The translations under genes were made by a program, and so were the position numbers. A stretch of DNA of 64,000 bases, taken from Eledone cirrhosa. Lineage: Eukaryota. How positions within the stretch are numbered: position 1 is the first letter of the stretch; the number at the start of each line of letters is the position of its first letter. The notes under the pieces were generated by a model, which saw only the letters and a program-made list of their open reading frames with translations, ran no database searches and was not told the DNA's origin. Location of the stretch: contig OZ024740.1 in the NCBI GenBank assembly GCA_964016885.1, forward strand, positions 47,058,001 to 47,122,000, in the 5' to 3' direction. Below, piece by piece: positions 1-64,000 of the stretch.

Positions 1-299
1 TTCCTGTTTTATTACAACATCCAAAATTGCTGTTGTGCTGTTGTTTAGTCGTTCCTGATCAAGTTAACCTATAATCAGAGGTGTTATAGTGTATCTAGGT
101 CTTTGCTGCTACCACTAGCAGGTCGAGCGTTAGTTCAGATAAGAAAATGTTGAAAAATGATGTAACGAGGAAGGTTAAACATTAAGTGGTAATTGATATT
201 TTAGTAAAGAATTTAATTTAGCGCAAAATAAATGAACTAAACTTTTTTAATTTGAAAGTTTTTATTTTCATTTGCAATAAATGATTTATAGGAACTTTC

Positions 300-1750
300 T
301 TCTTCCTCAGTTTGTTTGGCTTATGAATCTGGATTGCTTGTGGGAGCATAGCAGCTGAATCATGATCGAGCAGGTTTACGAATGGTTACACCATCCATTG
401 AAGCTATCATCTAAGTTTGAAAAAACCATGCTTTGCCAATCGACGAACGTTTCACGTGTTCACCGATAGTCATTTATGATTAACTTTAAAAGCTATTAGA
501 GTTTTCGTGAGTCCCTTACAAAAGTTGGATGCTCCATATCTAGTATTCCATGCTACCATCATGGGCAGCATTGGCAGTTTGTCTTTTAAGTAGTCAATAG
601 TTAGTCGTGCTATTATGTCGAACTCAATTAAGTGTCTTAGTACGTCTCGATATTCAACCTTTTCGATTAAGCTTTATAAACCCAAATTCTTGTCAGAGAT
701 GCTTGAAGTTGTGCCATTCATTTTAAGCTGTTAGTTCTGTTAGTTGCAGCGTATCCAAACCACTGAAGCGGTTTTGTTAATCAAGTTAGAAGTACATTGT
801 GCTGTCACGGTATTATATGTCGGTGATCTCCTAGAAGGTTTGTTGGCCTTCATACGCGTACGAAGTTTAGTGAGTTGTTCTTACATCCATTTTGAATGCC
901 ATAAGATCATCAATCACATATACAACAAATCTAGGAGATCGAACAAGGAAATATGATTGACTGGGAAGTTAATTTTTGAGTACTATGTGTCCAGGTGTTT
1001 TTCGAGGTGTTTAAACTGAATATTCGTTATCACTAATTCGTCTAAGCAATAAGGTTTATTAAACATTTTCTATTAGTTCAATGATTACTAACTGCGATTT
1101 ACCGAGGAACCGTTTATTGATAGAACGTCGTTTGCATGTGCGGACATTCCTGTCGCCTGCGAGGATAAAGCGATTGATAGAGGAGGTACTAGATGAGTTC
1201 ACTCTTGTAAAGGTCCTTCACACGATTACGACCGTCTACGGTTGATGCATAGACTGATATGATGGAAATGCTATATAAAGGGCCCTTTGAACGAACTCGA
1301 GCTGCGATATTAGCTCCCATTATAACAAAGATGCATTATGCCTCTCACCAAGGACATAGGCCACACCAAGTCGACAAGACTTGTCATTAACATCACTTTG
1401 ATAAAGTGGAACCTAGCCTAGGACTGGAGAATCTTGACGGGTTTATAAACAGATTTAGTTTAAATTCCGAGAGATGAGCAATATATAAATTATACTGATG
1501 TAACGTACGCATACTTAGGGCTTTTATTTCCAGAGTTTTCAGAGTTCGTAGAACTTGTAGTTTATCTTCCGAATGTTCCACTTGCCCCTCCTCTCTGAGA
1601 GCAATCGCATCCGCTCCCACGGACTCCGTAGCATTAATTCGATTCTGTATTGAGTATGAATTCATAATGGAATTTCGTACTTTGGGATAATGTGATATGT
1701 AGCAACCCGGCCTGCTGTTGAATGTCGACAGTTGTAATAGTAGTACTGTC
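300..1750 (-). mobile_element. Decayed LINE (RTE-like) apurinic endonuclease region
   Basis: Minus-strand translations across stops and frameshifts give DAIALREEG, RFILAGDRNVR and ELVITNIQFKH. These match APE-domain motifs (DIIALQE, IILGDFNAR, LVITNTxF). Boundaries are approximate. Confidence 0.55.
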
Positions 1751-2189
1751 CAAAGGCACTGGTGAATATCGAGACAAAAAACTTAAATAAAATTGATAAA
1801 ACAAACAATAGTAAATATGATGTATGAAGTATATAACTTAAAAGCGACGGGAGATGATAGTTAATTAAAATAGAATTTATATTAAATAGTCAATAAAATG
1901 GAATGGGAGAATAAACTATTCTAAAATGATCTAAAAATATTGAAATTATAATGAAATGTACTAACAGAAAAGGGTATCTGTTAAAGTATTAAATTAAGGA
2001 ACATAGGTTAAAACACAAGCAAAAGAATCAGTGGAAAAATTGAATGAAATTAGATTAAGTAAATTACATTAAAATGAATTGCTAAATGTGCATTAACTAA
2101 TGCTATAGGGTTTAATCAGGGTATACTCACATTACGGTACGTATCACTTTATATAACTTAGTTGAATCCTTAGTCCTTCTTTGGTAAGT

Positions 2190-2358
<169 letters not shown>

Positions 2359-2360
2359 CA

Positions 2361-2665
2361 GAGGTGGCGAACTGGCAGATAGAATGCTTTATGGTATTCG
2401 TTCCGGTTCTCTGCTCTCAGAGTTCAAATCCTTGCCTTTCATCCTTTCGAAGTCGATAAAAAAGTACCAGTCTAGTACTAGGATGGATTCTTCCTCTATA
2501 TCTTTTTCTCACTCTCTCTTTCTCATTTTGTATCTTTATCTGGAAGAAATCTGCTGCACTCAGACCTGGAGAGGGATGGGCTCCGCCAGGCTTAAAAAAT
2601 GCCCCCAAAACGCCGCATCTCAATACGTCGACCCTACGACTCTATCAGGGGTTACGGGACCATAT
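2361..2665 (+). mobile_element. Meta-domain tRNA-SINE, subfamily with a distinct 3' tail
   Basis: B-box-like GAGTTCAAATCC, then the core TGCCTTTCATCCTTTCGAAGTCGATAAAAAAGTACCAG, a CT-rich linker and a ~125-bp tail shared in reverse with 60018-60150. Confidence 0.75.
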
Positions 2666-4221
2666 ATACATATATATACATAAATAGATACACATACATA
2701 TATATACAAATATTTGATTTTTTAAAGTTTACATCGACAGACATCTCAGATCCAGACACATACGACATTAATGTTTCTTAAATTATAAACGATACATTCT
2801 ACATGTTTTAATGTAGCGGAGAGATTAGTGAATTATATTAATTTTTCTAGTTATTTTAATGATTTTTCACTGAAACAAATTTATTGTAATTGCTCGCTGG
2901 TCTACCAAAGGTAGGTCATGACTCATAAATTTCGATAGAATATATTACAAATAAGTAGTGTGTTGCAAGATTGAAACTCTTTTTTTCCGACACTTTATCA
3001 TATTGCATTGCATTGAGAACATGAATACATATTTTCCCATAAAACTGAAGTTTGCTATTGTGAGACGAGGGTATATGAGAAACTTAGTAACAGAAATAAT
3101 GAGACATTGTTTCAATCATTACTGAAATAATATAGCTTATGACTGAATACTCTGTGTGTGTATGTGTATGTGTTTGAAAACCAAACATGATTACAAACAT
3201 GATTTAATATATATAAAAAAGAAAACTAAGATAAGATTAGAAATGTTAATCTTTAGCGGCAGAATCTTTAGATGGCATCATCAGAGGAGGAATGGAAGTG
3301 CCCACGTCCTATTACAATGGCGGGACAATGTGATAAAGAAAACATGATGTAAAGGTTTGCTATGGTAGGTAGTGCATCGATATCGAACTTCAAAACTTAG
3401 TTCAAAATTTTACATGAGAATGGATTCTGCAATAGCCAAGAAGAGATGCGAGCAACAAATATTGTCTACGATACAAGAACAGAACCAGCATATTTACTGA
3501 AGTTATGTTAGATGACTAGCTCAAGATTCCGAAAGTGGAATTGAATAGCTAACAACTACAAATCAATGTTTTATACTGTCCACGTTTGCTTTATGTTATC
3601 TTAAACTGCTTGGAATTTGCAAATACATGTTAACACCATAAATATTATTTAAGCAACCTGAGCCAGTGAAAAACAGCATGGGAAAAAGCCATCGTCTATG
3701 TCAGTAAAAGAATTCCGAGATAAATAGGCTTTGTAGTTTATTCTCTACCATAATTTCACAGTAGGAATTAGGAAACACCAGTGTTCTTCATATATATGTA
3801 AATTCGTACGTATAAATAAGAGGAAAAAAAGAGAGTCGCCTACTATATATATATATAATAGACTTTACACCGCCCGTTCTGTCATCCTATCTTTTCTATG
3901 CTTTGGTGTTATTTTTCTGTCTGTACGGTGGACTATAGTTCATATATTTTTTCTATTTTTCTATTTCTCTCTCATTGTATCGCATTTGGCTATACTATCA
4001 CACATCGTTTCTATCTCTATTATGTTTGTAGCATATTTTCTCTTTTTCGTCTTTATTTGTATAATTCAAAGAATCGTACATCTCATCCTGTATCCACCTT
4101 TTTTGTTGCATCCCAATATGTACTGCAATGAGAAGTATCAACCTTGATTTACTGAAACTATAGTTATTTCTAGAAGTTGACTGAAGAGAAGACACTGCTC
4201 GTTTTTACATTGTCTTTCTTT

Positions 4222-4304
<83 letters not shown>

Positions 4305-4849
4305 TACACACACACATATATATATATAAATCAGAATGGAAGTAGTAAAAACCAGTTAGACCATTATTCACCAGAGTACACGATACTTGGAGTAGTAGAG
4401 TGGATAATATGAAATATTCGAGACCCCGATGGCTGAGCTCCTGCCGTTTCAACAGCTACATCCGAACTAATACACCCCCCCACATCACATATATATATAT
4501 ATACTAATTCAAATTTCCTTAGTGTAATCATTTTAATTGATTGTTCAACAAGAATCAAAGACCACGTGCAGTAGTGTTTACTCAACGTAGTTATATAGGT
4601 TCCAAGTGTAACAATTTACGGCGTGTATATAGAAAATTACAAAAATATTATTAAAAACACCATAATCCATTGCATAACACACGTGTTTCATCATATGCTC
4701 CCATGCATTACATATAAGTCTTGGAACACTAACTTTTGATTATTTCATTATTTTAACTTTTGATTATTTCATTATCTTAGTCAAATTAAAGTAGAAAATT
4801 CATTGTAACTACATATCTAAGTAGTTGGATGCGAGTTACTTAGATAGGA

Positions 4850-5175
4850 CTCCGGATCTGCGAGCCACATAAATGTCGATGTGGATCCACTGTGGAATGT
4901 TTCGGCCTCCACCCGCTTTCCTGTCGCTACAGTGCCGGCCGCCTTCCACGCGAGGTCATTAAGCATGGCTATTCACCACCATAGGCACTGAGCCGGCCAG
5001 TCGCAGGTGTGAGCCTCGCGAGTTGGAATGGCTTTTCAAGCGCATCTCCCTTACCATCCTCCGGGGAAACGCCTTCTCCAACCTGTCCGCCGGGGCTGTG
5101 GGGAAACCAGCACGTGGGATCCCATTTGCGCACCATACGGATTAATAGGCAAAGTTATAAACTATTGTAAATAAA
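4850..5175 (+). mobile_element. CRE-like non-LTR retrotransposon 3' fragment
   Basis: GC-rich island translating to EPRELEWLFKRISLTILRGNAFS, resembling the C-terminal QRxSxxxQRGNA motif of restriction-like-endonuclease CRE elements. AATAAA follows. Confidence 0.55.
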
Positions 5176-5836
5176 CCTAAACATTGAGCATCAAAAGTTA
5201 GCTGTCCAAGACTTATATGTAACTAGCTGGCTCGTCCGGCTGACGCTCGGCTAGGTTTACCGGCATTTTTTTCTTTTCAGGAATCCTCCTCCACTCCAGT
5301 GCAAAGATACCGCAAGCCCTCTCTAGTCAGCGATGGCCGTGGTGGTGGTGGTGGTGGTTTGGTTAACGTGCTCTGATGTTGGGTTTGAATAGTTTTTAGG
5401 ATTCTCCAGTTCAGCAGCCAGTACGTTAAAGAAAATTGATTGTTACAACAATAAAGGCTGAACAGAGAACACATTTTAAAACAAACTTTACAATAATTTG
5501 TACAACCATAATGGAAATTCCAAGTAACAGAAAATACATAAATTACATTGTTAGAGCCTCAGAGCATACAATATTTTTTGTTCGGCCCTCGGGAGCAAAG
5601 ATGAAGAGATTATTTGGCGAGCTCACCCTAGAGCATTCTACATACAATTGACCATGGGAGAAGCATGGTTTTCCTAGATGAAGACCAGCCACTTTTAGGG
5701 TTTGACCCTAGCTTTGTTGATGGTAATCGCGAAGCTTAGTCCCTCTGTTGCTCCAGTAACATTTTTCTTCTGGAAAATCTGATCTTGCGGCCAGGCTGGG
5801 ACTTTTTGGGTGGCATATCGGCAGTAACAACGACGA

Positions 5837-5945
5837 TAAGCCGTCTGTGCTTTCGTGAAATAAACACGCTTGTTTATATTTTGTTTTTGTGTATGCAAAA
5901 ATATCTGTACACGAATATATAATTATATATATATATATATATATT

Positions 5946-6044
<99 letters not shown>

Positions 6045-6128
6045 TATATTCGTGTACAGATATTTTTGCATACACAAAAACAAAATATAAACAAGCGTGT
6101 TTATTTCACGAAAGCACAGACGGCTTAT
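5837..6128. repeat. ~90-bp inverted repeat around a (TA)n array
   Basis: TAAGCCGTCTGTGC...GAATATATAAT is followed by (TA)n and then its reverse complement. Confidence 0.9.
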
Positions 6129-6265
6129 AACAGATTAAAGTTTAAGCAAAGAATCGCTGCTTTCACCCTTAACGGGATCTTCTGAAACTAAAAAAATCAA
6201 TCTGTGAACGCAGAAGTAAATATTTCGAAAAACGTTGCAACCGAAAGAAAACAGGAAGATGATAT
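6129..6265 (-). mobile_element. Fragment of the PLE 3' region/pLTR family of 62150-63460, with HHR variant
   Basis: Closely matches 62716-62850. HHR-like motif at 6139-6189. Confidence 0.8.
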
Positions 6266-6967
6266 TTTGGTTCTGAAGCTATATGAAACATGTCCAGAAA
6301 AACTATATATATATAGTTTTTCTGGACATGTTTTACATTTTCTCTTCTAAAACTGTTTTTCAACCTTGTTTGTTTTGCTTAATAAAGGTTTACAATCTGG
6401 AAAAGACTTTATACTCACCCTGTATATATATATATGTATATATATGTATAAACGTATGTATATGTATATATGTATATATGTATATATGTGTATATGTATA
6501 TATACATTTATGCAAGCATATATATGTATGTATATATGTATGTATATATGTATACATGTTTGTATGTATGTATGTATGTGCGAGTGTGTGTGTGTATGTA
6601 TGTATGTGCGAGTGTGCATACATATTTAAATACATACAGACAAACATATATTCTTCTCTACATCAACTGGTTAAAATAAAAGGCAAACATATGTTGAACA
6701 AATTATATACTTTTTTTAAAACTCCTACAGGCTGTAAACTGCGAATGGGGACACATTAGATAAGCAATAAGAAGTGGGGAAATATGAGTAATCATATGCA
6801 GTATAGACAATTATAGTTTCATCGTTCTTGGCGTTGACTTTTCATCTATATTTGGGCGGGACGTTTTAGTTGTCTTTTAGCTTAAAAATGCGTTTTTTTA
6901 AAATAATCCTACACTGAAAGAGTGTAGGTGTGTGTGAGACTGTATGGTTGTGTCAGTGGATATGTAC

Positions 6968-7049
<82 letters not shown>

Positions 7050-7133
7050 CTATATATATCTATATATCTATATATATGTATATATATCTATATCTCTCTC
7101 TCTCTCTCTATATATATATATTATATGTATGTG

Positions 7134-7164
<31 letters not shown>

Positions 7165-7262
7165 ATGTGCGTGAGGTGTTTTTCTTCAGTCGTGGAAGTT
7201 ATATAGGAAGCTAAAAATATATTTTTCCTAGCTTAACCGTTTCAATGACTTCGGCTGATGTA

Positions 7263-7368
<106 letters not shown>

Positions 7369-7943
7369 CATCGCTTAACGTCCGTTTTCACTGTTACACA
7401 TACACACACACACACACACATGCGCACACATATATGTAAGTATTTATGTATGTATCTATGTATGTATGTATGTATTTTCATAAGCTCACCCCATTTCTGC
7501 CCAATACGTACATACACGCAAATATACTGGACAGAAATGGGGTGGGCTTATGAAAATACAGTGACACATACAACCACAGCTAAATTTACATGCGACATAG
7601 TAAAGATGAAAAGAAAATGATTTGTCAGCACGTTAGTATCTCTTACTGCCGTCTCCTGTACTCAGTCACATACACACATACACACATATATGCACACACG
7701 CAAACACTCACAGTTATTGCAAGCACGTAGAGACACTTACTCTCCAAAATATATAAACACACACGTGTGCACACAGATGCTTACATTAACAGACAACATT
7801 GCATTCACCCACTTATCTCTAAACATATACCCTAACCCATACCATTATACATATGATATATATATATATATATATAGTGAAATTTTAGTAAGTAAGTTAA
7901 TTTTATAATTTTCTTATTTTACGTCCCTCATATATATATATAT

Positions 7944-8753
7944 ATACAAATAAAATTATCGAGAATCGAAACTCCGGCCCACGAAATAACGAAAAACAAT
8001 CTTCGAAATGTGCGGCAAAGTGCTCAATGGTTCGGATGAACCAGAGCTATAACTAACGTTTAATACCAAACACACTGAGACGATGCCTAAACAATCATTC
8101 GCACAGCCAAAAAATACGATCAAGTAATTCGGGTCAAACAAATAAAAATATACATGATTGAAAAATTTACCCGGACCCCCTGGAAAGGTGGTAAAATCCA
8201 GCATTTGGGTTTCTGCGACTCCGAAATCAGGTACCGTCCGCCTACATAAAAAATGTCCGGCTTCTGGTAAGATGATGAACAAGGAATTCGATTTTTCAAC
8301 AGGCTTTTAGTTCAATAATACAGGGGAAGACTTTTACTGAATCCACGTGGGGATCAGCAAGGGAGGCAACCCCTATATTAGGCGAATGAATTCACTTGTG
8401 TATATTATTGTAAGAATACAAAATATCACAAATCGAATTAGAGTTCTCAACAGACGGGTTAAAGTTAACATAAGCTATTCATCAGTCAATAGAATCAACT
8501 AAAAAATCAATAAAATTAACTGATCAATAGCTAGAGTCTGGGGATAAATACAAATAAAATTATCGAGAATCGAAATTCCGGCCCACGAAATAACGAAAAA
8601 CAATCTTCGAAATGTGCGGCAAAGTGCTCAATGGTTCGGATGAACCAGAGCTATAACTAACGTTTAATACCAAACAAACTGAGACGATGGTTAAACAATC
8701 ATTCGCACAGCCAAAAAAAAAACGATCAAGTAATTCGGGTCAAACAAATAAAA

Positions 8754-8761
<8 letters not shown>
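7944..8761. mobile_element. Terminally redundant non-coding element (604-bp unit, ~212-bp direct repeats) in (TA)n
   Basis: 7944-8155 recurs at 8548-8761, with (TA)n on both sides. Related copies lie at ~47730-47915 and ~35525-35770. Confidence 0.8.
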
Positions 8762-8783
<22 letters not shown>

Positions 8784-8784
<1 letters not shown>

Positions 8785-8998
8785 GGAACAAGTATGACCC
8801 CGACGGCAGAGCTCAAGCCGTTTCGACGGCTAATTCTGGACTCTAATTCTGGACTCGTGTCCAGAATTAGCCGTCGAAACGGCTTGAGCTCTGCCGTCGG
8901 GGTCATACTTGTTCATATTACCCACTCTACTACCCTAAGTATTGAGTACTTTGGTGCGTTATGGTCCATCTGGTTCCTTACCACATTTCCTTCGTTAT
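8784..8998 (+). mobile_element. Fold-back element (GACCCCGACGGC family) in (TA)n
   Basis: Palindrome 8784-8915 plus an ~85-bp unpaired extension. Same family at ~4370-4460, 26311-26490, 53905-53960 and 54977-55170. Confidence 0.8.
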
Positions 8999-9152
8999 AT
9001 ATATATATATATATAAGTTTATCCCGGGTTCAATCGGTAAGTAAGGTATTCAATACAAAGCAGAGTATAAATATTCAATAATGAAAAGGCTTCTACAGGA
9101 CTAGAGCTGTTTCATTCGGGAGAAATCATCATCATTATATATATATATATAT

Positions 9153-9186
<34 letters not shown>

Positions 9187-9453
9187 ACATACATACACAC
9201 ACACACGCATATATATAAATATATACATGCAACTATGTGTTTATGTATATACATATATATGTATGCACAATGTAAACGCAAACAACAAAACAAACAATAC
9301 AGTATAAAGAAGAAATATATTAGTTTAACCTTTAATATAGTAAAAAAATGTTTTTATATTTCGGACTCACAAAAGTTGTTTTATAAATATTGACATATCC
9401 AAAAAACTATCCAAACAACTTAAAACGATAAGTTCTTATTTTTTGGATATTTG

Positions 9454-9514
9454 TATTTTATCTGATGAGAGGGTACCAAAATTTTGGTACCCTTGAAATA
9501 TATATAATAAAATA
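9454..9514 (+). ncRNA. Type I minimal hammerhead ribozyme
   Basis: TATTTTAT-CTGATGA-[GAGGGTACCAAA/TTTGGTACCCTT]-GAAA-TATATA-TA-ATAAAATA. Intact core, 8-bp stem I, long stem II and a palindromic loop III. Confidence 0.85.
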
Positions 9515-9555
9515 AATATGGTTTTATAAAGATAGTTTCCATTTATTAATATCAT

Positions 9556-9590
<35 letters not shown>

Positions 9591-9600
9591 ATTAATATAG

Positions 9601-9775
9601 AAATGGCTTCTACAGGACTGGAACTATTTCATTCGAAGGAAATCATGAGGGCTTTCCCGAGGATTTCCTTCGACTGAAACTATTCTAGTCCTGTAGAAGC
9701 CATTTTTTTAATTAAATATTGTATATACTCTACTATGTATTGAGTACCTTACTTACTGTGGTTATCCCCATTAAA
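9601..9775. mobile_element. Fold-back pLTR fragment
   Basis: Arms ~9601-9645 and ~9660-9706 plus an extension. A reverse copy lies at ~9015-9135. Confidence 0.7.
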
Positions 9776-10109
9776 CCCGGGATACACACACAAACCCCCC
9801 CACACACACGCACACACACACGCAAACACCCACACCCACACACACATATATATATACACACATGTGCACACATATATTTGTATATATATATGTAAGTATA
9901 TATGCATATATTTATTAAATAAACTGTACTTACATATATTCTTCAATACACTTATAATGTGTGTCTATATGCTATTTGTGAGTTTATGTAAGTGTATAAT
10001 GTAAGTGCATAATTATGAAAGAGCAATTATAAAATGATAGTTTGGGAATTCATTTCTCTAGACACACACCCACGTATGTATGCGGGTGTTGTTCATATAT
10101 GTGTCTATG

Positions 10110-10188
10110 TATTGGGTCGTCAAGTATGAAATTTGTATAACATTTTTTTTCTACAAATTTTTACAAATTCCATACTTGACCAGCCAAT
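10110..10188. mobile_element. Tiny Tc1/mariner-like MITE
   Basis: TATTGG..GTCAAGTATGAAATTTGTA and TACAAATTCCATACTTGAC..CCAATA are inverted termini bounded by TA. Confidence 0.45.
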
Positions 10189-10543
10189 AGATGTGTGCGG
10201 GCTTACTTGTAAAAGTACGAAATTCCGAAGTTACTGTTAGATGAATGTATATAGAGACATATATATATAGAGAGAGAGACATATACATAAGATAATTAAT
10301 TTATTGAATTAACGAAAGAAATGCCTTGTGATATTTGATTTTAGTTATTTGCAAATTTCAAGATAAAGACTATTATATGGGACGAGAGAGAGAGAGAGAG
10401 AGGGAGAGGGAGAGAGAGAGAAGGCCCTTAATTTCTGGTGGAGTATTAGGGCCGCGTTTTGACAGGCGGTATGTCTTAGACATTTAAAAACCTAGCGAAG
10501 CCCATCCCTCTCCGGGTGGAACAAAGCCGATTGCTTCCAGACA

Positions 10544-10630
<87 letters not shown>

Positions 10631-10635
10631 GAACT

Positions 10636-10782
10636 TCAGTACTAGACTGGTACTTTATTTATCGACCGCGTAAAGATGAAAAGTAAAGTTGATCTCGGCA
10701 GGATTTAAACACAGAGCAAAGTGCAGAGGAAAACATACTAAGACATGTTAGATTCGACGCTCCTAACGACTCTGCCAATTTC
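10636..10782 (-). mobile_element. Meta-domain SINE
   Basis: Reverse complement of the core (CTGGTACTTTATTTATCGACC...GATGAAA), next to an (AG)n array. Confidence 0.7.
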
Positions 10783-10877
10783 TCATCTTTGTATGGGACT
10801 AAGGAGATAAATGATTGCGGGATTAATTTTTAGTTGTTTTCTTTTTAATCTAGGATGAAATGTTACTGAATTACTTA

Positions 10878-11129
10878 AACAACAACGACGACGACGACGA
10901 CGACGACGACAATGACGACGACGACGACAACGACGACAATGACGACGATGACGACGACGACGACGACGACGACGACAATGACGACGACGACGACGACGAT
11001 GACGACGACGACGACGACGATGACGACGACGACGACGACGACGATGACGACGACGACGACGACGACAACGACGATGACGACGACGACGACGACGACGACA
11101 ATGACGACGACGACGACGACGATGACGAT

Positions 11130-11175
<46 letters not shown>

Positions 11176-11262
11176 CGACGACGACGACGACGATGACGAC
11201 GACGACAACGACGACGATGACGACGACGACAACGACGATGACGACGACGACAACGACGACGA

Positions 11263-11361
<99 letters not shown>

Positions 11362-11367
11362 CGACGA

Positions 11368-11415
<48 letters not shown>

Positions 11416-11471
11416 CGACGACGACGACGACGATGACGACGACGACAACGACGACGATGACGACGACGACA

Positions 11472-11545
<74 letters not shown>

Positions 11546-11548
11546 AAC

Positions 11549-11616
<68 letters not shown>

Positions 11617-11635
11617 CGACGACGACGATGACGAT

Positions 11636-11674
<39 letters not shown>

Positions 11675-11675
11675 A

Positions 11676-11742
<67 letters not shown>

Positions 11743-11749
11743 TGACGAT

Positions 11750-11816
<67 letters not shown>

Positions 11817-11867
11817 TGACGACGACGACGACGACGATGACGACGACAACGACGATGACGACGACGA

Positions 11868-11904
<37 letters not shown>

Positions 11905-11919
11905 AACGACGATGACGAT

Positions 11920-11999
<80 letters not shown>

Positions 12000-12280
12000 C
12001 GACAACGACGACGACGACGATGACGACGACGACGACAACAACAACAACGACAACAACAACAACTACGACAACAACAATGACGACAACCACCACCACCACC
12101 ACCACCACCACCACCACCACCACCACCACCACAACAACAACAACAACAACAACAGCAACAGCAACAACACCACCACCACCACCACCACCACCACCACCAC
12201 CACCACCACCACAACAACAACAATAACAACAACAACAACAGCAACAGCAACAACACCACCACCACCACCACCACCACCAA
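10878..12280. repeat. 1.4-kb trinucleotide array (GAC)n grading into (AAC)n/(CAC)n
   Basis: Directly visible. It produces the poly-D/T/R/S/V ORFs in the track. Confidence 0.98.
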
Positions 12281-12489
12281 CGGTATGCTTAGCAAATAGT
12301 AAAAATCCATAGACTTATATCTATGAGTTGGCGTCAAGACAACCGCTCATTCTCTACATCAACATTCGCTCAATATTCAGGGAAATGGAGAAAAATAGGG
12401 TTCAATAACTCGAAAAAATGACGTATATAGGCACAAAGTCTTTGATTTATAGCAGGAAGAGATTGTGTGTGCATCCGACAAGCATTTTA

Positions 12490-12670
12490 GCAGTATCGGT
12501 AGAGGGTCGGACACCATGCTTTCCAGCATAATTACGTCCCTTTACGGTCTGAATTCAAATCCCCCCGAGGTTAACTTTGCCTTTCATTCTTACGGGGTCG
12601 ATAAAATAAAGTACCAGTAATGTACTAGGTATTTGCTAGCCTTGTGCCAAAAGTAGAAACAATTATTTGT
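12490..12670 (+). mobile_element. Meta-domain SINE
   Basis: GAATTCAAATCCCCCCGAGGTTAACTTTGCCTTTCATTCTTACGGGGTCGATAAAATAAAGTACCAG, ending GCCTTGTGCCAAAAGTAGAAACAATTATT. Confidence 0.8.
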
Positions 12671-12889
12671 AATATGTGAAATAAATTTCCTTCGGGTAGA
12701 AATTGAAACGATTTCATAGATTCAGTCACAATGTGTTTGTTTCCATTTTTTTAACGTAAAATTCTATACTAAACCAGCCACTAATTACAGTTTTAAAGAG
12801 AAAAACTTAACAAAAAACCTCACATGTGCAACTAGATTATCAAGTCATAGTTTTGTGGTTGTAAAGAACTTGCATTTGAGTAAAATAGC

Positions 12890-13040
12890 GGTGAATTGAC
12901 AGAGTCGTTAGAACGTCGAATAGAATGTCTTGCGGTATTTGTTTCGGCACTCTGAATTCTAAACTCAAATTCCACCAAGTTCTCATAGTTTCGGGATCGA
13001 TAAATAAAGTACTAGTAAAATATTTGGTTGATTTCATTCC
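12890..13040 (+). mobile_element. Older Meta-domain SINE
   Basis: Diverged head and GATCGATAAATAAAGTACTAG core. Confidence 0.55.
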
Positions 13041-13859
13041 ATTCTCTCTCTTTTGGAATCAGCTGCGCTACACTGTAAGAAGCAAATGGGGTCACTATAC
13101 ATTCCCTCAAGGATAGTGACTTCCATTATCTCAGAAAAGGAATGTGGTCATCGACACTCTGGTAGAATATAGAACATGATAGTGATGATTTGAGGAGATT
13201 GAAAAAGGATCATCAAAACATCGTGGAAACTATAACTCGTATCACAAATGCCCAAGAAAATGTTTAGTACAGCACAGATGGTAAAAATTGCTCATCAAAC
13301 GCAGTAAGTTCACCGTTCATATTAGATATGTGTCATCGTAATAGATTCTCAAATAAGCTATAAGAGAAATGACTCTATAACTATCATTGATAACACGCTA
13401 GCATCGACAGCTTTCCAAGAGATGACACTAACATTGATTGGGAGAGCAGATTTTTCTTCGAGTAATCTTACTCATCATCGATGATATCACAAATACTGTC
13501 TATGAGCAATGATGAAAGATGCATACAAATCATATTTAACTAGAAATCACACCAACATAACTTAATAATTGCTAAAATATACCTTTCTGTTTCGATACCC
13601 AAAGGAGGAAGGGAATCACAAATGAACCATTCAGGGCGTCACGGCTGGTGGGAGAAAAGTGTTCTTTAACATTTTTAAACCTGGCTCGAAATCTTACAAC
13701 TGAGTGAACTTCGCTAAAAGAAACCACGGATCCTATAATGCTGTTAACCTTGACAACTGAACGACTATGGCATGTGAATAAGTCAAACAGCATACAACTT
13801 TGATATATTTCGGCCAGTAATGTTCCAGGCCATATCTAATTAAACAGCACCATCTAGCG

Positions 13860-14250
13860 GAATATTTTAAAGTCATATTTTGGACAGCAGCAGTCCATTT
13901 GAGTAGGAAATTGTTGGCTGAAACATATCTGGATGTAGGTGGTTTATCTAGTAGTTCTTGAAAGAATTTATAGAGAAACCGTTTGAAGGGCATCTGATCT
14001 TTGATTTATTTCCGTATGATGTTGAAGATAGCTGGGCCAGTTGAGGTAAAATAGTTCTGTCGTAATGTTGTAATGTGATGTCAGCTAGATTTTTATAGGA
14101 GAAGAATAACACGAGAACCAAACCTTGTGTGGCTTTTAAAGTCAATATTGATGGGGTATTTTCCACATTTTACAAATAATAAGGTGTCCTCGGTGGTGCT
14201 GGGGAGAATAACATGCGAGCTTTTGAGCCGATCCCAGTAACCAAAGCCTA
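13860..14250 (-). mobile_element. CR1/L2-like LINE 3' end remnant
   Basis: Minus translations KLACYSPQHHRGHLIICKMWKI and FKRFLYKFFQELLDKPPTSRYVSANNFLLKW resemble the ORF2 C-terminus (LYSLQRRRERY..YxWKI; FKxxLDKFL..PDxP). Confidence 0.5.
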
Positions 14251-15181
14251 ATATGTCATTTATTTATTTTTTATTTGCAATTAAAATGTGGTGTATGTTT
14301 CAAATATCCTGCATCAAAGAATCTGAAAAAAAGATATACTTTATTAAAAAGTCTCTACTCAGAAACTTTTGCTTGACGATGAGATATCCGTAACAATATC
14401 ATAATAGATAATATGCTGTTGTTGGACCATAGTGAAAGACAATTTCTTAGTCATAAGATAGAAAAGTCATTTCGCAGCATGAAAAAATGGCATTCATGTT
14501 GTTGCACAATCCCGTATCAGAGTATTTTGATATACCCGTGGGACATGTCTAGCAGCTATAGTACTCTGTACAAACAATGGGTGGTCTAACTCATTACTAG
14601 ACAAATGTGTTTAATAAACCGACCGCATATCATGCTCGTTGATTGTTGCGTGTAACCATGTGCGTATTCATATATGTTTTTTGTGTAGTTCTACAGCCTG
14701 AATTCATTTATGTAGTAATGCGTTGACAGGCTTTTACGTAATTATGTGCGTTTGCATGCATTTATATAATTACGTGCGAAAACAACGAATACAAGAAAGG
14801 AAATACTAGAAAATAAAATATTAAAAGGATTACAAACGTAGAAGTTAATTGGTTGATTTTTGTTTTAGGTTACTTAGAATACGCAATAGGTTTCAAAGTG
14901 ATCAGTGGATGATTCATGAACCACAGATTTATTTAACTGAAAGTTAATTTAACCATACTTAACAAGCCACTCGATTACTCGTATTTTCAATTCACATTGC
15001 TACTATAAATATTTAGTCCTTTACATTTTAATGCATTGTAGGCGTTATCACTGTCTTACTACCCCCTGCCACATTCTTCAACTCTTTGCTCTTCCACTGC
15101 CATCATCTACTTCACGCGTTAAAAAGATTTTCCCTTAAAGTATCTCTGTTTTTAACCTCTGCAGCAATAACAGATTTTCAA

Positions 15182-15376
15182 ATTAATAATTGTTTCTACT
15201 TTTTGGCACAAGGCTAGCAATTATCTCAGTGTATTACTGGTACTTTTATTTTATCGACCCCGTAAGGATGAAAGGCAAAGTTAACCTCGGCGGGATTTGA
15301 ACTCAGTCCGTAAAGGGACGTAACTGTGTTGCAAAGCATGGCGTCCGACCCTCTACCGATACTGCCAATCCACCAT
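15182..15376 (-). mobile_element. Meta-domain SINE
   Basis: Near-full reverse copy of the 25134-25340 element. Confidence 0.85.
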
Positions 15377-15604
15377 AAGTCGTTGACCTTCCAAAATAGC
15401 TTCCACAGCAGCAGTCACAAATTTTATGACACCAGTAGCAACTTTTATAAAAAAAAATTCGATCGCATCAAATTTCTTTGAATTCCTTTTTGATGTAAAA
15501 ACGCACGCACAACCATCAACCATCCACACAGATAGAGGCACACACATACAGACAGAGACCCCCCCCCCCACACACACATATATATATATATATACGAACA
15601 CACA

Positions 15605-16000
15605 GACACAGCTACGTTTTGTTAGAAGAGTGTCATCCCTCCATTAAGCATTGTACGATCATTTGCATGCAGCTTTTGTTTTGCAAGCATGTTCACAGAT
15701 GTGTCACTTGAACTGTCTGTCTCCAGGTATTTCCGGCTGGGGTGTGTCTTTATGCATTCTACCATGTCTGCTGGTCAGTCCACAACCTGACATGCAAATC
15801 AAGCCACACTCATTGCAAATGTACTGCAGAGGGCGTGGTAGTAGAACCATCTCACAAGTGGCCCGATTTCTCCCTGGCTTTGTCTGATTTCAGATGGTTG
15901 ACAAATCCAACTCTTGATGGAAGAAATCGGCCACAAACATTGCACTTCAATTCCTGGAAGATGTTTGAAGGTACTACAATTGGGTACCGCTTATGGAGAG
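15605..16000 (-). mobile_element. RTE LINE 3' tail with C2H2-like motifs
   Basis: QELKCNVCGRFLPSRVGFVNHLKS. Homologous to 56230-56580 and ends next to a (CA)-rich tract. Confidence 0.75.
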
Positions 16001-16477
16001 AATATACAGCACACACACACATACGAACACACAAACTGAACGCACACACACACTTAAACACACACACACAGACATACATAAACAAAATCAAATTTCGACA
16101 ATGAGTACTCGAGTTATTCGACTATTCAAGTTACAAATAACATAGTGGAGTTTATCAGTAGTAGTATGGAGAGCTGGAAAACAGAGCTTACATCATCGGG
16201 TAAAGCTCTTGGAGAAGTGAAGATCAAGAGATGCATATTCCAAGGTGACAGTGTTTCACCATTTCTCTTTGTGTTATTTATGTTTCCAATGTATCTTCTG
16301 CTGAGAAAGACATCTTTGGGTTATGGAATGGATAGAAAGAGTGTACAGGTCAATCTTTATGGATGATCTTAAGCTGTTTGGACAAGACCAAGATCAGATT
16401 GACTCGTTAGTTAAAATAGTACACACGTTTAGGATTGATATAGGAATGGGATTTTGAACCAACAAGTGTGGTATATT

Positions 16478-16660
16478 AATAATTGTTTTTACTTTTGGCA
16501 CAAGGCCAGCAATTATCCCAGTGCATTACTGGTACTTTATTTTATCGACCCCGTAAGGATGAAAGGCAAAGTTAACCTCGGCGGGATTTGAACTCAGACC
16601 GTAAAGGGACGCAACTCTATACTGAAAAGCATGGCATCTGACCCTCTACCGATACTGCCA
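16478..16660 (-). mobile_element. Meta-domain SINE nested in the R4/Dong element
   Basis: Near-identical to 15182-15376. Confidence 0.85.
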
Positions 16661-16762
16661 ATAATGAAGAAATGAAAGCCACTGATGGAATTATATTGGT
16701 GGATGGTCAAGTCATGAAAGATGTTGAGAATGTAGGATATAAATATCTAGGAATACTGCAAT

Positions 16763-17020
16763 ACGTGGCCTAGTGGTAAGGGTGTTGGGTTTACGATCAT
16801 AATGTCGTGGGTTCGATTCCTGAGCTGGGTTGTGTGTTGTGTTCTTGAGCAAAGCACTTCATTTCATGTTGCTCCAATATACTCAGTTGAAAATGAGCAC
16901 CAGCAATAGCTGGGAGTTTAACTCTACGATGGACTGGCGGCCTGTCCAAGGGGAAGTCTCGTATTTTCAGTAGCTTTACGCCACGAAACCGGGATAAGCA
17001 CCTGGCTTGAGAAATACTTA
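16763..17020 (+). mobile_element. tRNA-derived CORE-type SINE nested in the R4/Dong element
   Basis: A box TGGCCTAGTGG, B box GGTTCGATTCC, then TGTGTTCTTGAGCAAAGCACTT...GAAAATGAG. Confidence 0.8.
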
Positions 17021-18516
17021 GAAAGCTGATAAAATCAAGGAAGGTGATATAAAGAAGAGGTTTGAGCCGGAGTATTCGAGGCGATTGAAATTAGTATTTA
17101 AGTCAGCATTGAATGGAAGTAATAAAATTTGGCTCTGAACACATGAGCTGGATATGGGACGATATGGGACTGGAATGTTGAACTGAAAACAATTAGAGAT
17201 CCTGACTTTAGACAGAAATACAAGATTTTGACTATGTGTGGGGCACTACACCAGAGAAGTGATATTGATAGACTTTATTTACCAATGAATATGGTAGAAC
17301 GTTGTTTGATTGGTTTGATCCCTTTTTGATTAATGGGAAACGATCCGGGGTAATAAAGTATTAAAACTGAACTAAAAAGAACAAACGAAAAGAAGCTTGA
17401 TATGTGGAGGTAGAACAGAATACACGGTCAATTAATCCGAAATACTAATGATTCCTCTTTGTGTAAGATGTGTGAAGCTAAAGGAGAGACTATAAGCCAT
17501 ATAGTAAGCGAATGCTCCAAACTTGCTCAAAGAAAATACAAGAGAAGACATGGCAACATAGCACGCATCGACCACTGGAAACTTTGTAAGGTTTGCCTTG
17601 AGAGAGCTAAAAAAATGGTATGAACATACTCCAAGAGTGTCATTGATAACGATGAGGTTAAAATATTGTGGGATGTTATGATACAATGTGACAATATGAT
17701 TGCTGCAAGGAAGCCAGACACAGTAATTGTCAACAAGAAAACCAGACATTGTATTATAATAGATATTTTAGTTCCTGGAGACAGAGTAGATAAACAGAGG
17801 GAGGGAAGAAATACAAGTATGGAGATCTCAAACGGGAAGGTGCCACATTAAGGCAAATGAAAAAGGTCTAAATAGTGCCTCTGTAGTTGGAACACTTGGA
17901 ACAGTGCCAAGGAAATTAGAGTATTGGCTTGGGAAGCTCGGAATAGAAATAAAAACAGCAAGAAATTTGAGAACAGTTTTAGAGAAAGAAACTTTGTAAA
18001 CTTTGTCATTTGTTATGACGCGCTTCCAAAGCTTAAATTTGGTTGGAGATCTTCCAGCGTTTAAAAGATAATAATTATCGAAAAAAAAGGAGTTATGGGT
18101 ACATACAATCATAGAACTCTATAGGATTGGTTTTACACTAGTTTAAGTTACCCCTCAATGCATTCAAATTAAATTTTAACGATTCTTTTAAAAAACATAC
18201 ATTTTAAGTAATTTTTTGAGTGTGCAAGAATACATTGACTATTGGCCAATATCTGAGTCACTTTGACGCATCATAATATACTCTAGCCAACGCTAAAAAT
18301 ATGTCAAGTTTGAAGTGGCCTAAAGAGAACCAAAGACCTGAATGAATTTAGATCACCAGAAATTGTTTGCACTTCCGCATCCAAACAAAAATCTTCTCGG
18401 CATTTTCAAAAGGTTATCATATATTTAAGCAAAAATTAAGCTAATTAGCGTCTACTCAACATTTTAAAACGATGAATAATCATACGAAGAAGCGTATATA
18501 TATATATATATATATA

Positions 18517-19370
18517 AAACAACTTGCCCCCCCCCCCCTCTCACTCAACGTTAAAACTAATGTAGGAAAACATTTTTTAGCTCTCTTAGATAGACACTTC
18601 CCCATAGGTCACAAATACCGCTCCATCTTTAACAGACACAGGGTGAAACTAGGATACTCCTGCGCTAAGAATATGAAAGCCCACATCAACAACAGCCCTA
18701 AGAACAGCACCCCACCAGGATACTATTGCCGAACGCCTGAAGCTTGTCCCCTTCAACAACAATGCAACACACCCGGTGTAATTTACGAAGCTGTGGTCAC
18801 TTCTAACCGACCAAATCAACAACATGAGGTTAAATCCTATGTAGGTATGGCGGAGGGCCGGTTTAAGGAACGTTTCCTGAACCATCAGTCGACATTTAGA
18901 TAACCGGACAAACGATCGTCCACGAAACTCGCGAGCCACGTATGGTCCCTTAAGGACATAGGCGTAGATTACTCCATCCAATGGAAAGGTATTACTAAGT
19001 CTAAGCCATACGCAAGGGGCAATTCGTCTTGTGGGTTGTGCATTGAAGAAAGGATCAATATCCTGAGAAGTTATGCAATAGCGATTGCCTAAATTTAAGG
19101 AATGAACTTTTCTTACGTTGTCCACACGTCTGGAAACACCTCTTACATAATTACAAAGCTCCAGATTGACTAACATCAACAATCTATAATCTGAATAACA
19201 TGAATAATTTATTCCGGACATCCACAATTATCTCCCCCATATCGATCTATTGTGGGTTTACCTCCCACAGGAGAAGTGACTGTTTCTGCACATGCGTATT
19301 CGTACGGTTGTTTTTCCTTTTCCGTACAACTTCATTTAGACCAAGCTGAGCATCCGAATAAGGTGAAACA

Positions 19371-19380
<10 letters not shown>
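18517..19380 (+). mobile_element. 5'-truncated Penelope-like element (GIY-YIG) in (TA)n
   Basis: NVKTNVGKHFLALLDRHFP..HKYRSIFNR..KLGYSC, CPL..C..GVIY..SYVG..FKERF.NH, then an in-frame stop at 18901 and continuation to PY....CGLC..E. Degenerate HHR near 19346-19375. Confidence 0.88.
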
Positions 19381-19420
<40 letters not shown>

Positions 19421-19425
<5 letters not shown>

Positions 19426-20195
19426 TTTACATATATATATACATATACATACATATACGTGTTTTGCAACTGGTCACTTTTTGGCTCAATGAAAAATTAA
19501 TAAATTAAACAATCAGAGCTATATATCATAAAACATGTCTATAGAATCACAAGATAAAATATATACTATTTCCTCTCCCAATTAGCATAATTAACTATAT
19601 AAAAAATCGAATAGACCAGGCTATACGAATGAGGCTTCTATGAAGGAATCTCCAAGAAATAACCAAGACTAGCGCTTCGCGTCGGCCGTAGTGGAATATT
19701 TATCGAATATTTCGACAGCGTAATCGCCTAGATACAGTCAACTAAGCAGAATTAGGTTTAAAATAAACTAGGAGAAAATAGAAAACATTTAAGTACCTCT
19801 ACCATGGTTTCGTCCGTGTTTTGAGTTTTCCAATAATTATGTAATAATTATATAAACTTGAGCGCCGGATTCTTCAGGAAGCTCGCTCATATCTAGACAT
19901 TAAATTTTCCAAAACGATCGCGCCAAGAATTCATTTCAAAATGGCTAAAAATCGTGACGTAGTCGCGGTCAAGTTGGAAAGGGTGTGGTAGTTGCTTACG
20001 ACTGGTGGCGTTTTTGCTAGAAAGCACAGCACAATACAGCCAAATTTGTATCTCAACCTAGTGGGAGATTATTACATATAAAAGTTTACATATATATATA
20101 CATACACATACATATACGTGTTTTGCAACTGGTCACTATTTGGCTCAATGAAAAATTAATAAATTAAACAATCAGAGCTATATATCATAAAACAT
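19421..20195 (-). mobile_element. Retrozyme-like element, copy 1 (~659-bp unit, ~115-bp terminal redundancy)
   Basis: 19421-19536 recurs at 20080-20195. HHR on the minus strand at 19795-19882. (TA)n on both sides. Confidence 0.8.
19795..19882 (-). ncRNA. Type I hammerhead ribozyme
   Basis: Reverse complement: GCTTC-CTGAAGA-ATCCG...CGGAC-GAAA-CCATGG-TA-GAGGT. Confidence 0.7.
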
Positions 20196-20217
20196 ATATA
20201 TATATGTATGTATGTAA

Positions 20218-20347
<130 letters not shown>

Positions 20348-20406
20348 GTATATATATGTATATACATATGTGTATATATATATATATGTATATATATACG
20401 TATATA

Positions 20407-20487
<81 letters not shown>

Positions 20488-20507
20488 GGTATATATTTAC
20501 ATATATA

Positions 20508-21190
20508 CATGGTATATATTTTATCTGGTGATTCTATTGACATGTTTTATAATATATAGCTCCGATTATTTAATTTATTAACTTTTCATTGAGTCACAAA
20601 GTGACCCGTTACAAAACACGTATATGTATGTATGCATATATATATATGTAAACTTTTATATGTAATAATCTCCCATTAGGTTGAGATACAAATTTGGCTC
20701 TATTGTGCTGTGCTTTCTAGCAAAAAGCCACCAGCCGTAAGCAACTACCACACCCTTTCCAACCTGACCGCTGCTAAGTCACGATTCTTAGCCATTTTGA
20801 ATGAATTCTTGGCGCGATAACTTTGGAAAATTTAGTGTCTGGATCAGAGCAAATCTCCCGAAGAGTCCGATGCTCGAGTTACAAAATTATTGGAAATCTC
20901 AAAATACGGACGAAACCATGGTAGAGGTATTTAAATGTATTCTATTTTCTCCTAGTTTATTTTACACCTATTATGCTTAATTGACTGTATCTGGGCGATT
21001 ACGCTGTCGAAATATTCGATAAATATTCCGTCGCGGCCGACGCGAAGGGCTAGTTTCGGTTATTTGTTGGAGATTCCTTCATAGAAGCCTTATTCTTATA
21101 GCCTGGTCTATTTGATTTTTTATATAGTTAATTATGCTGATTGGGAGAGGAAATGGTATATATTTTATCTGGTGATTCTATTGACATGTT

Positions 21191-21200
<10 letters not shown>
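20508..21200 (+). mobile_element. Retrozyme-like element, copy 2 (different permutation, ~48-bp terminal redundancy)
   Basis: Reverse-complement homolog of copy 1. It starts and ends with ATGGTATATATTTTATCTGGTGATTCTATTGACATGTTTTATAATATATA. HHR at 20854-20927 (CCGAAGA-GTCCG...CGGAC-GAAA-CCATGG-TA-GAGG). Confidence 0.8.
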
Positions 21201-21221
<21 letters not shown>

Positions 21222-21222
<1 letters not shown>

Positions 21223-21461
21223 GGACAGAACAAAGGAGAGGCACAGAAACAAAGAAAGGAATCCCCAGTCACTGAAGAGGTCACAGAGTGTGTGACGAAA
21301 GAACTATGACTATATATAAACAACTATCTGGTTGTAGAACCAACCAACCAACCAACCAGAAATTTATAAAGTTATAAATATATAAATATATAATAAATTG
21401 AAGTGAAAGCAACTGGTGCGTGTGTTTCTTATTGGCAACATGACCCTCCCAAAGTATAACA

Positions 21462-21462
<1 letters not shown>
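21222..21462 (+). mobile_element. Solo pLTR of the PLE at 51622-53468, with HHR at 21267-21311
   Basis: Nearly identical to 53171-53410. AGTCA-CTGAAGA-G-GTCACA/TGTGAC-GAAA-GAAC-TA-TGACT. Confidence 0.88.
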
Positions 21463-21496
<34 letters not shown>

Positions 21497-21638
21497 AGCA
21501 AAAGGGATATTTAATTAGTTGGTAATTCAACAAATATATATGTTTATAACTAATTCGAAGCACTCGACAGTTTTCTGGAAAAATTTGAACCGTTAAGATC
21601 TCCTTCCTGGATATGTCAATATTTATAAACAAACTTTG

Positions 21639-21699
21639 TATGTTATCTGATGAGAGCGTACCAGAGTTTTGGTACCCTTGAAATATATATAATAGAATA
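21639..21699 (+). ncRNA. Type I hammerhead, same family as 9454-9514
   Basis: CTGATGA-GAGCGTACCAGAGTTTTGGTACCCTT-GAAA-TATATA-TA-ATAGAATA. The downstream flank matches 9515-9560. Confidence 0.75.
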
Positions 21700-21742
21700 A
21701 ATATGGTTTTATAAATATAGTTTCCATTTATTAATATCATTG

Positions 21743-21804
<62 letters not shown>

Positions 21805-22249
21805 ATGTATGTATGTATATTTACGCGAGCGTATGTTTATATATGTGTGTACATATAAAAATGTACACACGCATATACATTCATCTCTCCATCTCTCTCT
21901 TTATACATATATATAACTATAGACACAATGCATGAGTTCAGTTGATTTCGCTTGGGGTTCCCACCGGATCAATTTGAGAAGGTTGCTTGTGATAGGACCC
22001 TTGGGAAGGCGTGTCTGAGGACTCTGCTCCTACAACACTTTCGGAAAGAAGAAGAAGAAGAAGAAGAAGAAGGCACAATGTGGTTATTGAAAAGCATACT
22101 AAGCCAACTTGGAATCATTCGTAAATTGGTGCAGGGATAGTCGTGTGCTTAAAACGCTCGCTTTACATTTGATTCACTCTTAATGCAAGGCTCCATATGC
22201 AAGTGTATTTGATAAATATAGATCGAGGTAACTGGTTTGTGTCGCGGAA

Positions 22250-24150
22250 AATGTACCAGACCGAATTATGTACAGGAGTTGCTTTAGTATACCCACAGTT
22301 CAATGAATGAAATTATTGAAACAATAAAAGAATGACTTCTATTTCACGTGTTTTTATTCACAGGTTCACTTTTGTTTGTCTTCCAGTTGAGATTCATATG
22401 TTATGTAAATTTGCTTCTTGCCTTTGGTTGTGTCTGAAAATCTCTGTCGTTTCAAGTAATTCCAGCTGTAGTCGAAGTACAATGATATCTCAGTGTAGCC
22501 TAGTTGACACAATACCTAACATTGCCGGTGAGATGAAGTTTACAAGTTTGGATATCAGTTATGTTTTTATTTCTTTCAGTTGTTTTGATTTCTGTTAGCG
22601 ATTGATATAGTATATTTGCATTTATTGTTTGCAAATTTATTCGCAAATTTAAAACAATAATTATTTGCATTCATCACATCGATTCCTCTCAAACATTATT
22701 TCATAGAGAAACTTCGTTGAAATATTGAATAAATTACTGTGAGTAATGTTTTTCATGGATTAATTTCCAATTTTGCTACAGATTGAACTGAACATAGCAA
22801 GGTTTGAATGTTTTCCGACAACGATTTAAAAACAAGTGGGCCACAAGTGTTAAAAACAGGAGGTATCAATCTTTTTTCAGAAGTGGTATATTTTTAGACA
22901 GTGTTCTAAACCCTTTCCAAATGCGTGCTATAAAATTCCTTCCTGGGTTTGTTTTTAGCTAAGAGATAATATTATCAGACATCTGGATTCTGTTTGGTTG
23001 TCTAAAATACTGCAATTATCACAATCGTATTAGTAAGTATTCATTTTTTTTAACTTACCAACTGTTACTCATGAACACTTTTTATAATTCTCGAATTGTT
23101 TATTCAGCTCTCAAAGAAGGAATCAACATGTGACAGGAGCTGATATAAACTATCTTCAGAAATATCTCAGAACAATGGAATAACGTCAGACAATTTGGTT
23201 TTTCTATTAAGGAAGAAAAAATCCTATGAAAGCATACAATAGTCCTTGTTTATGAAGCGATTACTTCCTCGTCCGTGAAAATGCGGTTTCTAACTTATGC
23301 ACACAACACTAGGGAAGTGATGTCACTGAAGCACTTTTACTACTTTTGTCTCATAGTTTCAAGTTTAACGCCCCACCGCAATAGAGAATGTGTTAATAAA
23401 AGAACATTGATTGCAAAAAGGTACTTGCAGTTGCTTAAATAAGCTAGCTTATAGATGTTTCGAACAGATTCCATCATTTGGGATGTCAGAGAATGTTTAA
23501 AGGATTTTTGTTTAAGAAAAATGTATAATCGTGTTTCCTAACTGTAGTAAAATATTTGAATATATTCTACCAGAAGAAGGAAATGTTTTCAACTAAATGC
23601 GATCCTCATGGATAGACTTTACTCCAGCCTCTCTGTTGTTAATAAAAGAAATTGGAGTGTTTTGATTAAAGTAAGGTTTAAATTGAATATGTAAGATATA
23701 TAAGTAAAGGTAAGATTTGTAAATGAATGTAGCATGTTGAATTTAAAATAAAGCGTCAATGTAAACGGTAACCTTGGAGTCAAAAATGGTGTTAACAACC
23801 ATATTAAGTCAAAGACGATATATTAATGTAGCAAGAAATTTCTTATTAACTGACAAAAATATACTAATATCTGAAAATATTTTGAAAAAAATACTTAAAA
23901 ACATTCCATCAAATTGCAAACTAAGCAGTAGTCTTGTTAACGTAGGTTTGGATATATTTTCCCGCCCCCTCCAATCTAGGATTGTTGATGATCTAATAAT
24001 ACACAGAGCCGCATTGTTTGCTAAAAGTTGTGTGTAAGAGAGTGGTTTTAATGGTGAAACCTTTTGTTTGGTAGTGTCATATTGATATCAACTTCCACAA
24101 AGAATAACGTCACAAGGAAATAACATTGCTCTAAAAAGAACAACTGGATA
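22250..24150 (-). pseudogene. Possible decayed leucine-rich-repeat (Toll-like-type) gene
   Basis: Stop-riddled minus translations show LRR-like units (NRIQMSDNIIS*L, FNEVSL*NNV, IIVLNLRINLQTI), an LRRCT-like KLHLTGNVRYC and then a hydrophobic stretch. Confidence 0.3.
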
Positions 24151-25133
24151 ATTTTATTTTAATTATTTTCAAATCTACGTTTTTACAGATATCCGCTTTC
24201 TAGCGGATGTTAAAGAAATAGTAAGCGACAGTTACAGCTGTAAAATGAGAAACAAAATGTTATAACAAATCTATTTGGTCTTATTCTTTCCTTTAAGTGT
24301 TACTAAAAGACCACCGTTGTTTTTGCTTTAATATGTCTCTTGTTCACATTTTTTACCTTAAGTCAATGATTAATGTGCCACCCATGAATTGAAATTTCCA
24401 AAGACAAAAAAAAAGAAGATTTTTATGCAACCTTTCGTCTCTAATTAAGTAGAAGGCAATTAGTGAAGTCGCAGAGCTACTTATTAAGAGCTAAACTTGT
24501 GAAGGCATCTGTGATGAATGAGTGTCGAATTATAATGTTCAGCTAGATGACAAAATAGATGTCTATATTAAAAACAGGCGAGCGTATTTACCTAGAGTAA
24601 TAAATTATAACATTTCAAAACAATAGCAAAATATAGACCAATGTATTCATTAAATCTTCAGTCGATGCTTACTTTTAACTGAGATTTATTCTCAAATAAG
24701 ACGGGGATACACTTTAAATTTTTTTTTATTTTTCTGTTATGATAGAATAAAGAAAACGAAACTTGAAAGAAATATTGAACAGTTACTCAGTAAGGATTTC
24801 CTCACTCTAAAATGAACTAAATGGACTCTAAAATGAACTAAATAAAAACTAAATTGTCTTCAGACAATTTAGGTTTTATTTACTTATTAATGTCGTATAT
24901 TGAACTCATATTGAGTGTAATCTAACAAGTGCTGTACAATTGTTTAATTATTTATCGACAGCCAATCATATCTCAATCACGTGTGCTCGTGTTTTTTGCC
25001 TATTTAGCTTCAGCTAAACAGGGGTACACAATTCTATCCAACAGGTTCGAATTACAGTCTGACGGTTTGAGGAGTACACATTTCTTTCTGTCGCCAAGGC
25101 CATGTTCAATGTGATTATTATTATATTATATAA

Positions 25134-25340
25134 GGCGGTGGATTGGCAGTATCAGTAGAGGGTCGGACGCCATGCTTTGCAGCCTAGAGTTACAGCCCTT
25201 TATGATCTGAGTTCAAATCCCTTTCATCCTTACGGGGTCGATAAAATAAAGCACCAGTAATGCACTGGGGTCGATTTAATCGACTTTCTCCTCCCCCAAA
25301 ATTTCTGGCCTTGTGCCTATATAAGAAACCATTATTATTA
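25134..25340 (+). mobile_element. Meta-domain SINE
   Basis: GGCGGTGGATTGGCAG head, GAGTTCAAATCC, the core and a (TAT)n tail. Confidence 0.85.
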
Positions 25341-25926
25341 TATGCTCGCTTCAGTTCAATAATTCTACAGTTCAGTGTGTCGAAGTAGAAATTTGTAAAT
25401 TACTGTTCCTTGTTCAATTACCCACATAAGGAGATAAACAAGGCATGGCAACTAACAATTATATGTTGTGGTCGTTTACATGTTAGAGGTAAAATCCAAA
25501 GAAAAGGGGACACTTTCAGATTTAAAACGACTCCATTTCCATTTGTCATATATGTATGTCTATTTGTATATCTAGCGATATACGGTATATATATATGAAT
25601 GTAGGTATAGTATATTTGGCAATATACCGTATGTTCAATTAAAAACATTTAGAAGACCATTCGCTATCAATTTTAAAGTAGTGACTATGTCACTTACTTA
25701 TATTTTCGGCAAGGCTGGGAGAATGGCTGGCAGCTGTTTCTCGCTGCTTGGCGTTTATCAAAGCCATGCTCTCACCTACCTTTGCCGAAAATTATAGCAA
25801 CTGGATTCTTATAGAATTCCAGTAATAATCAGGGTCTGATTACACACAGCGATTGCCGGTCCAGCAAAAATTAGGTATTAGTATTGGTGCTCTGAAATAG
25901 CGATGTAATACACATATATATATATA

Positions 25927-26240
25927 CAGTAAGTCCCCAACTTACGAACAAGTTACGTTCCAAGAGTCAGTTCGTTAGTTGATTTGTTCGTAAGTTGATA
26001 GTCTAACACAGTACGTACCAGTAAGCCCGTATATGTTACATTGATACTGCAGGTTTCTATATGAGTGATATATATATATACAGTATATAGAGAAGGTATA
26101 TATAACATGTAGTAATGAATTTGTGGCAAACACTCAAACCACGACCCACGAATTTCAAACTCAGACACATTTCTTTTCTTCGTGAAACTGTTCGTATCTG
26201 CGAAAGGTCGTAAGTAGGATGTTCTTAAGGTGGGGACTTA

Positions 26241-26243
<3 letters not shown>
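25927..26243. mobile_element. Tigger/pogo-type MITE
   Basis: TIRs CAGTAAGTCCCC/GGGGACTTACTG with TA on both sides. Confidence 0.85.
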
Positions 26244-26310
<67 letters not shown>

Positions 26311-26313
<3 letters not shown>

Positions 26314-26490
26314 AAAAGAGTCAGGCCCCCGACGGCTGAGCTCCGGCGGTTTCGAGTTCGGATCTAGCTGTCGAAACGGCCGGAGCACAGCCGTCGTGGT
26401 CCTGACTCTTTTCCTATTACCCACTCTACTACCCTAAGTATCGAGTACTTTGGTGCGTTATGGTCCATCTGGTTTCTTACCACACTTTAT
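26311..26490 (+). mobile_element. Fold-back element, GACCCCGACGGC family
   Basis: Imperfect palindrome 26308-26416 plus the same extension as 8916-8998. Confidence 0.75.
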
Positions 26491-26708
26491 TTGTTATATA
26501 TATGTTGTTATACTTGGGGAGGGTTATATTGTTGTAATAATATTGCCAGAAATAATAACAGAACACACTCACTCTTTGGTTGGTTTTCGCTTCTGTATCT
26601 TTTATATCTCCACAGTTAATTCATTTGGTCCTCAATGTTTATCATTGACTGACCAACGGTAAAAAATACAGATATAATATAGATATAAACACATATATAT
26701 ATATAGTC

Positions 26709-26752
26709 TAACAAAGTTCTTTCGTTGCACATCTACAACATCATCAGTGGTA
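26709..26752 (-). ncRNA. Minimal type I hammerhead in a pLTR-like fragment (26705-26928)
   Basis: Reverse complement: TACCA-CTGATGA-T-GTTGTA/TGCAAC-GAAA-GAAC-TT-TGTTA. Confidence 0.65.
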
Positions 26753-27974
26753 CTATTATGTTCCTCCTGTTGTGTTGTATGTCTACGCCATTTTTATTTT
26801 ATCTGTTTATTTATTTATTTTTGTCTTCTTCTTTGCGGATGCGTTTGCGTGTGTGTATAGTGTTTGGTGTGTGTGTTCGACACGATTTCATATAAAAAAA
26901 CTCGCAAAACAAATTCATCGCCGTCATTATATATATATATATATATATATATAATAATATAATAATAATAATGAAATTATTGTGTAAAGTGCTCAGGTGC
27001 ACTACAACTCGTCAATATAGTACATAGAATAATACACAAATGCCAGGGAAGTACATGTTTGTATGTGTTAGCTGTAGTGTTGGCGGATCTCGGGAAGCAT
27101 GGAGGCCTTAATATATATATGCACGCGCACACTCATATACATAAATATAAATTACTGACATTTCTAAATTATTTACATCATACACCAAAGTCATAAAAAT
27201 AAACGATGCACAAACGACTAAACAACTATTACACAATAGTTTTATATATTAGAACTGTCAGGAATTGTTATAAACTAATTCTATGTCAGCCACTAATCTT
27301 CTTACAGCAAACCACAACCTAGAAAGAACACTAAATAATAAAATAAAATACACATTATGACACGTTGCAAACTTACCACACTCAGAGAAACTAAAACTTT
27401 GTAACAGAGTATCTATAACTTCATAGTTCTCCGTAGAAAATAAACAAATGTTGAATGTCGACTGACTCTGTCCCTGTGGCGACCAATCTAACTTACGAGT
27501 CAGCGAGGAATTCCCTTTCTGTCATTCGACCTAACAAAGAAGCAGCTAAATCATCTTCAAATGGCACCTCATTATCTCGGAGAAAAACAAAAAAATGAAA
27601 TATTTGATAATAGAGTCTAAGGCGCAGCATATCTAAAAGCAGGACGGGCACGACTAGAACGCCTGTCATAATAGGCCTACTCGATCAGGGCTGATCAGCT
27701 AGTAAATAACTACTACCACTACATTAGCAGGGTTACATACGGCCCTGACACATTAAACGATGGAGCCTCTGACACATTAAACGAAGAACATGCATTGAAT
27801 GATGATGTAGTTATAGATGTACTTCATTTTTGTATTTTTTGTGCAAGATTCTTGGTGGGGAAATCCTATGTTGAAACATATTGTTATACTTTGGGAGCGT
27901 CATGCTGCCAATAAAACTCGTGTTTGGCTTTATTGGCAACATGACATTCCCAAAGTATTTAGATATATTACCAT

Positions 27975-28222
27975 ACTGAGGTTAGCTGGACATGCTCACC
28001 AACATTCAGAGTTGACACTGCACTCAGTGCTCCTGTGGGAGCCTTTGCACGGGGATACTAGAAGCGGGAGACCGATGTTGACATATGTTGATGCCCTAAG
28101 GTCAGACACAGGTCTCTTGGAGACGCAGGACATGGCAGCGATGATGAGGGACAGAGACCGCTGGAGAGGACTCGTCCATGGATCTCGGGAATTTTACCCG
28201 ACATGGATAGATAGATAGATAG
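27975..28222 (+). mobile_element. RTE/RTE-X LINE 3' end
   Basis: LRLAGHAHQHSE..HSVLLWEP.HG..RSGRP..TYVDAL..DTG..M.DRDRWR, with a (GATA)n tail. Confidence 0.8.
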
Positions 28223-28966
28223 AGCGATACTACCATACGTAAAATAAATTAATACAAACAGCATTAATATGGCTGGAATACTTTTGATAATAAGTTTGTT
28301 CTATGAATACAAGATCAAACTTGAGAAAAGAGAAAATATATCATGCCCACATTGCTATACCGCATCCTACGAAAAACAATACAGCGCAATGTACATTCTA
28401 ATGAGGTGAGGAAACGGTATATCTACAGCAGTGAATCTCTAGATTGAAAGTTGTCGTTCGTTGGGTCACCTACAAGTCACAAGTATAATGAAAACTAGGG
28501 GTTAAGAACAACATTAATATATAAATAAAAAGAACATGTTAATATCCTGTAGGCACCCCACGAATACATTAAATGTCTATACGCTTTTTTACCCCTCTGT
28601 AGTTTTCAACATGTATTTGAATTAATGGTTAAAAAGCCAGTTCTCTGGTACAGATAATCCCTAAAAATAATAGTAAAAATATTATTTTCATGTATACAAG
28701 GGATATAATTATTTGTGTGAAACAAACTAGAATTCATGTTGTAAATACATCCGTGAAATGGCGTCATCATGATCATTATCAGGAATATTCAGAACTTGCT
28801 CAATTTCAGAGGAGCTAACAGTGACTAATTCTTCTTACAATTCCTTGCTTGGTGCTTATGTTTTCAACGACTTCCATATATAGAAAACGTATATAGAAGT
28901 CTATTAGGTTTGTTCATCACATTTATTATGAAAAGCTACGTTTCAACCAGTAAGAAAAAAAACAAA

Positions 28967-29161
<195 letters not shown>

Positions 29162-29449
29162 TTGATGTGTCTTAAGGATATATGAATTTGAAACAGAATC
29201 TGAGAATGACAATGCTCAGTGCAGATCTACGAGGGAAAACACAGAGAAAACGGGATTAAGAGCAACGCTTAGTATGGCAAGTCTTATGGTTATACAGTGT
29301 TGCAGGCAAATTATTTTACTATAATTAGAGACAAAGAGCTGGTGTAGCTTGGGCAGTAGAATTTTGTTGACTTAAGACTGAACACATTTTAGCGGCTGCT
29401 ATCCAGTGTGTGTGTGTGTGCGTCTGAATGACTTAGTATACGTGTTTAT

Positions 29450-29488
29450 GTATGTTCTAGTTTTATTACTTTATTAATTTCCTCCAAT

Positions 29489-29519
<31 letters not shown>

Positions 29520-29520
29520 A

Positions 29521-29551
<31 letters not shown>

Positions 29552-30420
29552 GACGGTTTCTAACATAGAAACAAGACAGTGGAATTTAGACAAAATCGAC
29601 TAAGTAAATGCATATGCCTGTATGTGTATGTGTGTGTGTGTGCATGTGTGCGTGTATGTGCGTGTGTGTGCAAGTATAGGTGTTGTTGCATGTGCAAATC
29701 TGGATATTTTGAGTTAGATGTATATACGTGAATACGTTTCTGTATCTATACATGTGTTATATACAGTTATTACACGCTGAATTGCTGAAATGTTTTACAT
29801 ATTTTTACAGTTCCATTAATAGACTGTACTTGCAACTTCCTTATTAGCTCTTTTGGTTCTGTGAAGTCCATTTTCTCAAGATTTGTACTGAAGCAGTTAG
29901 TGACATATCCCCAAACCCTAATTATCACAGGTTCAATTCTAAAAGTTTAGTCGGAGTGGAGTGTCTGCGGATTCCTCATTAGTTCATCTAATCTTTAGCA
30001 TTATAATGCCAGCAATTTTGGGGGACGGAAAAGTCGATTAAATCGGTTCCAGTGCGTGACTGGTACTTCATTTTATCGACCCCATAAGGATGAAAGGTAA
30101 AGTTAACCTCGGCGGGATTTGAACTCAGATCACAAAGGGCTCTTTGCTGCAAAGAATGGCATCCGACTCTCTACCGATACTGCCAAATCCACCGCCCAGT
30201 AGCATTATAATGACATCTGCTGGGCAGCTGATTTTCACTGATGTTAAGCCTCTGCCTCCATTTTTAGGTAGAGGCGTTCAATATTATTGTTGATGTAGAA
30301 ATGTTTAGTGCTGGTCAGAACTTTTCAGGTTTTAACATCAATGGTTCGGATCTCATCTAGCATCCAGTCAAATAGTCTGTTCATATAGCCAACAGAGGGA
30401 TCCTTTTCTGCCATTTTATA
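29450..30420 (-). mobile_element. R4/Dong-like 3' fragments with a nested Meta-SINE (30010-30199)
   Basis: Homologous to 31062-31728. The SINE is flanked by a 13-bp TSD, TAGCATTATAATG (29997-30009 and 30200-30212). Confidence 0.7.
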
Positions 30421-30507
30421 ACAATGTATGTATGTATGTATGTATGTATGTATGTATGTATGTATGTATGTATGTATGTATGTATGTATGTATGTATGTA
30501 TGTGTGT

Positions 30508-31050
30508 ATGTCGCGTCACTCTTGAGTGTTACTGGTAACATGTAACCCAGTACAACCTGTCGCATGGTCGGGTCGTCGGCGACTAAACCGGCAACCCCAC
30601 CAAGTTTACTTGGTGAGGAGGGTGATTTTCGACACTCTGCACGACAAAAAACAAAACCTGACAAAGGGCAGAAGAACTCATAAGAGTCAACGGGCATCCG
30701 AAAGTGTGTAAATATGTATATACACATGTACCGGGCGGTTAAACCACTGGGAGTGAAGGATCCCTAGCCTTTGTCAGGGAATTTTTCTAGAAGGCAACTC
30801 AGGAAACTGGGATAACTCCGATATAAAACCTGCGGCTCAGTAGTTACCGATGATGTTGATCTTTTCTTCTTTTCGGGTTATAGCTACTGTCGCTCAGAGA
30901 GTGTGATTGGCTCAGTGCACAATCTTTCCTCACTTTAAAAAATATCTTCACGCTCAGGCATTGCACGATAGAATTAATTAAGATTTATTAATAATGGTAT
31001 ATCGTGCAATGGCCATACTCGATAACGAAGGGGCAGCCTTTATCATCATG
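30508..31050 (+). mobile_element. Diverged copy of the (TATG)n-associated non-autonomous retroposon
   Basis: Shares GGTCGGGTCGTCGGCGACTAAACCGGCAACCCCACC and CTTGGTGAGGAGGGTGA with 32917-33527. Confidence 0.75.
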
Positions 31051-31061
31051 TATGTATGTAT

Positions 31062-31728
31062 GTTCTTCTGGTTTTATAATTTCACAAATTTTTACCATTA
31101 GAGAGAGTCGGTTTATAACATAGACACAAGACTCCCTCATTGGAATTTAGACAACATCAACTAGGTAGATATGTATGCATGTCTGCATGCATGCATGTGT
31201 GTGCAGGTATGGATGTTATTGTATGTGTAGATGTGTATGTTTTGAGTTGTTTGTGTTCATGTGCATATGCTTTGTATCTGTACATGTGTACTTGCTATTA
31301 TTAGATGCAGAAGTTTTGGAATGTTTTACATATTTTTACTGTTCCATTAATGGATTGTACTTGTAATTTCCTAACTAGTAGTGTTCTTTCTGTTTCTGTG
31401 AAGCTCAGCTTCTCAAGCTTTGTACTAGATATATCCCAATGCTCCAATAATCACAGGTATAAATCTGAAGGTACAGTCAGGGTGGATTATCTGCAGATTT
31501 CTCATTAGTTCTGCATAGATATTCTCCTTTTCACTAATCTTTAATATTATATTGGCATCTGCTGGACAGCTAACTTCCACTACCGTGCATGCCGTCTTTT
31601 CCCTGTCCCATATCCTTATATCTGGTCTGTTATGCCTGCATTTTATTGGGGCTTTTACTGGAACATTCCGCCAGTACTCTTTCATATTATTTATATATTT
31701 ATGTCTTCCACATTGCTGTAGATTTTAA
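31062..31728 (-). mobile_element. R4/Dong-like 3' fragment in (TATG)n
   Basis: EYWRNVPVKAPIKCRHNRPDIRIWDREK...VEVSCP (PD-(D/E)xK endonuclease) and its 3' UTR. Confidence 0.8.
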
Positions 31729-31777
31729 TGTATGTATGTATGTATGTATGTATGTATGTATGTATGTATGTATGTAT

Positions 31778-31968
31778 GTCACTTGCCGTCACAGGGTACA
31801 ATGGGCCCAGCACTATGTGTCAGTAATTGTCACAAGTGTAGTGTTTGTACCAGAGTTTTCAAGTCGCTGGCTAGACTAAAATGTCACACTCGTTCAGCGC
31901 ATCAGTAGGGGTTCTCCTACATGGATATAAAGTAGTGGCCGTACTCGAAAACGAGTTGGCAGCCACCA
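31778..31968 (+). mobile_element. Heavily 5'-truncated (TATG)n-associated retroposon
   Basis: Matches the last ~190 bp of 32917-33527. Confidence 0.85.
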
Positions 31969-31989
31969 TGTATGTATGTATGTATATAT

Positions 31990-32290
31990 ATCTCTTTCTC
32001 TTAATTTTGAGTATATTTTTTTTTTGACCGGTCACCTTCCTGGTGGCAAGGTTGTAAAAGAAAAGAAATTGTCATCCCTTGAATCGCAAGAATGTTTTGC
32101 AAATTTTGAAGGTGCCAGCTATCGCAGCCATTTGTAGACTATGAATTAGGGAGCTGCACTTTTTGTCCGCAAATCCGAGTTCAGTCATACTTTGGTACAG
32201 AACACGCTTTCAATGTGTGGTCCCAAACAACAATATCAGGCCGGTTGTGCTTTAATTTGGTGGCAGTTTTTATTTTCAGGTTCCACCAGT
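31990..32290 (-). mobile_element. Second R4/Dong-like family fragment
   Basis: [24 protein letters not shown]. The 3' end is shared with 58483-58570. Confidence 0.7.
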
Positions 32291-32356
32291 ATGTATGTAT
32301 GTATGTATGTATGTATGTATGTATGTATGTATGTATGTATGTATGTATGTATGTAT

Positions 32357-32903
32357 GTCGGGTCGTTGCGACTAAACTGGCAACCCCACCAAGGTTTCTT
32401 GGTGAGGAGGGTGACTTTGGACATCCTGCAGGACTAAAAACAAAACCTGTCAAAGGGAAAAGGAGCTCTTAAGAGTCAATGGCCATCCAAAATCACCGGG
32501 AGAGATGACCCCTTAATCTTTGTCAAGGCAGAATTCTAGAAGGAAAACTCTGATATAACACCTGCAACCCTGATGGTATCCAATGATGTTGACTTGTTCT
32601 TCTTTTTGGTAAATATCATCTTGGTTAAGAGAGTGGGACTGGCTTTATGCAGTGCCTTTGCTCACTATAAAAGCTTCACGGCATAGGCATTGCTTTATAT
32701 CTGGAGATCTCTCTGCACTTGTCATCACATGGTACCATGGGCCCAGCACTATGTGTCAATAATTGTCACAAGTGTAGTGTTTGTACCAGAGTTTTCAAGT
32801 CGCTGGCTGGACTAAAAAGTCACACTTGTTCAGCGCATCGGTAGGGGTTCTCCTACATGGATATAAAGTAGTGGCCGTACTCGAAAACGAGTTGGCAGCC
32901 ACC
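32357..32903 (+). mobile_element. (TATG)n-associated retroposon copy
   Basis: Head-to-tail with 32917-33527 and ends GAGTTGGCAGCCACCA(TGTA)n. Confidence 0.88.
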
Positions 32904-32916
32904 ATGTATGTATGTA

Positions 32917-33527
32917 TGTCAGGTCAACAGTTGGTGCTACTGGTAACATGTATCCCAGTACAACCTGTCTCATGGTCGGGTCGTTGGCGACTAAACTGGC
33001 AACCCCACCAAGGTTTCTTGGTGAGGAGGGTGAATTTTGGTCATCCTGCAGGACTAAAAATAAAACCTGTCAAAGAGCAAAGGAGCTCTTAAGAGTCAAT
33101 GACCATCCAAACTCACCGGGAGAAATGACCCCTTAGCCTTTGTCAAGGCAGAATTCTAGGAGAAGGAAAACTCTGATATAACACCTGCAACTCTGATGGT
33201 ATCCAATGATGTTGACTTGTTCTTCTTTTTGGTAAATATCATCTTGATTAAGATAGTGGGACTGGCTTTGTGCAGTGCCTTTGCTCACTATAAAAGCTTC
33301 ACGGCACAGGCATTGCTTTATATCTGGAGATCTCTCTGCACTTGTCATCACATGGTACCATGGGCCCAGCACTATGTGTCAATAATTGTCACAAGTGTAG
33401 TGTTTGTACCAGAGTTTTCAAGTCGCTGGCTGGACTAAAAAGTCACACTCGTTCAGCGCATCCGTAGGGGTTCTCCTACATGGATATAAAGTAGTGGCCG
33501 TACTCGAAAACGAGTTGGCAGCCACCA
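32917..33527 (+). mobile_element. (TATG)n-associated retroposon, longest copy (~610 bp)
   Basis: Same boundaries as the reverse copy at 38622-39230. Confidence 0.88.
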
Positions 33528-34599
33528 TGTATGTATGTATGTGTCTGTGAGTGTGAGTGTGTGCGTGTGTGTGAGTGTGTGTATGTGCGTGTATGTGCGC
33601 GCGCCGCGTGCGCGTGTGTGTTTCAATGAACTTCTTCCCTGTATGTGAACAGTACTCTGCGGATGGGTGTATTTGCTTTAAAGGGTTATGGTAGAATGTT
33701 TTGAGCGGAATTATTCTCTGGCTCCGAAGAGAAACTCAAGTTATGTTGATATCTAATCGGTTAAATGAAGATTTGTAAATTTTATTTTAGGAAAAATAAA
33801 TATCTGAAATGTTATATTTCGTGTTATGTATTGTTCTTTATGATATCTTATGAAAATCCTAAAATCTTAAAAGCTTTTGGATTTGTATAGTGTTTATGTT
33901 TTATGTGTTAAATAATGTTACACTGAATTATTAAGTCTCAAGTTGCGAGATGATTTAGAGCTTCCCATTCATGCTAGAGCTTCCCATTCATGCTAGGAAG
34001 TAATAACACTGCTTGTTGGAAATTAGATAGAAGGCTTGGTTCATCAGTAAAGATGTGTGGTTAAAGTTGACATTCGAATAGAAAAAGCGAGAGAGATGTT
34101 AGACAATAATAGAACTACTTATCTGATTTTATATTCTAGTCTGATCTTAAGAAGGTTGTCAATTTTGGTAAGAATTAGTTTCTTGTGAATAGGAAAGTAT
34201 AGTAATGGATTTAGATATGAGTTAAACTATCTACAAATAAGAACTCACACTCAATAGGGCTTCAAAATAATTAAATTCCAGAATAGTTTGCGATTTTTGT
34301 GAGATCTTTTGCAGTAATCATTTAACAAGTGGTCTTTGTATGAATTAGGGAAGTGAACAGCTTTTCAAAATTTATCAGATCAAATTATGGTTGAGTGATG
34401 TTCTGTTAAAGTGTTTAGTTTTTATATATTTTAACCATTCTAAGAGAATAGTTACATAGGATCTGATTTACGTTTAAGATGTCTGGGAATATGAGAGTGT
34501 GAGTATTGAACTTGATGCTCTTTTGAAATTATGTCTAACGAAACTTAACGAATCTAATAAGGCCAATCCCTGTATATATATATATATATATATATATAT

Positions 34600-35482
34600 G
34601 ATAATAATGGAGCTGCGGCGCTGCAAATGGGTTACATATGAAAAAGTTTGTCCTCATCAGTGGCCATCCAACCGTCGTAGGCATTTCGTCGCATTAAAGG
34701 CCATATACCTCAGGTTGGTGCGAGCAACGGCTAAAAAAAAAGTCGTTGGGACACGTAAATAAAGGGGACGCTAGGGTAAACAAACAAAATGGTTTAAGCA
34801 GCAGAAAGAGAGGAAGAAGGAAACAAGTCCCAGATTTCTATGAATATAAATTCGGTGGAATCGTGAACGAGAGAATAAAGACCATCAAACCTGGTTGAAA
34901 TGTGAGCAAGGAAGGAAGGCTAACAGAGAGAGACTGCTAGAAAGGGTAAATACACAAAGATCTTTACCCTTTCTAGCAGTCTCTCTCTGTTAGCCTCTTC
35001 CTCACCTTTCACTCACTCACTCTCTGTCACTACCTCTCCTCCTCCCCTTTCTTCCCGTTTGACCTGTCCACAATCCTTTTCTCGCGGGTACTTGGCCAAG
35101 CCGGTATGAATTTTTTTCTCTCTCTCTCTCGTCTGCGACTTCACAGAACTTATGTTTACCGAATTCGCAGACCAGACCCCTTCTTCCTCCCGTTAGACCT
35201 GTGCGAAATTCCTTCCTTGCTCACATTTCAACCAGGTTTGATGGTCTTTATTCTCTCGTTCACGATTCCACCGAATTTATATTCATAGAAATCTGGGACT
35301 TGTTTCTTTCTTCCTCTCTTTCTGCTGCTTAAACTATTTTGTTTGTTTACCCTAGCGTCCCCTTTATTTACGTGTCCCAACGACTTTTTTTTTAGCCGTT
35401 GCTCGCACCAACCTGAGGTATATGGCCTTTAATGCGACGAAATGCCTACGACGGTTGGATGGCCACTGATGAGGACAAACTT

Positions 35483-35490
<8 letters not shown>
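34600..35490. mobile_element. Large fold-back element in (TA)n with a permuted HHR in each arm
   Basis: Arms 34636-34916 and 35210-35490, with an inner hairpin at 34917-34996. Confidence 0.9.
35408..35478 (+). ncRNA. Candidate non-circularly permuted hammerhead (mirror copy 34613-34718, minus)
   Basis: CCAACC..AGGTAT-A-TGGCC..GCGAC-GAAA-TGCCT..GGTTGG..GGCCA-CTGATGA-G. Confidence 0.6.
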
Positions 35491-35529
<39 letters not shown>

Positions 35530-35765
35530 ATAAAGATTCAGCGAGAATCGCATTTCGGCGGGCAGGAAAGCGAAGCGAAATGCAAAAATCAGAAATGATA
35601 CTGGCAAAGTGCTCAATAGTTAAAAACCAGAGCTAAACAATGTGTTAAGAAGCCATACAAAACTGAAAACGTGGTCAAGAAACCATTAACCACCCAAGCC
35701 CAAAACCAAATCAAGCTAAACAGGTCAAAACAAAATAAAATAAATGATAAAAAATAAATGATAAC

Positions 35766-35809
<44 letters not shown>

Positions 35810-35813
<4 letters not shown>

Positions 35814-36168
35814 GGAAAACCAAAAATGTGATGCATCGAAACACAATTTATTAACGTATTAAAATTGTTTCTCCGGCGAACAACTCGAAGTACGATCTAT
35901 TTGTGGATCGAACCTGACTCTGGATAGTTCCTCAGATACGTCTAGCGACTTCAAAGTAAATTCTCTGTCGGAACAAAGTCAGGTTCGATCCACAAATAGA
36001 TCGCACCTCGAGCTGTTCGCCAGAGAAACAATTGTAATACGTTAATAAATTGTGTTCCGATGCATCACTGATTCTTCGTTTTCCATATTATTATACTCTG
36101 CTCTGAAGGACCATAGAGTGCTCAACCGGCATACCGCCTATGGATGCATCCAAGCAACCTTACTACAA
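35810..36168. mobile_element. Fold-back pLTR with a long-stem-II type I HHR (35854-35941, minus)
   Basis: Arms ~35810-35919 and ~35977-36090. Reverse complement ACGTAT-CTGAGGA-...-GAAA-CAATT(T/G)-TA-ATACGT. Confidence 0.8.
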
Positions 36169-36188
36169 ATATATATATATATATATAT

Positions 36189-36786
36189 AATTTCCAATCT
36201 TTGTAAATGGAAACCGCTGGTAATAGCATTATGAGCAGGTAGATATTTAAATCATTTTTTAATTTATTTAAAGGATTGTTTAATGTTTGTTTGTTCTGCT
36301 CATCAATTTTTATAGTTCTGGTATCTCGAATTAGTACCATAGAACAACAATTATATTATAGACACCCTATATATCTCTATGGGTACTTAGTACTCACTGA
36401 GATATTTACCTCATTTTTATATATTCTCCAATCTATGTAGAAAAAAAATTCGTTGTTGCTTACTGTTATTTTTCTAGCAGCCAAGCCATCAACAAGTCTG
36501 TAATATTCCTGCTTTCACTAGCGGCCGGTTCACGTGTGGGTCACTTTAACGGCCATAACTCATACGAGCTGGTAGTTGGCATTATATTTGTGGACCGTGG
36601 GACGTATGTCCTATAGAAAGGAAATAGCTATCTGATGAAATTTATTTTCCGTTGGAAATTCTCTGAATTTCCAATCTTTGTAAATGGAAACCGCCGGTAA
36701 TAGCATTATGAACAGGTAGATATTTAAATCATTTTTTAATTTATTTAAAGGATTGTTTAATGTTTGTTTGTTCTGCTCATCAATTT
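36189..36786 (+). mobile_element. Retrozyme-like element (477-bp unit, 121-bp terminal redundancy) in (TA)n
   Basis: 36189-36309 recurs at 36666-36786. Confidence 0.85.
36627..36704 (+). ncRNA. Type I hammerhead ribozyme
   Basis: GCTAT-CTGATGA-(48-nt stem II region)-GAAA-CCGCCGG-TA-ATAGC. Confidence 0.75.
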
Positions 36787-38476
36787 ATATATATATATTG
36801 CATTCGTTAGCTTGGCCGCGAACTAAAGCTTCGTTAATGCTGTACTAAAATTTGTATTTTACTCCTAGAATTAACGATTAACTGATTAATTTAATCAGAC
36901 GATTCTATTGATTGATTAATTGTTTATGTTTGTTTGATAACTTCTGGCTGAGTGCTTAATTCGGTTTGTCTAAAGGAATTCATTCCTTTGTCTCAAGTTG
37001 GAATTCACCGCCAAAGCGGCCCCCCCCCCCCCCCCCACTGGAGAAAACCACGTGTCTATAGCGAAATTTTATGCTAGAGCATACCCGCAGAGGCTAAAGA
37101 ACACAAGACTTGCTGAAGAAGTAAATCCTTTGTTCTGTCGACAAAAACTATTAACTTGCAGACTCATGCAAGCGGAATTTGTCGATCTTGGATTTGCAGA
37201 AACCTAGCGCTGATGTTGTGTGCTGTATGTGATGTATATCGTGTGCTATACCATATGCATTATATATTTTGCATTCAGTCTCACCGTTTTGTCCAGGTCA
37301 GTCTAAAATCTTTTCCTGAGTCCTGTATTTTCGTTGCTCTGGTGATGCGGCTGGACTGCCGATCGCTATATTGCTGAAGTCGACTCGTAAGTAATGGATC
37401 AAATTAGAGTTTTACGCGTATGAAGAAGGATTATTTCAGTTGGTAACATTGTGTTGTCTGAAGAGATTGCAAGCTTCTGTATTCATCATAATTGCTTATG
37501 TAATTACATAATCCTTATAGTCCCTCATTTCGATCTGGACTAGAGACTAGAGATAGTTAATACCAAGATTATATATAAAGGAGCCAGCCTTTAGACGATC
37601 ACTCCATGTGCTATAAATTGACAACTTTCCCTCAAAACACACGCTACCACTTAAAGGAAAGAAGAATGTCACATTACATAATGTGACTCTAAATAGATTA
37701 ATAGATAAATAGCTACGACTCGAACACCTTTTATCAATTATGAGTTGGTGTTACAGAACCAGAACAACTATAATAATAACAACCACAATAAGCAATTAAA
37801 TAAGAAATTTCAGTATATTATCACTAACAGGGTATTATAGCTATGTTACACACTTATTGCATCGATTCACCTAACTTCAAACTATGTTTTTACAAATTTC
37901 ATATTTGTTATGTATGTATGCAGTGGTGGACTGGACAGGTTCCCAGGTTGCCTAATGGCAAGTGGGCCCCAGGAGGTCCACGGTAGCATTGCAGGGCCCA
38001 TTCAAGTATTTTAGGGGCCAATGCTTTGCTTTCAAAAAATACCTGAAGTCTAAGAGAAAGAATAAAATAAAAAAATAAAATAAAATAAACCAATTAAGCA
38101 AAGCATTTGGTCAACCAATTCAACCCAGGGAATTAATAGAAACCAAAATATAAAATAGTGCAAATAGCTGGAATCAGTGGTTGTACATTCTACTAAATCT
38201 AAAGCTTAATGTATTCATTCTGCATGCAAACATACATATATAGACACAGGCCCACAAGCATATATATATATATATACATATATATAGTGGTAGAACATAT
38301 ATATATATATATATACATATATATATAGTGGTAGAACACTGGAAGGTAATATCCGTATTGGTAGAGCACTCAGTCCATGGAACGAGTTAGGTAGAAGTGG
38401 TTACACAACAGTTAGTTCACCATACCGAGAACAATTGTTTCACCTTAGCGGATTCCTCAGGATTACGAGCTGAGGA

Positions 38477-38531
<55 letters not shown>

Positions 38532-38621
38532 TTACACATACACACGAACTACTAACCAAATAATGTTTGGTTTCAATCTGTCAAATCAACTAGTAGTGAA
38601 GGTGGTGTGTGTATATATATA

Positions 38622-39230
38622 TGGTGGCTGCCAACTCGTTTTCGAGTACAGCCACTACTTCATATCCATGTAGGAGAACCCCTACCGATGTGCTGAACGA
38701 GTGTGACTTTTTAGTCCAGCCAGCAACTTGAAAACTCTGGTTCAAACACTGCACTTGTGACAATTATTGACACATAGTGCTGGGCCCATGGTACCATGTG
38801 ACAACAAGTGCAGAGATATCTCCAGATATAAAGCAATGTCTGTGCCGTGAAGCTTTTATAGTGAGCAAAGGCACTGCACAAAGCCAGTCCCACTCTCTTA
38901 ACCAAGATGATATTTACCAAAAAGAAGAACAAGTCAACATCATTGGATACCATCAGGGTTGCAGGTGTTATATCAGAGTTTTTCTTCTCTTAGAATTCTG
39001 CCTTGACAAAGGCTAAGGGGTCATCTGTCCCGGTGATTTTGGATGGCCATTGACTCTTAAGAGCTCCTTTGCTCTTTGACAGGTTTTGTTTTTAGTCCTG
39101 CAGTATGTCCAAAGTCACCCTCCTCACCAAGAAACCTTGGTGGGGTTGCCAGTTTAGTCGCCAACGACCCGACAATGAGACAGGTTGCACTGGGATACAT
39201 GTTACCAGTAGCACCAACTGTTGACCTGAC
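38622..39230 (-). mobile_element. (TATG)n-associated retroposon copy
   Basis: Reverse complement of 32917-33527. Confidence 0.88.
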
Positions 39231-39488
39231 ATGTGTATATATATATAGATATATGTTTATATGTTATATGTGTGTGTATGTATATGTATGTATCTATATA
39301 TGTGTGTGTGTATGTATGTGCATATGTGTATATATGTGTGTACATATATGTATGTTTCTGTATGTGTATATGTATGTATGTATGTATGTATGTAGATGTA
39401 TATATATATATATATATATACGTATATATGTGTCTTTATGTGTTTCTGTGTACATGTATATATATATGTGTATGTGTGTGTATGTATG

Positions 39489-39553
<65 letters not shown>

Positions 39554-39690
39554 ATGTATGTGTATATATGTATGTGTGTATGTATGTGTTTGTATGTGTA
39601 TGTGTATGTGTATGTGTATGTATATATATATATATGTATGTGTATATATATAGATATATATATATATGTGTGTATGTGTCTGTATGTGTT

Positions 39691-39735
<45 letters not shown>

Positions 39736-39834
39736 ATGCCTCTCTATATATATATATATGTGTGTGTGTGTATGCATGGATGTGTGAACGGATGTATATA
39801 TACGGACGTATGTATGTGTGTGTGTGTGTGTGCA

Positions 39835-39878
<44 letters not shown>

Positions 39879-40150
39879 CGTGTATGTGTATATATGTATA
39901 TTTAGTTATGTATCTTTATGTGTGTATATGTATGTATATGTATGTATGTATGTATATATATACCCATGTGGAGGTATGAGTACATATTCGTGTGTGTACG
40001 TATGTGTATATGTGTTTTTATATGTGTCTTTATATGTTTTTATGTATGTATGTGGATGTATATGTACATGGGTGTGTGATTGATGTTGTGTGCCTATATA
40101 TTCCTACATATGCCCGTGTGTGTATGTACGTATATACGCACATATGTGTG
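39231..40150. repeat. Degenerate (TA)/(TG) low-complexity array
   Basis: Directly visible. Confidence 0.95.
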
Positions 40151-40789
40151 CGTTGAACAAAGGACTAATTTTGGGATGGACGTAGAAAAATCCTTCTGAA
40201 AAAAATAATTGTTTACAAGCTTGGCAGGTGCGGTTTGCCTATGACCATCTTCGATACAAAGGAATACTAAAAGCTTTTTCCCCTGAATAAAGAAATTTTT
40301 CGAGAATGACCGGGGCAGGTCGCACTTGCTACATTTCTCCCCACCCAACCCTACTCACTGTCTCAACTCATTACTGCTATTAAAATTTTTTCAACACACC
40401 TACACCCCTACACTTATTAAAGGGGGAGAAAACCCCCCCACCACACCACAGACATGTTAAATCCCTATATATAGAACAACACACCACATACACATCAGTT
40501 TGACAAGCGCACCTCAGCGTGAAAGGTCTTTCTAAAAACGAAACAATACCTCCTACGTTAACCAAGAACTCCTAAGACCTAACCAACAAACAACAACTTA
40601 ATTTATAAAAAAATTTTTTTAAGAAAATTTCTTCTAATCCGGAAAAAAATTATTTTTTGGATTTTGTGAAGAAAATAAATTTGTTGAAAGCACAAGTGAA
40701 GCCATTTTTTTCTTCCCTCCTGTCTTAATATACCTAACTGTACCAAAGATTACACACATTTTCCAATATATATATATATAGATATATAA

Positions 40790-41043
40790 AGAAAATTTCG
40801 CTCTACATTGCTGAATACAATAAATGTAATCTGAGTTTTTCGAATATTAATAATAACATTCGATTCGTTTGCAATTATGCAAACAAGCCTCAATTTCATA
40901 GCCATGTCAGTAGAATGAACATAAGAGTAAGAATGAATTGTTTATTCTACTGACATGGCTATAAAATTGAGGCTTGTTTGCATAATTGCAAACGAATCGA
41001 ATGTTATTATTAATATTCGAAAAACTCAGATTACATTTATTAT
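40790..41043. mobile_element. Fold-back element in (TA)n
   Basis: Arms 40820-40921 and 40939-41041 are near perfect, with a ~30-bp unpaired extension on the left. Confidence 0.85.
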
Positions 41044-41410
41044 ATATATATATACAATGTCAATTAGATCCCTAGGGATTTTTGTAGAAGTTGAAAATAT
41101 GCTATGTATACGTATATAAATTTATATATACATATGTACATGCACACATATACACACACTCCCATATATACATATTGAGTGAGTGTGAAAGACCAAAAGT
41201 CATTATTGAAAGTTTCTGGATTTCGCAAAATACATATTTTTTTATTGGAGAAGGAAGGTAAGATATTTTTCCACAAAAATTTCATTGTACTGTTTTGTTT
41301 CCACTTGTGTACATTTTGAAAATGTTATCTATTAATTATGAAAATTAAATGATAGAATTCCATATGTAGGTTGGCCCCCTTCATCTCCTGGCAACCAATA
41401 TCTTTAGACC

Positions 41411-41503
<93 letters not shown>

Positions 41504-41512
41504 TATATATAA

Positions 41513-41952
41513 TTAGTGTGGGATGCTTAAAGCGTCCGTATGCGGTATGCCTTTTGAGCACTCGATGCTTTTACAGAGCAGAGTATAATATCACATAAGA
41601 AACGGCGAATCAGTGGTGCGACGTTTTAAAATTTATTAGAATATTACAATCGTTTCTCTGGCGACCAGCTCGAGGCACGATCGATGCGATGATCGAACCT
41701 GACTCTGTATCGCAAGATCCTCATATACGTCTCGACCTTTCGAAGCAGAGTTTCCAAATGTCCAGTTAATCCCGCGGCCTTCGCTCGCCAGCTTGTATCC
41801 TGTTGTTGTCTGTCGATGAGTGGTCAAGAATTGTACACGTCATCGGTATTTCTGACGGAAAGGAGGATCTTGCGATTTCAGAGTCAGGTTCGATCATCGC
41901 ATCGATCGTGCCTCGAGCTGGTCGTCGCACCACTGATTCTCCGTTTCTTATG

Positions 41953-41955
<3 letters not shown>
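41513..41955 (-). mobile_element. Fold-back pLTR related to 35810-36168, with a degenerate HHR at 41641-41731
   Basis: Shares the GATCGAACCTGACTC and ATACTCTGCTCTG motifs. The right arm is internally deleted. Confidence 0.75.
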
Positions 41956-42007
<52 letters not shown>

Positions 42008-42274
42008 AATATATATAAAATGCCAATTATTGTAAGTTTGAATCTGACAAGCAAAAACTTATATATATGAATAAGGTAAGCCCAAATCATAGTAGATTCA
42101 AATATCACCGAAAGAAAGAGCGAGAGGGGGGAAACGAGTTGCAACAGGAATGAAACATGGATTGCAGGTTAAAATATATTCTAGATAGATGAGAAACAAA
42201 ACGAGGATGTAGTTTATGGAACACCCAAATGATTTAGAAGTCGACCTTAAGTAGGAGCAATAACATTAGGAAGG

Positions 42275-42609
42275 ACATGAACAACACCACATCATTTTGT
42301 TTTGAAAATTTTGAAAGTAGGTTTATAAGTATAAATTTTCATAAGACTTTCGTAGTTGTCTCTGTGGCCTAGCGGTAGGTACTAGAGACGGTGGTGATCC
42401 TGGCCTTGTGTTCAATTCTGGTACCAGAGGTACATGTAACCTTTTCAGTTTTTATTTTACATTCCATAGAAAAAAACTGAAGACCATGATCATCAACGTC
42501 TATGATTCCTCCAACTAGGCTACCGAGACAGCTACAAAGTTATAATGAAAATTAATAATTATAAACCTACTTTCAAAATCAAAGTTAAAAAGATGTGGTG
42601 TCGTTCATG
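42275..42609. mobile_element. MITE-like element with ~95-bp imperfect inverted arms
   Basis: CATGAACAACACCACATC...GCCTAG and CTAGGC...GATGTGGTGTCGTTCATG. Confidence 0.65.
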
Positions 42610-43015
42610 GCAAAATACATAATATTTTTTATTGGAGAAAGTAAGATATTTTTCTGCAAAAATTTGATTGCACTGTTTTGTTTCCACTTATGTATTTTTT
42701 GAAATGTTATTTATTCATTATAAAAATTAAACAATAGCATTGCATATGTAGGTGGGCCCTCTTCACCTCCTGGCAACCAATATTTTGAGACCCAGTCCGT
42801 CACTGTATGTATGTATGTATGTATGTATGTATGCATGTATGTATGTATAACTTATAAATCATACAGTTAATAAAAAGTTTTTATTTATATATCAAACGTT
42901 AAACTAATATATTGTATTGTTTGTTTTGATGTTTCTATTTACTCTACGCATACATACACACATTCATAGTACAAACACGCACACAGATACACACACATAT
43001 GCCCCCTCCACACAT

Positions 43016-43050
<35 letters not shown>

Positions 43051-43511
43051 GATGTCATACTTCTAAACGCTATACATACATTTCCAAATTTATCAAAAAC
43101 CGTTGAAACAGTAAACGGGGACATTTGAGTCTTAACAGACTATTTAAATATTTCGGAAATGTTAACAGCTCGACATTGACGCGTAAATATTTTTGTTTGT
43201 GTATATGGGGGTCTATTTGGCCGAGTTATTAGAGCGTTGGATTTTTTTTCCGAATCTCTGAGTTCAAATCCCACAGAGGACCATCTTGCCTTTCAGGATC
43301 GATAAAAAAACTACCGATCCAATACTCGCACAGCCGACATTTATTTCAGCTGTCATATCCTGGATGTTCGTTAGTTCAAATTAGAGATAGATAGTCTACA
43401 GGGTGTTTAGTCTCAACTGCATCAGTATCTAAAAGTTTTAGAGAAAGTATGATATGTTCTATCAAGTCATACTCAATTACGAAGGACAGCTGTAGTTTTT
43501 GGGACAGGACA

Positions 43512-43550
<39 letters not shown>

Positions 43551-43646
43551 AGGGAGTGTAACTTGGAGTTACTGTAGGTTCACCCGGGTGACAACTCAAT
43601 GTTTAGGTTCACTTCAGTGTCGAGGTGCAGAGCTACCATTGAAAGG

Positions 43647-43731
43647 GGTCTGACGAGCCGCGGATTTCAGAGTCGGGCTTGATTGTAACAGATCGAACCT
43701 TGAGCTGATCAGTGGTGATACGCGCGTCACC
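43647..43731 (+). ncRNA. Type I hammerhead with one core change, in a TA-flanked element (43549-43783)
   Basis: GGT-CTGACGA-GCCGC...GTGGT-GATA-CGCGCG-TC-ACC. GUC cleavage triplet and a palindromic loop III. Confidence 0.65.
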
Positions 43732-43799
43732 AACCAATAAACGTAATGAAGGAGTAAGCAATCGTCCTTGTTATTTTATTTCACTATATATATATAAAA

Positions 43800-44270
43800 G
43801 GAATTTATAGTTTACTTGAAGCATTGTATATGGTATAAAGAATTCGAAGTTTGAAAGCCATGACAAAGCAGGTTTGGTCGGAGAATAATTAAATCATAAG
43901 AAACAGGGCTAGTTTTTTTTAAAATCTTAATTTATTCATATGTCCTGATATTTCGAGATTAATATTTCATCTTCGGGGGAAAATAGAGGAACTGTTCCAG
44001 TGTCCGATGCGGCTTGCTGATACTGGAATAGTTCCTTATTGGAGTCCTATTACTTCACGTTGCCAATAAATTTCCTATAGCTTTTGTAATGAGTAAAGGT
44101 AAAAATGGTGCAGTAGTTAAAGGATTTAAGAATATCATCAGTTATGTAGGTAGTGGAGTTATTTCAATAGTGAGATTACATTGGTTTTTACTAGTACAAT
44201 AAGGCTCCATTTCAGCATGATTCAAGAGATAGATTTAAATAGTTTCATAGCTTTAAACATTTAGGTAATA
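43800..44270 (-). mobile_element. Decayed PLE 3' end
   Basis: Minus translation EPYCTSKNQCNL..E resembles the GIY-YIG tail at 19010-19050. Degenerate HHR at ~43943-43979. Confidence 0.4.
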
Positions 44271-45939
44271 TAATATACGATTATATAATATACGATTATA
44301 TAATACACCATTATATAGACTCTCATTGATTTGATGATAATGTATAGTTTCCTGAAATTAGTGTTCGTTTCAAAGCAAAGCCCCTTTCGCCATGAATTTC
44401 TAAGAACCTTCTAAGAAATAACAGAACAGTTTTATTGCTATTATAAACACAGCAATTTAATTTGTTGCAGCACTATTTCTGTCCACAATGTGAAATAAAC
44501 TTAGTTATATATTGACCGTAGACATAAAAAAATATTACACTCTGAGATATGTTGATAAACTATGTTCAAATACTTACTATCAGAATTCATTGGTCATACT
44601 GAGGAATTGGTTAATCCGATCTATATGACTACTAGTTCAGAATCTCTAAACTACTAATCCGTTGTTTCAACGATACTTTAAGATTCTCGATCATTTTATA
44701 TTATAGCTATGTGAACATAGCTATCCAAACGTAGAATTTAAATTATTATTCCTACTCTGTTGTTAAGAAATATTTTTATTTTCATCGTAGAGAAATTATA
44801 TTCTCATGTGAGAAAGTATTCCACTATAAAATGTATTTTTATCAGGATGAATAGAAAAAGAGTATTGATTTATTTGTTTCGTACGACCCGTCATGTTCTG
44901 AGTTAAGATATTACTAGGATACACCCCCTTTTCCATCCATCTTGGTCAAGAAAATAAGCAATCATCTTTGCAACTACTCCCCAACAATTATATAGATTTG
45001 TGCCAAAATTAAAAATCATTGTTAATCTAACGAAAGCGAAAACGTAGCGATATTTAAAGGAAGTCATCTAGAAGTTGGTTTTAAAGTTATATTACTTTCC
45101 GAAATAAATAAGAGCTTGTATCTTTTACCATAGCCCCGAATCCCTCAAAGTCCAGTGAGAGAAATTTGTTGGACGGTAATAGTGGAAGTTTATTGAAGGG
45201 AGAGTTCCTGTTTTGGGGTGGTAGCTCAATCCGTCGCCCTGTTTAAAATCACCATCTGACCCTTATATTCCTTGAGGGGAGTTTACTGTTGAACACATTC
45301 AGCCATGTCTCAAAACCACCTCTCATAGCTTCCTTCTAGCCACCACGGGGGGCCATGAAAAGGCTAATAGGCACTGCCTTTACCCTCTGACTAAGTCATT
45401 AAAAGGTTATTGTAACTATTGTTTAGCTTTATACAATATAGTAGTTAACATTTTGTGAGTTATATATATAAAATAAATTGCAAAATTCTAGACACATGTG
45501 TCTGAAAATATATTAAACGTTTTTGTCACATAGTTTCGGGAATGAATAGACACATTTCTGTTTCAGAACAATATGTTCTTTGTTCAAAGGTTACCATATG
45601 CTGTCAGTATAAAAATAGTGAATTATCAAGAAATACCTATAAAATTTCCGAATGTTAAGCAAATAAGATTTTAAAATTAAAACGTTATTTTATGCATGTG
45701 TGTTTTGTCTAGATATAGGGTATTTGCGTGATAAGTTCGGTATCTCTTCATTTAAAAATTCTGGCAATAATTTAGTAAAGCCTATTCATATACATGTATA
45801 TCTGTGCACAAATGTGACTATTATGCCCTCAGCTGCAATTAATAACATGATTTATTTAATAATTCAAAGTATAACTCTGTTGAATAGACAAGCACAGCTT
45901 TTAAGTGTCAACATTTTTATTATCTACTGGGACTATGAT

Positions 45940-46150
45940 AACGGTTTGGCAGAATTGGTAGGATGTCGGATAAAATGCCATTGCGGAATTTGTTCTGGCT
46001 CTTAAGATTCTGAGTTCAAATGTTTGCTGAGTTTAACTTTCACGCCTCTGAGGTCAATAAAATAAAGTACTAGTTAAGTACTGAGGGAGATATAATCAAC
46101 TTAATCCTTACCCTAAATTGTTGGATTTGTGGTAATGTTAGAGTGAATTA
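45940..46150 (+). mobile_element. Old Meta-domain SINE
   Basis: TTGGCAGAATTGGTAG head, CTGAGTTCAAAT and GAGGTCAATAAAATAAAGTACTAG. Confidence 0.65.
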
Positions 46151-47276
46151 TCTACAGGAATTTGAAGTGGTGCCTGATTCTAATTTTATATAATATGACT
46201 CGTGTTAACCCTTCATGTAAATGTAAATTAATATTCAAAACCAGCATTTTGTTGAACAATCGGCTTTATTCTACATTGCGTCGTTTCTAAATAATTGCCG
46301 AGAAATATTAAATCATCATATAGGAAATACTAAATCATCTGGAATAAATCATCTTAGATAGTGACTGACCAATAAATGTTTAAAGCTTTTGGCTAACAAT
46401 TAAAATTACTACATTCATTTTCAAGTCATTATGAGATAATGATAAATAGATGCGTTATAGAAATATTTCAATAAACGAATAAAAAAAACAGAAGTTCGTA
46501 TGTTATGATGTGACGCCTTTATTGATGTTTAGAACCTTCCTTCGAGAAAAGTTATTTTCGATATTTATGGCAGCCCTGGACATATAAGTTTAAAGATAAG
46601 TGAGAGGAATAATTAATGAAAGAGCAGCCTGGAAGCTCCCAACCCCTTTGGCACACACAGCCAGTAAACTTCAAATGTTCTTAGTTCAGAATCCATAACT
46701 ATCCCTCCCTTTTACATGCAACTGCTATAATCGTTCTGAAATAAATTCAAAGCTCAATATTTACAGACGCACCAGCTGGGCTTCACTTCAGTTTATTATC
46801 ATAATTTCCCAGTCGGTTAGTTTAATAACCTAATGGTTGTTTAGTTGTTGATTGCCTCACAATCTGTGACCTCCTCAGTGATTACTTTTGTTTTAATTTT
46901 GTGTCTCTCATTTGTTCTGTTTTACACTATCTTATTTTTGTGAGGTGCATACTTATCAACTCAAGTACAGAGCTCACAAAAGATGGTAAAAACAGAACAA
47001 AGTTACACACGAAGAAAATAGAAATATGTGGGACGAATACACAAAAGCATCTACGTTCCTGACCGGCCACCTTTGAGTAATGCAATTTCGTGCATAAGGG
47101 CTGCATTGCATAATACGGAGCTCAGCTTACCCGACGGCTTAGGATAAGATGCCGGAATGATGCATATCAGACCTACACAATAACATAAAGACAGGGGACA
47201 ACAAGTTATTGTCTTTCGACTGCGGTGCACATAAGTTGAGGATAATCTCTCTCTCCCACTCTCTCTCTCTCTCTCA

Positions 47277-47351
<75 letters not shown>

Positions 47352-47912
47352 CACACATACATACACACACACATACAGACGTATAAATCAGTCATATTAT
47401 ATCATAAATAACTCTATGAACACAAAGTCTAAAATCCAAATTCCAGAACTTCATTTACAAAATTTTTATTTAGGTATAATATATATATATATATATAGTT
47501 AAAAGAATAGAGGTGTAACACACAAGTTATTATATATTGGTAAACGGAATAGAAAGTGCTGACAAATTGTTCACAGTTGAAAAATGGTTTAATTAGGAAT
47601 AAAAGAGTATTAGTAATTGTATGGGTTAGTATTCAGTTGTGGTTTTAAGTTTTTAAGTTTTTACCGGTTGCGCATTTCTAAATGGTTTTCAAAAATAATT
47701 TTGAGATAGAGTGTCCGTGTTGTTTGCTCTGAAATTAGCGAGAATCGTATTTCGGCTTAGGAATTAACGAAAAACAACTTCCGAGATGTGTGGCAAGCGC
47801 TCAATGATTCAGATGAACCAGAGCTACAACATACGTTAAAGGCCAAACACACTGAGACGATGGTTAAACAATCATCCGCACAGCCATAAAAACGACCAAG
47901 TAATTCGGGTCA

Positions 47913-48036
<124 letters not shown>

Positions 48037-49572
48037 TGATAGAGATAGAGTAAGCAAAAATACATATAAAGGCAAACGCCATTCTACTTACATTATAATT
48101 GGTAAATTCAATCATAATCACTTAGACCGCAATATATATTATATATATGCCAACGCATGACGTATAACGTTTTTAAAATCCGTGGTAATTACCAACCAAC
48201 TATTGTAAATATTTACAAGAAGCAAGTATCTTTTTAGTGGTTGCCGGAAACAGATGCACTTAAAATATATGATTGCACCATAGTATACATAGACATAGAG
48301 AAACATATATATAAATACTGGTATATCTTCTCTTTTTGTTTAAAGTTACTTGAAGTGTCTAGGATATATTTAACAATGTGAAAATTTCATCCTTCGCAGT
48401 GTCTATGGAAAGATTTGGAGTAAGTGTGTAAGCTACTTAGGATGTTTTCCATGGTAGTTATAGGTTATCATCGATTCAATCGGTTTCTATTCCCATTTAG
48501 AACAAATCTGATTTGGTCTCGTAATGTTATAAAAAATAAGCATGAATATAACAATTCTTTTCTAAAAATCATCAATATCTTGTTCTATATTTTTAGTATC
48601 AATACTGTGATATTCCTGAAGATTAGTTTTGTGGATTTTATGTGTCACATTCAGAGAAAAGATTTCTGTTAATTTTTACCACGGTCATCATGTTGATATT
48701 TGAAATATTGTTTATCGTTTGAGATGACCTGATCTTGATCTTGTTTTACTATATTTTATGGACAAGAGAATCACAGTATATAATTTTTCAAATTACAGTG
48801 TAACACCAGTGTTATTTCTAGCACATCATTTTCCCGTTTAGAAGCTAATTACTCGATCAGATGAATGCTTTGATATATATTTAGTCGCATAATTGGTTAA
48901 ACTTATATTAAGCTCCACGTTACAACTGGACTGAAATGGCTTAAGTTAAAATAAAATCCACAAAATAGTATAGATGTCTAAAATGCAGTAAATTAAGTTT
49001 AGGTTTTACGGTTCTGAATGGATTCTACTTATTTTTGTTATAGTCATTCACTGATATTATCAGATGTTACTTTTAATACTTTACAAATAACTAACAAAGA
49101 CAGCGATTCATGGTCACGTATAGATAATAGAGTCAAGAAAATGAGAAATGTCAACAGGTATTTTATATATATAAATACACGTAAGTAAATATCGGAACAA
49201 TCAAAATACCAAGCATAATAATGGACATTATATAGGTGTTTGGCAGAACATAGGAAATGCATATATAGAAATATGATCAGAAACATAAAAGAAAGTAATT
49301 GTTTTATACTTTTGATATTTAGTTTTCTATACGCTATTCAGAGATGTTTTCATATTGAGTGGATCAGGTTGCAGTTGGCGCCAAATCTTCGCTGAAAAGG
49401 GTACATTTATTGAGTTTGAAACGATAGCATTTTCACATACTATACCATCTTTGAATCACGCGTAGGATTATATCAGGATTTGTAACTTTGTTAGCTTTCT
49501 TGCTTCATCTGATATGACGGTGGAATTAAACTAGGAAAATATTTCCTTCCTTTTTCTCCCCCCCTCTCTCTC

Positions 49573-49633
<61 letters not shown>

Positions 49634-49999
49634 CTCTCTTCCTTTTGAAATAATTTAATCATACATTTATAAAGCAATTAACATTATTATTAAATATTCT
49701 TAAAGGTAAATGTATGTTTTTGAATAAACAAAAAAAATATGGAAAGACATTTGATTACGAAGAAAACGAAATATTTGTATTTGTTGAAATATTAATATAT
49801 TTGCTAAAGCATTTACTCCTGCAGTAAAATGATGATTTCCTTACACGTGGTGTCGGGTAGAAGCATGCAATTCATTTGAAATTAACATTGAAATATTGCA
49901 ATATTGTAAACTACTGTTGTAGAAATATAAATCGCTTACCCCCTCCCCCCGGAAAGTTTTGTTGTTAAGCCTCTATATCAAGCAGCTAATTTAAGTCTC

Positions 50000-50747
50000 A
50001 TGCTCTCCCTATAGCTGCAGTGGCCTCAAGGAAAGATCTGCATTCGGACTCTCCGTTTGCTGTATACACATGTACCACCCACAGAAACCTTTCATTCAGC
50101 CTAAGCTTCAAGAGGCCAAGCAAGTGGAGAAGTTCAAGTATCTCGCGTCTGTGTTTATAAGTGATGGAAGGCAGGAGGCCTAATTAAGAGCAAACATTGC
50201 TGGAGCTGGTGCAGTAGTGCGCCAGCTTCAGCATTCGGCCATCATAAGAAGAGAGATAAGTGTAAAAGCCAAACTCGCTATCTTCAATTCGGTATTCGTA
50301 CCAACCCTTACCTATGGTCATGAATTTAGGGTAATGACCGAAGGAATACGATCGCGACTACAAGCGACCGAAATAGGGTTCCCCCGAAGAGTCTTTAGAA
50401 TAACGTTACTCGATTGAATGTATAGCTCGGATACCAGAAATTCACTCCAAGCAGAGCCGCTACTTCTCCGAATTGAGAGATCACAATTCCGATACTACAG
50501 ACATATGGTTAGAATGTCAATGGAAAGAATCGCTAAACAGATTTTACAGTCAAAAGCACCCGACATGAGACCTATGCGTAGATCCCGCGCAAAATGGTTG
50601 GATAACATCCATGAGCTCAACTGGTCTCACTTGAGGATCCAGTACGATCAATTTAAGACGGTAGTTTCTTACAGGACCAACTGAAAGGCGTATTTGAGGA
50701 CTCTACCTCCACGACCCTCCCAGGAATGAATCGGCGAAGAGAAGAAG
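50000..50747 (+). mobile_element. RTE (Expander/Rex3-like) LINE 3' fragment
   Basis: QVEKFKYL, KAKLAIFNSVFVPTLTYGHE, EPLLLRIERSQ.R...H..RM..ER, with a (GAA)-type tail. Confidence 0.85.
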
Positions 50748-50944
50748 GTGACGCTCACCTTACTCTGCCTCAAAAATAGAGTTAGCAAATTCTCACGAAA
50801 CATAACTTACCACCACGGTTTTCCAACGTCAAAGAGGTTGCTTTGCTGGTCCCATCAGCTAACCCGATGCTACATTCCAATTTTACTTCCGGTGTGTGAC
50901 CTATTGAACCACAATAAACTCTACAATCATATTTTGCAGGATAA

Positions 50945-51165
50945 ACCAAGGAGAAAGCCTCTGTGTGGTCGCTCTATCGGCTAGAATTAACAACAAAAAC
51001 TCACTCAAATTGAAACAGTGTCTTTAGTTATAGAAAGGAAACATTGGATAATATAATCTTAGATATATTGGTATTACGAGGTGATGGTCACGTTCGGAAT
51101 ACATTTGGTAATAGGTCAGTTTGAACGTGATTGATTTGATCTCTAAACAACAATACAGCAACAAA
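50945..51165 (+). repeat. Old interspersed repeat with an (AAC)n-like tail
   Basis: Weak similarity to ~27500-27720, ~37575-37790 and the reverse of ~30-100. Confidence 0.45.
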
Positions 51166-51353
51166 AGTTAGAATTACAATAACAACAACAATTACTGAAG
51201 TTATTTATTAACGACACAAAACTCAGCACTAGCGACAGGATTTAATGTAAATAATATCTAGACATCCATGATTCATAGTAGTTGATCATATAAAGATATT
51301 TTGGGTTTAACAGGTTAACAGTAATTTGAATCATATTCTACAAACACAAACTT

Positions 51354-51408
<55 letters not shown>

Positions 51409-51562
51409 CGTACATGTACGTCAATACTTATCTTTTTCCATTTCTCCAAGGGTTCTTAACCCCACTATCAGGCTAAATAATTTCTTTAATTTCTTTAGTC
51501 AAAATACGGCGATAGCTTACATTTCTAATAATTTCAAACCCACTCGCTGTTTCGAAAATATT

Positions 51563-51621
<59 letters not shown>

Positions 51622-51626
<5 letters not shown>

Positions 51627-53464
51627 ATACTTTGGGAGGGTCATGTTGCCAATAAGAAACACACGCACCAGTTGCTTTCACTTCAATTTATTATATATTT
51701 ATAAATTTATAAGTTTATAAATCCATAAATTTCTGGTTGGTTGGTTGGTTCCACAACCAGATAGTTGTTTATATATAGTCATAGTTCTTTCGTCACACAC
51801 TCTGTGACCTCTTCAGTGACTGGGGATTCCTTTCTTTGTTTCTGTGCCTCTCCTTTGTTCTGTCCTACGCCATTTTGTTTCTGTGTGTGTGTTGTGTGCT
51901 CAGTCTGCGCATGCGCCACATCCGGGTGTCTGTGTGTGTTTATGAGAAAAACACAATGGAAAGCATCCAGCAAATAGCAAACTCCATCCACCAGAGCATT
52001 AGAGTTACTATAGACTACCCAAGTAAACACCCCAGCCATCGATTACCTGTACTAGACACAGAGCTCTGGTTAGATACCATTAACAACAAAAAATAAATCC
52101 TCCATTCCCATTATGCCAAACCCATGACTTCCAAACATCTGATCCACCGAAACTCGGCCATTTCGGACCATACCAAAATCAAGATACTGATTGCGGATTT
52201 GGTACGGGTGATGAGAAACGTGCCCGCATGTGCAACCCCGAGGAACTAGAGAGACACATACAACACTTCATCCACCGTATGCAGTTCTCTGGCTACAATC
52301 AGAGAGATACAATCAGAGTGTATAGAGGAGCCAGAACCAAATGGGAAAAAATGGTAAATAATGACATAAATGGGACCTGCCCCTTGTATAGGAGCAAATT
52401 TTGGAATAGAATAGAAAGAACTAGGAACAAGGCTAATAGAATAAACTCATGGTATGATAGAAATAAATACCAGAGTGTAATGTTCATCGATACAACCCCT
52501 AGAGGTGAATTAGCTTACAAATTTAGAAGGACCCTAAATAAACATAAACTCAATATTAAGATAGTAGAAAGACCAGTTACCTCCATAAAAACACTTATTA
52601 GCAAGACATACCCTTTTCAAAGACCCTCATGTATAGATAAGAAATGTATAACCTGTAAAATAAGCCCCCATATTAACTGTAAAACTAGAAATGTAGTGTA
52701 TAGCATAAGATGTACTGAAGGACAATGTAGTGACAAAAATATAGTGTACATAGGTGAGACAGCTCGTAGTGTAGGGGAACGGATAAATGAACACTGGCGA
52801 GACCTTCAAGAAAATAAAGAATCATCTGTACTCTACCAACATGCAAAAATAGAACACAAGAGTAAATTAGAGAACATAGAAATAAAAATAGAATCTACAC
52901 ACAGAAAAGACGCAATGTTTAGACAAATTACAGAGGCAATAAACATAAAAGAATTACAACCAAAATTAAATAGAAAATATGAGTGGAACAGCAACATCAC
53001 AACTTACAATTAAGGACAAAATGAAAACACACACACACATAGAACAAACAACCAACCAGTAACATGTAAATAAACAAATAAATAAATGAACATAAACACA
53101 CACAGACACCCGGATGTGGCGCATGCGCAGACTGAGCACACAACACACACACACAGAAACAAAATGGAGTAGGACAGAACAAAGGAGAGGCACAGAAACA
53201 AAGAAAGGAATCCCCAGTCACTGAAGAGGTCACAGAGTGTGTGACGAAAGAACTATGACTATATATAAACAACTATCTGGTTGTGGAACCAACCTGAAAT
53301 TTATGGATTTATAAACTTATAAATTTATAAATATATAATAAATTGAAGTGAAAGCAACTGGTGCGTGTGTTTCTTATTGCCAACATGACCCTCCCAAAGT
53401 ATAACAATATCGGTTTCAACACACGATTTCAGATAAAGAATCTTGCTAAACAAATTCAGAACCG

Positions 53465-53468
<4 letters not shown>
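51622..53468 (+). mobile_element. Penelope-like element with an inverted 5' pLTR
   Basis: (TA)n, inverted pLTR 51622-51940, truncated ORF, pLTR 53014-53410, a ~58-bp extension, then (TA)n. HHRs at 51777-51821 (minus) and 53216-53260 (plus). Confidence 0.93.
51940..53013 (+). pseudogene. PLE ORF remnant: RT C-terminus/thumb, Cys-rich linker and GIY-YIG endonuclease
   Basis: LPVLD..., HYAKP, CIDKKCITC, CKTRNVVYSIRC..YIGETARS..ERINEH..E. One stop at 52094 and one frameshift near 52225. Confidence 0.9.
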
Positions 53469-53562
<94 letters not shown>

Positions 53563-53574
53563 GTATATATATGT

Positions 53575-53687
<113 letters not shown>

Positions 53688-53688
53688 G

Positions 53689-53724
<36 letters not shown>

Positions 53725-54419
53725 AATATATATATAAATATATATATATATCAACACCATAAACACAGCTGGCATATCTAAGGACTGACTAACTACAATG
53801 GCTATCATCGAAATATATATAGCAGTAAATAAAGGATTATGAGTTCATGCAGTTGACTTATGTTTCGTCACTATGAATATATATATATATATATATATAT
53901 GAAAATGTATGACCCCGACGGCAGAGCTCAAGCCATTTCGATGGCTATTTCTGGACTAAATTAGAATTTTTAGCGTGGTAAATAAATAGCCGAACTTTTC
54001 AAGGGGTAATTCCTTATATGGGAAGATTGTAGTTGTCAAGAGGATTGGTCAAAATTTCTTGTAAACACAATTAAGTCTATCATGGCAGTGGGTGGGAGGT
54101 GGGGGTGGCTGAACTTGCCTGTAGAACAATGAGGGAGTGGGTGGAGCCGGTCAAGCGTTGAAAGTGAAATCTATACAGCAAATTCTAAGGATTGTGTATG
54201 AAACTAGGCTAGAGGTAGTAGGCGAAAAAGGATTCTGGAGAAAATAGAGAAGGGACATTATAGAATAGGTAAATCAATTGAGATTAGGAGATAATAAATA
54301 AATAAGAGAAAAATATATAAAAATATAAAATTGGATAGTAAGAAGTGATAAAAAAACTGTAGAGTCTAAAACAGCTGCTATATTTAGTTGGTATTGCGTT
54401 TTCGGCCAATGCTATAGAA

Positions 54420-55232
<813 letters not shown>

Positions 55233-55239
<7 letters not shown>

Positions 55240-55575
55240 GTGAGGTTTCTTTACAAAATGAAAAATAACCGAGGTGTCCTACACGAGTGAAAGTATAAAG
55301 AAAAAAAGATGAAATCGAAAATGCAACTGGAGTCTTATTTAAAAATATATATATATATTTATTTGGTTCCTTTACCGGTTTCGCAGTTCTTCTGCTTTTC
55401 AAAAGTTGAGATGGAGGGTCTGTGGTTTTTCTCACATGTGAGAAAAACCACAGACCCTCCATCTCAACTTTACTTTTGAAAAGCAGAAGAACTGTGAAAC
55501 CGGTAAAGGAACCAAATAAATATATATATTTTTTTAAATAAGACTCCAGTTGCATTTTCGATTTCATCTTTTTTT

Positions 55576-55581
<6 letters not shown>
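55233..55581. mobile_element. Fold-back element, loopless palindrome with ~140-bp arms
   Basis: Centred on CTCACATGTGAG (55431-55442). Degenerate HHR TTGAAAA-GCAG/CTG(C/T)-GAAA-CCGG-TA at 55473-55508. Confidence 0.88.
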
Positions 55582-55616
<35 letters not shown>

Positions 55617-55621
55617 CATAT

Positions 55622-56585
55622 TCATCACAGGGTATTGCGAAAGGAAGTCTCGACTTCGGGATGCTCGAAAAGCGAGTCTGGTTAAATCCGGGTATCACGA
55701 AAAACACAAAGCTCTCTGTGTATGAGGCCTGTGTTCTTACAGCTCTGCTATACGCATGCGAAACGTGAACAACTTACGGACATCATATCAGACAGTTGGA
55801 AAGATTTCATCACCATTGTATACGTCGCATCCTGAACATCATGTGATCCTCTCACACACATGATGGAGCGGTAGTTGAGAAAGTGGGTAGCACCAGTATT
55901 GAGAGGAGGATTATTATGAACCAGATGCGTTGGGCTCGCCATGTGGTCAGGGTGGAAGATGTAAGGCTGCCTAAACAGTTATTTCATGGGGAGTTGGCCA
56001 GAGGAAAAAGGCCACAGCATAAACCAAAGAAGTGGTTTAAGGATGTCCTAAAAGACAATCATAAAGCTCTGAAGATTGATTTGGAGAACTGGGAGAGAGT
56101 GGCCGAAGGCCGTACATCATGGAGAGAGATCATCAAGTATGGATGTGATTTATTTGCGTAAAAGTGAGTGGAGCATTCTATTTTGAAGTGTTTACTTCGT
56201 AAGCGAGACTCAAGTGCAATGCTTACAAAAATTCAACAAGAATTGAGGTTCAATGTATGTGGCCGATTTCTTCTAACAAGAGCTGGTTTTGTTAACTATC
56301 TGAAATCACACGAAACGGAGAGAAATCGAGCCAACTGTGAGATGGTTCTACCACCATACACTCCATGGCACATTTGAAGTGAGTGTGGCTTGATTTGGAA
56401 ATCAGACATGGTAAAATGCATGAAGACACACCCCAGCCGGTTTTACCAGGAGACAAACAGTTCAAGTGTCACATCTATGAACGTACCTGCAAAACAAAAG
56501 CGGATCTGAAAAAAGTCACCTGCGTGCACATGATCGTGCAACGTTCAATGAAGGGATGGCACTCTCCTGACAAGAAGTAGCAATC
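55622..56585 (+). mobile_element. RTE (BovB-like) LINE 3' fragment
   Basis: TKLSVYEACVLTALLYACET, QMRWARHVVRVEDVRLPKQLFHGEL, C2H2-like tail and then (CA)n. Confidence 0.88.
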
Positions 56586-56620
56586 AACACACACACACAC
56601 ACGCACACACGCACACACGC

Positions 56621-56667
<47 letters not shown>

Positions 56668-56831
56668 GTTGTGTGCAGGAATGGATGTTATTGTATATAA
56701 CGTCATGATTTCTGACTCAGCCGAGGTCCGCTGTGCCTTTCATCCTTTCCAGGTCAATAAAGAAAGTGTCTGATCATGACTGCACGCACATAACACCTTT
56801 AGCTACATGATACATACTACCAAGTCGTACT

Positions 56832-56899
<68 letters not shown>

Positions 56900-56900
56900 A

Positions 56901-56986
<86 letters not shown>

Positions 56987-56989
56987 TAA

Positions 56990-57120
56990 AGGTGCATGGC
57001 TGAGTGGTTAGAGAATTTAATTCGCAATCGTGAGGTTGTGAGTTTGATTCCCGGACCAGGCAATGCTTTATGTCCCTGGGAAAGACACTTTATTTCACGT
57101 TGCTCCTACTTGGAGTTGCG
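56990..57120 (+). mobile_element. tRNA-derived CORE-type SINE
   Basis: TGGCTGAGTGGTTAG, GAGTTTGATTCCC and GACACTTTATTTCACGTTGCTCC. Confidence 0.7.
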
Positions 57121-57328
57121 GTTTGTTTGTTTACAAACAAACCGACCATTATAATAAATGTTCGGTAAACCGATACGTGCATATATATATGTGTGCATGT
57201 ATGTATATATATACATACTACTGTACGTCTGTATACATATATGTATGTACGTATACATACATATATACTTACATTTAAGTAACTGCCGTACTAAGAGTGA
57301 GAAATGAAATTTCGTTTCATTCTATTCC

Positions 57329-57434
<106 letters not shown>

Positions 57435-57554
57435 ATATATATACGCATACATATATGCATACATATATATATACAATATAATCTGTAGAAAGGATAACCC
57501 TGAGAATAAACATTAAAATGTTTCAGTGATGTGGAGGACATATGCGTATATAAT

Positions 57555-58570
57555 ATGAAAAAGTACTAGTGGAATGTTCCAGGCAGAACCCCAATAAAAT
57601 GCAAATGTAACAGACAAACCATAGTCATATGAGACCGAGAAAAGAAGGCATGTACAGTAGTGATAATCAGCTGCCCACCAGATGTCTATATTATGCTAAA
57701 GGTTAGCGAATAGGAGAATATTTATGCTGAACTAATGCGAAATTTGCAGATACTCCACCCTAACTATATCTTTAGATTTGTACCTGTGATCATTCGGGCT
57801 TTGGCATATGTTACTAACTGCCTCAGTACAAATCTTGAAAAGCTAGGCTTCACAGAACCAGAAAGGCTAGTAAGCAAGTTGCAAGTACAGTTCATTAATG
57901 AGACTAAAGTTATGTAAAACATTTCAGAAATTCAGCTTGTATTATCTGAATATACACATATATAGATACAGAAACATGTGCATGTGTACACATATAACTC
58001 AACACACAGATCCACACATGGAATAACATTCATACCTGCACACGTGTACATACTAACATATACAGATATACAATTGATGTTGTCTAAATTGCAACGAAAG
58101 AAATTGGTTTCTATGTTAGAAATCGGTTTTCTCTCTATTGGGGAAATTTTATGAAATAATAAAACCAGAAGAACATACATACATACATACATACATAAAA
58201 TATGTAAAACATTCCAAAAATTCTGCATCTAATAACTGCATGTACACATGTACAGATACAAGGCATATGCACATGCACACATATAACTCAGAACATCCAC
58301 ATCCACACATACAATGACATTCATACCTACACACATATGTATGCAGACATGCATATATATCTACCTAGTTGATGTATAAATCCCAACGAGAGTCTTGTAT
58401 CTATGTTAGAAACCGACTCTTTACCTATTAGTAAAGATTCATAAAATTATAAAACCAGAACATACATACATACATACATACATAATGGGATGACAATATC
58501 TTTTCTTTTACAACTTTGCCACCAGGAAGGTGGCCAGTCAAAAATGTACTCGAAATTAAGAGAAAGCGGA
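57555..58570 (+). mobile_element. Three tandem R4/Dong-like 3' fragments separated by (CATA)n
   Basis: 57555-58173, 58196-58461 and 58483-58570. Homologous to 31062-31728 and 31990-32080. Confidence 0.8.
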
Positions 58571-59000
58571 TATACATATATACATACATACATATATAAA
58601 CGGTGTAACAAACGAAATAATACAAAGAATGTCATGTATGTTATCCTAATGTAATCTCAAACATTACATTATTTCTTTATGTTTTGGTATATCAAATTGT
58701 TATCTCGTTTCATAATCCTGCTAACAAACTGAATTTCTGTTTATTATTGTCAGGATGCCATAACTGTAAGATTAGAGGTCCACATTATTTTTAGAGCTAC
58801 CTCTCACTTGGATCTAGGACATTCTTCGGAATTTGGTAAATTCCAAAACAGTGATCTTAATGAAAACGGAAGAAAGAGTTGTGGAATAAATAGTTAAGGC
58901 AAAAAGAATCATTATACAAATAGTCCATAACAGAGTTACTCTTCAATAAATACATACGCCAACACAGACGCATACACATGTACCCACATACGTACTTGTA

Positions 59001-59094
<94 letters not shown>

Positions 59095-59137
59095 TATATA
59101 TATATACACACATATATATACATACATACACGCAAAT

Positions 59138-59179
<42 letters not shown>

Positions 59180-59357
59180 TTTGGAACCTTTATTACTCAC
59201 ATAGTTTTCCTATTGTGTTAATTTGTCAAGTGATTCTATATATTTGAATGTATTATTTGTTAATAAACAATCCTACTCTAGGTCACCCCAGCCCACCGAC
59301 AATTCCTAAACACATCAAAAATATATGCATATGTGCGCATATATCCTTATTTAATTC

Positions 59358-60006
<649 letters not shown>

Positions 60007-60017
60007 ATATATATATC

Positions 60018-60291
60018 GTATCGTATGGACCCGAAATTCTCGATAGAGTCGTAGGGGCGGCATATTGACAGACGGCGTTTCTAGGGCATATTTTAAACCT
60101 GGCAAAAGCCATCTCCTCTCCAGGTCTGAATTCAGTGGATTTCTTCCAGAGAAGGATAGAGAGAGCGAGAGAAAGTATGTGAAATAGATATAGAGAAAGA
60201 ATCGACCCCAGTACTTGACTGGTACTTTGACAAAATTGACCGTAGCGGGATTTGAACTCAGAGAGCAGAGAGCTGAAATTAATACTACAAA

Positions 60292-60297
<6 letters not shown>
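60018..60297 (-). mobile_element. SINE of the 2361-2665 subfamily
   Basis: Shares the tail and GGGATTTGAACTCAG. Confidence 0.7.
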
Positions 60298-60378
<81 letters not shown>

Positions 60379-60424
60379 GAAATGACAGGAGGCTGGCCTT
60401 GTGTAAATCCTTGAAAGGTTTATT

Positions 60425-60482
60425 ATACTCTGATCATTTCAATGACCGGGTTCCGTATGAATCCGGTGATATCATCAGGTAT
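60425..60482 (-). ncRNA. Type I hammerhead with a mutated cleavage site, in a pLTR-like fragment (60372-60606)
   Basis: Reverse complement: ATAC-CTGATGA-TATCACCGGATTC/GAACCCGGTCATT-GAAA-TGATCA-GA-GTAT. Confidence 0.6.
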
Positions 60483-60640
60483 TCGAAATATAATAAGTGA
60501 ATGTAATAGATAAAATCCATGGGGCTGAAAATCAAAGACCCGAGGACGACCGCCATCCAGTATCTTCCACCTTTGCCGGTCGCCCTCAAGTGACTTGGCT
60601 AAAGCCATATATATACATATATTACCCGTATATATACATA

Positions 60641-61564
60641 TATTACCCGTATAGAAAGCCGAATGATACGCTTAATTACATAAGTAAGCATTCCAACCAT
60701 CCTGCCAGCATAACCAAGAACCTGGTAAGAAACGTTTCGTTGAGGCTTTCCCGTCTTTCCACCAACGAGCGCATTTTCAACGACCATTCCACTTATTACA
60801 ACGAAGCTCTTGCTCGAAGTGGATTTGTCGATAAGGTAGCATATACAGAGTATGAAAATAGACCTAGAAGAAATAGATCCCGTCGCATTTGTTGGTTTAA
60901 CCCACCATATAATATGGAGGTGGCCACACCATTAGCTAAGATCTTTCTTTCCCTTATTACGAAGCATTTTCCCCCTACACATAAATATAGTAAACTTTTT
61001 ACTAGAAATACTATTAAAATTTCTTACTCTACGACTCCTAACCTTGCACATAACATCACAGCTTCAAATTTAGCTAAACTACCTAGCCGTAGGAACACGT
61101 GCAACCCTGTAGTTAGTACTAACTGTAATTGTATGAATCGGGCTGATTGCCCCCTATCCGGGAAATGCCTCTCTAGTAACATTGTCTACAAATGTAAGGT
61201 TGTAACACCCACGTCCCGTAGGGCCTACATAGGGTTAACCGCCAATAGTTTCAAGCAGCGTCTTTACATGCATACCCATTCTTTTCGTTACCCCCTAAGA
61301 AGGAATATGACGTCACTTTCAGCTTATATCTGGAGTCTAAAAGATAACCACACCCAATATAAGTTACACTGGGAGATCCTAGCTAGGGCTAGATCGTATA
61401 ACGGAAATAAAAGACCATGTGACCTCTGCGCCGCTGAGGCCCTGGAAATACTCTACGCTACAGACCACATCTTAAACAAAAAATCTGAGGCAATTTCGGC
61501 TTGTAAACATAAATTGCACAAAACTTTCCTGTATTACAGCCCCACGTTATACCCTAACGGATAG
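60641..61564 (+). CDS. 5'-truncated PLE ORF (RT thumb plus GIY-YIG endonuclease), uninterrupted
   Basis: YYPYRKPN..YI...SNHP, WFNPPY, KHFP..HKY..F.RNTIKISYS, C.C....CPL.GKC...NIVY...YIG....FKQR...H, CDLC..E. The upstream part of track ORF 60497 is unrelated fused sequence. Confidence 0.9.
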   Translation, partial: YYPYRKPNDTLNYISKHSNHPASITKNLVRNVSLRLSRLSTNERIFNDHSTYYNEALARSGFVDKVAYTEYENRPRRNRSRRICWFNPPYNMEVATPLAKIFLSLITKHFPPTHKYSKLFTRNTIKISYSTTPNLAHNITASNLAKLPSRRNTCNPVVSTNCNCMNRADCPLSGKCLSSNIVYKCKVVTPTSRRAYIGLTANSFKQRLYMHTHSFRYPLRRNMTSLSAYIWSLKDNHTQYKLHWEILARARSYNGNKRPCDLCAAEALEILYATDHILNKKSEAISACKHKLHKTFLYYSPTLYPNG

Positions 61565-62648
61565 CACGATCTATACGTGGATATTTTACGTCTTGATGTG
61601 GGAGCTAAGTATATGTTTTGTTTATTCCTTTACTTATTTGCATAGGTAAGTATATATTACCCGTATGTTTTGTGAAGGTATGTATACCTTCTCGTACGTA
61701 TATTTGACTGTTATAGCGTATAATTTTTACATATTCTGGTATTTAGGGTTTGGCTATGTGTATACGGGAGTTTTGCGTCCGCGTGAGTGTGCAGGTTCGT
61801 ACGTATGGTGGGTGTGTGTATATGTGTACTTCTTGTTTTAGTTGACTTACGTCTCCGAACATTCGTGTATTTATATGTAGGTATGCGTGTGCGCTTGTTA
61901 TATACGTATTTATTTACTTATACACGTTTATATAATTATTTATTTATTTGTACACAAGCATACACACACACACATATTTATATGTGCGTGGTTTTGTATA
62001 CCCATGGTAAGGTTTTGCGTATGCTTGTGTATGTACGTATCTGTTTGCATGTATGTATTATTTGTTTCTATTACTTCTGTATTGTATTTATTTACTTTGT
62101 TCTTAACTCTGTAGCGGAGATTCATTTGGTCTCCTAGTTAGAATTTTAGTCTACGATTTCTGCTATACCATTTACGTGGTTTTGTCTTTGCGTGCTATTG
62201 TTCTCCACGCTCCACATATGACTTATTATCTTCGTTTTTTCGTTCATTGCCAGAGAACGTCTCTATGCACCACCTAAGAGAACATTAGTCTACGACCTCT
62301 TTTATACCATAAACGTGGTTTTGTCTTTGCGCGTAATTGTTTTTCACCGCTCCTATTAATGACGTATTATTCGTTTTTTCCCGTTCTTTGCCAGCGAACG
62401 TTACCACGATCCAAAGTATCGTCTTCCTGTCTTCCTCCGGTTGCAACGTTTTTTGAAATATCCAGTTCTGCGTTTACAGATTGACTTTGTTAGTTTCAGA
62501 AGATCCCGTTAAGGGTGAAAGCAGCGATTCTTTGCTTAAACTTTAATCTGTTATTTTAATAAATATTTGCTCTACGGTTCTTATATATTTGATATATATT
62601 TTCCTTATCGAGCCCTCTTTGGATTTTAGTCTTCAATTTTATTATTAT

Positions 62649-62652
<4 letters not shown>
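61565..62652 (+). mobile_element. PLE 3' UTR/pLTR with an internal ~139-bp tandem duplication and an HHR variant (62492-62542)
   Basis: Units start at ~62147 and ~62286. Ends in (TA)n. Confidence 0.75.
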
Positions 62653-62702
<50 letters not shown>

Positions 62703-62708
<6 letters not shown>

Positions 62709-63458
62709 TAAAATAGCAGATTAAAGTTTAAGCAAAGAATCGCTGCTTTCACCCTTAACGGGATCTTCTGAAACTAACAAAGTCAATCTGTAAACGCAGA
62801 AGTGGATATTTCAAAAAACGTTGCAACCGGAGGAAGACAGGAAGACGATACTTTGGTTCGTGGAAACGTTCGCTGGCAAAGATCGGGAAAAAACGAATAT
62901 AATACGTCATTAATAGGAGCGGTGAAAAACAATTACGCGCAAAGACAGAACCACGTTTATGGTATCAAAGAAGTCGTAGACTAATGTTCTCTTAGGTGGT
63001 TCATAGAGACGTTCTCTGGCAATGAACGAAAAAAACGAAGATAATACGTCATATGTGGAGCGTGGAGAACAATTACACGCAAAGACAAAACCACGTAAAT
63101 ATACAGCTATACCATTTACGTGGTTTTGTCTTTGCGTGCAATTGTTCTCCACGCTCCACATATGACGTATTATCTTCGTTTTTCCGTTCTTTGCCAGGGA
63201 ACGTTTCCACGAATCAAAGTATCGTCTTCCTGTCTTCCTCCGGTTGCAACGTTTTTTGAAATATCCACTTCTGCGTTTACAGATTGACTTTGTTAGTTTC
63301 AGAAGATGCCGTTAAGGGTGAAAGCAGCGATTCTTTGTTTAAACTTTAATCTGTTATTTTAATAAATATTTGCTCTACGGTTCTTATATATTTCATATAT
63401 ATTTATCCTTATCGAGCCCGCTTTGGATTTTAGTCTTCAAATTTATTATTATTACTAT

Positions 63459-63460
<2 letters not shown>
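62703..63460. mobile_element. Fold-back copy of the same pLTR
   Basis: Inverted arm 62703-63099 and direct arm 63106-63460. Confidence 0.88.
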
Positions 63461-63499
<39 letters not shown>

Positions 63500-63628
63500 A
63501 ATAATTGCACACACACCCACATATATTAATAACAATCTTCATTTTCCTGCTAAGAGTTATGTCATCTTAGTGTGTTTTTTTTTACAGTTTATAAACATTT
63601 TTTTTTTATTACTTTAAATCTCTTATTA

Positions 63629-63790
63629 TAGGTGGTTAATTGGCTGAACAGTTAAAATATCGCATAGAGCATTTTGCAGTATAGATTCCGGTTTCTGTAA
63701 GGTCAACTTTGCCTTTCAACCTTTCGAGGTCGATAAATAAAGCGCAACTCCAGTACTGGGGTCGACTGTATCTTTATATCTTCTCGCCTC
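63629..63790 (+). mobile_element. Meta-domain SINE
   Basis: AGGTCAACTTTGCCTTTCAACCTTTCGAGGTCGATAAATAAA. Confidence 0.7.
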
Positions 63791-63799
63791 TTGCGTGAA

Positions 63800-63945
63800 A
63801 GCGCACGGCTTAGTGGTTAAGGCATTGGGCTTACAATCGAAAGGTTGTGAGTTAAATTCTAGGACCGGGTGATGTATTGTTTCCTTGAGCAAGACACTTA
63901 ATTTAACGTTGCTCCAGTTTACTCAGCTGTAGAAATGAGATGATA
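63800..63945 (+). mobile_element. tRNA-derived CORE-type SINE
   Basis: GGCTTAGTGGTTAAGG and CCTTGAGCAAGACACTTAATTTAACGTTGCTCCAGTTTACTCAGCTGTAGAAATGAG. Confidence 0.8.
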
Positions 63946-64000
63946 AGACTGGTGTCCCTATCATTAAATCACGCAAGACACCTCCAACAAGATATACCTT

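Follow-up and report, generated by a model that had tools for sequence, protein, structure and literature searches.

The window, a 64,000-nt stretch of contig OZ024740.1 (positions 47,058,001 to 47,122,000, forward strand) in the Eledone cirrhosa assembly GCA_964016885.1, carries a 598-bp element at 36189–36786 on its plus strand. It is a 5'-truncated, partial-tandem copy bordered by two (TA)n target microsatellites, (TA)10 at 36170–36189 and (TA)6 at 36787–36798. A full non-coding unit of 477 bp (36310–36786, numbered q1–477), delimited by its period and by a near-dimer copy at locus L007, is preceded by a pseudo-LTR-like partial unit (36189–36309, q357–477). The resulting direct repeats (36189–36309 and 36666–36786) are 121 nt long, 98% identical and 477 nt apart, and they differ at 36218/36695 (q386) and 36235/36712 (q403); both carry a 3-T variant found in 6 of 119 passages. 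The longest ORF of the unit encodes 68 aa, and the RT and GIY-YIG ORF of an autonomous Penelope-like element (PLE) is absent.

A complete type I hammerhead ribozyme (HHR) motif with an intact catalytic core is located at the right end (36627–36704, plus strand), with a predicted cut after q390 (36699). The left repeat retains only the 3' half, GAAAC..GUA|AUAGC, with no CUGANGA in the 400 nt upstream, and the predicted cut at its GUA triplet (36220–36222, plus strand) falls after 36222. The direct repeats, the bordering (TA)n tracts and the one whole and one half ribozyme described in the earlier note were all confirmed; the spacing of exactly one unit between the two GUA sites, to which it drew attention, is also correct and is a trivial consequence of the 477-nt spacing of the direct repeat. 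A long hairpin is predicted between the cut site and the 3' end of each repeat (36231–36303 and 36708–36780, plus strand). The 3' terminus itself (36775–36786, plus strand), 87 nt past the cut, is one of two family ends, A, and a putative start site for reverse transcription. The other, B, is internal in the window copy (36416–36418) and forms the 3' edge of a "tail" of about 108 nt (36310–36418, plus strand). The right flank (36799–36857) is a piece of another high-copy repeat which ends in (TA)n in its other copies, and a MITE-like pair of 95-bp inverted repeats lies immediately upstream of the element (35828–36068).

Stem I of the right-hand motif is formed by GCUAU/AUAGC and stem III by ACC/GGU, with CUGAUGA at 36632–38 and GAAA at 36687–90, and the 6-bp stem II contains an inserted 10-bp hairpin (36652–36674). 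Every catalytic base is present, but the 10.1–11.1 pair is A.G and not G-C. This is the state of the family: of 114 copies, 113 have the A and 106 the G, and A.G occurs in 64 of 68 fresh copies. Judged from the replacement of G10.1-C11.1, and from a predicted HHR fold lying 1.8 kcal/mol above the minimum-energy fold, cleavage by the family ribozyme may be weak or slow. Rfam yielded nothing at gathering score across the window and no HHR at E<=10 in 35500–37200. Stem III is palindromic, which is typical of HHRs acting as dimers (PMC4209133); the homodimer fold is predicted at -12.2 kcal/mol and, in a dimer-type fold, the single complete enzyme half could also cut the left GUA. The monomer fold of the unit gives z=-4.9. 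Stems I and II keep their pairing despite sequence change across three sister families. One of these (44 matches, about 78% identical, period 479) has a canonical G-C at 10.1–11.1 and a compensated stem I, and its copies likewise end at A and B; a third family, of period 459 and present at locus L199, has U.U at this position. The axolotl ribozyme HHR_Amex2 tolerates a basal U.U mismatch in stem II (PMC7229834).

A 24-mer from the unit has 311 exact matches in the genome and its reversed control has none, and the family is therefore not a product of chance. Ends were analysed for a first set of 103 loci and for 118 further loci chosen by terminal pattern only, 14 of which were already among the first 103. 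Fifteen duplicate loci and L110, which had no piece above the cut-off, were left out of the first end analysis, and L077 was excluded as a duplicate of L076 from the comparison of within- and between-locus divergence onward. The family has at least 190 dispersed copies; the final analysis of arms covered 190 distinct loci (72 old and 118 new) and omitted repeated pieces of L262, L317 and L387 together with arms ending at neither A nor B. Passages through end A number about 430, as a rough lower estimate.

Copies of the family have their 3' ends at two fixed sites, either at A (q477, 87 nt past the cut) or at B (q107–109 of the next unit, about 108 nt beyond A and about 195 nt past the cut), the segment between them corresponding to the tail of PLEs. 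They terminate in a T run adjoining (TA)n, most family junctions adjoin such tracts, and searches with the terminal patterns followed by (TA)n gave 107 and 121 exact matches, which marks the targets as AT-rich (TA)n sequence. Among the 46 single-arm insertions of the first set, 31 end at A, 14 at B and 1 elsewhere. No direct duplication of the flanks adjoining the ends was resolved, and any target-site duplication would be hidden in (TA)n. At L023, L034 and L073 the two flanking sequences outside the (TA)n are inverted repeats of one another, probably as a result of insertion into another inverted element. L076 and L077, 150 kb apart on C2, share an insertion and a chitin-synthase exon and constitute an inverted segmental duplicate.

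The 5' ends, by comparison with these fixed sites, are variable and spread across the whole unit in both sets of loci. Arms longer than one unit (51 of 281) always keep the same period; 12 of the 281 cross two cut sites and the longest extends over 964 nt, such that the window copy is long and not exceptional. Drop-off is about three times higher beyond one unit. The commonest truncation window, q355–362, holds 15 ends where 5.7 were expected, the window having been picked after the data were seen, and the 5' end of the window copy, q357, falls within it. The earlier note had stressed that the redundancy starts inside the ribozyme; q357 does lie within the HHR, but it is an ordinary truncation point. 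Near the cut, 5' ends fall in q374–404 at 3 of the 9 loci joined to (TA)n and, over q389–393, 11 ends were observed against 4.1 expected, an uncorrected excess which AT-rich neighbouring windows share, so that any pile-up of 5' ends at the cut site is weak.

In head-to-head insertions, one arm ends at A and the other at B in 87 of the 91 pairs in which both ends could be typed (33 of 34 in the first set and 54 of 57 in the new set, p=4e-13 for the latter); three pairs are A+A and one is B+B, and the count leaves aside 4 old and 6 new pairs with an end that could not be typed. Hand counts gave 11 A+B, 1 B+B and 2 other inverted pairs for the sister family, and A+B in 14 of 16 pairs for the autonomous PLE represented by locus L198, the remaining 2 having an untyped end. 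The count puts a number on a feature previously described in words. Our literature search, conducted mostly without subscription papers, yielded no paper that counts A+B pairing or that ties it to the mechanism concept of twin priming, and older PLE reviews may discuss it. This tally of A+B pairing is the new detail here, the element being otherwise of a known kind. Such pairing would not be expected from the in vitro finding that the two strands of a PLE insertion use the same start sites (PMC11167929).

Published PLE insertions are partial tandems truncated at the 5' end, with a copy in inverse orientation and a tail on one side (PMC8557442, PMC3846280); the two tail edges are internal start sites of the RT (PMC11167929). 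The family carries the marks of a non-autonomous PLE, namely fixed 3' ends with an optional tail, 5' truncation, partial tandems and inverted structures, together with those of a non-LTR retrozyme, a short non-coding unit with a type I HHR and no true LTRs; its tandems are partial, extending to about two units, with no three-site array. Since fixed 3' ends, variable 5' ends and A+B pairs are the signature of PLE insertion, we consider the unit very probably a non-autonomous PLE derivative, a non-LTR retrozyme mobilised by PLE protein, and mobilisation by such a protein is likely because every PLE insertion mark is present. The earlier note was right in seeing a retrozyme-like unit whose copying ran on across an intact cleavage junction. 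The unit is not "independent", as it was also called, because it encodes nothing and bears PLE insertion marks. Retrozyme papers infer PLE mobilisers from co-occurrence, common HHRs and pLTR similarity (PMC7229834; 10.64898/2026.07.22.740005); here the whole insertion signature sits on a retrozyme-type unit, which makes the family useful, the locus itself being ordinary.

The family resembles metazoan non-LTR retrozymes (PMC7229834; 10.64898/2026.07.22.740005): its unit is short and non-coding, has a type I HHR, a low GC content and a predicted RNA strongly paired with itself, is found in copies longer than one unit and co-occurs with PLEs. Its 477-nt unit exceeds the 170–400 nt given in PMC7229834 and lies within the 51–972 nt of 10.64898/2026.07.22.740005. 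It differs from the retrozymes described in those sources in being dispersed, in reaching at most about two units with no array found, and in its strict (TA)n targeting. With one complete HHR the window copy falls outside the two-HHR rule for "active" elements of 10.64898/2026.07.22.740005. To EN+ PLEs of the Neptune/Nematis type it is linked by fixed 3' ends with an optional tail, 5' truncation, partial tandems, head-to-head inverted copies, the (TA)n target and an HHR shortly upstream of the ends (PMC8557442, PMC3846280, PMC11167929). The distance from cut to first end is 87 nt here, about 85 nt in PAc by our arithmetic and 82 nt in L198. Unlike these PLEs, the unit has no ORF and no alignable similarity to those sampled, and its tail of about 108 nt is longer than the published 30–40 nt and the 68 nt of L198. 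The minimal and dimeric HHRs of PLEs share its 5-bp stem I, long stem II, extra A after A9 and palindromic stem III; they differ from it (PMC4209133) in the A.G that here replaces G10.1-C11.1 and in the hairpin that interrupts its stem II. The Chlamys PLEs, MRC1 among them, are likewise non-autonomous, with pLTRs and head-to-tail copies, but their 3' ends resemble that of an autonomous family and they belong to a clade without canonical HHRs (PMC8557442). The plant LTR retrozyme, with true LTRs and a type III HHR, is not matched, given the type I topology and variable 5' ends found here.

A candidate for the machinery is present in the genome. L198 contains an autonomous element of the Neptune/Nematis type (RT, CX4CX2C linker and C-terminal GIY-YIG, period 4979), of which a 24-mer has 13,227 matches; its ends lie at cut+82 and cut+150 and their motifs are similar to those of the 477-bp family. 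Likeness between the two is limited to short end motifs and spacing, and a BLAST comparison of the unit with the PLE portions of 50 GIY-YIG loci (of 10,596 candidates) gave no similarity at E<0.05. L198 shows that the machinery exists in the genome and behaves alike; it is not evidence of partnership. This very abundant PLE, seen at L198 2373–7651 and L199 1976–5476, carries an HHR-like motif that belongs to the U3-A8 variants, and many of its copies are 5'-truncated 60–75 nt upstream of their own cut site.

The nature of the template is a separate question. Read-through of the cut site occurs in 204 of 220 passages. Copying through the cleavage junction, which the earlier note took as a sign of a circle or multimer, thus does take place, but it is neither special to this copy nor diagnostic of a circle. 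It is the norm because copying starts downstream of the cut, by 87 or about 195 nt, and any copy longer than 87 nt from A, or than about 195 nt from B, needs an intact junction; an intact junction fits a religated circle and an uncut linear RNA alike. The permutation of genomic copies, proposed there as a check, shows that they are not permuted, their 3' ends being fixed at A and B. Compared at non-CpG subfamily sites, the tandem repeats agree in 371 of 401 cases (268 expected), the T-run at end B accounting for 10 of the 30 mismatches, and in 65 of 73 in fresh loci (50 expected); the agreement is seen in several lineages. Divergence is 3.4% between tandem and 3.3% between inverted repeats within loci, pairs which are not independent, against 5.5% between loci. 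Two exact cut-site motifs one unit apart occur at 14 loci and three at none, and the combination of lineage-matched repeats with the lack of a long array suggests that the repeated parts of one insertion arose by recopying of a single unit. Gene conversion could also homogenise neighbouring repeats. Tandem units of different subfamily type are present at L011 and L002. At L011 (1494–2098) the upstream partial unit does not share its subfamily with the full unit or with the inverted arm, and the switch, near end A, suggests a jump of the RT between two RNAs. Recombination at the cut site in the discordant tandems was rejected, the differences lying on both sides (12 versus 9 common alleles).

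A comparison of arms, fixed in advance as a way to tell a circle from a linear template, did not separate the two: 9 of 14 B arms on their second pass stopped, against 14 of 30 A arms on their first pass over the same stretch (p=0.22; pooled, 14 of 24 against 22 of 52, p=0.15). Arm drop-off increases with length and change points from 350 to 500 nt fit equally; a Poisson model favoured a change point reckoned from each arm's own start only with inclusion of the first sample, from which the idea had come (p=0.016 pooled, 0.09 for the new loci alone).

Circles are formed by related retrozymes in coral, mussel and axolotl (PMC7229834) and a circle model for PLE tandems has been proposed earlier (PMC4209133). 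Chimeric tandems, possible gene conversion, the altered HHR and the outcome of the preset arm comparison count against a clean circle model. Given a non-autonomous, PLE-mobilised element, we consider it slightly more probable than not that its template was a 477-nt circle. A Neptune/Nematis-type Penelope-like protein acting in trans would carry out target-primed reverse transcription into (TA)n, its endonuclease nicking the target and its RT beginning inside the RNA at A or B; the RNA would have an intact cut site, likely that of the religated 477-nt circle. Where both DNA strands prime, one would start from A and the other from B, to give a head-to-head insertion. For the window copy, synthesis would have started at A, covered 477 nt, continued for another 121 nt and ended within the hairpin of stem II. 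Taken as a whole, this account, insertion by a PLE in trans from a likely circular 477-nt template, we regard as just about probable. A fuller version, in which a ribozyme-closed circle sits on a dimeric Neptune-type protein with the RT sites starting at A and B of the same molecule, one for each nicked strand, is speculative and rather unlikely; if true, pseudo-LTRs, the one-sided tail and head-to-head insertions would come from a single mechanism and the unit would be its minimal test substrate.

The chief competitor, a serious one although we hold it to be less probable than a circle, retains the same PLE-mobilised family and replaces the circle by uncut linear RNA from partial-tandem sources, the HHR being slow or vestigial and the redundancy either inherited or rebuilt when the RT jumps within its RNA or onto a sibling. 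The only PLE to have been reconstituted in vitro could dispense with HHR cutting and used mainly uncut RNA as template (PMC11167929), and cleavage failed in 8 of 9 Xenopus dimers (10.64898/2026.07.22.740005). The non-canonical 10.1–11.1 pair, the chimeric tandem at L011, the higher drop-off beyond one unit and the small number of arms that cross two cut sites, none longer than 964 nt, point in the same direction. Linear copying, however, requires a separate means of keeping both repeats lineage-matched, and a long source array was not found among the 14 two-site loci; the retention of HHR stems in three families and the modest, uncorrected excess of 5' ends at q389–393, shared by AT-rich neighbours, also count against it.

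Of two further explanations, one, very improbable, regards the copies as fragments from the 3' end of an autonomous PLE that happens to carry a 477-bp tandem repeat there; most PLE copies are indeed 5'-truncated and a related unit lies 1.5 kb downstream of the PLE ORF in L199, but there a (TA)n tract parts it from the PLE's own end, none of the 281 arms leaves the 477 period into common upstream sequence, the 83 flank ORFs scanned of 106 include none with a PLE domain, and the sister families have periods of their own, 479 and 459. Even less credible is a local DNA duplication, or a small LTR-type element with true LTRs, as the source of the 121-bp redundancy. Two terminal repeats of 98% identity look LTR-like at a single locus, but the left boundary is not common to the family and over-length arms always show the same period. 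True LTRs are ruled out by the spread of 5' ends over the whole unit.

Further elements of similar appearance were observed. At L207 (6857–7667) another HHR unit, of period 511, lies among (TA)n tracts. In the window, 34633–35493 consists of two 285-bp arms in inverted orientation, bordered by (TA)n tracts and with a degenerate CUGAUGA motif near each end; it probably represents a further inverted insertion of PLE type. Other families contribute type I HHR-like motifs at 9462(+), 19877(-), 21272(+), 21647(+), 51816(-), 53221(+), 59648(-) and 59707(+), of which 51816/53221 and 59648/59707 form head-to-head pairs, as in PLE inverted insertions.
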